Positions 1-64,000 are shown, counted from the first letter of the stretch. The stretch: 64,000 nt of DNA from Syntrophales bacterium (GCA_963668175.1 OY764159.1:1088001-1152000); one strand, 5' to 3'. Numbers and translations: made by a program. Notes: a model not told the origin generated them from the letters alone.

Positions 1-1398
1 AAAGATAAGAAGGAAAAAGTTCCCCGGCACAAGATGCCGGAACAGAAACCCTCGGAAAGAATCCGTAATTTCGGCGAAGTGCCGACCGGATATCCGGCGG
101 AAACGGCCATTGCCGAGGCCAAGCGCTGCATCCAGTGCAAGAAGCCCGGCTGCATTACCGGTTGTCCCGTGGATGTGGACATACCCGGATTCATCAAATT
201 GATCGCCGAAGGCCAGTTTATCGAAGCGGCCCTGAAGCTCAAGGAGACCAACGGCCTTCCCGCCGTCTGCGGCCGGGTCTGCCCGCAGGAGGACCAGTGC
301 GAGAAGCTCTGCATCCTGGGCAAGAAGGGCGAGCCGGTGGCGATCGGTAGGCTGGAGCGTTTTGCCGCCGATCTGGAGAGGGAATCGGGCCATATTTCCA
401 TACCTCCGATCCCGGCCCCGAACGGTAAGAAGGTGGCCGTTGTCGGCGCCGGACCTTCGGGCCTGACCATCGCCGGCGATCTCGTCAAACTCGGCTACGA
501 AGTGACGATATTCGAGGCACTTCACCAGGCCGGGGGCGTCCTCGTTTACGGTATCCCCGAATTCAGGCTCCCCAAGAAGATCGTTCAGGCCGAGGTCGAT
601 TATCTGCAGAAAATGGGCGTCAAGATCGTCCTCAATGCTGTTATCGGCCGCATCAAAACGGTGGACGAACTCTTCGCCGAGGGCTTCAACGCCGTCTATC
701 TGGGTGTCGGCGCCGGCGCCCCCGTCTTCATGGGCATTCCGGGCGAAAACCTGAGTGGCATCTATTCGGCCAACGAATATCTCACAAGGTCCAACCTGAT
801 GAAGGCCTATCTCTTTCCCGAGTACGATACGCCCATCGCCCGGGGCAAGAACGTCGCCGTCATCGGCGGCGGCAATGTGGCCATGGATTCGGTCCGGACG
901 GCCCTGAGGCTGGGGGCGGACAACGCCTACATCATTTACCGCCGTACGGAGGTGGAGATGCCTGCCCGTATCGAGGAGGTCCACCATGCCAAGGAAGAAG
1001 GTGTCCAGTTCAAGCTGCTCACCAATCCGATTGAATACATCGGCGATGAAAACGGCTGGGTCAAAGGGATCAAGTGCCTCCAGATGGAGCTGGGGGAACC
1101 CGATGAATCGGGCCGCAGGAGGCCGATAGCCGTCAAGGGCTCCGAATTCGTTATCGATGTCGATACGGTCGTGGTCGCCGTAGGCACCATGGCAAACCCC
1201 ATCGTTCCCGCCACGACACCGGGGCTCACAACGAACAAATGGGGCTATATCGTGACGAAGGACGAGAATGGAGAGACGACCAGGCAAGGGGTCTATGCCG
1301 GCGGCGATATCGTAACCGGATCGGCGACGGTGATCCTGGCCATGGGTGCGGGCCGCAAGGCGGCGCACGCCATCCACGAGTATCTCTCGCGGAAATAG
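1..1398 (+). CDS. NADPH-dependent glutamate synthase small-subunit-like oxidoreductase (NfnB/SudA/GltA type); probably 5'-truncated
   Basis: CxxC-x4-C-x3-CP and CGRVCPQEDQC Fe-S motifs, GAGPSG FAD motif, GGGNVAMD NADPH motif. The frame is open from base 1 (KDKKEKVPRHKM...). Confidence 0.9.
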   Translation, partial: KDKKEKVPRHKMPEQKPSERIRNFGEVPTGYPAETAIAEAKRCIQCKKPGCITGCPVDVDIPGFIKLIAEGQFIEAALKLKETNGLPAVCGRVCPQEDQCEKLCILGKKGEPVAIGRLERFAADLERESGHISIPPIPAPNGKKVAVVGAGPSGLTIAGDLVKLGYEVTIFEALHQAGGVLVYGIPEFRLPKKIVQAEVDYLQKMGVKIVLNAVIGRIKTVDELFAEGFNAVYLGVGAGAPVFMGIPGENLSGIYSANEYLTRSNLMKAYLFPEYDTPIARGKNVAVIGGGNVAMDSVRTALRLGADNAYIIYRRTEVEMPARIEEVHHAKEEGVQFKLLTNPIEYIGDENGWVKGIKCLQMELGEPDESGRRRPIAVKGSEFVIDVDTVVVAVGTMANPIVPATTPGLTTNKWGYIVTKDENGETTRQGVYAGGDIVTGSATVILAMGAGRKAAHAIHEYLSRK

Positions 1399-1446
1399 CG
1401 GGGGACGAGGGGCGGCAGCAAAACCCATTATAATGATGATCATTTG

Positions 1447-1482
1447 AGGCATGGCGGACGGTAGTCTGTCCATGCCTTTTTT
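1447..1482 (+). terminator. Intrinsic terminator after the oxidoreductase
   Basis: AGGCATGG...CCATGCCT stem followed by a T-run. Confidence 0.7.
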
Positions 1483-1504
1483 ATGGTCGTCCGATCTAAC
1501 ACAC

Positions 1505-1541
1505 AAAAAAGGGCCGGAGGAACAAATTCCCCCGGCCCTTT
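1505..1541 (-). terminator. Intrinsic terminator directly after atpB
   Basis: AAAGGGCCGG...CCGGCCCTTT inverted repeat; the A6 run gives a U-tail on the minus strand. Confidence 0.75.
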
Positions 1542-1562
1542 GAGCAGTTAAGGCAGGTTTTA

Positions 1563-2246
1563 TTAATGATGCTCTTCCATGGCGCCGGCGATATACATCA
1601 TCGCCAGGAGCATGAAGACGAGGGTCTGGATGACCGACGTGAAGATCATGAGGGCCACGACGGGCAGCGGCACCATCAGCGGCACCAGGAAAAGAACGAC
1701 GGCCAGAACGAGATCCTCGCCGCGGATGTTACCGAAAAGCCGGAACGAAAGCGAAAGCGGCCGGGAAAAATGGCTGACGATTTCAATGGGCAGCATCAGG
1801 GGGATCAAATACGGGTTCGGTCCCAGGAACTGTTTGAAATAGGCCAGTCCCTGCACCTTTACGCCGACGACATGGGTCAGGATGAAGACGCAAAGGGCCA
1901 TGGAGACCGTTGTATTCAGATTGGCCGTCGGCGACTCGAAACCGGGAATGAGGCCGATGAGGTTCGAGGTGAGGATGTAGAACCCCAGGGTGGCGATGAG
2001 CGGGAAAAAACGCTTCCCTTCATGGCCCATCGTATTGTCGAGAAGCGTGTGGAAGGAGTCGACAAAGACCTCCATCACGTTCTGGAACGCGCCGGGCAGT
2101 ATGGACAAGCCGCGCGTGGCCAGAAAACCGAACAGGGCCAAAAGCGCCATGACGAACCATGTGTACGCGACGATCGTCATGTCGATGTGATAAGCCTCAT
2201 GAATATGATTGAAAGCCTTCAAATGAAAGAATAACAAGGGTTCCAT
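1563..2246 (-). CDS. atpB: F0F1 ATP synthase subunit a
   Basis: [15 protein letters not shown], and [12 protein letters not shown] with the essential Arg. Confidence 0.97.
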
Positions 2247-2252
2247 GGGTAA

Positions 2253-2645
2253 CTACGCCTCCTCCTCAACACTGTTTTTTTTTGACAGTACCATGACGGC
2301 CGTAATAACGATGTTAATCACCACCACTGACAGACCGGCGATCAACCCTATGATATCGACGACATCCCTGGATACTATAAAGTACAAGACAACAGCGGTG
2401 ACCCCGAGCCGGATGTAATACTTGAACATGATCCGGCCCTTCACGCTACCCGACAGGTTGCTGAAAACCTTGCGGAGATCCCGATGAAGCCAGTGGAAAT
2501 TAACGATGCTGATGAGGCTTCCCAGAACGACCCCGGTTAACCGGGTTGGCATGAATATCCAACTTAGCAAGGCCAAAATCGCCAGAATAACCCAGTTTGT
2601 CACTTCAAGTCTTGTTTGGAGCGGGTCTTTTTCGATGGGGTTCAC
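2253..2645 (-). CDS. atpI: ATP synthase protein I (4-TM)
   Basis: Hydrophobic 130 aa with G-x-x-I-S-x-x-NF and YYIR motifs, directly upstream of atpB. Confidence 0.85.
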   Translation of the reverse strand: MNPIEKDPLQTRLEVTNWVILAILALLSWIFMPTRLTGVVLGSLISIVNFHWLHRDLRKVFSNLSGSVKGRIMFKYYIRLGVTAVVLYFIVSRDVVDIIGLIAGLSVVVINIVITAVMVLSKKNSVEEEA

Positions 2646-2895
2646 TTCTTATACTCTTGATGACCTCTGTTTCGTCACGAAAGTATCGCTTGACCAGCCC
2701 ATACAAGTTTCTGAAACCGATGAGAACTCCCAGGAGCATAAAGAGGAAGGCAAAGCGATGGCCGCCGCCCAGCTTTTCGTCCAGGTAATTCCCCAGAAAG
2801 AGCCCGCCGAAGATCATCAGAACCATGCCGATGCCGATGCTGCTTGCATACGCCATCTGCACAAGGGAATCCCTGGAGCCCTTATCCAATTTCAT
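2605..2895 (-). CDS. atpZ: AtpZ/AtpI-family 2-TM protein
   Basis: GxxLGxYLD motif, two TM segments, first gene of the atp Fo operon. Confidence 0.8.
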   Translation of the reverse strand: MKLDKGSRDSLVQMAYASSIGIGMVLMIFGGLFLGNYLDEKLGGGHRFAFLFMLLGVLIGFRNLYGLVKRYFRDETEVIKSIRSEPHRKRPAPNKT

Positions 2896-3080
2896 GCTGG
2901 CCTCCTATCATGAAGCAACCCCGAAGTCAATAAAAAACATTGTCGCCGAATGCAGTCTTTTCCTTGCAGGTCTTGACTTTCGTCTTGCCGGGAGCGAATT
3001 TGTATGGTACATTTTAAACACGAAATAACCCCTGGTTATGCGGCTTTATAGGATACTCTATTCGGGGAGGGGAACGAAGA

Positions 3081-3380
3081 ATGACTTTGATTATCGGGGG
3101 CGCCGTTGCGACGGTCATCGGGCTCGTGGGACTCGTTTTGTGGCACGCGGACTTCCTGGTCATCCTTAAGGGCGGTATACCCGTCGGCCTGTTGCTTACG
3201 GGAATCCTGGCCATGTACGTCGGCTTCGACGAGATTCAGGAAAAATTCAGCGACGAACGGCGAAAACAGGACGAGAAACTCGAAAAAGCCCAGGAAGAAA
3301 TAGAAATAGTCAAAGCCAAGGCGGAGCAATACCGGGAAGAAATAGACCGCCTGAAAAAGGAAGTCGGTAAAGCCGATTGA
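3081..3380 (+). CDS. Small 2-TM hairpin protein with C-terminal coiled coil (MamI-like pattern)
   Basis: GGAGG RBS; G-x6-GLxGL-x2-W-x7-LKG-x2-P-x6-G pattern; charged helical tail. Confidence 0.8.
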   Translation: MTLIIGGAVATVIGLVGLVLWHADFLVILKGGIPVGLLLTGILAMYVGFDEIQEKFSDERRKQDEKLEKAQEEIEIVKAKAEQYREEIDRLKKEVGKAD

Positions 3381-3511
3381 CCCCGATTCCAGCCAATCCA
3401 CGTTCGTTGCCGCAGCTTCCCCATATAAATGGCCGGCAGAGCCCGTTCCCGCCGGTCCGCGTTTCCTTGCCGCTATGACGTCGCCTGAAGCGATCCGCGT
3501 ATGTTAAAGAC

Positions 3512-3994
3512 CTATTCGACCGGAATATCCGTTGCGCCCTTCACCGGAAGGATAATCTGTGTTTTTAATATGTTGGACGGTGTATAGGCCGGGTCGTTCA
3601 TGTAGACTTCATAGGCGACACCGGTAGGTTCGTAACCATTCTCCAGGATCCACCTCTCCAACGCATGATAAGCAGGTTCTATCCGGTCGTAAGGGCCCGT
3701 AAACAGGCAGGAAGCCACCTTGCCGGCGGGCAGCTGGCCGGCCTGAATCCCGTCTGCACCGGGAAGGGACTTAAAGACGGGGAAGCCCGCCTCGATATCC
3801 AGGATGTCCCGGTCCCTGCGGTCATAGACGATAAAAGGCGGTCCCGCGGGCTGTTCCTCGTGTGCGGCCAGATACTGAATGATGGTCCCGTAAGCCTGCT
3901 GCAGGTCCTTGCGCAGCCCGGAGACGGAGGCCCTGATACGGACCGTGACTGTAGCCTGGCTCGTTTGCGTGTACGCCTCGCACTTTAACGTCAT
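3512..3994 (-). CDS. GyrI-like small-molecule-binding protein
   Basis: AGPPF, LPAGKVA, GPYD, YEVYMNDP motifs. Confidence 0.85.
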   Translation of the reverse strand: MTLKCEAYTQTSQATVTVRIRASVSGLRKDLQQAYGTIIQYLAAHEEQPAGPPFIVYDRRDRDILDIEAGFPVFKSLPGADGIQAGQLPAGKVASCLFTGPYDRIEPAYHALERWILENGYEPTGVAYEVYMNDPAYTPSNILKTQIILPVKGATDIPVE

Positions 3995-4329
3995 TTTCGG
4001 CTCCCTGTATGTCGTTGGATCACCCTGTGCGCCGTATTTACAACGGCGGGGAAGCGGGCGGTCTTAACGTTTTTCATCATCTGCCGAGATGAAGTACCGG
4101 CAGAACGTCGATGCCCGCCTTCTCTATCATTACTTGGAGCAAAACTCAAAGCAATTGCCGTTTCGTGTCCGGGGTCCGTGACCCTTCAGGCCTGCCCCGT
4201 AAAAAACGGAAGCGAAAAGAAAATTGTTCATTCGGGATAAAACCGGCTTCTTTTTTGTGAAACGATCATGTAAAAGAATGTTGTTTCAGAGAATCTTATG
4301 GATCATCGAACTTGAAAAGGAGAAGAAGC

Positions 4330-7080
4330 ATGACAACGGTCCGCAATCCCCAATATACCCGCCAGAATCCGCGCAGTATCGCAATTGTGGTTCTGGTCGT
4401 TCTTCTTTTGCTCTTTTCCGGAAAGACCATCATCCTCCTGGGCGACTGGCTCTGGTTCCAGGAAGTCGGTTTTGTCACGGTCTTCAATACCATCCTGACC
4501 GGGCAGATGCAGACGGCGGGCCTGTTCGGCGCGGCTTTTTTCTTTATTTTCTTCGGCAATCTCTTTCTGGCCGTGCGGCTCTCGGCCGCGGATGTCAACC
4601 TCGATATTCACGCGGATGTCATCAATATCCCCGTTCCCGGGCCGGGGGATGCCCTTGTTAAGAGGATCGTCCTTATCGCTTCCCTGATTCTGGCGCTCTT
4701 CGCATCCGTTCAGGGCGCGGCGCAATGGGAGAGTATGCTTCTGTTTTTAAATACCGTACCATTCGGCGTCAAAGATCCTCTCTTTGACCGCGATATCGGT
4801 TTTTATGTCTTTCAGCTTCCCTTTCTCCAGTACCTCCAGGGCTGGGCGGTTTCCGTCCTGATGTTCACGACGGCGGCGACAGGCGCCGTTTATCTCCTGC
4901 GCCGGTCCGTCATCTTCATCCGTCCGCGTTTCTTCAGATTCAGTCCCACGGCACGGGCGCACATCCTCGCTCTTGTCGCCGTTCTGTTTCTGCTTGCAGC
5001 CGCGGGATTCTGGCTCGATCTGTACGAACTCCTCTATGTCAAGCGGGGCGTTGTCTTCGGAGCCGGATATACGGATGCAACGACGCAGCAATGGGTGCTC
5101 GTCGTACTCGCGGGATTGAGCGTCGTTGTCGCGGCGGTCTTCGCTGTTGTCGCTTACCGCTGGAACTGGAGGCTGCCGGTATTCGCCCTGCTGGTTTTTG
5201 CCCTCCTTGTTGTGCTGGGCCGTTCCGTTTATCCGGCCTTCGTTCAGAAGTTCAAGGTCGTCCCCAATGAAGTGGTTCTGGAGAAGCCTTATCTCGAAAA
5301 GAACATCCGCTTTACCCGCATTGCCTATGGGTTGCAGGATATCGAAGACCGCGTGTTCGCCGCGGAGGAGGCCCTGACCATCAAGGATATCCGCCAGAAC
5401 GACCCGACCATCAAGAACATCCGCCTGTGGGACTATGCACCCCTCCTGCAAACCTACGGACAGCTCCAGGAGATACGGACCTACTACAAGTTCCTCACGG
5501 TGAACAACGACCGTTATATGATCAACGGGGAGTACCGGCAGACGATGATTTCCCCGAGGGAGCTCTCCTATGCCGCGCTGCCTTCCCGGACATGGGTCAA
5601 CGAGCACATGACCTACACGCACGGCTACGGCGCCGTCATGGGGCCGGTCAACCGCATCTCGCGGGAGGGACTCCCCGAATTCTTCATCAAGGACATCCCG
5701 CCGGTGTCGTCGGGCAGCCTGAAGATCACCCGGCCGGAGATTTATTACGGCAACACGAACAACGACTATGTCTTCGTCCGGGCCAAGAGACCGGAATTCG
5801 ACTATCCCGTGGGGGACAAGAACGTCTATTCCCGCTACGAGGGCACGGGCGGCGTTCCCCTTTCCTTCTGGAGGAAGATCCTCTTTGCACTGCGCTTTCA
5901 CTCCCTGACGATCCTGCTTTCCGACGACATCACCTCCGACAGCCGGATCATGTTCTACCGTACGATCAAGGAGCGCGTTTCCCGCGTGGTTCCCTTCGCC
6001 AAACTCGACGGGGAGCCCTATCTGGTCGTTTCGCCCCAGGGCCGCTTGATATGGTTCGTAGACGCCTACACGACGACCGACCGGTTCCCTTACTCGGAAC
6101 CGGTTCCGAAGCTCGGCAACTACATCCGCAATACCCTCAAGATCATCGTGGACGCCTACGACGGCTCCATCCGGGTATACGTCAGCGATGAGAAGGACCC
6201 TATCCTGAAGAGCTACGCCCGCATCTTCCCGGGCGTCTATAAGCCGCTCAAGGAGATGGACGAGGGGCTGCGGAGCCATATCCGCTACCCTCCGGGGCTG
6301 CTCCGTATCCAGGCGCGGATGTACCAGACGTATCACATGCAGGACGCCCAGGTGTTCTACAACAAGGAAGACCTCTGGACCATTCCCCGCTCGACCATCC
6401 GCGGATCGGAGCAGGAGATGGACCCGTACTACACCATCATGAAGCTGCCCGACGGGAAAAAGGAAGAGTTCATCCTGATGCTGCCGTTTACGCCGGTCAA
6501 GAAGGACAATATGTCGGCGTGGATGGCGGCGCGCTGCGATATGCCCGACTATGGGAAGATCCTCGTCTACAATTTCCCGAAACAGAGGCTGGTTTACGGA
6601 CCGCGCCAGATCGAGGCCCGGATCAACCAGGACCCGGTGATCTCGCAGCAGCTTTCCCTGTGGAATCAGCGGGGGTCCCAGGTCATTAGCGGCAGCATGC
6701 TTGCGATTCCCATCGAAAAGTCGATCATCTACGTCCAGCCGCTCTACCTTGCCGCTGAGAAGGGACAATTGCCCGAGTTAAGAAGGGTCGTCGTGGCTTT
6801 CGGGAATGCCATCGCCATGGAAGAAACCCTGGAACAATCGCTCCAGCGCGTCTTCGGCGCCGAGGCGGTGAAGGAGGCCGTCGCCGCGGCGTCCGTTCCT
6901 ACGAAAGAGACGTTGGCCGGAAGCGCGGATGTTAGGCAGATATCGGAAGCCCTGGCCCACTACCGGAAGGCTCAGGAATATCTCCGGTCGGGCAACTGGA
7001 GCGGCTTCGGCGAGGAACTGCGGAAGATGGAGGCGATCCTGTCGGCCGCCGAAAAGCAGGCCAGGACCGGTAAACGATAG
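4330..7080 (+). CDS. UPF0182 family membrane protein
   Basis: DWLWFQEVG, DPLFDRDIGFYVF, NIRLWD, YTHGYG, FYNKEDLW, IYVQPLYL; AGGAG RBS before ATG 4330. Confidence 0.93.
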   Translation: MTTVRNPQYTRQNPRSIAIVVLVVLLLLFSGKTIILLGDWLWFQEVGFVTVFNTILTGQMQTAGLFGAAFFFIFFGNLFLAVRLSAADVNLDIHADVINIPVPGPGDALVKRIVLIASLILALFASVQGAAQWESMLLFLNTVPFGVKDPLFDRDIGFYVFQLPFLQYLQGWAVSVLMFTTAATGAVYLLRRSVIFIRPRFFRFSPTARAHILALVAVLFLLAAAGFWLDLYELLYVKRGVVFGAGYTDATTQQWVLVVLAGLSVVVAAVFAVVAYRWNWRLPVFALLVFALLVVLGRSVYPAFVQKFKVVPNEVVLEKPYLEKNIRFTRIAYGLQDIEDRVFAAEEALTIKDIRQNDPTIKNIRLWDYAPLLQTYGQLQEIRTYYKFLTVNNDRYMINGEYRQTMISPRELSYAALPSRTWVNEHMTYTHGYGAVMGPVNRISREGLPEFFIKDIPPVSSGSLKITRPEIYYGNTNNDYVFVRAKRPEFDYPVGDKNVYSRYEGTGGVPLSFWRKILFALRFHSLTILLSDDITSDSRIMFYRTIKERVSRVVPFAKLDGEPYLVVSPQGRLIWFVDAYTTTDRFPYSEPVPKLGNYIRNTLKIIVDAYDGSIRVYVSDEKDPILKSYARIFPGVYKPLKEMDEGLRSHIRYPPGLLRIQARMYQTYHMQDAQVFYNKEDLWTIPRSTIRGSEQEMDPYYTIMKLPDGKKEEFILMLPFTPVKKDNMSAWMAARCDMPDYGKILVYNFPKQRLVYGPRQIEARINQDPVISQQLSLWNQRGSQVISGSMLAIPIEKSIIYVQPLYLAAEKGQLPELRRVVVAFGNAIAMEETLEQSLQRVFGAEAVKEAVAAASVPTKETLAGSADVRQISEALAHYRKAQEYLRSGNWSGFGEELRKMEAILSAAEKQARTGKR

Positions 7081-7118
7081 AGGCGGTTCGCGTAAGCCGC
7101 CGGGGAGGAGACGGGAAA

Positions 7119-7568
7119 GTGACGCCGTGTTACCTTGAAGATTTTACCGTTGGCGACCGTTTTGAGTCGAGGGGGATGACGGTCACCGAAAGCGCTATCA
7201 TCGATTTTGCTGAAAGGTACGATCCGCAGCCCTTTCACAGGGACGTCGAAGCGGCCAAGGCGTCGATCTACGGAGGGCATATTGCGAGCGGCATGCAGAC
7301 CGTCGCTTTGACCTTCCGGCTTTTTCTGGATACGGGGGTGCTCGCCGCCAATATGGGGTCGCCCGGGTTCGACGAGCTGCGCTGGCATACGCCCGTGCGG
7401 CCCGGCGATACGCTTCATGTCGCGGCCGAGGTCACGGAAGTGCGCCCGTCCTCTTCGAAACCGGACCGCGGCATTGTCCGCTTCCGGGTATCGACCCTCA
7501 ATCAGCATGGCCAGGCAGTGCAGACGGTCGTCTGCAACCAGCTGCTCATGCGCCGCCCGGCAGCGTAA
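7119..7568 (+). CDS. MaoC-family (hotdog) dehydratase
   Basis: YLEDF, FAxxYDPQPFH, IASG, PVRPGDTL. Confidence 0.9.
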   Translation: MTPCYLEDFTVGDRFESRGMTVTESAIIDFAERYDPQPFHRDVEAAKASIYGGHIASGMQTVALTFRLFLDTGVLAANMGSPGFDELRWHTPVRPGDTLHVAAEVTEVRPSSSKPDRGIVRFRVSTLNQHGQAVQTVVCNQLLMRRPAA

Positions 7569-7599
7569 AGCCATGTCTATGACGGCTCGGAGGTGATCT

Positions 7600-9099
7600 C
7601 TGCGTAAACTTCTTTTGGAAACGATCGTCTTTGTCTGCGGTGCGGTGGTCATGATCCTGGAACTCGTCGGTTCGCGGGTCCTGGCGCCCTATGTCGGGAC
7701 CTCCATCGTTGTCTGGACGAGCCTGATCGGTATCATCCTGGGGAGCCTCAGCATCGGATACTGGCAGGGCGGAAAGATATCCGACCGGGGGCCGAGCTTC
7801 AGGGTCCTCTCCTTCATCATCGGCGCCGGCGCACTCTTCATCGGCCTCATCCCCTTTGTCCAGGGCCCCGTGCAGGAATTGCTCGAGAAGCTCGTGAGCA
7901 ACATCCTGATCAACGCCCCGCTCACCACGGTTCTTCTCTTCGCCGCCCCCAGCATGCTCCTCGGCATGATATCGCCTTACGCCGTCAGGCTGAAGATGGT
8001 GACGGTCGCCGATTCGGGCAAGACCGTCGGCAATCTCTATGCCGTCTCGACCGTGGGCAGCATCGTGGGGACGTTCCTCGCGGGCTACCTGCTCATCGCC
8101 TACCTGGGGACGAACAAGATTCTCCTCGTCCTGTCCCTGGTACTTGTCCTCACCTCGATTTTTGCCGATTACCGGGCCCTCTGGCCGGTCAAGCTGGGGT
8201 TTCTCCTCCTCGTTGTCGCCGGTCTCGCGGTCATGTATGTGCATGAGGAAAAAAAGAGGCAGGCGGGTTTCATCGACGTGGACACGCATTACAGCCGGGT
8301 ACGGATTTTCGACAGGACGGATGCCGGCACCGGAAGGCCGATCCGGGTGATGATGACCAATCCGAGAGAGACCCAGTCCGCCATGTACCTGGACCGGGAT
8401 GACGATCTGGTCTTCAGGTATCTGCGTTTCTTCAGGCTTGCCGGCTACTTCAATCCCGGTATCAAGAGCGCCCTCATGATCGGAAGCGCCGGCTGTTCCT
8501 TCCCGAAGGATTTCCTGAAGCGTTTTCCCGAGGCAAGGATGGACGTCGTCGAGATCGACGGGCAGATGACGGAGCTCGCCGCCCGGTATTTCAATCTCAG
8601 GGAGGACCGGCGGCTGCGAATCGTGCACGAGGACGGCAGAACCTATCTCAACCGGACAAAGAACCGTTACGACGTGATTTACAGCGACGCCTTCAACTCC
8701 TTCTATTCCATTCCCTATCAGTTGACTACGTTCGAGGCCGTGCGGAGAATGGACGGCATCCTGAACGATGGCGGCATGGTCGTCGTCAATCTCATATCCG
8801 CCGTCGAAGGTCCGGAAGGCAAATTCCTCCGGGCCCTGTATGGAACTTTCCAGGAAGTCTTTCCCAGAGTCTATATCTTCCCCGTCAGGGATGCCGGAAA
8901 CGGCGGCGATGCCCAGAATATCATCCTGATCGCCTTAAAGACGCCGCAGCCGTCGTACGCCTTTAGCAGCCGCGATCCCGAGCTGGACGCCTATCTCAAG
9001 CACCGCTGGCCGGGTCCGATCGGGAAGGACATGCCGTTGCTGACGGACAATTACGCCCCCACGGACCTCTATATCCTGGAAATCCTGAAAAGGATCTGA
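7600..9099 (+). CDS. Membrane-fused spermidine-synthase-like SAM-dependent transferase
   Basis: N-terminal TM domain (ELVGSRVLAPYVG), VVEID, EDGR, DAF, LTDNYAP. Start is probably CTG at 7600; the ORF track gives TTG at 7615. Confidence 0.88.
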   Translation: MRKLLLETIVFVCGAVVMILELVGSRVLAPYVGTSIVVWTSLIGIILGSLSIGYWQGGKISDRGPSFRVLSFIIGAGALFIGLIPFVQGPVQELLEKLVSNILINAPLTTVLLFAAPSMLLGMISPYAVRLKMVTVADSGKTVGNLYAVSTVGSIVGTFLAGYLLIAYLGTNKILLVLSLVLVLTSIFADYRALWPVKLGFLLLVVAGLAVMYVHEEKKRQAGFIDVDTHYSRVRIFDRTDAGTGRPIRVMMTNPRETQSAMYLDRDDDLVFRYLRFFRLAGYFNPGIKSALMIGSAGCSFPKDFLKRFPEARMDVVEIDGQMTELAARYFNLREDRRLRIVHEDGRTYLNRTKNRYDVIYSDAFNSFYSIPYQLTTFEAVRRMDGILNDGGMVVVNLISAVEGPEGKFLRALYGTFQEVFPRVYIFPVRDAGNGGDAQNIILIALKTPQPSYAFSSRDPELDAYLKHRWPGPIGKDMPLLTDNYAPTDLYILEILKRI

Positions 9100-9234
9100 A
9101 AGGTTCCAGCCCGCCGCGTCGGGACAAACGTTTCGCTGACTTCCTTTTACTGAAGTTTTCTCTATTTCCCTGAAATTCTATTATTCGGAAAGGACAAGCG
9201 GAAAAACCTGCGGATGCATATATCGCTTCAGCGC

Positions 9235-9738
9235 TCAGGTTTCGGATGGCGAATCGGAATCTTTTCCCGAACTTCGCTTGAACATGTGCAGGATCAGGAT
9301 AACGGCCCCGACGGAAATGGCCGAATCGGCGACATTGAATGCCGGCCAGTGGTGGACTCCAACGTATACGTCAATGAAGTCGATGACTTCCCCGAAGCGA
9401 GCCCGGTCGATGAAGTTGCCGACGGCCCCCGACAGGATCAGGGAGAGGGCGAAGATCAGGAACGGTTCGTCGTTACGGCTTTTGGCGATATAATAGAGAA
9501 TACAACCGATGGCCACGGCCGCAATGCCCAGAAAAAAAATCGATCTGAATACCGGAGATGCGCCGGCCAGGAAACCGAAGGCCGCGCCTGGATTGCGGAC
9601 ATAGGTGATGTTCAGGAAACCGGGGATGATGGCAAGGGATTCATGAAGCGTCAGCATGCCGTCGATGCAGGCCTTCGTCACCTGGTCGAGGACGATGAGC
9701 ACCGGGGCTGTCAGCAGGAAGATGATGTATTTTTTCAC
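9235..9738 (-). CDS. lspA: Lipoprotein signal peptidase II
   Basis: DQxTK, NPGAAFG, GNFIDR, VIDF, AFNVADSAI. Confidence 0.97.
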   Translation of the reverse strand: MKKYIIFLLTAPVLIVLDQVTKACIDGMLTLHESLAIIPGFLNITYVRNPGAAFGFLAGASPVFRSIFFLGIAAVAIGCILYYIAKSRNDEPFLIFALSLILSGAVGNFIDRARFGEVIDFIDVYVGVHHWPAFNVADSAISVGAVILILHMFKRSSGKDSDSPSET

Positions 9739-9825
9739 AGGCCGATATTCCCTACCCGGAATCCGTCCCCTTTCTCATGAGAGAGGGGACGCGATTTTTT
9801 ACCGTGCCGCAATGGGCTTTCGCAT

Positions 9826-12609
9826 TTATTTGATACTGGCCAGGCAACTGTCGCAGATCTTGGGATGGGACGCATCCGTACCCAGCGTCTCTTTGTAGAT
9901 CCAGCAGCGGTTGCATTTCTCGCCCTTGGCCTTGACCACGGCGACGGTCAGCCCTTCCATCTCGGCGCTGGCGAAACCTTCCCCGTCGCTCTTGTCGGCA
10001 ATCTGAAGCTGGGAGACGATCAGGAGCGCCCGCAGGTCATCCAGGCGGGAGGACAAGAGCGGACGCAGCTTCTCCGGCAGCACGACCGTAACGGCGGCGT
10101 CCAAGGAATGGCCGACGACCTTGTTCTTGCGCGCCGCTTCAATCGCCTTGGAGATTTCGCCGCGAAGGGCGATCATCGTTTTCCACGTCTCCCCGAGTTC
10201 CGGATTCAGGAAGGCGGCATTCACCTCGGGAAACTGGGTCAAGTGGATGCTTTCGGCCTTTCCTGTGCCGCCAGGAAGCGACTGCCAGATTTCTTCGGCG
10301 GTGAAGGTCAGCATGGGGGCCAGGAGCCGCGCCATGGCGTCCAGGATCGCATACATGGCCGTTTGGGCCGAGCGGCGCTCTGTGGACGCCTTCTTCGACG
10401 TGTAAAGCCTGTCTTTCAGGACGTCGAGGTACAGGGCGGAGAGGTCGACGGTACAGTAATTGTAGAGCGTGTAGTACACGACGTGGAACTGGTAGTTCTC
10501 GTAGGCCTCACGGACCCGGCGGACGATTTCCTGGAGGCGGTGCATGGCCCACCGGTCGAATTCCGTCATCTTGTCGTATGGCACGGTATCCTTGGCGGGG
10601 TCGAAGTCGTAGAGGTTTCCCAGGATGTAACGGCTCGTGTTGCGGATGCGTCGGTAGGCCTCGACGAGACGTTTCAGGATTTCTCCCGAGATGCGGATGT
10701 CGTCCGTGTAGTCTTCGGCGGCCACCCAGAGGCGCAGGATTTCCGCGCCGTACTGGTCGATGATCTCCTGCGAGTCGATGACATTGCCGACCGATTTGGA
10801 CATCTTCTTCCCCTCGCCGTCGACGACGAAGCCGTGTGTCAGGACGCTCTTGTAAGGAGCACGCTGGCGCGTTCCCACCGATTCCAGCAGGGACGAATGG
10901 AACCAGCCGCGATGTTGGTCGCTGCCCTCCAGGTACATATCGGAGGGTGAGCGGAGGTAGTCGCGGGTCTCGAGGACGGCCGCATGGCTGACGCCGGAGT
11001 CGAACCAGACGTCGAGAATATTCGTTTCCTTTTTGAACTTCGTTCCCTTGCAGGACGGGCAGGAGATACCCGCGGGCATCAGGTCCTTGGCCTCCCGCTC
11101 GAACCAGACGTCGGCGCCGTGTTCGTGCACCAGGGCCACGATATAGTCCGCCATCTCCTTCGTCAGGATTTCGGTCCGGCACTCGGCGCAGTAGAAGATC
11201 GTGATGGGGACGCCCCAGAGACGCTGGCGGGAAATGCACCAGTCGGGTCGGTTTTCCACCATGCCGTAGATGCGGTCCTTGCCCCAGGAGGGGATCCACT
11301 TGACGCTGTCGATGCTCTTCAAGGCCAGTTTCCGGAGATCGTTCTTCTCCATGGAGATGAACCACTGCTCGGTGGACCTGAAGACGATCGGCTGTTTGCA
11401 TCGCCAGCAGTGGGGGTACGTGTGGTCGATATCCACCATGCCCAGCAGGGCCCCGACTTCCTTGAGCTTGTTGCTGACCGGGATGTTGGCGTCGAAGACG
11501 AACTGGCCCGCGAAATCGGGGACATCGCGGGTGAACTTGCCCTCGTCGTCGACGGGGGCGTAATTGTCGAGGCCGTATTCCATTCCGATCTCGTAGTCCT
11601 CCTGGCCGTGACCCGGGGCGATATGCACGCATCCCGTACCGGCGTCAAGGGTGACGAAGGGGGCGAGAATGAGGAGGCTTTCCTTGTCGTAGAGGGGGTG
11701 CTTGCACTTCAGCCCTTCCATGACGGATCCGGGGAATTCGTCGATCAGCTCGTAATCCTTGATTCCGAAGGCTTCCAGGCAGTAATCGATCAGCTCCTTG
11801 GCGAGAATCAGGACGTCGTCTCCGACCTGGATGGCCGCATAGACGAAATCCTTGTGAAACGCGATGGCGAGGTTCGCCGGGATGGTCCAGGGTGTCGTCG
11901 TCCATATGACGACACTGACCTTCTTGCCGGCAAGTTTCGGCCTTATGGCGCTGATATCGGAAATCAGTCGAAATTTAACGTAGATGGAGGGCGTCGTGTG
12001 GTCCTTGTATTCGACCTCGGCCTCGGCGAGGGCGGTCTTGCAGGTCGCGCACCAGTAGACGGGTTTCTTGCCCTTGTAGACGCTGCCGTTAAGGAAAAGC
12101 TTGCAGAATTCGGCCACGGTGACGGCCTCGTAGTCGTACGACATCGTCAGGTAGGGATTGTCCCATTCGCCGAAGACGCCGAGACGCTTGAACTGCTCCC
12201 GCTGAATGCCGACGTACTTCTCCGCGTACGTCCGGCAGAACCGCCTCTTGTCCGCCTGGGACATATCGTGCCGCTTCTCGCCCAATTCCTTGTCCACCTG
12301 ATGTTCGATCGGGAGGCCGTGGCAGTCCCACCCCGGGACATAGATGCTGTCAAAACCCGCCATATTCCTCGACTTAATCACCATATCCTTGATGATCTTG
12401 TTCAGGGCGGTCCCGAGATGGATGTTTCCGTTGGCATAGGGGGGGCCGTCATGAAGAATGTGGACTTCCCGCCCTTGCGACGCTTCGCGGATCCTCTCGT
12501 ATATCTTCATCTTCTCCCAGAAGGCGAGCATCTCCGGCTCTTTCTGGGCCAGATTGGCCTTCATGGGGAAATCCGTCTTGGGCAGATTCAGGGTTTCTTT
12601 ATAGTCCAT
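9826..12609 (-). CDS. ileS: Isoleucyl-tRNA synthetase (type 1)
   Basis: [32 protein letters not shown]-terminal CxxC...CxxC. Confidence 0.98.
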
Positions 12610-12774
12610 GGGGTGCTCCTGTAAAAATTCATTTCAGTTTAAGCGTGCTGACTAACACAGAACCTGACGATTTTCAAGGCCGATAACCGGATTCAAAAAC
12701 CGCCTTCCTCGCCCGTTTGCGAGGGCGGGAAGACGGCCGGGATTTCCGCCTGTTCCTGTGTGGATAGATGACAA

Positions 12775-13707
12775 TCAGGTCGACGGGAGCGATTTCCGAT
12801 AGCGGTCGTCCAGCATGGCGTTGATCTCTTCCATGATGACCCGCGTGGCGCCTTCGAACTGTTCCCGGTATTTAATCTGCGATGAACGCGAGAGGAGCTT
12901 GAACGGCTCGTCGATGCGGAACGGCTTCAGTTTGTCATCCAGGGACAGCGGTTCGCCGACGCGGTAGGTGATCCAGCCGCTCTTGGCCACGGGACTGCTC
13001 CCCGGGTAGACCTTGTCCGAGTTGTTGCAGGCGACGGGAACGACCTTCTTCCCCGTATACAGGGCGAGCTGCGCAATGCCCGTCCTGCCCTCGCCGAGTT
13101 GCGAACCCCGCGTCCCTTCGGGGAATATGATGACGCTCAGTTTCTTTTCGCAAAGGGCCCCCTGGCTGATTTCCGCGACACGGGCCATGGTCTTCTCATA
13201 GTAATCCCGGATGAACGCGACGAAGGAATCTCCCATAAGGGCCGCGGTCTCCGCCAGTTTCTTGGCCTGTTCCTTCAGGTCCTCCTGCCTGCCGTCTACG
13301 GCGTCCTTGACCCGGCGGTACAGTTCCCAGTCCATGGTCCGGTTGTATTGCTTACGGTAGAATTCCTGGATCAGGTATCCCATGGACGGCACAGGGATGA
13401 GGTTGCACAGGTCCAATCCCCTGGCGAGAACGGGATTGCGGTAGTACTTGCCCTTCACCCAGACGGTCGTTTCCGGGATATTCATCCTCCACAGCTTGTA
13501 TTGGAACGGCCAGTAGTTGAAACGGTCCGTATGGTTCATCGCGTAGATAACGTTTTCGTCCCTGGGAATCCGGTCGTGGTTTTCGATCTTGATATCGACG
13601 TGGGCGAAGAGGTTGTAGTTGGGTCCCAGAAAAAAGGTCCCGATAAATTTCTGCACCACCGAATAGGATACGAGCTTTATTCTTTTCAAATACTCCAGAT
13701 CGACCAT
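12775..13707 (-). CDS. Lysophospholipid acyltransferase (PlsC-like)
   Basis: NH-x motif (MNHTDRFN) and IFPEGTR. Confidence 0.8.
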   Translation of the reverse strand: MVDLEYLKRIKLVSYSVVQKFIGTFFLGPNYNLFAHVDIKIENHDRIPRDENVIYAMNHTDRFNYWPFQYKLWRMNIPETTVWVKGKYYRNPVLARGLDLCNLIPVPSMGYLIQEFYRKQYNRTMDWELYRRVKDAVDGRQEDLKEQAKKLAETAALMGDSFVAFIRDYYEKTMARVAEISQGALCEKKLSVIIFPEGTRGSQLGEGRTGIAQLALYTGKKVVPVACNNSDKVYPGSSPVAKSGWITYRVGEPLSLDDKLKPFRIDEPFKLLSRSSQIKYREQFEGATRVIMEEINAMLDDRYRKSLPST

Positions 13708-13737
13708 GAGGCCCCCTTTCTCTGCTTCAATCGATCA

Positions 13738-14478
13738 TTAATCTCTGCCGGTTAAAATGCGCCGGACCCGTTCCAGTTCGGCCGGCGTGTCGACTTCCAC
13801 GGAGTCGTAAGGCGTTACGACGACCTTGATCCGGAAGCCGTGCTCCAGAGCCCGAAGCTGCTCCAGGGCCTCCCGGCGCTCCAATTCGCCTTCGGGAAGC
13901 CGCGTGAAGACATCCAGGAACGACTTGCGATAGGCGTATATCCCGTGATGCTTGTAATAGTCCGTCGCGATACCGGCGTCGCGGACAAAGGGAATCGTCG
14001 CCCGGGAGAAGTAGAGGGCGAAACGGTCCTGGTCGAAGACGACCTTCACGGCATTGGGGTGGGTAATCTCTTCGTCGCGGACGATCCGGTAGATGAGGGT
14101 GGACATGGGGATATCGGGATCTTCCTGCAGGGGCTTCACGACCTCGTCGATCTGGGACGGTTCGAAGAGGGGCTGGTCGCCCTGGATATTGACGACGATA
14201 TCCGCCGGATCCAGGCCGAGCCCCGCGACGGCTTCCGCGATGCGGTCCGTGCCGGACCGGTGCCTTTCTCCCGTCATGACCGCCCGGCCTCCGAAGGTGC
14301 AGACGGCGTTGTATATCCGTTCGTCGTCGGTGGCGACGGCGGCGTAGGTGATGCTACGGGATGTCATGACCCGCTCGTAGACATGCTGGATCATCGGTTT
14401 GCCGTTAAGATCGGCCAGCGGTTTCCCCTCGAAACGGGATGACTGGTAGCGGGAGGGGATGATACAGACAACCTTCAT
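13738..14478 (-). CDS. kdsB: CMP-Kdo synthetase (3-deoxy-manno-octulosonate cytidylyltransferase)
   Basis: IPSRYQSSRFEGKPL, SGTDR, NIQGDQP, YFSR, LEQLRALE. True start is ATG 14478, in an ATGA overlap with thpR. Confidence 0.95.
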   Translation of the reverse strand: MKVVCIIPSRYQSSRFEGKPLADLNGKPMIQHVYERVMTSRSITYAAVATDDERIYNAVCTFGGRAVMTGERHRSGTDRIAEAVAGLGLDPADIVVNIQGDQPLFEPSQIDEVVKPLQEDPDIPMSTLIYRIVRDEEITHPNAVKVVFDQDRFALYFSRATIPFVRDAGIATDYYKHHGIYAYRKSFLDVFTRLPEGELERREALEQLRALEHGFRIKVVVTPYDSVEVDTPAELERVRRILTGRD

Positions 14479-15065
14479 GGCTTCTTCTCCTGGAATGGAA
14501 ATTGGGACAGTTCCGTATAGATGGCCCCTTTGGGCGTCAGGGTGCTCTGGAAGAGGGTCAGGGACCTTCCAACAAAAGAGCCGGCGCGATAGTCTTTTTG
14601 CCCGTCCATGAACGCGGAGACGCCCGTAAGCCCCCGGGGCGATCTGATCCGCGCGAGCGTCAGATGGGGCCGGAAGGTCCGCTCCTCCCGGGGAAAGCCG
14701 CAGCCGGCCAGGGCGTTTTCCACGGCCGCCTGGAACGCGACCAGGCCCTTCACGTCGCCGCCCGTCCCCAGCCACAAAATGCGCGGGCGCTTGGCATCGG
14801 GGAAGAATCCCGCCGTCCCGATGTCCAGCGACAGCGGCGCATAGGCGGCGGCGACGGGACCGACGGCATCGGCGACGGCATCCAGGCCGTCCCGGGGAAC
14901 ATCGCCGAGGAATTTCAACGTCAGGTGAATTCCGGCGGGATTGACCCATCGAATGTCTCCGGCCAGGAGCTTCCGCATCCGGTTCTGGATGGCGGCGATT
15001 TCGTTCAGCACGGCCTCTGGAGGATCGAGGGCGAGAAAAGCCCGCACGGTTCCTGCTTCAGTCAT
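14475..15065 (-). CDS. thpR: RNA 2',3'-cyclic phosphodiesterase
   Basis: Two HLTL 2H motifs. Confidence 0.93.
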   Translation of the reverse strand: MTEAGTVRAFLALDPPEAVLNEIAAIQNRMRKLLAGDIRWVNPAGIHLTLKFLGDVPRDGLDAVADAVGPVAAAYAPLSLDIGTAGFFPDAKRPRILWLGTGGDVKGLVAFQAAVENALAGCGFPREERTFRPHLTLARIRSPRGLTGVSAFMDGQKDYRAGSFVGRSLTLFQSTLTPKGAIYTELSQFPFQEKKP

Positions 15066-16314
15066 GGTCAGGGCCTCCGGTCAGGCGGTCTTTCAGTATG
15101 ATCAGGGCCGCCTCTGATGAGATGACCTTGATCCGCCGCCTGTCCCACCGCCAGGCGAAATGACGGCAGATCGTTCCAGCCCGGTCGGCAAGGGCGATAT
15201 AGACGGTTCCTACCGGCTTCTGCTCCGACCCCCCGGCAGGGCCGGCAATACCCGTCACGGAAAGTCCGAGATCGGTCCCCGCGAGTCTTCTCACGCCTTC
15301 GGCCATGAGCTTTGCCGTCTGCTCGCTGACGGCGCCGAATTCCGCGATGACGGCCTCCGGCACGCCGAGGAGGTCTATTTTCGCCTCGTTGCTGTACGTG
15401 ACCACGCCGCGTTCCAGAAAGGCGGAACTGCCCGGAATGTCCGTCAGGCGGTCGGCGATCAATCCGCCTGTGCACGATTCGGCTGTGGCCAGGGTGAGTT
15501 TTTTCTCCGTCAGAAGCGCGGCGACCACGCCTTCCGCCGTTTCGTCGTCGCAGGCGAAGATATAGCGCCGAAGTCTTGCCTCGACCAGTTCCACGGCTCT
15601 TCGGATGTGCTCCTGTGCTTGTGCCCTTTCCTTATGTCTCGCGATGAGGACAATATGGTTTTCCGGGAAATTCGGATAGAAACCTATCTCGACGCCGAGG
15701 GATTTGAAATCGGCGTCGGCCAGGGCCTCGTCCACGGCGGCTTCCCCCAGGCCGAAGAGTTTGATCGTGCGGCGTTCCGAATGCTTCACGGCCCCAGGAA
15801 AGGCTTCCCTGAGCAGGGGGACGACCTCCTCGGGGATCATTCTTCTGATCTCGAAAGGGACGCCGGGGATCACGGCAATGACCTTGCCGTCGATGTTCAG
15901 GGAAAATCCGAAGGCGGTGCCGACGGGATTTCTGATGGGCCGCGCGCCCTCGGGGAAAACGGCCTGCTTGGCGTTGTTCTCCGTCCACTTCAATCGGTAC
16001 CGGGTGAAAATGCCCTTGACATGGGCCAGGACCTCTTCATCCGTATAGAGCTTCCGCCCGAATGCCCTGGCGACGGCGGCGGTAGTAATGTCGTCGGCCG
16101 TGGGACCCAGGCCGCCGGTGACGAGGACGGCGTCGGCAAGGCCCATGAGGTGGTCAAGGGCCAGTTTGATCGCATTCTCGCTGTCGCCTACGGACATCAT
16201 GGCTCTGACCGGCCATCCGCAGGCTCCCATCTCGCGGGCGATGTAGGACGAATTCGTGTCCTGCGTGCGGCCGCTGGTCAGTTCGTTACCGACGGTCAGT
16301 ATGGCAACCTGCAT
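15058..16314 (-). CDS. cinA: CinA-like protein (MoCF domain plus PncC nicotinamide-nucleotide amidase)
   Basis: GNEL, DTN, GGLGPTxDDxT, AESCTGG, TGIAGP; AGGAG RBS before ATG 16314. Confidence 0.94.
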   Translation of the reverse strand: MQVAILTVGNELTSGRTQDTNSSYIAREMGACGWPVRAMMSVGDSENAIKLALDHLMGLADAVLVTGGLGPTADDITTAAVARAFGRKLYTDEEVLAHVKGIFTRYRLKWTENNAKQAVFPEGARPIRNPVGTAFGFSLNIDGKVIAVIPGVPFEIRRMIPEEVVPLLREAFPGAVKHSERRTIKLFGLGEAAVDEALADADFKSLGVEIGFYPNFPENHIVLIARHKERAQAQEHIRRAVELVEARLRRYIFACDDETAEGVVAALLTEKKLTLATAESCTGGLIADRLTDIPGSSAFLERGVVTYSNEAKIDLLGVPEAVIAEFGAVSEQTAKLMAEGVRRLAGTDLGLSVTGIAGPAGGSEQKPVGTVYIALADRAGTICRHFAWRWDRRRIKVISSEAALIILKDRLTGGPDHD

Positions 16315-16332
16315 GAAAAATCTCCTTGGCAA

Positions 16333-16791
16333 TTATAGGGCCCAGATCGCGATGGCCATCCGGACCACAATGTTGCCGTAAATGCCGGCCATGACATCGT
16401 CGGCGACGATTCCCCACCCGCCCGGAAGGCGGTCCTGAAAGACATTCACGGGGAAAGGCTTCACGATGTCGAAGAAGCGGAAAAAAAGAAACCCGAGCCC
16501 GATATGCGCCCACGTAGGGGAGATAAAAAGCAAAGCCCACTGAAAGCCCACGATTTCGTCGATGACGATCCGCGGAGAATCTTTGACTCCGAACAAGTCT
16601 TCCGCTTTCCCGGCGTAATAGACGGCCAGAAAGGTAAAGGCGACAACCGACAGGAGCTGGAGCGGCCATGTCATCCCAGAGAAGACAAGGAAACAGGGAA
16701 TGCCGACCAGGGTTCCGACGGTGCCGGAGGCGAACGGCGAATACCCCGTGCCGAGGCCCGTTGCCAGCAATTTGACGACTTTATCAGTCAG
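16333..16791 (-). CDS. pgpA: Phosphatidylglycerophosphatase A
   Basis: SGTVGT, IVIDEIVG, FRFFDIVKP, GIVADD. Start is probably CTG 16791; the ORF track gives TTG 16770. Confidence 0.93.
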   Translation of the reverse strand: MTDKVVKLLATGLGTGYSPFASGTVGTLVGIPCFLVFSGMTWPLQLLSVVAFTFLAVYYAGKAEDLFGVKDSPRIVIDEIVGFQWALLFISPTWAHIGLGFLFFRFFDIVKPFPVNVFQDRLPGGWGIVADDVMAGIYGNIVVRMAIAIWAL

Positions 16792-16884
16792 GAATCACCT
16801 CTCGAGAAACGCTGCCATCATTATACCTCGTTTGCGGCCCAATACCTATCCGCTTTTACCCTTCATGTCAATGGTTTTCACTGG

Positions 16885-17457
16885 TTATACGACAGCGGGG
16901 TTTCCTGCGGCAGACGTGTCGCCGGCAGCTCCGCTGTCAGACAGAAGGATCTTCCAGCCGTCGTCTTCCCGGAACAGATGAAAAGTCGATTCCGCGGTCA
17001 GAAGCGGCATACCGCCCCCTCCATACTTTTTGAGCATGGCGGTCGTGGTCCGGCAGACGATAATGAAGGAATCAAACGGATCATCGGGAAAGTCGGAACC
17101 GGTCATCTCCGCAAGGCTCTCGGCCATCATCCGTTTGAAATCGGGGTAGGTCGTTACGACGGTGACGGTTGCACGGTCGCCGTTGACGGATTCGTCCCGG
17201 ACGGCGTAATCGAATTTTCCCGCGATCATATTGGCGATCAAGCCGTGACCGAGGGAACGCCTTGCCTGGTATTCGGACAGCGACTCCCGGGCCCTGGCTG
17301 TCCTTGACAGCAATTGATAGGCATCGGCCGTCCTGCCGCCGAGGGTGGCCTGCAGATAATTGCCGACGACCTGGGCGGCCGTCAGCCTCCGGCCTTGCCG
17401 GACGGCAAGAAAGAGAAACAGGAAAAGTCCCGTCGCCAATACCAAAACGGTTATCAA
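16885..17457 (-). CDS. Membrane-anchored hypothetical protein with NTF2-like features
   Basis: N-terminal TM, AYQLLS, 'GDRATVTV' and 'EDDGWKI' patterns. Confidence 0.6.
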   Translation of the reverse strand: MITVLVLATGLFLFLFLAVRQGRRLTAAQVVGNYLQATLGGRTADAYQLLSRTARARESLSEYQARRSLGHGLIANMIAGKFDYAVRDESVNGDRATVTVVTTYPDFKRMMAESLAEMTGSDFPDDPFDSFIIVCRTTTAMLKKYGGGGMPLLTAESTFHLFREDDGWKILLSDSGAAGDTSAAGNPAVV

Positions 17458-17762
17458 GATTCCCGTTTCCTCCCTTGTTCTTTTTCATTGTGTAACGGCC
17501 GGGTTATATGGGAGATGGTCCGCCGTGTCAAGGGCGCAGGAAGATGTCGGCCCGACCCGCCGCGGGAAACACGCTTCGTCTCTTTTCAATGCCTTGCTTC
17601 GAAGGTCTCGCGCCTGTGCACAAATTGATGACGGAAGACGGGGATCACGGTCACATTCCTTGACACATCCCCACAAGACAGGGTAACTTTATGGCCGGAG
17701 AACGTCTGTCCTGTTTCGACAGGGCGGATGGCTCCGACACCCCCGTCAGCAAAGGAGACAGA

Positions 17763-19568
17763 ATGGTCACCGACGTATCGCCGGCGAGATCGGCCGCCGT
17801 CAACAGGAAACTTGCGGATTGGATTGCCGGGTGCGTCGGCCTTTGCCAGCCGGAACGCATCGTCTGGTGCGATGGGTCGAAGGCGGAATACGCCCGGCTC
17901 ATGGGCCTTATGACCTCTTCTGGTATGGCTGTGCCCTTGAAGAAACGCCCCGGCAGCTTTCTCTTCCGGTCGGACCCCGGCGACGTGGCGCGCCTGGAAG
18001 ACCGCACGTATATCTCCTGCCCTGACCAAGACGAGGCCGGACCGACCAATATCTGGATGGATCCTGCCGAGCTTAAGGAGAAGATGGCGGCCCTGTACCT
18101 GGGCAGCATGAAGGGACGGACCATGTATGTCATCCCGTTTTCCATGGGACCGGTGGGATCGACGCTGGCCAGGACGGGCGTCGAGATCACCGACAGCCCC
18201 TATGTCGTCTGCAACATGCACATCATGACCCGCGTCGGAGATTCGGTCCTCGACGCCCTGGGCTCCGAAGGCGATTTCGTCCCCTGCCTCCATTCCGTGG
18301 GTTCGCCCCTTAGGCCCGGGCAGAAGGATTCCTTCTGGCCGTGTGCCCCCATCGAACAGAAGTACATCAGCCACTTTCCCGATGAAAACCTGATCTGGTC
18401 CTACGGGTCGGGGTACGGCGGCAACGCCCTTTTGGGGAAAAAATGCATGTCGCTCCGGATCGCTTCGGTTATCGCCCGCCGGGAGGGCTGGATGGCGGAG
18501 CATATGCTGATCATGCGCCTGACCGACCCCGACGGCCGCCGCTATCACATCGCCGGGGCCTTTCCGTCGGCATGCGGCAAAACCAATCTGGCCATGATGG
18601 TGCCCACCATCCCCGGCTGGAAGGCCGAGTGCCTGGGCGACGACATCGCCTGGATGGAGGTCCGTCCCGACGGCCGCTTGTACGCCATCAACCCCGAAAC
18701 GGGCTTTTTCGGCGTGGCGCCGGGGACGTCGGCGGCGTCAAACCCCATGGCCGTGGAGATGGTGCGTGAGAATGCGATTTTCACCAACTGCGCTCTGACC
18801 GACGACGGCGATGTCTGGTGGGAGGGGCTGTCCGCGCCGCCCGCACATGCCGTTGACTGGAAGGGGCGAGACTGGACGCCGGCAGCAAACGATCCCGCCG
18901 CCCATCCCAACGCGCGTTTCACGGTTTCCGCCTCCCAGTGTCCGGTCATGTCCCCCGATTGGGATGACCCCGCCGGCGTTCCCATCGACATCTTCATCTT
19001 CGGGGGCCGCCGGTCTTCCCTGGTGCCGCTGGTCTGCGAGGCCCTGAACTGGGACCACGGCGTTTATATGGGGGCGTCCGCCGCCTCCGAAACCACGGCC
19101 GCCGTCATCGGTGCGGTCGGCAGCCTGAGGCGGGACCCTTTCGCCATGCTGCCTTTTTGCGGTTACAATATGGCCGACCATTTCGCCCACTGGTTCAGGA
19201 TGGGCGACAGGCTCGGGTCGAAAGCGCCGCGGATCTTTTACGCCAACTGGTTTCGCAAAGATGACGCCGGCCGGTTTATCTGGCCGGGTTTTGGAGAAAA
19301 CGCCCGGGTGCTCAAATGGATGTGCGACCGGGTGGCGGGTCGCGCCGAAGGCATTGTGACACCGATCGGCATCCTGCCCCGGGAAGACGAGCTTTCGACG
19401 GCCGGTCTGGATATCCGCGCCGCCGACCTGAAGGAACTCCTCCTCGTCGACCGGAAAGCCTGGTCCGCCGAAACGTCCGATGCGGAAGCGTTCTTCTCCC
19501 GTTTCGGCAATCGCCTGCCGGCCAGGCTGAAAGGCCAACTCGCAGGGCTCAAGGAACGCCTCCGCTGA
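17763..19568 (+). CDS. pckG: Phosphoenolpyruvate carboxykinase (GTP)
   Basis: WCDGS, DVARLEDRT, GSGYGGN, FPSACGKTN, RDPFAMLPFCGY. Confidence 0.97.
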   Translation: MVTDVSPARSAAVNRKLADWIAGCVGLCQPERIVWCDGSKAEYARLMGLMTSSGMAVPLKKRPGSFLFRSDPGDVARLEDRTYISCPDQDEAGPTNIWMDPAELKEKMAALYLGSMKGRTMYVIPFSMGPVGSTLARTGVEITDSPYVVCNMHIMTRVGDSVLDALGSEGDFVPCLHSVGSPLRPGQKDSFWPCAPIEQKYISHFPDENLIWSYGSGYGGNALLGKKCMSLRIASVIARREGWMAEHMLIMRLTDPDGRRYHIAGAFPSACGKTNLAMMVPTIPGWKAECLGDDIAWMEVRPDGRLYAINPETGFFGVAPGTSAASNPMAVEMVRENAIFTNCALTDDGDVWWEGLSAPPAHAVDWKGRDWTPAANDPAAHPNARFTVSASQCPVMSPDWDDPAGVPIDIFIFGGRRSSLVPLVCEALNWDHGVYMGASAASETTAAVIGAVGSLRRDPFAMLPFCGYNMADHFAHWFRMGDRLGSKAPRIFYANWFRKDDAGRFIWPGFGENARVLKWMCDRVAGRAEGIVTPIGILPREDELSTAGLDIRAADLKELLLVDRKAWSAETSDAEAFFSRFGNRLPARLKGQLAGLKERLR

Positions 19569-19592
19569 ACGGCGACGGGCCGACGACCTTGC

Positions 19593-21845
19593 TCAGAACC
19601 CCGTCCATAGGGCCAGATGATAGACCGTAAGGCCCATGACGAAGGAAACGACCAGCATCAAGACGATGGAGGCCGCAAACCAGAGGCGGTCGGCCATCTC
19701 CTGCTTCATCGCAGTCAGTGTCGCCGCGCAGGGTACGAAGATCATCATGACCACGAGGAAGGAAAGCGCCGAAGCGTGGCTGATGGCATGGGGCAGGACC
19801 TTGACCAGACCTTCCTGACCCGTTCCGTAAAGCACGCCCAGGGTTGCCACGGCATTCTCCTTGGCGACAATGCTTGTCATCAGGGCGGTAATCATCTTCC
19901 AATCCAGTCCAAGGGGGCTGCCGATAGGTTCCAGGAGGCGTCCCGCCTGGGCCAGGATGCTGTCTTCGATGGCCCCTCCGGGCAGATGGGCGAGGAGCCA
20001 GATCACGACCGACACGCCCAGGATGACTGTGCCCGCCCTTTTCACAAAGGCGATCGTTCTTGCCCAGACGACGAGGCCGATCGTTCGGTAATTGGGCTTC
20101 TGGTAGAGCGGCAGTTCCATGATGAAGGGCATGGGTTCCCCTTTCAGGAAAACCCTGCTGACGATGACGCCGGTGATGCCGAGAAGCAGGATGTTGGCCG
20201 TAAGCAAGCCCCACGATACGTACATCGCGAGGTTCCCGAAAATAGCGGCGGTGATGAAGGCCAGGACGGCCAGCCTGGCTGTGCAGGGGATGAAGGGGGA
20301 AAGGAAGATCGTGAGCAACTTCTCTTTCTTCGATTCGACGATCCGGGCTCCCAGGATGGAGGGCACATTGCATCCGAACCCGAGGCACATGGGGATGAAG
20401 CTTTTGCCGTGAAGTCCGATGAGGTGCATGAAGCGGTCCATGACGAAGGCCGCCCGCGCCATGTAGCCCACATCTTCCAGAACAGCCATGAAAGCGAAGA
20501 AGATGAGGAGGATGGGGATAAAAGTGAGGACCGAACCGGCCCCGCCGATAACGCCGTTGATCAAGAGTCCCCTGAACCAGGCCGGCATGGAGCCCATGAC
20601 GGTCGTAAGCCCTTCGGCCAGGACGCTCACCGCCCACTCCAGGCCTTTCTGAAGGGGAAATCCGATCTTGTACGTGGCGGCGAAGACGAGTCCGAAGACG
20701 CCGAACAGAACGGGGATACCCAGTATCGGCCTTGTCAGGATATGATCGATCCGGTCCGTCATAACGACTTCGCCCATTTTGAAACGGGAAACGGAAGCCC
20801 TCGTGATGGCCTCGATCCAGTCGTAGCGCCCGCCGACGACGGCATGCAGGGCGTCTTCGTGTTTGATCAGGATGTCCCTGACCTCCCGCCAGACATCGAC
20901 AGGCACTAAGCCCTCGATAATCGAGGATATTTCCGGGTCTCCCTCCATGAGCTTCGTCGCCAGCCAGCGCGCCGTGCCGGGCAGTTGGAGGTGAGGTTTG
21001 ATCAACGTCATCAGGTCCTCAAAGACGCCGCTGTGGTCCTTGGAAATATCCGGAAGATTCGGGTAATAGTCTTCCTCTCCTTTGTCCAGAGCGATGATCC
21101 GCGCCACAAGCTCGCGAACGCCCCGGTTCTTGGTGGCGACCATGGGAACGACGGGAATGCCGAGGGATTTTTCGAGGGCCTTGGCGTCCACATGGATGCC
21201 CTGGGCCTCGGCGACATCGAGCATGTTAAGGGCGACTATGACGGGCGGTCCGAGCAGGAGCATTTCCGCCAGCAGGTAGAGACTTCTTTCCAGGGCCGCG
21301 GCATTGACCAGAAGAACGATGACGTCGGGATTGGCAGTGGCGATGAAATCCCTCGTGATCCGCTCCTCTTCCGAAAAAGAGGTCAGGCTGTACGTTCCGG
21401 GGAGATCGGTGATCCTCATCTCGGTCCCGTTGGACAGGTGGTGGCCCTCTTTCTTCTCCACGGTCTTCCCCGGCCAGTTGCCGACATGCTGGGAAAGGCC
21501 CGTCAGGATGTTAAAAATGGTGGACTTGCCGACGTTGGGCTGACCGGTGAGGGCGACGTATATTATCCTTCCGGCCGGCGGTTCTTCGGGCAGGCACTCC
21601 GGATGGGGTTGGAGGCGCTGCACGATGATCTTGGCGGCTTCTCCGGCCCCCAGGGCGAATCGGGTCTCGCCGCTTTGGAGAATGATCGGTCCGCTGCCCG
21701 CCTTTCGGGCGATCTTGACCCTGGTGCCGTGGGCCACTCCCATAGCGGCCAGTTTGGTGATAAGGGCCTTGCCGGCCGATATATAAAGGACGATTCCTTC
21801 TTCCTGCTCCGAAAGCAAATCGAGAGACAGAGGTTCTTCAGTCAT
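19593..21845 (-). CDS. feoB: Ferrous iron transporter, FeoA-FeoB fusion
   Basis: N-terminal FeoA-like domain, G1 GQPNVGKS, VGNWPGKT, DLPGTYS, GFGCNVP, PCTAR. Confidence 0.95.
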   Translation of the reverse strand: MTEEPLSLDLLSEQEEGIVLYISAGKALITKLAAMGVAHGTRVKIARKAGSGPIILQSGETRFALGAGEAAKIIVQRLQPHPECLPEEPPAGRIIYVALTGQPNVGKSTIFNILTGLSQHVGNWPGKTVEKKEGHHLSNGTEMRITDLPGTYSLTSFSEEERITRDFIATANPDVIVLLVNAAALERSLYLLAEMLLLGPPVIVALNMLDVAEAQGIHVDAKALEKSLGIPVVPMVATKNRGVRELVARIIALDKGEEDYYPNLPDISKDHSGVFEDLMTLIKPHLQLPGTARWLATKLMEGDPEISSIIEGLVPVDVWREVRDILIKHEDALHAVVGGRYDWIEAITRASVSRFKMGEVVMTDRIDHILTRPILGIPVLFGVFGLVFAATYKIGFPLQKGLEWAVSVLAEGLTTVMGSMPAWFRGLLINGVIGGAGSVLTFIPILLIFFAFMAVLEDVGYMARAAFVMDRFMHLIGLHGKSFIPMCLGFGCNVPSILGARIVESKKEKLLTIFLSPFIPCTARLAVLAFITAAIFGNLAMYVSWGLLTANILLLGITGVIVSRVFLKGEPMPFIMELPLYQKPNYRTIGLVVWARTIAFVKRAGTVILGVSVVIWLLAHLPGGAIEDSILAQAGRLLEPIGSPLGLDWKMITALMTSIVAKENAVATLGVLYGTGQEGLVKVLPHAISHASALSFLVVMMIFVPCAATLTAMKQEMADRLWFAASIVLMLVVSFVMGLTVYHLALWTGF

Positions 21846-21934
21846 TCATTTTCCTTGACGGTTCCAACGAATCAAAGCTATGGACGGCATCCGGTCAGGA
21901 CGGTCCGGATACCGATTCGTTATCCCGAGGTTAT

Positions 21935-21984
21935 TATTTTGGAATCCATATTACAAAATATATGGATTGTTGGGCCCGCGTCAA
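21935..21984 (-). promoter_or_regulatory. feoAB promoter with overlapping palindromic operator
   Basis: Minus-strand TTGACG at 21984-21979; 26-bp imperfect palindrome TATTTTGGAATCCATATTACAAAATA at 21935-21960 covers the -10 region. Confidence 0.55.
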
Positions 21985-22224
21985 GGACAATATAGCAGGA
22001 CACGGAGGTATGCGCTCGCCGTTGAAATTCGCGGCAGCCGAACGGCCGTGAGGCCGGAAAAGCGAAACGCGCCGTCAGGACAACGAAATACGAAAGGCAG
22101 CGTAAAGATGAAAAAAATAATGGAAACAGTCTTTACTAATGCCCGACACTTTGGTAACATCCGCCTACTTTGTCGGGCTGTCGGCCGGCAGTACGATATC
22201 GAAACATTTTTTAAGGAATGACCT

Positions 22225-23835
22225 ATGCTGGCATTGATGAGAAAACATGCGAAAAACTGGTTCATCAAGATCCTCCTTTTCATGATCATTATCGTTTTCG
22301 TGGCCTATTTCGGCTCCACTAAGACGGACAGGGATACGGCCATTGCCGCGATCGACGGCAAGATCATTACCCGGGGGGAATTTTATAAAGAATATCAAAA
22401 TATAACGGATATGTACCGGAACCGGCTGGGTGGACGGCTGGACGAAAAGGCGGTCAAGGATTTGAATCTCAAGCAGCTGGCCTTCGATAATCTGATCCAG
22501 CAGGCCATCATTCAAAGGAAAGCCGACGAGCTTCACTTGACCGTGACCGATGACGAGGTAAAGGCCGTCATCATGTCCAATCCGGCCTTCAGGATAAACG
22601 GCGTCTTCGACGAGCGCGCCTATCAGCAGATGCTGCGCGCCAATAAGCTTACCGTGGAAGAATTCGAGGCCCAGCAGAGGAGATTGATCCTCGCAATGAA
22701 ACTGGAGACACTGATTCAGGGCGGCGTCAAGGTTTCGGATCAGGAGGTTTTAGACCTCTACCGCTTCCAGAATGAAAAGATCAATATCGCCTTTGCGAAG
22801 ATATCCGCCGCCGACTTTCTTAAGAAGGTATCCGCCACCGCGTCCGATCTGGAAGCCTATCTCAAGGAGCACGGCGACGAATTCCGCGTGCCGGACCAGA
22901 TCCGCGTGAACTATATTGTGTTTTCAGGTGATTCCTATGCCTCGGCTGTGAAAGTTGCCGATGCGGATATCGTCGATTACTACGACCGTAACAAGGACAA
23001 GTATGCGTCCAAGACGAAAGACGGCAAGAAGACGGTCCCGCCCCTTGCAGATGTCCGAGACAAGATCGTCGATGAATTGAAAAAAGTGAACGGCATGTAT
23101 GCCGCCTACAATGATGCCAAGAAGGCCCACGACACGATTTACCAGGAAGAGAAGATGGACGCTTATGCCGTACAGCATAAGCTTTCGATCAAAACGACCG
23201 GCTTTTTCACCGCAGCCCAGATTCCGGCCGAGTTCAAGTCGTTGAAGGACTTCTCCCAGGCTGTATTCGGCCTGCAGAAGGACGAAATCAGCAGCGTCCT
23301 CTCCGACGAAAAGGCCTACTACGTCTTCAAGGTTGCCGAGAAAAAATCCGCCTACGTACCTGTCCTCCAGGATATCCGGAAGGACGTCGAAAGGCGGTAC
23401 GCCGATGCCGAGGCCCGCCGTCTTGCCTCGAAGGAAGCCGAGGCCGCCGTCGCCGCCATGAAGAAAGGGGATAGCCTGAGCAAGATTGCCCAGGAAAAAG
23501 GGCTGAGAACCGAGGAAACGGGCCTTTTCCTTCCCGGGGGCGACATACCGAAGCTGGGCAAATCGGATGAGCTTACCGAAGCCCTCTATCAGCTTTCCGC
23601 CAAAAGACCTTATGCGGATACGCCTTTCTATGTGGGCGGCAGCTATGTCCTGATCCAGTTCAAGGAGAAGGGAAACCTGGATAATGCCGACTTTGCAGGC
23701 AAGAAGGACAACCTGAAGGTGCTGCTCCTGCGGGTCAAGATGAATGAGACCATGCAGTCCTGGTTTGAAACGACCAAGGCGGTCATGGTGAAGGAAGGGC
23801 GGCTGTCCATTAAAAAGGAAGCCAAAGAGTTGTAA
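22225..23835 (+). CDS. PpiD/SurA-N-terminal-domain membrane-anchored chaperone
   Basis: N-terminal anchor, 'VTDDEV...PAF...GVFD...Y' pattern of PpiD. Confidence 0.85.
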   Translation: MLALMRKHAKNWFIKILLFMIIIVFVAYFGSTKTDRDTAIAAIDGKIITRGEFYKEYQNITDMYRNRLGGRLDEKAVKDLNLKQLAFDNLIQQAIIQRKADELHLTVTDDEVKAVIMSNPAFRINGVFDERAYQQMLRANKLTVEEFEAQQRRLILAMKLETLIQGGVKVSDQEVLDLYRFQNEKINIAFAKISAADFLKKVSATASDLEAYLKEHGDEFRVPDQIRVNYIVFSGDSYASAVKVADADIVDYYDRNKDKYASKTKDGKKTVPPLADVRDKIVDELKKVNGMYAAYNDAKKAHDTIYQEEKMDAYAVQHKLSIKTTGFFTAAQIPAEFKSLKDFSQAVFGLQKDEISSVLSDEKAYYVFKVAEKKSAYVPVLQDIRKDVERRYADAEARRLASKEAEAAVAAMKKGDSLSKIAQEKGLRTEETGLFLPGGDIPKLGKSDELTEALYQLSAKRPYADTPFYVGGSYVLIQFKEKGNLDNADFAGKKDNLKVLLLRVKMNETMQSWFETTKAVMVKEGRLSIKKEAKEL

Positions 23836-23934
23836 GCTGTTTTATCGCTTAAGGAATACGGGCCCGGCAGGGACCCCGGCGAAGGGGTTTCTCCGGGTCT
23901 TTTTTATTGCGGCACAGGAGATATCCGGACCGGA

Positions 23935-24378
23935 TTACGGTCTTAAGAGCTTGAATCCCGAAGCCGTCTCCAGCAGGCGGACTGAGGTGCTGTCGAGGAG
24001 TTCGATCAGGACGATCTCCATGACGTGCCAGACCCTGACGCCGGAACGAATGCAGCCCGTGGTCGTCGCCGCGTCCCGGCCGCAGGCCATGTGCATATGC
24101 AGGACGGGATTGCCTTCGTCGTCGGGGAATATCGTTCCGACACCGGCCACTTCGTGGACGTTTTCCAGGATGCGGTTCATGGGCACGATGGGCGTCGACC
24201 TGCCTTCTTCAGGGCCGACGATGACCCTGCTTCCCGTGTCCGCCCCTCCGAGAACCGTCAGGGCAGCCGCCTTTATACCATGCTGCCTCGCGAACGCTTC
24301 GACGACTTCATGGACGATCTCACCGTCCTCCAGCCTGATGACGAAGACGCGTCCCTGTCTGGCCTCTGAATATTTCAT
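23935..24378 (-). CDS. PPC-domain (DUF296) protein
   Basis: RLEDGE, GVGTI, HMHMACG, MEIV. Confidence 0.85.
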   Translation of the reverse strand: MKYSEARQGRVFVIRLEDGEIVHEVVEAFARQHGIKAAALTVLGGADTGSRVIVGPEEGRSTPIVPMNRILENVHEVAGVGTIFPDDEGNPVLHMHMACGRDAATTTGCIRSGVRVWHVMEIVLIELLDSTSVRLLETASGFKLLRP

Positions 24379-24389
24379 GGGAGTTCCTT

Positions 24390-25847
24390 TTAAGGATTCC
24401 GGCCATCGGCGAGGGCGACGGCCTTGTCGATTCTGCTCAAGAGGGAGGATTTGGACAGAATGGCCACAACCCGGTCCAATTCCGGTCCCTTCGTCCTGCC
24501 CGTGATTGCCGCCCGGATCGGCATGAAAAGCTTCCTGCCTTTGAGTCCCGTCGTCGTTCCGACTGCCTCCGTGAGCTTTCGGTAGTCGATGGCGTCGCCG
24601 CTTTCCGAGAGAACGTCGCGCAGGGCCCGGAGGACTTTCCGGGAATCCTCTTCTTTGACGATGGCGATACTCTCCGCGGACAAATCGTAGCAGTCATCGA
24701 TGAATATCCCGAGACAATCGCCGATATCCGCCAGGGTGACCAGATTGTCCTTGACGGCTTCGACGATCTGCACGAGCTGCTCCCGGTCCAGGCGGCCGAC
24801 ATCGTATCCGGCCCCGCCGATAAAGGGCAACAGGCGGTCGGTAAGCGACGAAGAGGCCTCTTTGCGGATATAGATACCGCTCAGCCAGCGGAGCTTGTCT
24901 TCGTCGAAGATGGCCCCGCTCTTGCCCGCGCGGTCGAGGGAGAAGGAGCGGACAAGCTCGTCGGCGCTGCAGACTTCCCTGCCCTCGCCGATCGATCCTC
25001 CCAACTGGGCAAGGTAGTTGATCATGACTTCGGGCAGATAACCTTTGTTCCTGAATTCCCGGACGGAGACGGAGCCGTGACGTTTGCTCAGCTTGGCCCT
25101 GTCTTTGCCCAGAATCAGGGCGTGATGGGCAAACCGGGGCGGGTTGAAACCGAGGACACGGTAGAGGAGGAGCTGCATGGCCGTATTGGACAGATGGTCC
25201 TCCCCCCGGATGACGTGGGTGATGTCCATGAGGTGGTCGTCGACGACCACGGCGAAGTTGTATGCGGGAATGCCGCTGGACCGGACAATAATGAAATCGC
25301 CGATGGCCTCGGCGTCGAACCTGACGCTGCCGCGAATCAGGTCGTCGAACGCAATCGTTCCGGACCCGGCCTGGAAGCGCCACGCAGGCTTTCTTCCCTC
25401 GGCCTCCAGCTTCCTTCTGGCTTCGTCGGTGAGCCTCCGACATCGTCCCATATAGCGGGGGGCCATGTGCCGGGAGAGGAGGGACTTGCGCTCGGCCTCC
25501 AATTCCTCTTCCGTGCAGTAACAGGGGTAAGCAAGGCCGCTGGCGACGATCCTGCCGAGATGCTCCTTATAAAGGTCGAGCCGTTCGCTCTGGTGATACG
25601 GTCCGCAGGGGCCTCCTGCTTCGGGGCCTTCGTCCCAGTCGATGGAGAGCCATTTCAGGTCCTCAAGGAGGTTGTTCTCAAAGGCCTTGGTCGTGCGCTC
25701 CCGGTCGGTGTCCTCGATCCGGAGGATGAATTTCCCGCCGTGATGCTTCGCAAAGAGCCAATTGAATAAGGCAGTCCTGGCGTTGCCGACGTGCAGTTCC
25801 CCCGTCGGCGAAGGGGCGAAGCGGACTCTGGGGTACGGGGCGGTCAT
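24390..25847 (-). CDS. gltX: Glutamyl-tRNA synthetase
   Basis: RFAPSPTG, HVGN, LRIEDTD, RGEDH, KLSKR. Confidence 0.97.
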   Translation of the reverse strand: MTAPYPRVRFAPSPTGELHVGNARTALFNWLFAKHHGGKFILRIEDTDRERTTKAFENNLLEDLKWLSIDWDEGPEAGGPCGPYHQSERLDLYKEHLGRIVASGLAYPCYCTEEELEAERKSLLSRHMAPRYMGRCRRLTDEARRKLEAEGRKPAWRFQAGSGTIAFDDLIRGSVRFDAEAIGDFIIVRSSGIPAYNFAVVVDDHLMDITHVIRGEDHLSNTAMQLLLYRVLGFNPPRFAHHALILGKDRAKLSKRHGSVSVREFRNKGYLPEVMINYLAQLGGSIGEGREVCSADELVRSFSLDRAGKSGAIFDEDKLRWLSGIYIRKEASSSLTDRLLPFIGGAGYDVGRLDREQLVQIVEAVKDNLVTLADIGDCLGIFIDDCYDLSAESIAIVKEEDSRKVLRALRDVLSESGDAIDYRKLTEAVGTTTGLKGRKLFMPIRAAITGRTKGPELDRVVAILSKSSLLSRIDKAVALADGRNP

Positions 25848-26323
25848 CGGTCGCTTCCCTTCACGGTAACGACGGCCAGGGCGGCCACGCCCTCGCCTTT
25901 ACCCGTAAAACCCATGCCTTCGTTCGTTTTGGCCTTGATATTGATCCGATCTTCCGGAAGGCCGACAACCCAGGAGATATTGGCGACCATGGCAGCGATA
26001 TGCGGAAGAAGTTTGGGCTTCTCCATAATGACGGTGGCGTCGATGTTGTTCAACCGGAATCCTTTCTCCGCAGCCAGGGCTTTGACGGCCTCGAGCAGTT
26101 TGAGGCTGTCGATACCCTTGTAGCGGGGGTCCGTATCGGGAAAATGGCGGCCGATGTCTCCGGCTCCGATTGCGCCTAGGATGGCATCACAGACGGCGTG
26201 CAGAAGGACATCCGCATCCGAGTGGCCCAGAAGTCCCTTTTCATGAGGGATATCCACGCCCCCGATTATCAGGCGGCGCCCCTCCGTAAGTCTGTGGCTG
26301 TCGTAACCGATACCGGTTCTCAT
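25844..26323 (-). CDS. ispF: MEcPP synthase
   Basis: GYDSH, HSDADV, GDIGRHFP. Confidence 0.97.
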   Translation of the reverse strand: MRTGIGYDSHRLTEGRRLIIGGVDIPHEKGLLGHSDADVLLHAVCDAILGAIGAGDIGRHFPDTDPRYKGIDSLKLLEAVKALAAEKGFRLNNIDATVIMEKPKLLPHIAAMVANISWVVGLPEDRINIKAKTNEGMGFTGKGEGVAALAVVTVKGSDR

Positions 26324-27021
26324 GTTCCATTCTCCCGGGTCATGATCTGTTCCGCCAGGGCCAGGTCTTCTTTGGTCGTTATCTTGATGTTGTCGTACGA
26401 ACCGGCCAACACCTTGACGGGCAGGCCGATTCTCTCGACGAGAGAGGCGTCGTCGGTCCCGTAATATCCGTCCGCAGCGGCCTGCCGGTGGGCCTTGACG
26501 ATGATTTCGGTCCGGAAAGCCTGCGGTGTCTGAATCGTCCAGATACTGTCGCGAGGCAGGGTACTTTGGACGAACCCTTCGGCCGATACGTTCTTCATGG
26601 TATCTTTGGCCGGACAGCCGACCGTGACGGCGCCGAAGGCTTCCGCATCCCGGACAGCGCGGGTGATCAGATCATCCATAATGAAGGGCCGGACGCCGTC
26701 ATGAATCAAGGTGATACCATACCCTTCTCCCGCCGCATCGAGTCCGTTTCTTACGGAATCCTGACGCTGGATCCCGCCGGAAACGACGGCCTTCACCTTC
26801 GTCAGACCGTATCGTTCGACGATCGCCTGTCTTACGGATGCGACATCTTCAGGGGGGACGACCAGGACAACGGCCGAAACCGCGCCGGATTCCTGAAACC
26901 GCTCCAGCGTATGGGCCAGGATGGGCTTGCCCGCGAGGAGGAGATACTGCTTGGACAGAGTCCCCCCCATTCTTTTTCCGGAGCCTCCGGCGGGTATGAC
27001 GGCGACGGCTTTTTCAGACAT
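26320..27021 (-). CDS. ispD: MEP cytidylyltransferase
   Basis: AGGSGKRM, RQDSV, HDGVRP, QTPQ, TDDAS, KITT. Start is 27021 or 27036. Confidence 0.96.
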   Translation of the reverse strand: MSEKAVAVIPAGGSGKRMGGTLSKQYLLLAGKPILAHTLERFQESGAVSAVVLVVPPEDVASVRQAIVERYGLTKVKAVVSGGIQRQDSVRNGLDAAGEGYGITLIHDGVRPFIMDDLITRAVRDAEAFGAVTVGCPAKDTMKNVSAEGFVQSTLPRDSIWTIQTPQAFRTEIIVKAHRQAAADGYYGTDDASLVERIGLPVKVLAGSYDNIKITTKEDLALAEQIMTRENGT

Positions 27022-27081
27022 TCGGCACCGATACATAAAAAAAGCCCAGGTCTTTTATTTCCCCGAGCTTTTTTCAGAAAT

Positions 27082-28113
27082 TTACGATTTTGCGTTCGTG
27101 GTCGGCGTGGGTTTCTTATCGGAGGCGACGGATTTCATCTCGGAGAAGATCATCCGGCCCGCCGTCGTCTGCAGTACGCTGGTGACGAGAGCTTCTACGG
27201 TTGCCCCTTGGTGCTTATGGGCGTTGTCCACGACGATCATGGTACCATCATCCAGGTAGGCTACGCCCTGGCCTGGCTCTTTGCCTTCCTTGATGATTTT
27301 GACGGTCATTACTTCACCGGGAAGAACGACCGGTTTGAGGGCGTTTGCCAACTCGTTAACGTTAAGAATTTTGATTCCTTGAAGTTCCGCTACTTTGTTC
27401 AGGTTGAAATCATTGGTGATAATCTTGCCATCCATCTTCTTTGCCAAAGCGATCAGTTTGGCATCGACATTTTTCACTTTGGGAAAATCCTGATCGACGA
27501 TCTCTATGTTGATGCCCTGGATTTTTTGCATCCGGTTTAAGATATCAAGGCCGCGCCTCCCCCGGGAACGCTTCATGGAGTCGGACGAATCGGCGATATA
27601 TTGCAATTCGTCAAGGACAAACCGGGGGACCATCATGCTGCCTTCGATGAATCCCGTCTCGCAGATATCGGCGATGCGCCCGTCGATGATCACGCTGGTA
27701 TCCAGAATCCTGTAATCACCGCTATCCTTGGCGGCGCGCATGCCGAAAATATTGAATTCCTCTATTTTTTTTGAACCTATAACCAAGCCAAGGTAGGCCA
27801 TGATGACGGACATCAGGGTATAGACCCATGGTACAACCTCTTGCTTTTCCTTGATATTGCCTACGAAGCTCAATCCATAGGCCAGGAGGAAGGCAATGAT
27901 AAGGCCGATGATCATTCCGACGACGCCGCCGAATATGACGCGGAAAGATACTTTCCTTATGGCCTGTTCAGCCTGAATAACGAAGAGGGCAATAAAAAAT
28001 CCGACAATTAATCCTAACCAGGAAAAAGGAATTCCAAAGTCAAAGTATGCAATAAAAAAACCGCTGATGGAGCATGCCACGACTAATAGAAATCTGATAA
28101 TCAATCTTTTCAC
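27082..28113 (-). CDS. PIN/TRAM-domain membrane protein (YacL-like)
   Basis: LDTSVIIDGRI, RGRRGLD, TNDFNLNKVA, QTTAGRMIF. Confidence 0.93.
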   Translation of the reverse strand: MKRLIIRFLLVVACSISGFFIAYFDFGIPFSWLGLIVGFFIALFVIQAEQAIRKVSFRVIFGGVVGMIIGLIIAFLLAYGLSFVGNIKEKQEVVPWVYTLMSVIMAYLGLVIGSKKIEEFNIFGMRAAKDSGDYRILDTSVIIDGRIADICETGFIEGSMMVPRFVLDELQYIADSSDSMKRSRGRRGLDILNRMQKIQGINIEIVDQDFPKVKNVDAKLIALAKKMDGKIITNDFNLNKVAELQGIKILNVNELANALKPVVLPGEVMTVKIIKEGKEPGQGVAYLDDGTMIVVDNAHKHQGATVEALVTSVLQTTAGRMIFSEMKSVASDKKPTPTTNAKS

Positions 28114-28309
28114 CTCCTCTCTTGTATGCTTTTATAACCCCTATGCTTATAAAGATATTATAGAAATAATAGAAATATGGAAAAAATATAATGATAGTTC
28201 AGGGGCCGTGCTTGTTTCAGAAATCGCTTTTGAAAGAAGGAGTGAGCAAGTTGTCAAAGAGCTTTTTATATTAAAATCATGGCCTTGATTACAACCACGA
28301 TGGTTTCTC

Positions 28310-28795
28310 TCACTGCATGGTGAAGATCATGTGGAGGTCGTTTTCGATCTTCGTCTCGTCCGAATTGGAAGCAACGGAAATTTCCTTGATGAGCAGACTT
28401 TTGGCCGTATCCATCATTTTTCGCTCGCCGAAAGAGAGGTTCTTGTCGCTCTTGAGGATAAACAAGTCCCTGAGGACCCGGGCGATTTCGTATACCGAAC
28501 CGGTCTTAATCTTTTCCAGGTATTCCCTGTATCTTTTGTTCCATGTCTGTTTATCGATAATGACATCCTTGTTCTTCAGGATGGCATAAACCTTGGGTAT
28601 CTCTTCCTTGGGAATAACTTCCCTGAGGCCTACGGAATCCGCGCTGTTTAGGGGGATCATGATTTTCATGCCGTTGCCCATGATTTTCATGATGTAAAAC
28701 AACTGTTTGTTCCCCATGATATCACGGTTTTCTATGGCCTCGATAACTCCCACACCCTGCGCCGGATAAACGGCTAAGTCGCCTACTTTGAACAT
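28310..28795 (-). CDS. carD: CarD-family transcriptional regulator
   Basis: FKVGDxAVYP, WNKRYR, LSFGERKM. Confidence 0.95.
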   Translation of the reverse strand: MFKVGDLAVYPAQGVGVIEAIENRDIMGNKQLFYIMKIMGNGMKIMIPLNSADSVGLREVIPKEEIPKVYAILKNKDVIIDKQTWNKRYREYLEKIKTGSVYEIARVLRDLFILKSDKNLSFGERKMMDTAKSLLIKEISVASNSDETKIENDLHMIFTMQ

Positions 28796-29166
28796 TTTTA
28801 CACCACCGATTTTATTCGATTAGAACTTGGCAGGTTATCACAAGTTTTGAATTTCGTCAATATATATTATGAGGTTCAAATCGCCCGCAGGATTTAGTGC
28901 CTTTCCGCTCGTCCTGATCGCGGAGAGAGCGGTGGAATCCTGTGATACCCCAGGGGCGGAACGACAGGACCGCGGAGTCAGGCGCTGTGGTCCGGAATGT
29001 CACCGGGCGGAATCGCCCTGGGTTAAAAAATCGCATTGACACCTTCGTTCCTGAACGGGATAATTCATATGACGGACCTGGTTCCGGATATCCGTCCTTA
29101 CGCATCCGACGGCGATATCCGCCGGCCGGCCGGTGCCGGAACGTCACGCATGAGACGGATAAGGCT

Positions 29167-29409
29167 ATGAAGACAACGTGCCCCGGGGCATCGGCTTTAC
29201 GGACACCGACACTCAAGCGAAAGCAATGTCCGGAATGCGGTGAATTCCTGGAAATATTTTCCGATGAAGTAAGTGTCGCCTGCGGGCGGTGCGGTTTCAC
29301 CGTTTTCGACAACGAGGCGTCCTGCTTCGAGTGGTGCAGGCACGCGGAAGCCTGCCTCGGCAAAGCCCTGTACAAACGGATGAAACGAAACCGGGAGCGC
29401 GGAAGTTAG
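29167..29409 (+). CDS. Small 8-Cys zinc-ribbon-like protein
   Basis: CPG...CPECG...CGRCG...SCFEWC...CLG in 80 aa; likely start ATG 29167. Confidence 0.75.
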   Translation: MKTTCPGASALRTPTLKRKQCPECGEFLEIFSDEVSVACGRCGFTVFDNEASCFEWCRHAEACLGKALYKRMKRNRERGS

Positions 29410-29876
29410 CGGGAGGCCTTGCGGTATCCTGCCTTAATGGCCTCTTCTTCAGAACGGAATTCGACCCTGTGATAGGCGTCCACCTGATCGTAATAGGCCA
29501 TTCCCGGCAGATGGTAGCGCTTGCTGTCGCTGTTGCCGATCACAGCGACCTTCGGTTGTTTTGAAGAGGGGGGTGAAGGCTTGGTCGTATTCTCCCGGGA
29601 AGCGGCCGGGGCGGATGCGTTTCCGTCCGGCGACGGGGTTCCATCTGTCTTCGGCGGCGGTGCGGCCGGCTGTGCCGTCGGGTTGGTCATCGTCGCCTGG
29701 GGTGCAGTCTGTGCTGTTTGGGGAGGAACGGCCTCCACAGCCCGGGGTTCCGAGCCCGGCTGCGGGCCGGACACTTGCTTGACGCCATAGACAAGCAGGC
29801 CGTCCAAGGCGGCGGCCAGGATAAATACGATCAAAAGCAGGAGTAATTTCAACGCAGCATGCATAGTCTCGTCCAT
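29406..29876 (-). CDS. Membrane-anchored Pro-rich protein with C-terminal Ada-like/'sunset'-type domain
   Basis: TM, Pro/Ala linker, IGNxxSKxYHLPG...FxSEEEAxxAGYR. Confidence 0.75.
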   Translation of the reverse strand: MDETMHAALKLLLLLIVFILAAALDGLLVYGVKQVSGPQPGSEPRAVEAVPPQTAQTAPQATMTNPTAQPAAPPPKTDGTPSPDGNASAPAASRENTTKPSPPSSKQPKVAVIGNSDSKRYHLPGMAYYDQVDAYHRVEFRSEEEAIKAGYRKASR

Positions 29877-30255
29877 CCCTGAGGGGCAGCGGGCAATCCG
29901 TTCCTGTCTTGTCGCCGGCTGGTTCTTCGAGCCCCCGGAGATTAAATGAATGAACCTACCATGTCAACGAAAATTACGGTTTTTCGAGGGTATCTTTCGC
30001 ACAGTAGAATCTTGAATTTCGAAATAGTGCGCAATCCAGGCAGCCGAAAACCTGCCGTGCAAGTCAGGCCTGCCGGCTTATGTAAACTCCGAAAAAGAAG
30101 AGTGCCGGTTCGGACTTCATAGTGAACGTTTATCATTTTGTTGCGAAGGAGCGTTCTGTCCGGCCCGGAAACGACATTGAGATTGACTTATCGTTGCTTT
30201 CATATAAACTGGCGTCATCGTTGTCCATCATGAAACCATACAGGGGAGGAATCCT

Positions 30256-32784
30256 ATGAAGAGGCTTATACCTTTGTTATTCATCGCCGTATTTTTATTG
30301 ACGGGGTGTGCTACGACCGGCGGAGGCGGGAAAGTGGAAATCATGCTGGCGGCTCTGTTGCAGGAAGAAATAGAACAGGATGAAGGAGGCGGGCTCGGCG
30401 GACCGATGGGACCGAGGACAGCCCATATGCCGCTGACCGCCCTGGTCGACAGCGTCGCCTTTTCGCCAGACGGACGCTATGCGGCGTCCGGACTCAACGA
30501 CAACACCATTATGATCTGGGACATTTCGCTGGCAAGGAATGTTGCCATTCTTAAGGGCCATAAGGCCTCGGTTATGGCCGTCGCCTTTTCCAAAGACTCG
30601 GACAGGCTCGTTTCGGGAGGAGCAGACGGCAGGATCGTCCTCTGGGATATCCTTACGGGCGAGGAATTAAAGAGCCATATGACCTATTCGAAGGGTATCA
30701 ACTGTGTGGCCTTCTCTGCCGATGGACGGTTTCTCCTCGCCGGAACGGACAATCAGGAAGTCGTCGTCTGGGATATCACGTCGGGCGGTAATGTCCGTAA
30801 ATTCAAAACCGGGGAGCAGGCCGGCGATTCGAGGATCGTCATCCCCTACGCCTTTTCGAATGACGGGCGCTACGCCCTGTCGGTCAACAGCGACAATACC
30901 CTGATCCTTTGGGATGTCAAATCGGGCAAGGAAACGAAGCGTTTTTCCGGCTCCCTGGGGAATGTCGCATCCCTGGCCTTTTCCCTCGACGGGAAACGAG
31001 CGTTGGCCGGGAACAATGGCGGCGATGTCAAACTTCTCGATACCGCCTCCGGGACCGTATTGAAGACCCTCAAAGGACACGACAGCCAGGTTCGCAGCGT
31101 TGCTTTCTCGAAAGACGGCCTCTATGCCGTTTCGGGAAGCCGCGATAGAACGGCGAAAGTCTGGGACCTTGCCGCCGGCAAGGACATCATGACCATGACC
31201 GGCCATACGAATGCCGTCAAGAGCGTCGCCATGTCGCCCAACCAAATCCTCGTGGTAACCGCAGGTACCGACGGCACGACACGGTTCTGGAATGTCAAAA
31301 CGGGTGAGGAGATCGTGACGGCGGCCAAGACCGTGAAGTATCTGCCGGCCATGTATGTCAAATCCCGCGTCGGTGCCAGACAGGACGAGTTTAAAAACCT
31401 GGTCGATGCCTGGGTGATATTGACCCCGGACGGATATTATAACGGGTCCTCCAATGCCTTGGGTAATTTGAACGTCCTGAAGGGACTTTCCATTTACACG
31501 ATCGAACAGTTCTACGACGTCTTCTATCGCCCGGATATCATCATTGCCAGGCTGCGGGGCGAAGATACGAAAGACTGGGTCACGCTGACCATCGACGACG
31601 CCCTTAAGAATCCTCCTCCCGATGTGGATCTCTCCTCCGTCCCGAGCCGTACCGACGAAGAGTTCATCAAGGTGGACTATTCGGTGGAAAGCAACGGCGG
31701 CGGGATCGGCGAAGTGAGGCTTTTTCACAACGGGAAACTCGTCAAATCGGACGGCTACTATCGCGAGATCAAAAGACCCACGCAGGATAAGGTTACGCTG
31801 ACGGCCTACAGCGGAAAAGCGATCAGGGAGGATTTACGCGGGGTCGCCATCGTGGCGAAAAAGGAAGGCAAGGTCAGCATGATCGAGTCCGCTCCCAAGG
31901 GCAACGCCTTCAAGGGCAGCGTGACGATCGAGGCCATCCCGGGTGAGAATGAGATCGCCTTGGCCGCCTTCAACAAGGACAACACCATACAGAGCATGTT
32001 GAAAACGGTCAAATTCCAGTCGAGCCGCAAACCGCAACCCGCGCAGCTCTATTTGCTGGCCGTTGGGATTGACGAGTATAAGGCCAGCGGCAACAACCTG
32101 AAATACGCCGTCAAGGATGCTTCCTCTTTTGCCAAGAAATTCAAGGAAGAGTCGTTGACCCAGTATCAGGCGGACCGTATTCACGTGAGCGTCCTCAAGA
32201 ACAGGGAGGCCACCAAGGCCAATATCATGGGGAAACTTTCGGAATTCGCCAAGACCGTCAAACCCAACGATGTTTTCGTCATGTTCACGGCCAGCCACGG
32301 CATTCTCTATTCAGGGCTCTATTCCATCGTGACCCATGATTACGACGGTAACCTCCGTAGCGAGAATGTCGTCAATTCCAATGAAATCATGGAGGCCTCC
32401 AAGAATCTGAAGGCCCTGACGCAGATATTCATTCTCGATACGTGCTATGCGGGCGGATTGGATAGCTTTGTAAGCGGACTCTACGACGCCCGTATGTCGG
32501 TTATGGCCAGGAACATGGGGCTGCACATGTTCGCCTCCGCCAGTTCTACCCAGGAAGCCCTGGACGGCTACAAGGGTAAGAACGGGATGTTCACCTATGC
32601 GCTCCTCGAAGGGTTGAACAACAACGCTCAAGCGGACCGCAACAAGGACAAGAAAATAAGCGTCTTCGAACTGGGGACGTATGCCAGGGAGCAGACCGTC
32701 AGGCATTCCCATGAGGCCGGCCACACGCAGACGCCCGTGATCAATAATTTCGGGAAAGACATTCCCCTATACATTCTCCACTGA
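30256..32784 (+). CDS. Lipoprotein with WD40 beta-propeller and C-terminal peptidase C14 (caspase-like) domain
   Basis: Lipobox LTGC, about seven GH...WD repeats, LAVGIDEY...LKYAVKDA, ASHG and DTCY dyad. Confidence 0.9.
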   Translation: MKRLIPLLFIAVFLLTGCATTGGGGKVEIMLAALLQEEIEQDEGGGLGGPMGPRTAHMPLTALVDSVAFSPDGRYAASGLNDNTIMIWDISLARNVAILKGHKASVMAVAFSKDSDRLVSGGADGRIVLWDILTGEELKSHMTYSKGINCVAFSADGRFLLAGTDNQEVVVWDITSGGNVRKFKTGEQAGDSRIVIPYAFSNDGRYALSVNSDNTLILWDVKSGKETKRFSGSLGNVASLAFSLDGKRALAGNNGGDVKLLDTASGTVLKTLKGHDSQVRSVAFSKDGLYAVSGSRDRTAKVWDLAAGKDIMTMTGHTNAVKSVAMSPNQILVVTAGTDGTTRFWNVKTGEEIVTAAKTVKYLPAMYVKSRVGARQDEFKNLVDAWVILTPDGYYNGSSNALGNLNVLKGLSIYTIEQFYDVFYRPDIIIARLRGEDTKDWVTLTIDDALKNPPPDVDLSSVPSRTDEEFIKVDYSVESNGGGIGEVRLFHNGKLVKSDGYYREIKRPTQDKVTLTAYSGKAIREDLRGVAIVAKKEGKVSMIESAPKGNAFKGSVTIEAIPGENEIALAAFNKDNTIQSMLKTVKFQSSRKPQPAQLYLLAVGIDEYKASGNNLKYAVKDASSFAKKFKEESLTQYQADRIHVSVLKNREATKANIMGKLSEFAKTVKPNDVFVMFTASHGILYSGLYSIVTHDYDGNLRSENVVNSNEIMEASKNLKALTQIFILDTCYAGGLDSFVSGLYDARMSVMARNMGLHMFASASSTQEALDGYKGKNGMFTYALLEGLNNNAQADRNKDKKISVFELGTYAREQTVRHSHEAGHTQTPVINNFGKDIPLYILH

Positions 32785-32791
32785 TAGACCG

Positions 32792-32828
32792 GACGGCCGG
32801 ACAAGGGATCGAAACCTGTCCGGCCGTC
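32792..32828 (+). terminator. Strong hairpin after the caspase gene
   Basis: GACGGCCGGACA / TGTCCGGCCGTC 12-bp perfect stem, no U-tail. Confidence 0.45.
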
Positions 32829-32902
32829 ATGCCCATTCAGACAGAGACAATCCTTCGGGAGTGTGAGCATGCCGTCAGGAGATTGGCCGTTCCAAACTCC
32901 CA

Positions 32903-32931
32903 TTGACATCCCCATTCTTTTTCTCTAATTT
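32903..32931 (+). promoter_or_regulatory. Sigma-70-type promoter
   Basis: TTGACA-17bp-TAATTT upstream of the QueG-like gene. Confidence 0.6.
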
Positions 32932-33000
32932 CAATGAAGTATTGCATGCCGGGACTTGTCCCCGTGCAGGGGATGCGTCAGTCCATATTCTGGAGGCTTA

Positions 33001-33840
33001 TTGCAGGGCCTGGAACTGAAAGAACACATCAACCAATATTGTAAGGACATGGGAGCGGACCTGGTGGGTTTTGCCCCGGTGGAGCGTTGGGACGAATATG
33101 CGGAAGTGCCCGACGATTTCCGGCCCCGTTCCCTGTGGGCGCCTGCAAAGACCGTCATCGTCCTCGGCATCGAGATGCCTCTCCCGGTGGTGGAAACCAC
33201 GCCTTCCGTCCTGCACATGGAACTCTATCGGACCGTGAATCGGGAGCTGGACAGGCTGGCCGTCAACCTCACCCGTCATTTGAATCGCCTGGGGCACGCG
33301 TCGTTCTTTTTCACCCGGGACGGCTTTTCCAGCCTGAAGGCACTGAAAGAGAAGAATCTGGCCGCCTTCAGCCATGTCATGGCCGCCAAGTATGCCGGAC
33401 TCGGGACGATCGGCGTAAGCCACTGCCTGCTCACGCCCGAATTCGGGCCGAGGGTCAGGTTTGTCTCTGTTTTTACGGAAGCGGTGATGCCGCCCGATGC
33501 CGTACACGAAGGAGAGCTCTGCATCAAGTGCGGGCTTTGCGCCCTCTGCTGCCCCAAAGAGTGTATCGCCATGCTCGAAGACCGGGTCATCGGCGATTAC
33601 GATAAGGATAAATGCCTTGCCATGTCGGAAGAACTGACGGCCGCGAGACGCTACCCGTGCGGCACGTGCATTAAAGTCTGCCCCGTGGGCAAGGACAGGC
33701 TTCTCTACAAACAAAAAGGGATCAGGAAGAGATATCTGAAGGAAAAGGAGATGCTTGGCCGGGAAGGGGGGCATCCCGATTACCGGTCGTGGGAACATAT
33801 TCGTAAATACGGCGTGACGGAAAACAAAACAAAGAAGTGA
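33001..33840 (+). CDS. Epoxyqueuosine-reductase/reductive-dehalogenase-like 2x[4Fe-4S] protein
   Basis: GADLVGFA, SHxxAAxxAGLGxIG, PEFGPRVR, CIKCGLCxxxCP, C...CGTCIKVCP; GGAGG before TTG 33001. Confidence 0.85.
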   Translation: MQGLELKEHINQYCKDMGADLVGFAPVERWDEYAEVPDDFRPRSLWAPAKTVIVLGIEMPLPVVETTPSVLHMELYRTVNRELDRLAVNLTRHLNRLGHASFFFTRDGFSSLKALKEKNLAAFSHVMAAKYAGLGTIGVSHCLLTPEFGPRVRFVSVFTEAVMPPDAVHEGELCIKCGLCALCCPKECIAMLEDRVIGDYDKDKCLAMSEELTAARRYPCGTCIKVCPVGKDRLLYKQKGIRKRYLKEKEMLGREGGHPDYRSWEHIRKYGVTENKTKK

Positions 33841-33874
33841 ATCGAGGCATAAACGGGTGGGAGGGCATACGGTT

Positions 33875-34639
33875 ATGGACTTCAATCTTTTTTATGAATA
33901 TTTCGAGGCTCTATGCGCCAACGAAGGCGACATGGCCAAAATCATACCGGAGGGCCGTCGGCTGCTTCAGGAACTCCTGAACAACCAGGCGTGGTATCCG
34001 GAATTCCTGGAGAAGGTCATCTTCGACCCCGAATTCCGCAAGCTTCAGAAACCGTCTCCATGGCCGAATGAAATGACCCTGAAACGCAGCGACAGCGGCG
34101 CGTTTGTCGTCTTCTCCTACACGTGGGAGCCGCATCAGACCGATGTCGTTCACGATCACGGCTCCTGGGGCATTATCGGGATACTCAAGGGCAGGTTATT
34201 CGAGAAGACCTATCGCCGGCTTGACGACGGGTCGCAGGCGGGGTACGCGGAACTTGCGGAAAAGTCCTATGCGATCCTGGCCCCGAAAGAGACAACGGCC
34301 GTCCTGCCGTTGGATGAAGGCATTCATCAGATGGGAAACATTTCAGATTTTTCGATATCCATCAACATTTACGGAAGAAACGTCCGCAAGGGATACAGCC
34401 GGTTTTTCGATCCGGAAAAGAAAACGGTCTGGCGGGCGTATATCCCCTCTCTGCAGAAGGCGGTGCTGGCCATCAGGAGTCTCGGGTATCAGGATGAGGA
34501 CTGGTCTCGGGACATCCTCCGGCAGGCGACGATACGTCCGCTACCGGAACCTCTGAAGCAGGAAGCCTTCCTTGCGCTCTCCAGAATGAATGATCACCCA
34601 TACGGCGTTTCCGACAGCCGACTCCCGGCCGTTTCGTAG
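33875..34639 (+). CDS. Cysteine/thiol-dioxygenase-like cupin with C-terminal helical extension
   Basis: WEPxQ...HDHGSWG, GIH, SINIYG. Confidence 0.75.
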   Translation: MDFNLFYEYFEALCANEGDMAKIIPEGRRLLQELLNNQAWYPEFLEKVIFDPEFRKLQKPSPWPNEMTLKRSDSGAFVVFSYTWEPHQTDVVHDHGSWGIIGILKGRLFEKTYRRLDDGSQAGYAELAEKSYAILAPKETTAVLPLDEGIHQMGNISDFSISINIYGRNVRKGYSRFFDPEKKTVWRAYIPSLQKAVLAIRSLGYQDEDWSRDILRQATIRPLPEPLKQEAFLALSRMNDHPYGVSDSRLPAVS

Positions 34640-34732
34640 GCGCCGGCGGCTCCCCGGCCGGGATCTGAGCCAATGCGCGCCTTCCGGGATTATTTCGTTG
34701 CAAAAACGGCGGCCATGGGCTACTTTCCCGCC

Positions 34733-36370
34733 ATGAGACGTATCCCCGATATCCTGTTTATGATAGCCCTCTGCTTTGCCCTCGTTGCATGCAGCGATGG
34801 CCGGGATGATCGTAGCGCCTCCGCCAAACAATCCCAGGGGGTGCCCGCCTACGGCGATATCATCGTGGAGGGGTCCATCGGCGATGCCAGCAATCTGATT
34901 CCCATCCTCTCCTCGGATGCCACATCCCACGAAATATCCGGATTGATCTTCAACGGCCTCGTCAAATACGACAAGGATATGAACGTCGTGGGCGACCTGG
35001 CGGAGTCGTGGGAGATTTCCAAGGACGGCTTGGTCATAACCTTTCATTTACGCAAAGGCGTCCGCTGGCATGACGGGCAGCCCTTTACCGCGGATGACGT
35101 CCTCTACACCTATCAGGTCACCATCGATCCCAAGACGCCGACCGCCTATTCGGGCGATTTTCTGAAGGTCAAGAAAGCGGAAGTCCTCGATGCCGACACT
35201 TTTCGAGTAACCTACGACAAGCCCTTTGCACCGGCCCTGATGAGCTGGGGGAGCGCCATCCTGCCCAGGCACCTCCTGGCCGGTCAGGACATTACCAAGA
35301 GCCCCCTGGCCCGTCACCCCATAGGCACCGGACCGTATATGTTCAAGGAATGGAAAACCGGCCAGAAGATCGTCCTCGTCTCCAATCCCGACTATTTTGA
35401 AGGCAGGCCTTACATAGACGGTTTCATCATGAGGGTTATACCCGATATGGCGACGATGTTTCTCGAACTTCGCGCCTCGGGTATCGACCGCATGAATCTG
35501 ACGCCGCTTCAATACACCAGGCAGACGGAGAACAATCTCTTTAGGAAAAACTATAATAAATATAAATATTTATCATTCTCCTACGTGTATATGGGCTATA
35601 ATCTCCTCAATCCTCTGTTTGTGGACAAGAGGGTGAGGCAGGCCATTGCCCATGCCGTCAACAAGGAAGAGATCATTCAGGGTGTCCTTTTGGGATTGGG
35701 CAAGGAGGCCACAGGACCGTACAAACCCGGAAGCTGGGCCTATAACGGCAACGTCAGAACCTACGCCTACGATCCCAAGCGGGCCCGGGAACTGCTGGCG
35801 GAGGCCGGCTGGAAGGACACCGACGGCGACGGGATTATCGACAGGGACGGAAAACCCTTTGTCTTTGAGATCATTACCAACCAGGGCAACGAAGTCCGGG
35901 CGAAAACGGCCGAGATCATCCAGCAGCGGCTCGCCGAAGTCGGCATCAAGGTGAAAATCCGAACCCTGGAGTGGGCGGCCTTTGTCAAGGATTTCATCAA
36001 CAAGCGCCGTTTCGACGCGACCGTTCTCGGGTGGACGATTCCCCTCGATCCCGACAATTTCGACGTGTGGCACTCGAGTAAAACCGGGCCCGAAGAGCTT
36101 AATTTCACATCGTTTAAGAACAGCGAGGTGGACGATCTCCTGGAAAAAGGGAGAAGCACCTTCGATCAGAAGGTGAGAAAACGATGTTACGACCGTATAC
36201 AGGAGATTCTGGCGGAAGAGCAGCCCTATCTGTTCCTGTACGTGCCCGACGCCCTGCCGATCATTCAGGCCCGCTTCCGCGGTATCGAGCCGGCGCCTCT
36301 GGGCATCGGCTACAATTTTATCAAATGGTACGTGCCGAAGGAGGAACAACGCCTCGTGATGACCCGCTGA
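34733..36370 (+). CDS. Peptide ABC transporter substrate-binding lipoprotein (AppA/OppA family 5)
   Basis: Lipobox LVAC, LAESW, WHDGxPFTADDV, PIGTGPY, VRQAI. Confidence 0.93.
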   Translation: MRRIPDILFMIALCFALVACSDGRDDRSASAKQSQGVPAYGDIIVEGSIGDASNLIPILSSDATSHEISGLIFNGLVKYDKDMNVVGDLAESWEISKDGLVITFHLRKGVRWHDGQPFTADDVLYTYQVTIDPKTPTAYSGDFLKVKKAEVLDADTFRVTYDKPFAPALMSWGSAILPRHLLAGQDITKSPLARHPIGTGPYMFKEWKTGQKIVLVSNPDYFEGRPYIDGFIMRVIPDMATMFLELRASGIDRMNLTPLQYTRQTENNLFRKNYNKYKYLSFSYVYMGYNLLNPLFVDKRVRQAIAHAVNKEEIIQGVLLGLGKEATGPYKPGSWAYNGNVRTYAYDPKRARELLAEAGWKDTDGDGIIDRDGKPFVFEIITNQGNEVRAKTAEIIQQRLAEVGIKVKIRTLEWAAFVKDFINKRRFDATVLGWTIPLDPDNFDVWHSSKTGPEELNFTSFKNSEVDDLLEKGRSTFDQKVRKRCYDRIQEILAEEQPYLFLYVPDALPIIQARFRGIEPAPLGIGYNFIKWYVPKEEQRLVMTR

Positions 36371-36452
36371 GGTTCTCCCGGCGGAAGGATACGGTTTAAA
36401 AAGGCCGCTCTGGGGCAGCAGGATAAATGCGTGATAGATGAGGGACAGCAAC

Positions 36453-36976
36453 ATGGCCGAGATAAAAAGCACTATCGATCTGATCATGGAAAGAACCAGA
36501 AACCTGACCATGACGGAAGAAGAGAAAGAGGAACTCCGCAATAAGGAATTGACGGAGAAAGCAAAAGGGTGGGTCGTCCGATATCTGGACGAGTCCTAGA
36601 TCTTGACGCACTGCAAGAGGAGATAAAGCAGGAAGACGAAGATGCGGAGACGGTGAAAAAGATGCTGAGGACGGCGATATTGGAAATGCTCGATCCGGAG
36701 CAGGACCAGGAGCGGATGTTCCGGCTGCTGTCGGACGTCCTGCATGTCGAGGAGCCGGCCCTCGCAGGCGCCCTGGCCGATTATCGGACGCGGAAGAACC
36801 AGCTCCTTGAAGAAGCGGCGGCGAAGTTCCAGGCCGAGCTGAAAGAATCGGGAATCGGCGGTTCGGCCCTCACCGTCAATCCGAACAAAGTCCGAGGGGA
36901 TCAAACGGCCGGCGCCGCGTTGAAGAGCGCATACCGGCAGCAGATAACCCGGGTGACGAACAGATCGAGAACCTGA
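36453..36976 (+). pseudogene. Frameshifted conserved hypothetical gene (or sequencing indel)
   Basis: ATG 36453 reads MAEIKSTIDLIMERT...YLDES to a stop at 36597-36599; coding continues in another frame (VLDLDALQEE...) to 36976. Confidence 0.7.
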
Positions 36977-37132
36977 ACGCCTCAACCCCGAATCGTTTTT
37001 GCTTCCGGGAAATATATTCCGCCTGATCCGGCGGCCTCGTCATGTCTCCGGGGTCGATCATGCGGTTAGGGCCATGGATTCCTGAAGGTCCATTTCCCGA
37101 TTAATCATTCGTTCCAGGAGGCCGTACGACCA

Positions 37133-38224
37133 TCAGTGGTTTTCCGGCAGCAGAGCCTGAAGGACTTCTTTTGCCTTGAGGATGCGGAGGAGACGCTCTG
37201 TAATGATGGGTATCTTCTCGCGGTATTCATCGAGGTCGCGGCAAGGGGACGAGCCTCCCGCCGTCTGGCCGTGCCCCCCCCCGCGGCCGAGGCCCTTGAG
37301 TATCCTGTTGACGACCTTTTCTGCACTGGCTTTAATTCCCGTCGTCCTGATCGAGAGAAACATGGCGTGGTTTTGTTCATGGTAGCCCGTTACCAGGCAC
37401 CAGGCGATGCCTTCCATGGCCTTCAGGAAGTCCGCTATTTCGGCGACTACCTCGGGGATATAGACAGGGCCGACGTGACAAATGCAAATGTTCTTGCTGA
37501 TCTTTACCTGGCTCATGGCCCGGGCAATCGTTCGATAATAGCCGCGTTCTCGCTTGGGATGGCGGATGCGGGCAAGCATCCGGAGATCAATAAACGGATA
37601 GACCGTTATCATGACGTCCCTCTCCGCCGGTGTCGATTCGCGGAAGAGATCCTGGGTTTCGGATACGACGGCATAGGCCACGGCCGTCGCCAAACGGGGT
37701 TCAAGTTCGATGCCGCATGCCCGGAAGTATTTCAGGGCAAGGGTGGTGCAGGTCCCCACCTGGGGAGAAACGGCCAGAAAATCGGCTTTCACTTTCCGCC
37801 GCAGGGGGTGGTGGTCGATGATGATATGGGGTCTGAATTGATCCGCCGGAAAGGAATTGTTGCCGGTGCCGGGCTGGGAATCGACGATCGCCAGGATATC
37901 GGTCTTTCGTATCTCCTCTTCTGCATTGTCGAGGCGATAGAGTGGAATTTTCAGCAGCTTAACCATGCTGCGGTTTTCCGCCCTGCTTAAGCGCCCGCCG
38001 TAAACCATGCGCGTCTGAACCCCGCAGAAGGCGCCGATGTGCGCAAGGAGCCAGCCGGCAGCTATGGCGTCAGGGTCGGGATTGTCGTGCAGGAAGATAA
38101 GGAGTCTCTTGCCCTGCCCGATAACCCGCTGGAGTTCGTTGCATCCGTCCAGGCATTCCTTCTTCTGAGACAGCGTCTTGTGATTCTGACCGCCCAAGGC
38201 CGACCTTTCTGATCGTTCTTTCAT
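37133..38224 (-). CDS. DHH-family phosphoesterase
   Basis: HDNPDPDA, VDSQ, IDHH, GGGH. Confidence 0.9.
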   Translation of the reverse strand: MKERSERSALGGQNHKTLSQKKECLDGCNELQRVIGQGKRLLIFLHDNPDPDAIAAGWLLAHIGAFCGVQTRMVYGGRLSRAENRSMVKLLKIPLYRLDNAEEEIRKTDILAIVDSQPGTGNNSFPADQFRPHIIIDHHPLRRKVKADFLAVSPQVGTCTTLALKYFRACGIELEPRLATAVAYAVVSETQDLFRESTPAERDVMITVYPFIDLRMLARIRHPKRERGYYRTIARAMSQVKISKNICICHVGPVYIPEVVAEIADFLKAMEGIAWCLVTGYHEQNHAMFLSIRTTGIKASAEKVVNRILKGLGRGGGHGQTAGGSSPCRDLDEYREKIPIITERLLRILKAKEVLQALLPENH

Positions 38225-38578
38225 GGATTACAAATTTAACACAGAAATACGGAAAATGAAATGTAACCTTGAGGAAAGACTCTAGCCTGCGCTGACGGAC
38301 ATGTCCGGAATTCCTTCTCATCGCGCCGCCTCCCGATGTCGCGCATATCTTTCACCTGATCTGAAAACGCATGCATAATACAATATATGACGGTAGTGAG
38401 GCCAGCGGCGAATGTCATCTCGTCAATGATATTCATTTCGCCTATAGATAGATGAATATCAAATAAATACATGTTATTGTCGCCTTTTGGGTGTGACAAT
38501 GAGCCGAAAACACGATTGTGGGAAAATGATGAGCCAATAGTTTGAAAAATTGGCCTAAATCGAGAATTAATGGAAGTG

Positions 38579-38739
38579 TGTCCTTTTTTTAGGACAGTGT
38601 GCTTTTTTTCGGACAAAAAGAGGGGTCCCCACGCGTCTTTTCAGCATGGCAACAAGGAGGTATAATTTTGTAATGCATTGATTATGAAAGAAGAAAAATA
38701 TTTGTCTTGCTTTTGTAAGATCTGGCACGGTTCTTCGAT
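38579..38739 (+). promoter_or_regulatory. Putative sigma-54 promoter: tandem upstream activator sites, IHF site, -24/-12 element
   Basis: TGTCC-N8-GGACA at 38579 and TGTGC-N8-GGACA at 38598; AATCAA-N4-TTA (minus strand) at 38671-38683; TGGCACG-N4-TTCG at 38723. Confidence 0.55.
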
Positions 38740-38818
38740 AGTGAAATGTAAAGGAATGAACCGGATATCGGTTCTGAGTAATAAGAGGGGACAAAATAAG
38801 AAACAGGAGCAGAGAGAG

Positions 38819-39040
38819 ATGACACCGTCGCGAGAAGTACCCTTTGTTGGTGCCAGGATATCATTTTACAACGAACTTCCCACACAGGAACAGCAACATT
38901 TCATGTCGCTGACTTGGCTTGACCACCCGGTTCGGATCGCACCCGAAATAAGGATTGCCAAGCCGGAGCAAAAGACCGCGGATATTTGGTCGTTATGGCA
39001 GGAACTTTGTAAGTTCTACTGGGGTGCCTGGTATCGTTAA
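38819..39040 (+). CDS. Small hypothetical protein (73 aa, Trp-rich C-terminus)
   Basis: AGGAG upstream, in-frame ATG 38819, downstream of the putative sigma-54 promoter. Confidence 0.5.
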   Translation: MTPSREVPFVGARISFYNELPTQEQQHFMSLTWLDHPVRIAPEIRIAKPEQKTADIWSLWQELCKFYWGAWYR

Positions 39041-39191
39041 GTAAGCATACGGCAAGGAGCCTGGGAACTTTCTTCCGCTTCAAGGGCATGCTATTCCCTT
39101 TTGGTTCCCCGGAACTTTTGAAATAGCGTATTTCAACGTCCGCGACGAAAATCTTTCCCGGTTATCCTACCGGTTAAAATTCTATGAAATA

Positions 39192-39228
39192 AGAAGAGCC
39201 CTGATGCATGCTGCGCCAGGGCTCTTCT
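39192..39228 (-). terminator. Terminator-like hairpin after the PPIase gene
   Basis: AGAAGAGCCCTG / CAGGGCTCTTCT perfect stem. Confidence 0.6.
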
Positions 39229-39253
39229 GTCATATCTATCTTCCGTCGCCGAA

Positions 39254-40354
39254 TTACTTGGCCGGTGTCGCTTTGTTGTCCTGTTTGGGCCCGGCGGGAG
39301 GGGCTGCAGGCGGTGCGGGTGCGGCCGAAGGGGCTGATGCCGGCGGCGCTGCGGTCGGAGGAGGTGCTGCGGCAGCCGGAGCAGGTTCCGCGAGGAAGCT
39401 CGTAATCTTGGCGTTCTTTTTGAGGTTTTCAATATATTCCTGGACCCTCATGCCGCTCTTCTGGCGGACAAGGACCTGTTTGATGTCCGCCTTTACTTCG
39501 TCGTAAGACTTTTGATGCGCGGCCTTCTTGTCCGTGACGGCCAGGATATGATAGCCGAAATTCGTTTTAAACGGTTCACTGATCGTTCCGGGCTTAAGCG
39601 AAAAAGCGACCTTGGAGAATTCGGGGATAATCCGGTCCCTGGAGAAAAATCCTAAATCGCCCCCTCGCGTCTTGGTGTCGTCCTCGGAGAATTCCCCCGC
39701 CGCCGCCGCGAAATCCTTCTTTTTGTCCATAACGTCTTTCCTGATCGCGGCAAGCTTGGCCTTGTTTTCCTTGTCTTCCTTGTCCGCCTCGGGCGTGCCT
39801 TTCGGGGCTTTTGATCTCAGTAAGATGTGACTGGCCCTTACCTGATCGGGTACATTGAAACGTTCCTTATTTTCATCGTAGAACTTTTTGATTTCGGCAT
39901 CGTCAATCTGAATCTTGCCGACGATCTCCTTCTCCAGAAAGGTATCGATGGTGATGTTTTTCTTCAAATCGTCACGGATATCCGCTTCGGTAATCTCGTT
40001 TTCCTTGAGAACTTTCTCGAAATCTTCCTTTTGCTTGTACTGCGATTTGATGATGTCGAACTTTTTGTTCACTTCGTCGTCCGGGATGGCCACATTCGCT
40101 TTCTTGGCTTCCTGCAGGAGAAGTTCAATGGCGATCATCTTGTCCAGGATCATTTTTTGAAGGTCGTATTTTTGCTCGGGGGCAATCTGGCGTCCCATTT
40201 TTTCGATCTGCTTCATCTGCTTTACGATGATGAAATCGAACTTTTGCCGCGGTATTTTACTATCGTTGACAATGGCGATATACTTCTCGCTGTCTTTGGT
40301 GCATCCGAATGCCAGCAAGATAGCCAGGCATAGCGGAATTACGATTCTCTTCAT
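39254..40354 (-). CDS. PrsA/PpiC-type peptidyl-prolyl isomerase lipoprotein
   Basis: Lipobox AFGC, VRASHIL, GGDLGFF, FGYHI; AAGGAGG before ATG 40354; Ala/Pro tail. Confidence 0.92.
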   Translation of the reverse strand: MKRIVIPLCLAILLAFGCTKDSEKYIAIVNDSKIPRQKFDFIIVKQMKQIEKMGRQIAPEQKYDLQKMILDKMIAIELLLQEAKKANVAIPDDEVNKKFDIIKSQYKQKEDFEKVLKENEITEADIRDDLKKNITIDTFLEKEIVGKIQIDDAEIKKFYDENKERFNVPDQVRASHILLRSKAPKGTPEADKEDKENKAKLAAIRKDVMDKKKDFAAAAGEFSEDDTKTRGGDLGFFSRDRIIPEFSKVAFSLKPGTISEPFKTNFGYHILAVTDKKAAHQKSYDEVKADIKQVLVRQKSGMRVQEYIENLKKNAKITSFLAEPAPAAAAPPPTAAPPASAPSAAPAPPAAPPAGPKQDNKATPAK

Positions 40355-40618
40355 AGAACCTCCTTGGATTGTCGCGCCTTTGTCCGGCGGTAAGCCGCTT
40401 CCGTACCGGTTTTTGCCGGCAGTGACCGAGGTTGACGTCTTGTTGTGTACCCTGCCCTCGGTTCTGTACGTCATTTGTCGATGAAGATGGATATAATCGC
40501 TGCGGCCGGAGCGCCGCGGATGACGGAGCGGCCCCGCAGGGACACATTTCCACACCGGACGCGCGAGCATAGAGAGGATAACTCCCCATGTCAAGGAAAA
40601 AGTGCGGCAGCGGGATGT

Positions 40619-41260
40619 TTAAATATAATCGAACCACTGCTGTTCCACGATACGGAAATTCTCCTGTACGGCTTCCGTCCCCACGACGGGGCCACCGTGA
40701 CCGGGAAGCAGATATTCGACATCGAGGGCGGCTATTTTTTTGATGCTTTCCTTCAATTGACTTCCGTCTCCGCCGGGTAAGTCCGTCCGTCCGATTCCCT
40801 GCTGAAAGATCAGATCGCCGGTAAAAAGGGCCTTACGGACCGGCCAGTAAAGACAGATTGAGCCCGGCGAGTGGCCCGGCGTACTGATGACTTCGAAACG
40901 GTTCTTTCCCAGGATGAGATCGCCGGTTCCGAGGAAGAAGTCCGGTTCCGGCATCCGGAAATACCGTCCGGCCATTTTTTTTACAAAGTCATGTTCTTTT
41001 TGGCTTATACCCCAAACCGTCCGATCGCCTAATTGAGCGATGCCCTCCATGTGGTCCGGGTGACCGTGTGTTATCAGAACGACTTCGATCCCGTTCCATG
41101 AGATGCCCGCTGTCTGCAGTCCCTGTTCTACGTGGCTCAGCAGATGTTCGTGCCCCGGATCGATGAGAATCTTCTTTCCATCGTCGATAAAGTATGCGTT
41201 GCAGTTGTTTTCCCTGTAGCTCTGCCATATGAAGGCGTGTAGTCCATCGAAAATCTTCAT
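40619..41260 (-). CDS. MBL-fold metallo-hydrolase
   Basis: THGHPDH, PGHSPG, TGD, PGHG. Confidence 0.92.
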   Translation of the reverse strand: MKIFDGLHAFIWQSYRENNCNAYFIDDGKKILIDPGHEHLLSHVEQGLQTAGISWNGIEVVLITHGHPDHMEGIAQLGDRTVWGISQKEHDFVKKMAGRYFRMPEPDFFLGTGDLILGKNRFEVISTPGHSPGSICLYWPVRKALFTGDLIFQQGIGRTDLPGGDGSQLKESIKKIAALDVEYLLPGHGGPVVGTEAVQENFRIVEQQWFDYI

Positions 41261-41281
41261 GTTTTTATTCCCTTTGCCATA

Positions 41282-41746
41282 TTAAAACCGGATTTCCATC
41301 CGGATCTGGGGTTCGATCATCTTGCCCAGGGATTGCATGGAGTCCCTGTATGAGCCCTGAAAAATGAGCGGAAACATCTGGCTGACATCGAGTTGATCGG
41401 CCGGTGTCAGGCGATGATAGCTCTTGTCCATGGACGGTTCCGCCAGCATGGAATTGAAGGAAAACCTGAGGTTCTTATAGTCGATCTCGTTCCACGACGA
41501 GTTGTTGTTTTTCCCGGTCATATCTTTGGCCGATTCCGTAAAGGGCGAATAAGAATAACTGCTGTATCGGGGTGTGTTCTCCTTTGCCGCCGAGAATGAT
41601 TTGTCCTTGGCGAGAAAAGGACTCTGTGCATCTTTGAAACTAAACCCGAAAAAGCTTTCCGCTCCCATGCTCTCGAGAGGTTGACATAACAGAAGCAATG
41701 AGACAAGTGCGGCTGCGGTAAAAATTCTAATGGTGTGCGCGGTCAT
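41282..41746 (-). CDS. Secreted hypothetical protein
   Basis: Signal-peptide-like N-terminus, AAGGA RBS, overlaps the end of the amidase gene. Confidence 0.6.
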   Translation of the reverse strand: MTAHTIRIFTAAALVSLLLLCQPLESMGAESFFGFSFKDAQSPFLAKDKSFSAAKENTPRYSSYSYSPFTESAKDMTGKNNNSSWNEIDYKNLRFSFNSMLAEPSMDKSYHRLTPADQLDVSQMFPLIFQGSYRDSMQSLGKMIEPQIRMEIRF

Positions 41747-43556
41747 AGTTCTTTCCTTGCGCCGTATCGCCGTTTGCCGGTTCCACGGGGACAATCAGTT
41801 CCTGATCGATGTACAGGGCCTCGTCGGGCCTGAGCTTGTTCAGGTCCTGCAGTTCGCCGACAGTGCTGTTGCAGCGCCGGGCGATGGTCAGGAGGCTGTC
41901 CCCCTCCTTGACCCGATAAAGATATATCCTGGCCGGTAAGGCCGCCGGCTGATCCCCTGCGTTCTTCTTCACCTCGGCCGGCGGAGTTTCAGGAGGGCTG
42001 ATTCTGATCTTCCGTCCTACATAGAGCGGATCGTCCAGATTCAGCCGGTTCGCCTTGGCCAGTTCAGTCGCGTCCAATCCATGACGATTGGCTATGCCGG
42101 TCAGCGTGTCCCCTTTCTTCACCCGATAAACAAGAACCCGCTCCTTGGTTTCGGCTGGCAGACTCCTTTCGGTCTCCGTTTTGGGTGTAGGCTTCTCTTC
42201 TCCCGGGGGTGGCAATTTTAATTTTCTTCCTACATATAAAGGCGCATCAGCGTTGAGACGATTGATCTTTAATAAATCCGCGACGGTCGTATCATATTTT
42301 CGCGCGATGGCGTGAACGGTATCGCCTTTTTTGACCCTGTAAAACCTTAATTTAGTCACGGATGCGCCTTTAGGCAACTCACCGGAAGAAGCGGCGGCCA
42401 AGATTTTTTTGTTCTTGTCGGGAGGCGCCGCCGGTGCGAATTCATAAACCGCCTCAGCGATGGCGGATGCTATACCCTGCTGGAATCGAGGACTTCTCAG
42501 CATCTGTTCTTCTCCCGGGTTCGAGATGAAGGCCGTTTCGATGAGCAGCGAGGGGATATCGGGCATTTTGAGTACGCGGAAAGGGGCCTCCTGCACAACG
42601 CCGTGCTTGATACGGCTGAAACCTTCCAGACGTTTCAGAACCTGGTTGCCGAAAGTCTTCGATAAATTGATCGTATTGGTCTGGTACATGTTGAGGACGA
42701 TTGCGTCCGACTCATCGCTGCTCTCGGCGTCCGCGACACCGCCGACGATATCCGAAAGGTTTTCATGAGAGGCCAGAAGGCGTCCCGCCTCGCTGCCCGC
42801 GCCGCGCAGGGACAGGCAATAGACTGAACTGCCCCGGGCGCTCCTCCCCCAAAACGCGTCGGCATGGATACTGATGAAGAGGTCGGCCCCGTATTCCCTG
42901 GCAATCGTCAGGCGCTTCTTGAAGGACACATAGTAATCACCTTTCCGTGTCAGAAAAGCCCGGTAACCGTCTTTGCGGTTGATGCTGTCCTTAAGCTTTT
43001 TACCGATCGCGAGAACGACGGTCTTTTCCTGGGTGCCGTTCTTGCCGATAGCGCCGGGATCGTCTCCGCCGTGTCCCGGGTCGATCACAATGACCCGGTC
43101 CTTGGCCCGGACCTTGACGGCTTCCCGCGACCGGCTTTCTGCCTTCTCCACTTCGGGAAATTCAATATCGATGACTACCCGGTCCGGTTTATCCTGGAAT
43201 TTTTTCAACTTGAAGATCCTGGCCTCGGCACGGCGGGGTAGGGCAACGGAAACGCGGACCGTACGGTCGCCACGCCTGGTTATATAAATCTTTTCGGTGC
43301 CCGGTTTTTTAAGAACAATCTTCATAGGCACCCTTTTGCCTGGCCGGGCATCCTGGAAATCGATATTCAGTTTCTGTTCCGCCTTGTCGACGGTGTACTT
43401 CGGTTCGTGGTCGGTATCGATGACGATTCTCGTGTGATCGGGCGCAGACCAGTGCCGGATATTCTGGATGAGGGTTTCGGCGGACGCAGTGCGCGCGTAA
43501 AAGAGAAAGACGGCCAGTATGACGAACCACGCGGCTTTGATATAACGGCTGCACAT
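41727..43556 (-). CDS. N-acetylmuramoyl-L-alanine amidase (AMIN + Amidase_3 + 3 LysM)
   Basis: IDPGHGG, SIHAD, IETAFISN; three YRVKxGD LysM repeats. Confidence 0.93.
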   Translation of the reverse strand: MCSRYIKAAWFVILAVFLFYARTASAETLIQNIRHWSAPDHTRIVIDTDHEPKYTVDKAEQKLNIDFQDARPGKRVPMKIVLKKPGTEKIYITRRGDRTVRVSVALPRRAEARIFKLKKFQDKPDRVVIDIEFPEVEKAESRSREAVKVRAKDRVIVIDPGHGGDDPGAIGKNGTQEKTVVLAIGKKLKDSINRKDGYRAFLTRKGDYYVSFKKRLTIAREYGADLFISIHADAFWGRSARGSSVYCLSLRGAGSEAGRLLASHENLSDIVGGVADAESSDESDAIVLNMYQTNTINLSKTFGNQVLKRLEGFSRIKHGVVQEAPFRVLKMPDIPSLLIETAFISNPGEEQMLRSPRFQQGIASAIAEAVYEFAPAAPPDKNKKILAAASSGELPKGASVTKLRFYRVKKGDTVHAIARKYDTTVADLLKINRLNADAPLYVGRKLKLPPPGEEKPTPKTETERSLPAETKERVLVYRVKKGDTLTGIANRHGLDATELAKANRLNLDDPLYVGRKIRISPPETPPAEVKKNAGDQPAALPARIYLYRVKEGDSLLTIARRCNSTVGELQDLNKLRPDEALYIDQELIVPVEPANGDTAQGKNYDRAHH

Positions 43557-43684
43557 AGGTTTATTGCTCCAGTAGGGCTGCAATGTAGCAGATACATTGG
43601 GAGATTTCAATACGGATGGTGAAAAGCTGTTGACAACACCTCCGGTAGATGTCATTTAATAAAAAAACGAAAGAGATTATCGGT

Positions 43685-44584
43685 ATGGAGATTAGAAAGC
43701 TGTTGGAACAAAAGAGATTTACCCTCTCCTTCGAGGTATTTCCCCCGATCCGGGAGGGAAACCTGGAGAACCTTTACAAGACCATCGAAGGGCTTGGAGA
43801 ATTGAGCCCGGATTTCATATCGGTTACCTACGGAGCAGGCGGGAGTACCAGGGACAAATCCCTGGAAATCGCTTCAAAAGTAAAAAACAGTTTTCAGCGG
43901 GAGGTCCTCGCGCACCTTACCTGCGTCCAGGCCACCCGGGACGATATCGCCCGGATTCTGGACGCCTTCCGGGAGGCCGGCGTCGAAAATATCATGGCCC
44001 TGCGGGGAGACCCGCCGGCGGGGACGGAGTCGTTCGTGCCGACGGCCGGCGGCTTCCGTTATGCGAACGACCTGGTGGCATTTATCCGGCAGAGACAGGA
44101 CTTTTGTATAGGTGTTGCCGGGTATCCCGAAGGCCATATCGAAGCCCCGTCCCTGGAGGAGGATTTGAAGAATCTGAAGAAGAAAGTCGATGCGGGGGCC
44201 GATTTCATCATCACGCAACTCTTCTTCAATAACGAGAGCTTTTACCGTTTTCGCGACCGCTCAGGACAGTTGAAGATTCAGGTGCCGATCATTCCCGGCA
44301 TTTTTCCCATCCTGAATTACAAACAAATTAAACGAATCGTGTCGCTTTGCGGCGCCCATATCCCGACCAAGCTGGGAGAGAAGATCGATCGCTTCAAGGA
44401 TAAACCCGAAGAGACGGAAAAATACGGCATCGAATACGCCATCCTTCAGATTGAAGATCTGCTTCGTAACGATTTGCCCGGCCTGCATATATACAGCATG
44501 AACCGGAGCGAGCCGGTCCACTGTATTCTGAAAGAACTGAAGCTTTCGCGGACCGCGAGTGAACCGGACGCCGGCTGTCTGTAA
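43685..44584 (+). CDS. metF: 5,10-methylenetetrahydrofolate reductase
   Basis: SFEVFPP, SVTYGAGG, AHLTC, ALRGD, ITQLFF. Confidence 0.95.
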   Translation: MEIRKLLEQKRFTLSFEVFPPIREGNLENLYKTIEGLGELSPDFISVTYGAGGSTRDKSLEIASKVKNSFQREVLAHLTCVQATRDDIARILDAFREAGVENIMALRGDPPAGTESFVPTAGGFRYANDLVAFIRQRQDFCIGVAGYPEGHIEAPSLEEDLKNLKKKVDAGADFIITQLFFNNESFYRFRDRSGQLKIQVPIIPGIFPILNYKQIKRIVSLCGAHIPTKLGEKIDRFKDKPEETEKYGIEYAILQIEDLLRNDLPGLHIYSMNRSEPVHCILKELKLSRTASEPDAGCL

Positions 44585-44670
44585 AAAGAAGACGGCAGGA
44601 GTTGCAGAAACGAAAAAAATTGACAGCTATTCCAAAACGTGGCAAAGGAACGCCTCCTGAAAGGAGATAA

Positions 44671-44746
44671 GGGCGATTAGCTCAGAGGATAGAGCGCTGG
44701 TCTCCGGAACCAGAGGCCCTGGGTTCGAATCCCAGATCGCCTACCA
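44671..44746 (+). tRNA. tRNA-Arg (anticodon CCG)
   Basis: Cloverleaf with GGGCGAT/ATCGCCT acceptor, CTGGT-CTCCGGA-ACCAG anticodon arm, TTCGAAT T-loop, A20, encoded CCA. Confidence 0.96.
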
Positions 44747-44753
44747 TGATACC

Positions 44754-44785
44754 AAGGGCAGTTATGGGAACCATAACTGCCTTTT
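44754..44785 (+). terminator. Terminator after the tRNA
   Basis: GGCAGTTATGG / CCATAACTGCC followed by TTTT. Confidence 0.8.
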
Positions 44786-45084
44786 CTATGAGGCCTCGTA
44801 CATCATGCCTTTCATCCTTCGATCCCGCGAAAATCATCAGATACGGATTTGTATTCCTAAACTTGTGTCGGGTATTCGATCATCTTTAGTTTTCGGTGGC
44901 CTGTCGGCGCGTAAGGTCCCTTCACCTTTTGTTGATCTATTGATTGCCATATCGGGCCGTATTGTTTATAATGAAAGTATAACGGTTCAGATGGCACCTC
45001 TGAAGATAAAATAACCGCCGACAGCGGAGCAGGGGGCATTACATGCCCGCGGCGTACGCTGGCGACAGGGAAAGAGGACGCGGA

Positions 45085-46107
45085 ATGCAGCGAATGGAAA
45101 TTATCAGGCCGGAGTTGATTAACATCTTGGTTGTGGATGATGAGCAGACCATCCGGGATATCGTTCAGGACGCCATGGAATTCGCCGGCTTTAAATGCAG
45201 ATCCGCAAAAGACGGTGTTGAAGCCTTGGATATCATGACCCAGCAGACTTTCGATGTTGTCATCACGGATATCATGATGCCCCACTTGAACGGCATAGAC
45301 CTCACCCGGGCCATCAAGGAACGGTACAGTTCGGATGTCATCATGATGACCGGCTACGTCGACAATTTCACCTTCGAGGACAGCGTCGATCTGGGCGTCA
45401 GTGATTTCATGCAAAAACCGGTCGGCGTCCGTGAATTGATCATCCGCGTCAAACGTGTCCTGCGTGAGAGGGCGCTTTTGAGCGATCGCAACACGGTCAC
45501 CGTCAAGCTGAACGAAACCCTCCAGAATTTAAGAAAATCGATGGATGCCACGGTGCAGGCGATCGCGATGACCGTCGAAGCGCGGGACCCCTACACGGCA
45601 GGTCATCAGCGCCGCGTCGCGGAGCTTGCCGTCGCCATTGCGGAGGATATGGGGATGTCGAGCAATATGGTGGAAGGGATACGCATGGCGGGCGTTGTTC
45701 ACGACCTGGGTAAAATATCCATCCCGGCGGAGATATTGAGCAAGCCGAGCCGCCTGTCGGAAATGGAATATGAACTGGTTAAGGAACATTCCCAGACGGG
45801 ATACCGCATCCTGAAGGATATCGAATTCCCCTGGCCGATCGCACGTATCGTGCAGCAGCACCATGAAAGAATCGACGGTTCCGGTTACCCGGGAAATCTG
45901 CGCAGCGGCGAAATTTTGATCGAGGCGCGGATCATCGCCGTGGCCGACGTCGTGGAAGCCATGGCATCCCACAGGCCGTACCGCGCATCTTTGGGCCTGA
46001 GTAAGGCGCTGGAGGAAATATCGACTTACCGCGGGAAATATTACGAGATGGAGGTAGTCGACTCCTGCCTCAAGATATTCCGGGAGAAGTCCTTCGCTTT
46101 TTCGTGA
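45085..46107 (+). CDS. Response regulator with HD-GYP phosphodiesterase domain
   Basis: Receiver motifs VVDDE, TDIMMP, KP; HD-GYP motifs HDLGK, HHERIDGSGYP, RPYR. Confidence 0.93.
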   Translation: MQRMEIIRPELINILVVDDEQTIRDIVQDAMEFAGFKCRSAKDGVEALDIMTQQTFDVVITDIMMPHLNGIDLTRAIKERYSSDVIMMTGYVDNFTFEDSVDLGVSDFMQKPVGVRELIIRVKRVLRERALLSDRNTVTVKLNETLQNLRKSMDATVQAIAMTVEARDPYTAGHQRRVAELAVAIAEDMGMSSNMVEGIRMAGVVHDLGKISIPAEILSKPSRLSEMEYELVKEHSQTGYRILKDIEFPWPIARIVQQHHERIDGSGYPGNLRSGEILIEARIIAVADVVEAMASHRPYRASLGLSKALEEISTYRGKYYEMEVVDSCLKIFREKSFAFS

Positions 46108-46544
46108 ACGACCCGAAGCGGTCGATGACCGCATTGCCCGAAACGCATTTCCCTGTTATGCCGCATCCCGCCTTCCGGTATCCCATGACGGTTCACGGAG
46201 CTTTTCGGTAGTCACGCCCGCCGCCGCCCCGGCGGGGAAAGGGCCGATGCTTTTTAAGACGGCTGTTTTCTTGACAATACGACATCCATGGTTAATTTAA
46301 TACAGTAAAGCATTTTCTTTCGCGTTCCACATCTCCTCCGTGCAGATCAGCAATATCTCGGATGCTCCGCTGCACCATCCACCCAGCACCTCATCTTCAC
46401 TTCGCCCTTTCTTTTTTCTGAAACGAGGACCATCGTCCGGCAAGCCCTCTTGCCAGAAGCTGCCGGTCGGCGTATTTGGATAGGGTGCCGTATAAAAGAG
46501 CCAAGAATTTCAATGTCTTAAATTGGATCAAAGGGGGTGAGGTC

Positions 46545-46805
46545 ATGTTTCACATGATGATATGTACATGGGAACCGCGGGACGAGAGGGAAGTGAGGAC
46601 GAAAAGAGTAACCTGGGAGTGGCCGGATGACATCAAAGTCATATCGGAATTTTACGATCTTCAGGGCTGCAGGACGGTTTACGTCGTCGACACCGATGCC
46701 AAGGGATTGATCGCAGCCCGGGCGGCATGGATCGATCTCCTGAAGTTCGAGATTTTTCCTGTATATCCGATCGGGAGGAGCAAGGAAGCGTTGATGGCAA
46801 AATGA
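46545..46805 (+). CDS. DUF3303-like small protein
   Basis: TWEP...P-x2-IKV...D-x2-G...FEIFPV pattern; strong RBS. Confidence 0.65.
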   Translation: MFHMMICTWEPRDEREVRTKRVTWEWPDDIKVISEFYDLQGCRTVYVVDTDAKGLIAARAAWIDLLKFEIFPVYPIGRSKEALMAK

Positions 46806-46882
46806 CAAAGAACCGGCCGTCGGCAAGCCCGGCCGGTTTGACCGCATGACGTGGTAGCGCTTGGACAGAAAGGAGAACAGCC

Positions 46883-47056
46883 ATGTCAAAACTCGATCTT
46901 ACCAGGGAAGAAGAAAAGATGCTTCTGAGCCTTCTCGAAAGATACTATCCGAATCTGAGAAGGGAGGTCGTGAATACCGATGACCGCGAGTTTCGCAGAT
47001 CGCTCAAGGAGCAGGAGGCATTCATGAAAAGTATCATCGAGCGCCTGCAGAAATGA
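46883..47056 (+). CDS. Small helical hypothetical protein (57 aa), absent from the ORF track
   Basis: AAGGAG RBS; MSKLDLTREEEKMLLSLLERYYPNLRREVVNTDDREFRRSLKEQEAFMKSIIERLQK. Confidence 0.75.
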   Translation: MSKLDLTREEEKMLLSLLERYYPNLRREVVNTDDREFRRSLKEQEAFMKSIIERLQK

Positions 47057-47096
47057 CGGATGCGCGGCAGGCGGGAAGCGATTCGGCGTTGCCTAT

Positions 47097-47134
47097 AAAA
47101 AAAACCGAGCATTCTTTGCAGAATGCTCGGTTTT
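47097..47134. terminator. Bidirectional terminator
   Basis: AAAACCGAGCATTCT / AGAATGCTCGGTTTT between convergent genes. Confidence 0.8.
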
Positions 47135-47156
47135 CTAACCAAAATTTGTAAAAATC

Positions 47157-47381
47157 TTACTTTGCAGCGGGCGTCGTTGCTGCTGCAGCGGGAGCAGCTG
47201 ATGTCCCTGCCGGTGCAGGAGTCGTTCCAGCCGGTGCAGGAGCAGGAGCGGGTGCTGGGGCAGTCTTCGCGGGTTCTGCCGGCTTTTGCTCTTCGGCCTT
47301 TTTGCAACCAACGACTGCAAAAGACAGCGCTACGAACAGAAGCATTGAAAGAATGATAGCAAACACCTTTTTCATGGACAT
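47157..47381 (-). CDS. Small Ala/Pro-rich lipoprotein
   Basis: AGGAGG RBS, lipobox VVGC, low-complexity PA tail. Confidence 0.8.
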   Translation of the reverse strand: MSMKKVFAIILSMLLFVALSFAVVGCKKAEEQKPAEPAKTAPAPAPAPAPAGTTPAPAGTSAAPAAAATTPAAK

Positions 47382-48037
47382 TTTACCTCCTTTCAAAGAT
47401 TTTCAATTCTGGTGAGTCATCACCCTCTTAGCGCGCAAAAAATACTCATTTTTTAAATGTTGTCAAGATAAATCTGCGCCTAACTTAAAAAATAGTTTTG
47501 ATTGAAGCGCTGCAACATTAAAAAAAAGCACTGATTACGCCGTTTGAGGGATATGCTCGTTCTTGTCTGCGATTGCTCGGAACTTCCGAAGGTACGCCTC
47601 GGTTTTCCTTCAGCAATCTGCTCTATGGCAGCCTTTCTTCCGAATGGCCCCGATTATAGGAACGAGGCCGCTTCATGATTAGTCGGTAAATCTTCCCCAC
47701 CGATAACGGCTACTTGAACAAGTTCCGCGTATTAAATATCAATCGAACGCCGTTGTCAAGCCGGATGTTGCGTATTCTGTTCGGAGATGATGGCCTTTGG
47801 GGGTCGGTCTTCGGGCCGGTGCGGATCGCGCCTCCGCGCAGGCTATGGGAAGTTCCTGCGTCCGGCTGCCGTAATCACTGCCCCGGGACTTCAACTTTTA
47901 TTGGCATAAATGGTATAAGAGTGTTAATACTATTCTAGGTTGGCTGTTGTGAGCGGCCGTCAACCGATACATCGTCGAATTTTATCACTCCGTAAGGAAC
48001 GATTCTCGATAAAGGCGCAGTTAAAGGAGGTGTTGGC

Positions 48038-48409
48038 ATGTTTCAGATTGCGGCATATGAAACATTTCAGGATGGGCAGATCATCTTTGAGGAAGGCAGC
48101 AGCGGGGACTGGATATACGAGATCGACACCGGCGTCGTCGAACTTTCCCGCAGTGTCGGCGGCCAAAGAGTTGTTGTGGAAGTCCTCCATGCCGGCGAAG
48201 TCTTCGGGGAAATGGCCTTTGTCGCCAAGATCCCGAGAACGGCGACCGCACGCGCCGTAGGAGAGACAACCTTAGGCATCATGGACCGCGATTATCTGGA
48301 CAAAGAGCTCAATAAGCTTACCGGAAGCTTCAGAACCCTTCTGAAAATTCTCGTCCTGAGACTGAAAAAGGCCACGGACAATATTGTCGACGCCAAAATC
48401 AACCCGTAA
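48038..48409 (+). CDS. Stand-alone cyclic-nucleotide-binding domain protein
   Basis: IFEEG, FGEMA, PRTATA. Confidence 0.9.
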   Translation: MFQIAAYETFQDGQIIFEEGSSGDWIYEIDTGVVELSRSVGGQRVVVEVLHAGEVFGEMAFVAKIPRTATARAVGETTLGIMDRDYLDKELNKLTGSFRTLLKILVLRLKKATDNIVDAKINP

Positions 48410-48453
48410 AACGAGGCCCGGCAAGCGTTCTTAAAGATATAAGATAAATTATG

Positions 48454-48482
48454 TTGACAAATGATCGTTTATCTCGTAAAAG
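48454..48482 (+). promoter_or_regulatory. Sigma-70-type promoter of the rplU operon
   Basis: TTGACA-17bp-TAAAAG. Confidence 0.5.
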
Positions 48483-48515
48483 GGCCGTTCAAATTTTTTT
48501 ATAAGGAATCGGACC

Positions 48516-48827
48516 ATGTACGCAGTCATAAAAACAGGCGGAAAACAGCATAAGGTCAGTGAAGGAGATGTCCTGGCCATTGAGAAGGTTGCCGGGATTG
48601 CAGGCGACACCGTAGTCTTTGACGATGTCCTCATGGTTTCCAAAGACACCGATGTCCGTATCGGAACCCCGGTTGTTCCCGGTGCGAAAGTTGTTGCCGA
48701 AATCATCGCTCAGGCGAAGGCGCCTAAAATAACGGTCTTCAAAATGAAGAGGCGCAAGGGTTTTCATAAAAAGACCGGTCATCGTCAACCCCTGACTCGG
48801 ATGAAGGTTAAGGAAATTACGTTTTAA
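48516..48827 (+). CDS. rplU: 50S ribosomal protein L21
   Basis: [15 protein letters not shown]. Confidence 0.98.
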
Positions 48828-48836
48828 GGAGGCATT

Positions 48837-49097
48837 ATGGCTCATAAAAAGGGACAGGGGAGTTCGCGTAACGGTCGAGACAGCAATGCCCAGCGAAGAG
48901 GCATCAAGGTATATTCCGGCGAGACCATCACAGCCGGCTCCATCATCGTCCGCCAGGTCGGAACCAAGATCCATCCCGGCAGCAATGTCGGTTTAGGCAA
49001 GGATTACACCATTTTCTCGAAGATCGATGGCGTCGTGAAGTTCGAGCGGCTGGACAAGAAAAGAAAGAAAGTAAGCGTATACCTCCCGGCGGCTTAA
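48837..49097 (+). CDS. rpmA: 50S ribosomal protein L27
   Basis: [16 protein letters not shown]. Confidence 0.98.
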
Positions 49098-49397
49098 GGA
49101 TGCCTGAACCCGGCCTGCTGCGATATATCGGCGGCGGGATTTGGTGACACCTGACGGTATGAGACGATACGGCGTTTAGCGGGTGGCACCGGGGAAGAAC
49201 GGCCTCTGCCGTAAAGCAACCGATATAGAAACGCAGGAACGAAGATCATGGAACCTGCGACTGACCGAAAAACAAAAGGCACTTCATCAAGTGCCTTTTA
49301 TTTTTGCCCGTGAGGCTGTCGGTCGGATCGGGAACGAAGGTAATGCGTTATGTGACGGCAGAGCGATCCGCCCCCGGTTTCAGGTCCGAAGGAGATT

Positions 49398-50429
49398 ATG
49401 AAGTTCATCGACGAAGCCAAAATATTCGTTAAAGCCGGCCACGGAGGTAAAGGCTGTGTGAGCTTCAGGCGGGAGAAATTCGTGCCGAAAGGCGGACCGG
49501 ACGGCGGCAACGGCGGCAAGGGCGGCGATGTCGTGATTATCGCGTCGGCGACCCACCAGACGCTCCTCGATCTGAAGTACAGGCAGCATCATGTCGCCAA
49601 GCACGGCGGGCACGGAGAGGGCGGCAATCGGACCGGGAAAAACTCGGACGATGTTGAAGTCGTTGTACCGGTTGGGACGGTTATTCGGGATTCTGCAACC
49701 GGAGATTTGCTGGCCGATCTCATCAGCGACGGCGAGCGGTTCATCGTCGCCAAGGGCGGCATCGGCGGCAAAGGCAACGCCCATTTCGCAACGGCGACAA
49801 ACCGTGCCCCCCGTTATGCCCAGGACGGCACAGTCGGCGAAGAACGTTGGATCAACCTCGAATTGAAGCTCCTGGCAGATGTCGGGATTATCGGTCTGCC
49901 CAATGTCGGAAAATCGACCTTTATATCCAGAGTCTCGGCAGCGAAGCCCAAAATCGCCGATTATCCCTTCACAACCCTCAAACCGAATCTCGGCGTCGTC
50001 CGGATCGACGATAACGAAACCTTTGTGGTGGCGGACATTCCCGGCCTGATCAAAGGCGCCCACCAGGGAGCGGGGATGGGAACCCAGTTCCTCCGTCACA
50101 TCGAAAGGACCTCCCTCTTGCTCCATATCCTCGATATATCGCAGGAAGAAGAAAGGGATGCCTGGGACGACTACGAGACCGTCAACCGGGAACTCGCCAT
50201 GTTCGGACCGGCGTTGCTTGCGAAGCCGCAAATCGTCGGCGTCGGCAAAACCGACTTGCCTAATACCCGAGAAAGGGTTAAAGAAGTGACAGAAACGTTC
50301 CGGAAAAGAGGGATCAGGATATATCCTTTCTCTGCGGCAACCGGCAAGGGCGTTGCCGACGTTATCAAGGAAATGGCGAGACTGCTGCAACAAAACAGGG
50401 GTGCTATAAAAGAACATGGATACGATTAG
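49398..50429 (+). CDS. obgE: GTPase Obg
   Basis: FRREKFVPKGGPDGG, GLPNVGKST, YPFTT, DIPG. Confidence 0.98.
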   Translation: MKFIDEAKIFVKAGHGGKGCVSFRREKFVPKGGPDGGNGGKGGDVVIIASATHQTLLDLKYRQHHVAKHGGHGEGGNRTGKNSDDVEVVVPVGTVIRDSATGDLLADLISDGERFIVAKGGIGGKGNAHFATATNRAPRYAQDGTVGEERWINLELKLLADVGIIGLPNVGKSTFISRVSAAKPKIADYPFTTLKPNLGVVRIDDNETFVVADIPGLIKGAHQGAGMGTQFLRHIERTSLLLHILDISQEEERDAWDDYETVNRELAMFGPALLAKPQIVGVGKTDLPNTRERVKEVTETFRKRGIRIYPFSAATGKGVADVIKEMARLLQQNRGAIKEHGYD

Positions 50430-51567
50430 GAAGAATGTTCTGTCCAAGGCGAAGAGAGTCCTGATCAAAATCGGCAGCGCCGTTCTGACGGGATCGGACG
50501 GACTGGACCGCCAGATCATCGATCAACTTGTCGACGAGATGGCGTCGTTGGAACGGTCGGGCCACCAGATCGTCATCGTGACGTCCGGCGCCATCGCTTC
50601 CGGCAAGCATCGGATGGGGTTAACCGGTCCTTTGAAGAGCATGCCCCAGAAGCAGGCGGCTGCGGCCATCGGCCAGGGCAGGCTGATGCGCGTCTACTCC
50701 AACGCCTTCGGCAGGCACAACCTGTATGTGGCCCAGATTCTTCTGATCAGCAGCGATCTCACCGACCGGAAGCGTTACATCAACGTCAAGAATACGTTGA
50801 CGACGCTCATGGATTGGAGCGTCATCCCTATCATCAACGAGAACGATTCCGTTGCCGTCGACGAGATCAAGTTCGGCGACAACGACCATCTGGCCGCCAT
50901 GATCGCGAATCTCATGGAAGCGGATCTGGTCGTCAACCTGACGATCACGGACGGGTTGTACGACAAGAATCCGGAGAAATCGAAGAAGGCCAAAGTGATC
51001 AGCCTGGTGAAGGAATTCACCGACGATATCGAATCCGCGGCCACCAAGGAGACCTCCGACGTCGGCAGCGGAGGTATGAGAAGCAAGGTCCTGGCGGCGA
51101 AAAAAGTGGTGGCCTCGGGAATACCGTACATCATAGCCCCCGGTAAAAGGAAGAACATACTGACGGACATCTTTGCCGGTGAGGAATTGGGAACGCTCTT
51201 CCTGCCGTCGAAACAGCACCTGAACAGCAGAAAATACTGGATCGCCTTCACCTTGAGATCGCGGGGCCGACTCGTCCTCGACGAAGGGGCCAAGAAGGCC
51301 CTCGTCGGAGGGGGAAAGAGCCTGCTGCCGTCCGGCATCGTCGATGTCGAAGGTGAGTTCGGCATCGGCGATCCTGTCGTTTGCGTCGATTGCGACGGAA
51401 TCATCCTGGCCAAGGGGCTTGTCAGCTATTGTTCTGCGGACATCAAGAAAATCATGGGCTTAAAGACGAATAAGATTGAGCAGGTCCTGGGATACAAGGA
51501 TTACGATGAGGTGATCCACCGGGACAATCTTGCCGTCAACAAGGAAAGCAGGAAAGTCAAGGCGTAG
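50416..51567 (+). CDS. proB: Glutamate 5-kinase with PUA domain
   Basis: KIGS, AAIGQ, NEND, FGDND, SLLPSG. Confidence 0.97.
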   Translation: MDTIRKNVLSKAKRVLIKIGSAVLTGSDGLDRQIIDQLVDEMASLERSGHQIVIVTSGAIASGKHRMGLTGPLKSMPQKQAAAAIGQGRLMRVYSNAFGRHNLYVAQILLISSDLTDRKRYINVKNTLTTLMDWSVIPIINENDSVAVDEIKFGDNDHLAAMIANLMEADLVVNLTITDGLYDKNPEKSKKAKVISLVKEFTDDIESAATKETSDVGSGGMRSKVLAAKKVVASGIPYIIAPGKRKNILTDIFAGEELGTLFLPSKQHLNSRKYWIAFTLRSRGRLVLDEGAKKALVGGGKSLLPSGIVDVEGEFGIGDPVVCVDCDGIILAKGLVSYCSADIKKIMGLKTNKIEQVLGYKDYDEVIHRDNLAVNKESRKVKA

Positions 51568-51867
51568 CAGTATCCCCCCGTCCTTTGCCGCCGGCCCCCG
51601 TCGGATTCACGGACCGGCCTCAAATGGATTGCAGTACCTGCCCTGGGTCGACCAGACCCGTCGATGAACGGACGCCCATCCATCCCGTTGATGCCTGAAG
51701 TCCGGATCGATAGCCCGGGAGCGTTTCGGCGGGAGATGAGCGCGTTTCGTCGGTCCGTCGGCGGTCAATAACGCCGTTACGGTCGGGACCGGACCGACAA
51801 ACAGGATTGACATTGACGGCGTCGATTTGTATAAAACAGCCATGCATGACGAGGAGACAAGCGGGCC

Positions 51868-52539
51868 GTGAAGCGTTTAAAGCCCGGTTTTACGATTACG
51901 ATTGCTTTTGAGACGGGCGATGACGGCCAGCGTCTGAAGACCATGGTTTATGATGTCCAGGGAAAGAGTCTCGTCCTTTCCCAGACCTCGCCGCCCATGC
52001 TCCAGTCCCATGTAGGCAAATGGGTCAAAGTATCCTTTGCTATTACCAGGAAGAGTTTGCAGGACATCCACCTCGTTTTCGCCGCAGAAATCGTCGATTG
52101 CCAGAACGATTATGAGATATCGCCCTCTCAGAACGTTCCGGTCATCATGCTCGAACAGAAGACCGATCTGGAGGAGATCAACTCGAGACAATTCTGCCGA
52201 ATCCGGCCGCCCGGCAACAGCAATCTGACGGTGATGATGGGCGACGATAAGATCAGCATCCTCGACATTTCCCTGGGGGGGGCCCGCCTGGCGCAGACCG
52301 GCAAGGAAGACCGCCTGCAGATGAATCAGAAGATCAATATGGCCTTTCTGATCGACGGCAGAGTCTTTAAAACGCGTGCGAAGCTCGTCCGGGTGGAAGA
52401 GGAGCGTAATGACGCACGCTCCTCCCAGGTTCAGGTTTTTGCTGTCCAGTTCGATGCCGTCGACAAGGATTTCGAACGGTTTCTCTTTAAGAAGATCATG
52501 ATGATGGAAAGGCAGATTCTGGGCGAACAAAACAGCTGA
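51868..52539 (+). CDS. PilZ-domain c-di-GMP receptor (YcgR-like)
   Basis: RQFCR (RxxxR) and DISLGG (DxSxxG). Confidence 0.85.
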   Translation: MKRLKPGFTITIAFETGDDGQRLKTMVYDVQGKSLVLSQTSPPMLQSHVGKWVKVSFAITRKSLQDIHLVFAAEIVDCQNDYEISPSQNVPVIMLEQKTDLEEINSRQFCRIRPPGNSNLTVMMGDDKISILDISLGGARLAQTGKEDRLQMNQKINMAFLIDGRVFKTRAKLVRVEEERNDARSSQVQVFAVQFDAVDKDFERFLFKKIMMMERQILGEQNS

Positions 52540-52562
52540 CCCCCGGATTCGCTTCCCACAAG

Positions 52563-53126
52563 CTATCCGCCCCAGAGATGCTCGCTCAGGATTTTAAGAC
52601 CGATTCCGATCAGAACGAGACCTCCCAGAACTTCCACCTTTTTCCCGAATATTTTACCGAGTCTTCCGCCGAAGAACATGCCCGCCGCCGTCATCAGGAA
52701 CGCGGTGATACCGATGACAACACAGGGAAAGACGATAGGGACCTTCAGGAGGGCGAAGCTGAATCCCACGGCCAGGGCATCGATGCTGGTGGCAATCGAA
52801 AGCAGGACAAGCTTCCATCCCTGGGTGGGGTCGGAAACCCCTTGCTCGTCTCCGGTGCGGCGGGCGTCTGCGATCATCTTGCCTCCCACGTAGGCGAGAA
52901 GCCCGAAGGCGATCCAGTGGTCATACCCGGAAATGAGATGGGCTATGGACCCGCCCGCAAGCCAGCCGACGAGCGGCATGAAGAACTGAAACAGGCCGAA
53001 ATGGAAGGCCAGGCGGAGGGCTGCCCTGAAAGCATCCTTTCTCTGAACGACTCCGATACTGATGGCGACGGAAAAAGCGTCCATGCCGAGTGCCACGGCG
53101 ACGACTATGATAGACAGGATATCCAC
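52563..53126 (-). CDS. mntP: Manganese efflux pump MntP
   Basis: ALGMDAFSV, FGLFQ, DHW, ATSIDALAVG. Confidence 0.93.
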   Translation of the reverse strand: MDILSIIVVAVALGMDAFSVAISIGVVQRKDAFRAALRLAFHFGLFQFFMPLVGWLAGGSIAHLISGYDHWIAFGLLAYVGGKMIADARRTGDEQGVSDPTQGWKLVLLSIATSIDALAVGFSFALLKVPIVFPCVVIGITAFLMTAAGMFFGGRLGKIFGKKVEVLGGLVLIGIGLKILSEHLWGG

Positions 53127-53278
53127 AAAACCTCACAGTCCGATATGTATGAATGCCGCATCCCGTATTCCAGGCCGGTCCCCGGCGTCAGTCACAAGCC
53201 GGAGGCGGGATGGCGACGGCTATACGGAATAGGTTGTTTTTCGCCGGAGAGGGCAATGCTTCACCGATGCCCTGTTCC

Positions 53279-55150
53279 TCATGTCTCCGGGATTTCACCG
53301 TCGGGCGGACGGTTGAAGAAGCCATGGATCGTCTCGGCGAGCTTCCGACCGATACCGGGAACTTCCTGAAGTTCTTCCACGGATGCCTCCCGGACCTTCC
53401 GGGTATTTCCGAAATATTTGAGCAACGACGTCTTCTTCCGTGTGCCTATTCCCGACATACCGTCCATGACCGAAACCAGGTCGGCCTTCTCTTTCACATT
53501 CCGGTGGTACGTGATGGCGAAGCGATGGGCCTCGTCCCTGATCCGCTGGAGCATGAAGAGGGCCGCCGGCCAACGGGAGAGGTAGACCGGGTCCTTCTTC
53601 TGCGGCAGGTAGACGCGATCCTGCCCCTTCTGCAGCGCGGCGGACCGGCCGAAAGGACCATCCGCTGTTTCGACGCCGCTTTCGTTCCTCGCCTTGGCCA
53701 GGCTGATCACATCGACGCCGTCGATGCCCAGGTCCTTGATCACCGAAAGGGCGACCGAAAGATGACCCTTTCCCCCGTCGATGACGATCAGATCGGGCAG
53801 ATTCTCCCCGGTTTCATACCGGCGTTTCAGCATCTCGTAGATCATCCCGTAATCGTCGGACCCCTCGACAGTCCTGATGCGGAACCTTCGATAACCCTGC
53901 TTCCAGGGCTGGCCGTCTTTGAAGACGACCATGGAACCCACGGCAAAGCGGCCGCCGATATTGGAAATGTCGAAACATTCGATGCGGGCCGGTAGATTCT
54001 TCAGCTTGAGTTTCTGCCGGAGGATCGCCATGGCTTCGTCACGGTCGCGGCCGGCGAGACGCTCCGTCCGGAAGGAGTCCTCGGCGTTATGCATGGCAAT
54101 GTCGAGGAGCTTCCTGGTCTGTCCCTTTTGGGGATGAACGATGGATGCGCGTTTTCCCCTTCTGTCGGACAGCCATTCCTCCATGACATCCTCGTCTTCG
54201 AGGACGAAGGGGACGACGATTTCGGCAGGGATGTAGGCGCCGCCGTCGTAGTGCCGCTTGATCGTCGCCGACAGGATTTCGGATGTTTCCGTTCCGATTT
54301 TCGCCAGGGGAAACGTCTTTTTCCCCAGCAGCTTGCCCTGACGGACATCGAGCAAACATACCTGCGTCAGGTCGCCTTCCCGATATATTCCGAATACATC
54401 CTGTTCTCTTTCGGATACGGAGGCGATTCTCTGCTTCTCGACGGTCTCCTCGATGGCGGCCATGCGGTCCCGGAGTCTGGCCGCTTCCTCGAAACGGAGA
54501 TCCGAGGAGGCTGTATGCATCCTGGCGCGAAGTTCGGAGACGAGCGTCCCGGTCCGTCCTTCGAGAAAGGCGATACTTTCCCGCGCTATTTCTCCATAGG
54601 CGGCCGCATCGACGAGGCCCACGCAGGGGGCCAGGCAGCGGCCGATCTCGTATTCGAGGCATGGCCGCCTTCTCGCCTTCAGTTCCTCGTCGCGGCAGGT
54701 TCGCAGAGGGAACAAGGGTTGAAGAAACCGCAGGGTCTCCCTGGCCGAAGAGCTTGATGGGTAAGGACCGAAGTACTTGGCCTTTCCGGGCTTCGGCCGT
54801 CTCACCAGCTGGAACCGCGGAAAGGGGTGGTCGAGGTCGATCTTCAGGTTGAAGTAGGTCTTGTCGTCCCGGAAGTAAACATTGTAGCGCGGCCGGTGTT
54901 CCTTGATAAGGTTGTTTTCGAGGATGAGGGCTTCCTTCTCCGTCGCGGTGACGATGAAGTCGATATCGGCCGTCCTGGCCACGAGAAAAGGAACCATCGG
55001 GCGGGCATCCGTCCCGCCAAAATAAGCCCGGATCCTGCTTCGCAGATCCTTGGCCTTACCGACGTAGAGTATCCGCCCGTCCTTGTCCTTCATGGCATAG
55101 ACGCCGGGCGTCCGGGGGGCGTTCGTGATCTTGTCGTTTATATTCCTCAT
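53279..55150 (-). CDS. uvrC: Excinuclease ABC subunit C
   Basis: GIY-YIG motif (PGVY...YVGKA), IECFDIS, IDGGKG, RDEAHRFA, HhH. Confidence 0.98.
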   Translation of the reverse strand: MRNINDKITNAPRTPGVYAMKDKDGRILYVGKAKDLRSRIRAYFGGTDARPMVPFLVARTADIDFIVTATEKEALILENNLIKEHRPRYNVYFRDDKTYFNLKIDLDHPFPRFQLVRRPKPGKAKYFGPYPSSSSARETLRFLQPLFPLRTCRDEELKARRRPCLEYEIGRCLAPCVGLVDAAAYGEIARESIAFLEGRTGTLVSELRARMHTASSDLRFEEAARLRDRMAAIEETVEKQRIASVSEREQDVFGIYREGDLTQVCLLDVRQGKLLGKKTFPLAKIGTETSEILSATIKRHYDGGAYIPAEIVVPFVLEDEDVMEEWLSDRRGKRASIVHPQKGQTRKLLDIAMHNAEDSFRTERLAGRDRDEAMAILRQKLKLKNLPARIECFDISNIGGRFAVGSMVVFKDGQPWKQGYRRFRIRTVEGSDDYGMIYEMLKRRYETGENLPDLIVIDGGKGHLSVALSVIKDLGIDGVDVISLAKARNESGVETADGPFGRSAALQKGQDRVYLPQKKDPVYLSRWPAALFMLQRIRDEAHRFAITYHRNVKEKADLVSVMDGMSGIGTRKKTSLLKYFGNTRKVREASVEELQEVPGIGRKLAETIHGFFNRPPDGEIPET

Positions 55151-55195
55151 GCCGATTTCCGGGGCCCATGATCGTCTTTAAGACCCGTCCTGCTC

Positions 55196-55528
55196 CTACT
55201 TCTTCTTCGAGGCCTTTTTCGCCTGCTTGGCCAGGGTTTTGAGCATTTTCTTGTCTGTTTTGTCAATGGCCGTACCGGACGGGACGGGGGAGGGAGGGGT
55301 ACCGACTTCCCCTTCGGGGCCGGTGACCTTCACATCGGCCTGGGGGATGTCGTTCGGGACAGGAGGAAGGGACGGACCGGCAGGGGACGGATCGGCCTTT
55401 TGCGCCCGCATTTTCGCCAGGACCGCCTGTGCAAGGACCTTGCCGAAATGGCCTATAAAAGCCGCCACGAGGACGATCAGAACCCATTGAATAACGGACC
55501 AGACACTGAATTCCATAACATCATGCAA
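55196..55528 (-). CDS. Small membrane protein with Pro-rich linker and Lys-rich tail
   Basis: QWVLIVLVAAFIGHFGK TM segment; lies in operon position between mobB and uvrC. Confidence 0.65.
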   Translation of the reverse strand: MHDVMEFSVWSVIQWVLIVLVAAFIGHFGKVLAQAVLAKMRAQKADPSPAGPSLPPVPNDIPQADVKVTGPEGEVGTPPSPVPSGTAIDKTDKKMLKTLAKQAKKASKKK

Positions 55529-55592
55529 AATACTTATCGGACCATGACCATATCCCTGCCGCTTTCCGGCGATGACGGCTGAGTCCGAGGTC

Positions 55593-56084
55593 TTATTTGA
55601 GAAACCGCTCCTCGATGAAATCGGCCAAACCCCTGGCGTCGTCGATGTCGAAACGCGGCACCCCGGCCTCCGGGGGATTGTCGCCGGCGATGGCGATCAG
55701 GTTGTCTTCCGCCTGACAAAGCAGATCCCGTTTCAAAACCGCCCGGAAGACCTCGATTTTGGGATGGGGGTTTTTCTTGAAACCCTCCGACAGGATCAGG
55801 TCGACGTTGCGGATATAGCGCTCCCGAAGCTCCGCGATCTCGAAGTCGGTGTCCGTGTCTTCTATGGTGGCCACCTGGTGGGGGGAAGCCACGACGGTCA
55901 GCACCGCCCCCGCTTTCTTGTGGCGCCAGCTGTCCTTGCCTTCATGGTCGATCTCGAATCCGTGGCGGTTGTGCTTGATCGTGGCGATCCGGTAGCCCCT
56001 GGCGGTCAGGTCGCGGATGAGCTTCTCGATCAGGGTGGTCTTCCCCGAGTTCGACTTGCCGACGATGGATACAATGGGAATCAT
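55593..56084 (-). CDS. mobB: Molybdopterin-guanine dinucleotide biosynthesis protein B
   Basis: GKSNSGKTT, IKH, GKDSWRH, EGFK. Confidence 0.93.
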   Translation of the reverse strand: MIPIVSIVGKSNSGKTTLIEKLIRDLTARGYRIATIKHNRHGFEIDHEGKDSWRHKKAGAVLTVVASPHQVATIEDTDTDFEIAELRERYIRNVDLILSEGFKKNPHPKIEVFRAVLKRDLLCQAEDNLIAIAGDNPPEAGVPRFDIDDARGLADFIEERFLK

Positions 56085-56094
56085 CCGTCTTTTC

Positions 56095-56397
56095 TCATCC
56101 CCGGGGAACGAAAGGTTTGAATTCGTATTCCTTGTCGCGGACGGCGAACACCATCCGTTCCTCCTCGTTGACTTTCATTCTCCCTTCGATGACGCGTTTG
56201 CAGCCGAAGTCGTAGAAGGTGATCTGGTGGGAGGGCACGCTCGCCTCGTCCAGGTCGGGGTACGACCTCTCCCGTTCATCCGCCGACAGTGCCCTGACGG
56301 TCAGCTTCTGGCATCGTTCCCGCTCCTCCGCATTGCCTAAGCGGATGATGACGACGTAGTTTCCGTGAAATTTGATCGGCATCCTGATCGTTTCCAT
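56095..56397 (-). CDS. Hypothetical protein
   Basis: GGAGG RBS before ATG 56397; operonic spacing. Confidence 0.65.
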   Translation of the reverse strand: METIRMPIKFHGNYVVIIRLGNAEERERCQKLTVRALSADERERSYPDLDEASVPSHQITFYDFGCKRVIEGRMKVNEEERMVFAVRDKEYEFKPFVPRG

Positions 56398-56456
56398 GGT
56401 TTCACCTCCGGGCATTTATGATGGGTCCAAAAGCGACAATAAACGACTTTAGCGGC

Positions 56457-57440
56457 CTATCTCAATGAATCGTCGATGATGCGGGATACGGCATCTTTGA
56501 AAGAGATCCCGGCCTCTTCGACGCACCAGGCAAAACCGCCGTCCGGCGAGAGGCAGGGGTTTGTGTTGATTTCCATGACCCAGGGCGTGCCGTTCTTGTC
56601 CACCCGGAAGTCGACGCGGGCATAACCCTTGAGGCCGAATGCCTCCCAGCACCGGTTCGTCATATCTTTCAGGCGGGAAAGAAGAGGACCGTCTTCCTCC
56701 GTGAAATCGAAACACGCGAGGATGTTCTGGAACTCGAACGATTCTTCGTCCCATTTTGCCCGGTAGGTGAGGAGCTTTGGCTTTCCTTCGGGATAGTTGT
56801 TGAAGCGGACTTCCGCCGGGGGAAGGATCTGATGGCCCCCGTCTCCGGCGAGAACGGCCAGGTTGAATTCCCGCCCTTCGATAAAAGGTTCGGCCAGACA
56901 AGGCCCGCCGAGCTTGGTCCTGAAATCGTCCAGGGCCTTGCGGAGTTGCTCGGGGCTGGAGACGTCGACAAGGGAACTCTCGTCGATTCCAATGGAGGCG
57001 TGTTCCCAGACCGATTTGACAATATAACGGCCCCCGGAAAAATCGCCGTCGGCGCCGTCGCCGTGCGACCGCCAGGGGATGGTCGGGATGCCGGCCCCTT
57101 TCAATATTTTCTTGGCGACGATTTTGTTGGATGTCATGAATATCGCCTCGGCGGTAGCGCCGGTGTAGGGTATGCCGATCGTGTCGAGGACGGAGGGCAC
57201 GACGTGAATGAGGTTGCCGCGCCCGTTGAGCGCTTCCACGAGGTTGAAGATGGCGTCGGGGCCGACGGCAGCAAGGGTTTCGGCCATTCGGGCGAGATTC
57301 ATGGACACAGGGACGGGCACGGGCTCGTGCCCGAGCTCCTTCAAGGTTTCGGAAATGATATCCACCTGGTCCAGGGTATCGAGCTCGTCTACGCTCGCCT
57401 CGTCGGGAATTTCGCCGTGCAGCACAACTATTTTCATCAA
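56457..57440 (-). CDS. D-Ala-D-Ala-ligase-like ATP-grasp protein (non-canonical), copy 2
   Basis: FNLVE, PYTG, K..S..EHASIGI, FIEGREF, YARVDFR, EINTNP. Confidence 0.88.
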   Translation of the reverse strand: MMKIVVLHGEIPDEASVDELDTLDQVDIISETLKELGHEPVPVPVSMNLARMAETLAAVGPDAIFNLVEALNGRGNLIHVVPSVLDTIGIPYTGATAEAIFMTSNKIVAKKILKGAGIPTIPWRSHGDGADGDFSGGRYIVKSVWEHASIGIDESSLVDVSSPEQLRKALDDFRTKLGGPCLAEPFIEGREFNLAVLAGDGGHQILPPAEVRFNNYPEGKPKLLTYRAKWDEESFEFQNILACFDFTEEDGPLLSRLKDMTNRCWEAFGLKGYARVDFRVDKNGTPWVMEINTNPCLSPDGGFAWCVEEAGISFKDAVSRIIDDSLR

Positions 57441-57643
57441 CAGGACTCCTCATGACGCTCTTGGATAAAGCCGACGGACCACATTCCCGCCGTTCTTACG
57501 GCGTTGTCCGTTCAGTCCGCATTCTGCTTCGCTCCCCATCTCCGGCCGCTACGGCTGCGTGACAGAATTCCGGCCAGGGGAGAAAAGCAGTTACCGTATA
57601 TTCGTTCATACTCTTTTTGCGAATTTTTTTAAAGACGGCAAAA

Positions 57644-58633
57644 TCAAATTCGCTTTTTTTCGCCGAGACGCTTGCAGGCCGATGCTAACATTCTGCCGAT
57701 GAGGTCCTGGTAGGATATGCCGGCCAGACTGCAAATAATGGGGAGATCGGAGTGTACAGGGTGCAGTCCCGCCAGGGGATTGACTTCCAGGAAGTGGAGG
57801 GCTCCATTGTCGTCGGCGCGAAGGTCGACCCGTCCGCCGTCGCGGCAACCCAAACCCCGCCAGGCCGCCAGGGCGATTTTTTTAGCGTCGTCGGCCAATG
57901 TACCGTCGAGAAGCCGGTACTCCACGCGTTCCCGGTAGTTTTCCTTGTTGGCATACGAGTAGATGTCCTTCTCGGCCTTCTCCTTGAGGAATATCTCCAG
58001 GATGCCCAGTACCTCAGCCTCTTCTCCCGTGCCGACGATGCCGACGGTGAATTCCCGGCCGGGGAGAAATGTCTCCACAAGAAGCGGCTGTTCCTGAGAG
58101 GAAAGCAAGCACCGGCATGTTTGGGAAAGTTCGGCGAACGATTCCACCCGGGAGGATGCGTCGATGCCCTTGCTGGTGCCCTCGGCAACCGGTTTGACAA
58201 ACAGGGGATAGGGCAGCCGGACGGCCTCTATGTCCTTTTCGTCTGCGACGACGGCAAAGGCGGGAGTTGCGATGCCGAGGTCGCGGATAATATGCTTGGT
58301 CATTCCCTTATGGAGCGTGACAGCGAGCACCAGGGCGTCGGAAAAGACATAGGGTATCCGGTAGGCGTCGAGGAGGGCCGGTACCTGGGCTTCCCGGCCA
58401 TAACCGTACAGGCCTTCCGCAATATTGAAGACCATATCCCAGCGATCGCCCGAGGAGAGTCGCTTCGCCAGGGCCTTGACGGAGCCTATCCGGTCGGTCT
58501 GATGCCCTGAAGCCGACAGGGCCGCGTCGATGGCTTCGATCGTGTCGGGACGGTCGAATTCGGCCGTCTCCATCTCGGTGTAGCCTTCCGAAAGGTAGTC
58601 GTTACGCAGGTCGTAAGTGATGCCGATCAGCAT
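57644..58633 (-). CDS. D-Ala-D-Ala-ligase-like ATP-grasp protein (non-canonical), copy 1
   Basis: FNIAEG, KPVAEGTSKGI, FLPGREFTV, RVDLR, EVNPLAGL. Confidence 0.88.
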   Translation of the reverse strand: MLIGITYDLRNDYLSEGYTEMETAEFDRPDTIEAIDAALSASGHQTDRIGSVKALAKRLSSGDRWDMVFNIAEGLYGYGREAQVPALLDAYRIPYVFSDALVLAVTLHKGMTKHIIRDLGIATPAFAVVADEKDIEAVRLPYPLFVKPVAEGTSKGIDASSRVESFAELSQTCRCLLSSQEQPLLVETFLPGREFTVGIVGTGEEAEVLGILEIFLKEKAEKDIYSYANKENYRERVEYRLLDGTLADDAKKIALAAWRGLGCRDGGRVDLRADDNGALHFLEVNPLAGLHPVHSDLPIICSLAGISYQDLIGRMLASACKRLGEKKRI

Positions 58634-58783
58634 CGGCTATCCTCCAGCAATCTTAGCCGTCGCCGTTTTCCGCAATTTCCCGCTTCTTCCGTGCGGGGGC
58701 GGCAGGCCGGAACGGCACGGAACCGTCCGCAGTCTTCCTCTCCGGACCGCGGCAGCGGATAATTACAGGTACGACAGGGTACG

Positions 58784-60097
58784 TCAATTGATTTCCCCGG
58801 CCGGCATAAGACAGTCGGGGTAACGGTAGGTCCGTCCCTGGTAATTCTTCAAGAGCAGATCCTGGCCATCCCTGCCCATGACGTACTCGGGCAGCAGGGG
58901 GATCTTGCCGCCCCCGCCCGGAGCGTCGATGACATAGGCTGGTACTGCGTATCCGGTTGTGTGGCCTCTCAAACCCTTGATGATTTCCAGTCCTTTCGAG
59001 ACGGGGGTCCGGAAATGAGACGACCCTGGAATCGGGTCACATTGGTAGAGATAGTACGGTCGCACTCTGATTTGCAGCAATCCGTGGAAGAGCCTCTTCA
59101 TGGTATCCAGATTGTCGTTGATGCCGGCAAGCAACACCGTCTGGCTGCCGAGGGGGATACCCGCATCGGCCAGGCGTATGCAGGCCTGCTGCATTTCGGG
59201 GGTCAGCTCTTCCGGATGGGTGACATGGAGGCTGATCCAGATAGGATGAAAACGTTTCAGAACACGGGTCAGCTCCGAAGTGATGCGGAAGGGCATGACT
59301 ACGGGCGCCTTGGTGCCGATGCGGATCAATTCCACATGGGGGATTTTCTTCAGTCTCGACAGAATCCATTCCAGTCTGCCGTCGGAAAAGGTCAGGGGGT
59401 CGCCGCCGGAAAGGAGCACGTCGCGAACGGTATGGTTGGAGGCGATATAAGAGATTGCTTCTTCCCACTGCGAGGGACCGAAAGAATTCTCGCCCGACAT
59501 GCTGACGATGCGCGAGCGGGTGCAGTAGCGGCAATAGGTGGAACAGCGGCTTGTCATCAGGAAGAGAACGCGATCGGGATAACGGTGCACGATGCAGGGA
59601 ACGGGACTGTCTTTCTCTTCGCCCAAGGGGTCGCTGGTCTCCCCTTCGCTCAGCGTATTTTCGGAAATAACCGGGACCACCGTGCGCCGCAGGGGATGGG
59701 AAACGTCGACGCGATCGATCAGGCTCGCGTAATACGGGGTGATCGTTACGGGCAGGCGACGCGTACGGTTCTGAACCATGGCGTGCCGTTCTTCCTCCGA
59801 CAGCCAAAGGATCTGTCCCAAGGTCTGCACGTCGCGGATGCGATTGCGAAGCTGCCATCGCCAATCCTGCCATTCTGCGAGGGTTACTTTGGGGAAAAAA
59901 TGACGCCGGAAATCCCGCGATTGGGGACTGTCTTTGAAACGGGGCAAGTCCCGCGCCGATCTGATCGGCACGATGGAAGGGGCACTATAACTTTTCGGTT
60001 TGTCAAAAGCGCTATCTTCTAAATTTTCAAGACCGACCATGCCGGTGATATCGCCTGGAGGTTCAACTTCCTCGTTGACGATGGTCTTGCGTTCCAT
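58784..60097 (-). CDS. KamA-family radical-SAM/PLP 2,3-aminomutase
   Basis: HRYPDRVL, CSTYCRYC, SGGDPL, YYLYQCD, DAPGGGGKIP. Confidence 0.93.
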   Translation of the reverse strand: MERKTIVNEEVEPPGDITGMVGLENLEDSAFDKPKSYSAPSIVPIRSARDLPRFKDSPQSRDFRRHFFPKVTLAEWQDWRWQLRNRIRDVQTLGQILWLSEEERHAMVQNRTRRLPVTITPYYASLIDRVDVSHPLRRTVVPVISENTLSEGETSDPLGEEKDSPVPCIVHRYPDRVLFLMTSRCSTYCRYCTRSRIVSMSGENSFGPSQWEEAISYIASNHTVRDVLLSGGDPLTFSDGRLEWILSRLKKIPHVELIRIGTKAPVVMPFRITSELTRVLKRFHPIWISLHVTHPEELTPEMQQACIRLADAGIPLGSQTVLLAGINDNLDTMKRLFHGLLQIRVRPYYLYQCDPIPGSSHFRTPVSKGLEIIKGLRGHTTGYAVPAYVIDAPGGGGKIPLLPEYVMGRDGQDLLLKNYQGRTYRYPDCLMPAGEIN

Positions 60098-60548
60098 GCA
60101 ATGACGCCTCCTTTCCCTTGAGGGGTGGTTCGCTCTTCCCGGATATTTCAGTCTTGAAGACCATCTTTCGGTGCCTCTTCGGGAACGCTTTTGTAAAAAA
60201 TCGTTTATCCTTTTTAACCTGTAATGTCAACAGCATTTCGCGTATCTTTTCATTTTTTTTGTATCCGGTTCGTCGGACTGCGGGAAGAAAAAAACGGACG
60301 GCGTTTTTTTGGCAACGTAAGGAATCTCACAGCCGGAGCGGGTTGCCTCGAATCATCCATTTATCGTTGACAGGTCTTCCCGGCTATTTTATAGAGAAAA
60401 TCATGAGGCCGCGGTTTTGCAGATGTTCCCGCCGGGGCTGCAACAGACCCGATTTCCGAGGGTCAGGCAGCGGCCGCAATGTTATCTCAGGCCGACGGAT
60501 GAGAATTGCACAAAGCAGCCGCAATTGATTGAAGGAAGGAGGAGCCGA

Positions 60549-61328
60549 ATGCCGGAGCTGCCGGAGGTAGAAACGCTGTGCCGTCAGATGTCCGCCGTCC
60601 TGGTGGGTGCGAAGGTGCGCCGTCTTGATATCCTTGATGCGAAACTGGGCCGGGGAAAGAATCTGCGCGGCAGGCAAGTCATGGCAGTCTCGCGCGAAGG
60701 CAAATGGGTTGTTATCAAACTGGACAAGGATTTGACGATGCGCGTTCATCTGCGGATGACCGGCCGTCTTCTCTGGAGAGAAAGCGGCAGGGATATCCTG
60801 CCGCATACGCGCTTCGCCATCTTCTTCGACCGGGGCAGACTGGATCTCGTCGACCCACGCCGTTTCGCGACGCTCTCGTTCGACGAGCCGCCGGCGGAAC
60901 CGGTTCCGGTAAAAAATCCCCTGGAGTGTTTCGATACGAAGATTCTGATCGAAAGAGCGGCGAAAAGGAGGGTGACGGTGAAATCCTTTCTCCTCGATCA
61001 AAAGGTGATTGCCGGCATCGGCAATATCTATGCATGCGAGATCCTGCATGCGGCTTTCGTCGATCCGCGTCGCAGCGCCGGCAGCCTCTCCCGCGCGGAA
61101 TGGCGCAAAGTCGCCGCTGCGGCCGTACGTATCCTGCAGAAGGCCGTCGCCTGCCGGGGGACATCCGTCTCGGATTGGCGGGACCTGTTCGGCTGCTTGG
61201 CCGAGTACCAGAACCATCTGTCCGTTTACGCCCGTGCCGGCGAAGCCTGTCGTCAGTGCGGTGGGACGCTTGTCCGGGAGTCGATCGGCGGCAGGGGAAC
61301 CTTTTTCTGCCCGGCCTGCCAGCGCTGA
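60549..61328 (+). CDS. mutM: Formamidopyrimidine-DNA glycosylase
   Basis: MPELPEVE, HLRMTG, GIGNIYA, C-terminal zinc finger. Confidence 0.96.
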   Translation: MPELPEVETLCRQMSAVLVGAKVRRLDILDAKLGRGKNLRGRQVMAVSREGKWVVIKLDKDLTMRVHLRMTGRLLWRESGRDILPHTRFAIFFDRGRLDLVDPRRFATLSFDEPPAEPVPVKNPLECFDTKILIERAAKRRVTVKSFLLDQKVIAGIGNIYACEILHAAFVDPRRSAGSLSRAEWRKVAAAAVRILQKAVACRGTSVSDWRDLFGCLAEYQNHLSVYARAGEACRQCGGTLVRESIGGRGTFFCPACQR

Positions 61329-61475
61329 GGTGGCATGCCCCCCTGGAAACGAGCCGATTCAAGGGTTTCATGACCACGGTCTCCCGTCAAAACACGGACA
61401 AAAACCCTTTTGCAATCGCCCGTGAGTTGTGTTTAGATGACCCTCTGAGGAGACGACAGGGAAGGAGGCTTCGCA

Positions 61476-62045
61476 ATGATCGGCGAACTGATACGAAGAA
61501 ACAGGAGCTACCGGCGGTTTGACGAGAGCCATGCCATCGGCCGCGATACCCTGGAAGAGCTTGTCGAGCTGGCGCGGCTTTCCGCCTCGGCGGCCAACAA
61601 GCAGCCCTTGAAGTATATTCTTTCGTGTGATCCGGTCCGCAATGCCGCTGTCTTTGAAACGCTGGCCTGGGCCGCGTATCTGAAGGATTGGCCCGGGCCC
61701 GGAGAAGGACAGAGACCGACGGGCTATATCGTCGTCCTGCTCGATACGGAAATTGCCAACTCTCCGCACTGCGACCACGGTATTGTCTCGCAGAGCATGC
61801 TCCTCGGGGCCGTCGAAAAAGGCCTGGGCGGCTGCATCATCGCCTCGGTGAAGAAAGAATCCCTGCGCCGGGCCCTTTCCATTCCCGAGCGGTACGAGAT
61901 TCTTCTGGTCCTGGCGCTGGGAAAGCCTGTCGAGAAGGTCGTCATCGAGGAAGTCGGGGCGGACGGCGACGTGAAATACTGGCATGCGGCCGACGGCTCC
62001 CATCATGTCCCCAAACGGAGGCTCTCCGATATCATCATCGGATGA
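61476..62045 (+). CDS. Nitroreductase family protein
   Basis: RSYRRF, SAANKQP, GLGGC. Confidence 0.9.
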   Translation: MIGELIRRNRSYRRFDESHAIGRDTLEELVELARLSASAANKQPLKYILSCDPVRNAAVFETLAWAAYLKDWPGPGEGQRPTGYIVVLLDTEIANSPHCDHGIVSQSMLLGAVEKGLGGCIIASVKKESLRRALSIPERYEILLVLALGKPVEKVVIEEVGADGDVKYWHAADGSHHVPKRRLSDIIIG

Positions 62046-62189
62046 ATGAAATGAGAGTAAACGGCTTCTCCCGCTTTCCCGGGGGCGCCGGATTTTAATG
62101 ATTGCTTAATCGCAATCGATCTTGTTATAGAAACACTTTTAAACGAAAAGTTGCGGTCGATGTTGAAGACCGAGAACCGGAGGTAGGTT

Positions 62190-63347
62190 ATGATCAATCC
62201 TTTTTCCTTTACCGGGGCACGCCGGATCGTTTTCGGCAACGGGTCATTTTTGGAATTGGCGGATCGCGTCGGCGAACTCCGCGGAAAGCGTCCCTTGGTT
62301 GTCATGGATAAGCAACTGGCGGGGGCGGGAGTCGGCTCACAGGTTGCGGGCATGTTCGACAAGGCACGGCTCAAGTACGTCCTTTTCGACGCCGCCGAGC
62401 CGGAACCGCGGCTGGAATTGGCCGACGAAGGAGCGAAAGCGGCCCTGAAAGGGAAATGCGATGCGGTCGTCGGAATAGGCGGCGGCAGCACGATGGATCT
62501 CGCGAAAGCCGTGGCCGCACTGGCCGCCAACAAGGGCAAGGCCGTAGACTACCTGGGATTGAACAATATTCCGGGGCCGGGATTGCCCATGATCATGGTG
62601 CCGACGACGGCGGGTACCGGCAGCGAGGTGACCTTCACGGCGGTATTCGTCAGGAAGAATTTAAAGAAGAAAGAGGGCATGAACAGCCCGTATCTTTACC
62701 CCGATCTGGCCCTTCTGGACCCGATGCTGACCCTGAGCCTGCCGCCCCACCCGACGGCGACCACGGGGATCGATGCCCTCTGCCATGCGATAGAGTCCTT
62801 CACGTCCGTCAATGCCTCGCCCATGAGCGAGCTGGTTTCCCTGGAGGCGATCCGTCTGATTGCGGAGAACCTGCGGGCTTGCGTCCACAACGGCAACGAT
62901 ATCCAGGCCAGGGAAAACATGCTGCTGGGCAGCCTTTATGCCGGGCTGGGATTGGCCAACGCGGGCGTTACGGCCGTTCATTCCCTGTCGTATCCCCTGG
63001 GCGGGAAGTTCGGCATTCCGCACGGACTGGCCAACACGATGATGCTCCCTGCCGTAATGGTCTATAACCTCCCCGGCGCCCATGAGAAATTCGCCCTCGT
63101 GGCGGAGGCCATGGGAGAGATCGTCGACGACATGTCGCTCCGGGAAGCGGCCTACCAATCCGTGGAAGCCGTCGATTCCCTGATTGAGGACTGCGGCATC
63201 TACAGCACCCTCAAGGACTTCGGCATCAAGGAGAAGGATTTTCCTGAACTCGCCAAAGTCGCCATGACGGTCGCGAGGCCCCTGGCCAACAACCCCCGCA
63301 AGGTGACGGTGGAAGATGCCATGGCCATCTATGAAGATGCATTCTGA
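62190..63347 (+). CDS. Iron-containing (group III) alcohol dehydrogenase, possibly a KdnB functional counterpart
   Basis: GGGSTMDLAK, PTTAGTGSE, DALCHAIE, H..S..., PHG. Confidence 0.9.
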   Translation: MINPFSFTGARRIVFGNGSFLELADRVGELRGKRPLVVMDKQLAGAGVGSQVAGMFDKARLKYVLFDAAEPEPRLELADEGAKAALKGKCDAVVGIGGGSTMDLAKAVAALAANKGKAVDYLGLNNIPGPGLPMIMVPTTAGTGSEVTFTAVFVRKNLKKKEGMNSPYLYPDLALLDPMLTLSLPPHPTATTGIDALCHAIESFTSVNASPMSELVSLEAIRLIAENLRACVHNGNDIQARENMLLGSLYAGLGLANAGVTAVHSLSYPLGGKFGIPHGLANTMMLPAVMVYNLPGAHEKFALVAEAMGEIVDDMSLREAAYQSVEAVDSLIEDCGIYSTLKDFGIKEKDFPELAKVAMTVARPLANNPRKVTVEDAMAIYEDAF

Positions 63348-63417
63348 AATCGGGCGACCGGTGAAATAGCGACCGGGGTGCGGATCACCCCGGTTTGAAG
63401 GACGGAGGCGGGAGAGG

Positions 63418-64000
63418 ATGGCCGGCGCCGAGCTTATTGGCGATGAAGAACGAAAAGAGATCATGGATGTCATGGAAACGGGCATCCTCATGCGCTACGG
63501 TTTCGACAAGGAGCGCAAGGGCGTCTTCAAGGTAAGGGAATTTGAAGAGGCTTTTGCCGCGCATTGCGGAGCCGGGTTTGCGCTGGGCGTCACGTCGGGT
63601 TCGGCGGCGCTGAAAGTGGCCCTTACCGCCCTCGACATCGGACCCGGCGACGAGGTCATCGTGCCGGCCTTCACGTTCATTGCGACTTACGAAGCAGTAC
63701 TGGAAGTGGGGGCGATTCCCGTGATGGCCGACATCGACGATACCCTCAATCTCGATCCTGAGGATATCGCCAGGAAGATGACGCCATACACGAAGGCGGT
63801 GATTCCCGTCCATATGTGCGGCGCCCCGGCGCGCATCGACCGGATCGTCGATATCGCCCGGCGGTTCTTTATCAGGGTCCTGGAGGACAACGCCCAGTCG
63901 TGCGGCGGTTCATTCCAGGGAAAGAAGCTGGGCACCTTCGGACACATGGGTATTTTCAGCTTCGATTACTACAAGACGATGACGACGGGCGAAGGCGGCA
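63418..64000 (+). CDS. DegT/DnrJ/EryC1/StrS aminotransferase, KdnA-like; runs off the window
   Basis: ATG 63418 reads MAGAELIGDEERKEIMDVMETGILMRYGFD...GDEVIVPAFTF...VHMCG...EDNAQ...SFDYYKTMTTGEGG, including the PLP lysine. Confidence 0.9.
   Translation, partial: MAGAELIGDEERKEIMDVMETGILMRYGFDKERKGVFKVREFEEAFAAHCGAGFALGVTSGSAALKVALTALDIGPGDEVIVPAFTFIATYEAVLEVGAIPVMADIDDTLNLDPEDIARKMTPYTKAVIPVHMCGAPARIDRIVDIARRFFIRVLEDNAQSCGGSFQGKKLGTFGHMGIFSFDYYKTMTTGEGG

Follow-up and report, generated by a model that had tools for sequence, protein, structure and literature searches.

The window, i.e., the whole stretch of DNA that was analysed, is 64,000 nt of a Syntrophales bacterium genome (GCA_963668175.1, OY764159.1:1088001-1152000), and positions 56457..60097 carry a cluster of three consecutive genes on the minus strand (Table 1). 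As given in the initial annotation, these specify a 2,3-aminomutase of the KamA family and two ATP-grasp ligases (AG1 and AG2), and an ORF with family matches was found for each. The AG2 gene has a TTG start codon, with an ATG one codon further in (at 57437), and a 334 aa ORF that overlaps it in another frame (56449-57453) has no family match. The three genes are not tightly packed, with 150 nt in one of the spacers between them and 204 nt in the other; neither spacer contains a terminator-like site, and co-transcription is unproven. The surrounding genes have housekeeping functions (fpg, uvrC, mobB), and synteny is stable within the order.

Table 1. Features of the aminomutase-ligase locus, and the acetyltransferase gene located elsewhere in the same genome.
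Feature	Coordinates	Strand	Length	Family match or remark
KamA-family radical SAM/PLP 2,3-aminomutase, lysine type (KamA)	58784..60097	-	437 aa	Pfam Radical_SAM + LAM_C
ATP-grasp ligase 1 (AG1)	57644..58633	-	329 aa	Dala_Dala_lig_C, 4e-28
ATP-grasp ligase 2 (AG2)	56457..57440	-	327 aa	Dala_Dala_lig_C, 1e-20
Upstream region, KamA to divergent fpg gene	60098..60548	-	~450 nt	
Cassette-type GNAT	C1:268168-268674			~0.88 Mb from KamA/AG1/AG2

A Shine-Dalgarno sequence (AAGGAGG) lies 9 nt ahead of the KamA ATG. Further upstream, the letters TTGACA-17 bp-TAAACG, first noted as an element ahead of the genes, are indeed present at 60230-60202. While the element itself stands, its reading as a promoter is unproven: TAAACG agrees with TATAAT at three of six positions, and a consensus promoter scan did not call the site. 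A riboswitch or leader upstream of KamA was considered and rejected, as positions 55000-61500 gave no match to Rfam at E<=1, and a sigma-54 promoter likewise, as no box was found there with up to two mismatches allowed. Over the whole window 36 sigma-54-type boxes were counted, which is under the mean of 47.8 for shuffled sequence. Genes for sigma-54-type response regulators are found beside 11 related loci. Comparison of the 450 nt KamA leader with the upstream regions of 70 related loci revealed no DNA similarity.

KamA is extended by about 65 aa at its N-terminus, and its C-terminus is short. It belongs to the KamA family by its score against TIGR00238 (344.7 bits, cut-off 199.2), and the best-scoring NCBIfam model is that of the AblA equivalog (TIGR03820), where it falls below the cut-off (486.7 versus 525.4 bits) and the match spans only model positions 3-362 of 417. 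Scores against the models for EpmB (TIGR03821; 254.8 bits, cut-off 369.3), glutamate 2,3-aminomutase (TIGR04368; 418.8 versus 650) and arginine 2,3-aminomutase (TIGR04468; 389.8 versus 600) also place it outside these groups. Against the solved lysine 2,3-aminomutase 2A5H it scores 429 bits over chain residues 5-366 of 416. All of the active-site features originally noted were seen, namely CxxxCxxC (CSTYCRYC), the PLP lysine in GGGGK and an Asp in both YQCD and IDAPG (the latter running on as IDAPGGGGK), and 2A5H has the same motifs at the aligned positions. The corresponding residues (C185, C189, C192, D354, D391 and K398) are invariant in 71/71 cassette orthologues. In 2A5H, the Asp residues at the YQCD and (I/V)DAPG positions are Asp293 and Asp330, which we take to bind the epsilon-amine of the substrate. 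Because both are kept in every one of the 71 cassette KamAs, the cationic substrate (Lys or Arg) proposed for the enzyme fits, leaving room for beta-arginine as well as beta-lysine as the product, and the substrate site is of the lysine type.

The two ligases share 27% aa identity, and both were initially described as retaining the ATP-grasp core while lacking the D-Ala-site motifs of true D-alanine--D-alanine ligase (Ddl). Motif searches and alignments bear this out. In AG1, the counterparts of K144, E180, K215, R255, D257, E270 and N272 do not vary across 49 sequences, and more generally the positions that bind ATP and Mg (Lys, Glu, Arg-x-Asp and Glu-x-Asn) show little or no variation among 49 AG1 and 37 AG2 sequences. 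Aligned with E. coli DdlB (1IOV), AG2 retains R255, D257, E270 and N272, and has replacements at H63 (N), E68 (L), S150 (A), Y216 (W) and G276 (C); Ser150 and Tyr216 are a pair of D-Ala-site residues in Ddl. The GGxSxE and HGxxGED motifs are absent from both AG1 and AG2, and profile matches of the two proteins to Ddl begin only at around position 65-82. Their best NCBIfam Ddl scores are 151.6 (AG1) and 114.2 bits (AG2) against a cut-off of 243 (PRK01372), outside the Ddl family, and they lie even further under the cut-offs of the remaining Ddl and Van models. A canonical Ddl with both motifs (GGVSSE and HGKYGEDG) is encoded elsewhere in the same genome. Given the low scores, the missing motifs and this separate, true Ddl, the two ligases are unlikely to make D-Ala-D-Ala, as had been suggested, and their bulk annotation in databases as D-alanine--D-alanine ligase is almost certainly wrong.

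The AlphaFold models of AG1 and AG2 (pLDDT 91.4 and 91.5) have the Ddl-like three-domain ATP-grasp fold, with Foldseek TM scores of 0.76-0.83 to Ddl structures. The top match of both is to DdlA 8evx_B, with E values of 4e-24 (AG1; TM 0.76/0.81) and 2.5e-24 (AG2). Judged from the alignments and models, AG1 and AG2 are two different descendants of Ddl, in which the catalytic set for ATP-grasp chemistry was kept whole and the substrate sites were rebuilt.

Conservation of the gene arrangement was examined in 80 related loci found using AG1 as the query. In 70 of these the gene immediately upstream of the AG1 homologue is KamA, and in 76 the one immediately downstream is AG2, the four misses all having less than 1 kb of sequence left. 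The three genes are thus conserved together. A GNAT of about 165 aa is present in 62/80 loci, and all four genes (KamA, AG1, AG2 and GNAT) in 56/80. Seven loci have the ligase pair without KamA in the fetched DNA, and therefore beta-lysine may not be obligatory, or KamA may be elsewhere in those genomes. Record titles place the loci in Thermodesulfobacteriota, Bacteroidota, Planctomycetota and Acidobacteriota, with a small number in Pseudomonadota, and show that many of the carriers were sampled in freshwater or soil metagenomes. Every neighbouring pair of the cassette is also found fused, in the same order as the genes. KamA-AG1 fusions occur in two loci (an 875 aa ORF in the isolate genome of L017, and an 834 aa ORF in L024), and the 76 long relatives of AG2 include 66 AG1-AG2 fusions and nine AG2-GNAT fusions. 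A 642 aa ORF in L092 was rejected as a further fusion since it is an over-extended frame, the AG2 portion of which begins at residue 306. Together, the co-conservation and fusions put this gene arrangement far beyond chance. Accessory genes are less frequent in the 80 loci, and include those for HDAC-type proteins (10 loci), an MFS transporter (5 loci) and a dipeptidase-like M20 hydrolase that comes after the cassette (4 loci).

The 64-kb window has no cassette-type GNAT gene; in the Syntrophales genome this member of the set is encoded in trans (Table 1). Its matches to known families are weak and only of the RimI type, and it does not match the AblB model. Among 40 relatives, AG1 is present in 30, of which 29 also carry the GNAT, and the ten relatives without AG1 all lack it (0/10). 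In 14 of these 29 genomes, among them all eight of the same family, AG1 and the GNAT are not linked. In a broader sample of 300 genomes from the phylum, 66 had both genes, 7 only AG1, 23 only the GNAT and 204 neither, meaning that a GNAT relative is still found in 23 of the 227 genomes without a close AG1; both sets of co-occurrence counts overstate the support because related genomes are not independent. Another candidate for the acetyltransferase role, orf106, was discarded: of 41 related genomes, 20 carry it, AG1 being absent from three of the 20, and in the sister genus its position in the genome is a different one. The gene next to the trans-encoded GNAT specifies an AI-2E transporter, a neighbour that is kept within the family only and is convergently oriented; it was not counted as evidence.

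Other routes involving beta-lysine were also searched for. EpmA (322.1 bits, above the 286.9 cut-off) is encoded next to its own KamA paralogue at C1:457-460 kb, a pair situated about 690 kb from the cassette. The complete genome gave no match to an AblB-type GNAT (TIGR03827); 6 of 14 control genomes searched in the same way did, two of them above the cut-off. For lysine fermentation (KamA with KamD/KamE), the model for beta-lysine 5,6-aminomutase (PF09043) gave no match in this genome, nor in any of the 14 control genomes. A full-text literature search found no paper on a gene set of KamA and two ligases.

In our preferred reading, which we give a probability of roughly 0.7, KamA, AG1 and AG2 are the larger part of a widely conserved four-enzyme pathway, the product of which is a small N-acetylated beta-lysine compound. 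The starting points, all directly established, are the identities of the genes, the residues that are conserved, the folds, and the co-conservation, fusions and phyletic co-occurrence of the genes. From its strong homology, KamA would convert L-lysine to beta-lysine by radical SAM/PLP chemistry. AG1 and AG2 would then form one amide bond each, in reactions that pass through an acyl-phosphate intermediate and use beta-lysine among their building blocks, and the GNAT would acetylate a remaining free amine, to give a small N-acetylated beta-lysine di- or tri-amide. In this scheme we infer the substrates of AG1 and AG2, the order of steps, the site of acetylation and the physiological role. By analogy to N-epsilon-acetyl-beta-lysine and N-acetylglutaminylglutamine amide (NAGGN), the favoured role would be that of a cytoplasmic compatible solute or stress protectant; the freshwater or soil origin of many carriers speaks against an osmolyte. 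The HDAC-type and M20-type hydrolases seen at some loci would serve in deacetylation or in recycling of the product. The original idea of a beta-amino acid ligated into a small peptide is thus supported by the co-conservation, the non-Ddl nature of the ligases and the lack of any publication found in the literature search, and none of the refuting conditions named at the outset was found to hold.

AG1 and AG2 probably act next to each other, forming a pseudo-symmetric pair. The 66 natural AG1-AG2 fusion proteins provide indirect support for the heterodimer that was first suggested. A more elaborate version of the pathway can be put forward tentatively, and we think it possible rather than probable. 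Here, an obligate AG1/AG2 heterodimer, derived from the Ddl homodimer, would build a beta-lysine-centred pseudo-tripeptide that is an abundant cytoplasmic metabolite of many anaerobes, with its charge switched by the acetyltransferase and HDAC/M20-type deacetylases; the acetylated form would be neutral and the deacetylated form cationic.

Different fates for the beta-lysine were also weighed. The product could be secreted or bound to the envelope, for example as an antimetabolite or cell-surface unit, with the acetyl group serving for self-protection or as a removable protecting group. Streptothricin producers acetylate a beta-lysine amine for self-resistance, and genes that could fit such a purpose are found at some of the 80 loci, including MFS transporters (5 loci), a small DMT_6 membrane protein (3 loci) and the HDAC- or M20-type hydrolases (14 loci). 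However, most loci lack a transporter, the cassette sits among housekeeping genes in stable synteny, and its presence in 30 of 40 relatives is unlike the sporadic distribution of an antibiotic cluster, all of which make this explanation unlikely. Alternatively, the ligases could act iteratively to produce a polymer or oligomer in place of a defined di- or tri-amide, such as oligo-beta-lysine or a branched storage polymer resembling cyanophycin, in which side branches are carried on a backbone. A complex that combines two different ATP-grasp activities is reminiscent of cyanophycin synthetase, weak matches (E 6e-5) link the AG1 profile to the ATP-grasp region of cyanophycin synthase, and the M20 dipeptidase-like gene that follows the cassette in four loci would be in keeping with a polymer. 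Yet these matches are confined to some 100 residues of the ATP-grasp core that the families share and are far weaker than those to Ddl (E 1e-30), the 80 loci have no conserved primer-binding or Mur-ligase-type domain and no conserved dedicated depolymerase, and a capping GNAT better fits a defined small molecule, so we regard polymer formation as quite improbable. Post-translational attachment of beta-lysine, or a beta-lysine peptide, to a protein has precedents in the beta-lysylation of EF-P, a known use of a KamA paralogue, and in ATP-grasp enzymes that modify proteins, such as RimK, but is very improbable here given that the genome already has EpmA with its own KamA paralogue, that AG1 and AG2 are closest to Ddl, a joiner of small molecules, and that no candidate target-protein gene is conserved next to the cassette in the 80 loci.

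The proposed route to a small acetylated beta-lysine compound is present in roughly a quarter of the sampled genomes of the phylum (74/301), and in several other phyla. As the genes are few and self-contained, the question of the product is directly testable. Identification of the compound would extend anaerobe biochemistry by a new beta-amino-acid metabolite, correct thousands of D-alanine--D-alanine ligase annotations, show the re-use of the Ddl scaffold for other amide bonds, and provide a function for 2R7H, an orphan among solved structures.

Several known systems share parts of this scheme. In the EpmB/EpmA system a KamA-family aminomutase also makes beta-lysine, which is joined via its carboxyl group, but there the joining enzyme is a paralogue of lysyl-tRNA synthetase, and beta-lysine is placed on a protein (EF-P). 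In pyrrolysine synthesis, a radical SAM enzyme (PylB) rearranges lysine and an ATP-dependent ligase (PylC) then joins a second amine by an amide bond (PMC8225853), a sequence of reactions like the one proposed for the cassette. PylB, however, is not a PLP aminomutase of the KamA type, the cassette lacks PylD and instead has two ligases and a GNAT, and no PylC chain was found among the best 60 of 76 (AG1) and best 60 of 66 (AG2) profile matches at E<=1. The Ngg/AsnO system, as described in PMC8070244, produces the osmolyte NAGGN non-ribosomally and has a peptidase gene in the operon. It similarly combines an acetyltransferase with a peptide-bond-forming activity to give an acetylated small peptide, a likeness of function only; unlike the cassette, the system uses glutamines and no aminomutase. 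AG1 and AG2 have the three-domain fold and the ATP, Mg and catalytic residues in common with Ddl and VanA, and differ from them in lacking GGxSxE and HGxxGED and in the five replaced AG2 positions given above. AblA/AblB, which produce the osmolyte N-epsilon-acetyl-beta-lysine in methanogens and some bacteria (PMC11201294), are similar in that the first enzyme of the pathway is a lysine 2,3-aminomutase from this same family and the last step is acetylation by a GNAT, giving, as proposed for the cassette, a small molecule derived from beta-lysine. They differ in that the cassette KamA is under the AblA cut-off and its GNAT, of about 165 aa, does not match the AblB model, and in the two ATP-grasp ligases that the cassette places between the mutase and the GNAT.

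Scanning a genome collection with the first ATP-grasp ligase (AG1) gave 138 relatives, and 80 loci were retained, all of which enter the counts that follow. By their record titles, these loci come from Thermodesulfobacteriota/Deltaproteobacteria, Bacteroidota, Planctomycetota, Acidobacteriota and a few Pseudomonadota. KamA is encoded immediately 5' of the AG1 homologue in 70/80 loci, and the second ligase (AG2) immediately 3' in 76/80, so the grouping of KamA with two ligases singled out in the initial annotation is conserved. The four loci lacking AG2 all have less than 1 kb of sequence remaining, while the ten without an adjacent KamA comprise two contig ends, one locus with a GNAT-deacetylase gene in between, and seven with no KamA in the fetched DNA. 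A co-conserved GNAT, for which a search was suggested there, was found as a protein of about 165 aa in 62/80 loci (8 of the 18 misses have no room for it), and 56/80 carry the complete four-gene set. Other neighbors are a sigma-54-type response regulator (11/80), an HDAC-type deacetylase (10/80, in most of them joined to a GNAT in one 593 aa protein), an MFS transporter (5/80), an M20 hydrolase (4/80) and a diadenylate cyclase (DAC) with YbbR (4/80; L038, L050, L052 and L062). TRAP transporter genes (DctQ/DctM) occur 5' of the cassette in three other loci (L017, L024 and one of L025/L026). The DAC/YbbR and TRAP neighbors could hint at a link to osmotic homeostasis, or could be mere synteny.

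Features of the cassette, its surroundings and related genes (window positions, except C1, coordinates in the complete genome, and L-numbers, loci)
Feature	Position	Strand	Description
KamA ORF	58784-60097	minus	437 aa, Radical_SAM + LAM_C matches
AG1	57644-58633	minus	329 aa, Dala_Dala_lig_C 4e-28
AG2	56457-57440	minus	327 aa, Dala_Dala_lig_C 1e-20
106 aa ORF	56095-56415	minus	between AG2 and mobB; likely start ATG 56397 behind GGAGGTG
Antisense ORF	58961-60022	plus	353 aa, opposite KamA
Antisense ORF	57752-58510	plus	252 aa, opposite AG1
fpg ORF	60417-61328	plus	listed start TTG
GNAT orthologue	C1:268168-268674
AIG2-like gene	L083:6812-7300	plus	gamma-glutamylcyclotransferase-type; between GNAT and glyQS
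KamA paralogue + EpmA gene	C1:457712-460345 (L084:6662-9345)		paralogue 364 aa, 0.7 kb from EpmA gene
Third KamA-like frame	C1:633930-634853 (L085:5253-7151)		radical SAM; 32% identical to window KamA

Gene fusions point in the same direction. KamA and AG1 form a single ORF of 875 aa in L017, an isolate genome, and of 834 aa in L024, both with Radical_SAM, LAM_C and Dala_Dala_lig_C domains and with the junction read. Among 76 longer AG2 relatives, 66 are AG1-AG2 fusions (two of them with weak or partial matches), nine are AG2-GNAT and one is neither. Thus, each neighboring pair is seen fused, always in gene order, which argues for the cassette being one functional unit, with AG1 and AG2 probably in physical contact.

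The GNAT is absent from the 64 kb window, and an orthologue, 49% identical to the linked GNAT of L014, is present elsewhere in the complete 4.57 Mb genome. Across 40 relatives, AG1 occurs in 30 and GNAT in 29, both together in 29, AG1 alone in one (a 96% complete genome), GNAT alone in none and neither in ten; in 300 genomes sampled from the phylum the corresponding numbers are 66 with both, 7 with AG1 only, 23 with GNAT only and 204 with neither, all being descriptive counts from related and non-independent genomes. AG1 and the GNAT gene are no more than about 3 kb apart in 15 of the 29 relatives and unlinked in 14, including 8/8 genomes of the window's own family and one related family in which the halves [KamA-AG1] and [AG2-GNAT] occupy separate places (L092 = G037:C35; L102/L103). 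The GNAT family includes a solved orphan structure, 2R7H (E 6e-40), which is named only "putative D-alanine N-acetyltransferase". The AIG2-like gene adjoins the GNAT in trans, and an AI-2E transporter flanks the GNAT on the other side, a placement shared by at least three of the family's genomes.

AG1 and AG2, which share 27% identity, are derived from D-alanine--D-alanine ligase (Ddl) but are not Ddl. Their predicted structures are of high confidence (pLDDT 91.4 and 91.5), and the best structural matches are all Ddl, over the whole length (TM 0.76–0.83). Profiles of both families also match Ddl best (E about 1e-30), followed by the L-amino-acid ligase 3VOT, and these matches begin only at about position 65–82. 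Across 49 aligned AG1 and 37 aligned AG2 sequences, the positions equivalent to the ATP, Mg and catalytic residues show little or no variation, so both ligases are probably active. As the initial annotation had proposed, the ATP-grasp core is kept while the D-Ala-site motifs GGxSxE and HGxxGED are absent from both; scores of 151.6 (AG1) and 114.2 bits (AG2) against a cut-off of 243 lie far under every NCBIfam Ddl/Van cut-off, and the genome carries a canonical Ddl with GGVSSE and HGKYGEDG at about C1:4.195 Mb. Compared with the DdlB of E. coli, AG2 carries replacements (H63->N, E68->L, S150->A, Y216->W, G276->C) at positions that we take to be D-Ala-site residues. Public annotations call these ligases D-alanine--D-alanine ligase or ATP-grasp protein.

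KamA scores 344.7 bits against the KamA family model (cut-off 199.2). Of the more specific models AblA scores highest, with 486.7 bits under a cut-off of 525.4 and only model positions 3–362 of 417 covered. Lysine 2,3-aminomutase 2A5H is the sole solved-structure match (429 bits, chain residues 5–366 of 416), and CxxxCxxC, YQCD and DAPGGGGK align with it residue for residue; the earlier motif reading, which included the GGGGK lysine and IDAPG, was correct. The protein ends 39 residues past the PLP lysine and is extended at its N-terminus by about 65 residues. The antisense ORFs opposite KamA and AG1 are probably high-G+C artefacts.

The three genes are spaced 150 and 204 nt apart, with no terminator-like site in either gap. 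A 106 aa ORF, mobB and uvrC follow AG2, and a divergent fpg lies 5' of KamA; its Pfam match runs from residue 45, and the true start is probably near 60549, which would leave about 450 nt before KamA. The TTGACA-17-TAAACG element noted earlier is present at 60230-60202, but it is a weak promoter candidate, the second hexamer matching consensus at only 3/6 positions and the site being uncalled by the scan. No Rfam match at E<=1 lies in 55000-61500, and upstream of KamA there is no sigma-54-type box and no similarity to leaders of related loci. The 106 aa ORF has no Pfam match at E<=10, and in the nearest relative it is 77% identical and in the same position; it was rejected as a pathway member, being a conserved small protein found in 20/41 related genomes, three of them without the cassette.

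The genome also encodes an EF-P beta-lysylation pair, in which EpmA (322.1 bits, cut-off 286.9) lies beside a second KamA paralogue that scores 245.3 bits, under the EpmB cut-off of 369.3. The AblB model had no match in the complete genome, while the same search matched 6/14 control genomes; the KamD model matched neither this genome nor the controls. The third KamA-like frame sits between the glycine-cleavage P-protein and lipoyl synthase genes, and its 632 aa ORF is probably over-extended.

The best-supported reading is a four-enzyme route to a small compound, in which KamA would convert lysine to beta-lysine, AG1 and AG2 would catalyze two ATP-grasp amide ligations, and the GNAT would acetylate. 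For the ligase substrates, step order, acetylation site and physiological role, this is what we infer. On whether the product had already been published, full-text searches (subscription journals being mostly outside their scope) turned up no article that treats KamA together with ATP-grasp ligases. Our preferred guess is that the product may be a compatible solute, because of analogies to N-epsilon-acetyl-beta-lysine, as described in PMC11201294, and to NAGGN, together with the PylB/PylC precedent. According to PMC8070244, the NAGGN operon brings together acetylation, peptide-bond formation and a peptidase, a combination shared with the cassette. The chemical precedent is PylB/PylC, where, according to PMC8225853, a radical SAM lysine rearrangement is followed by an ATP-dependent ligase.
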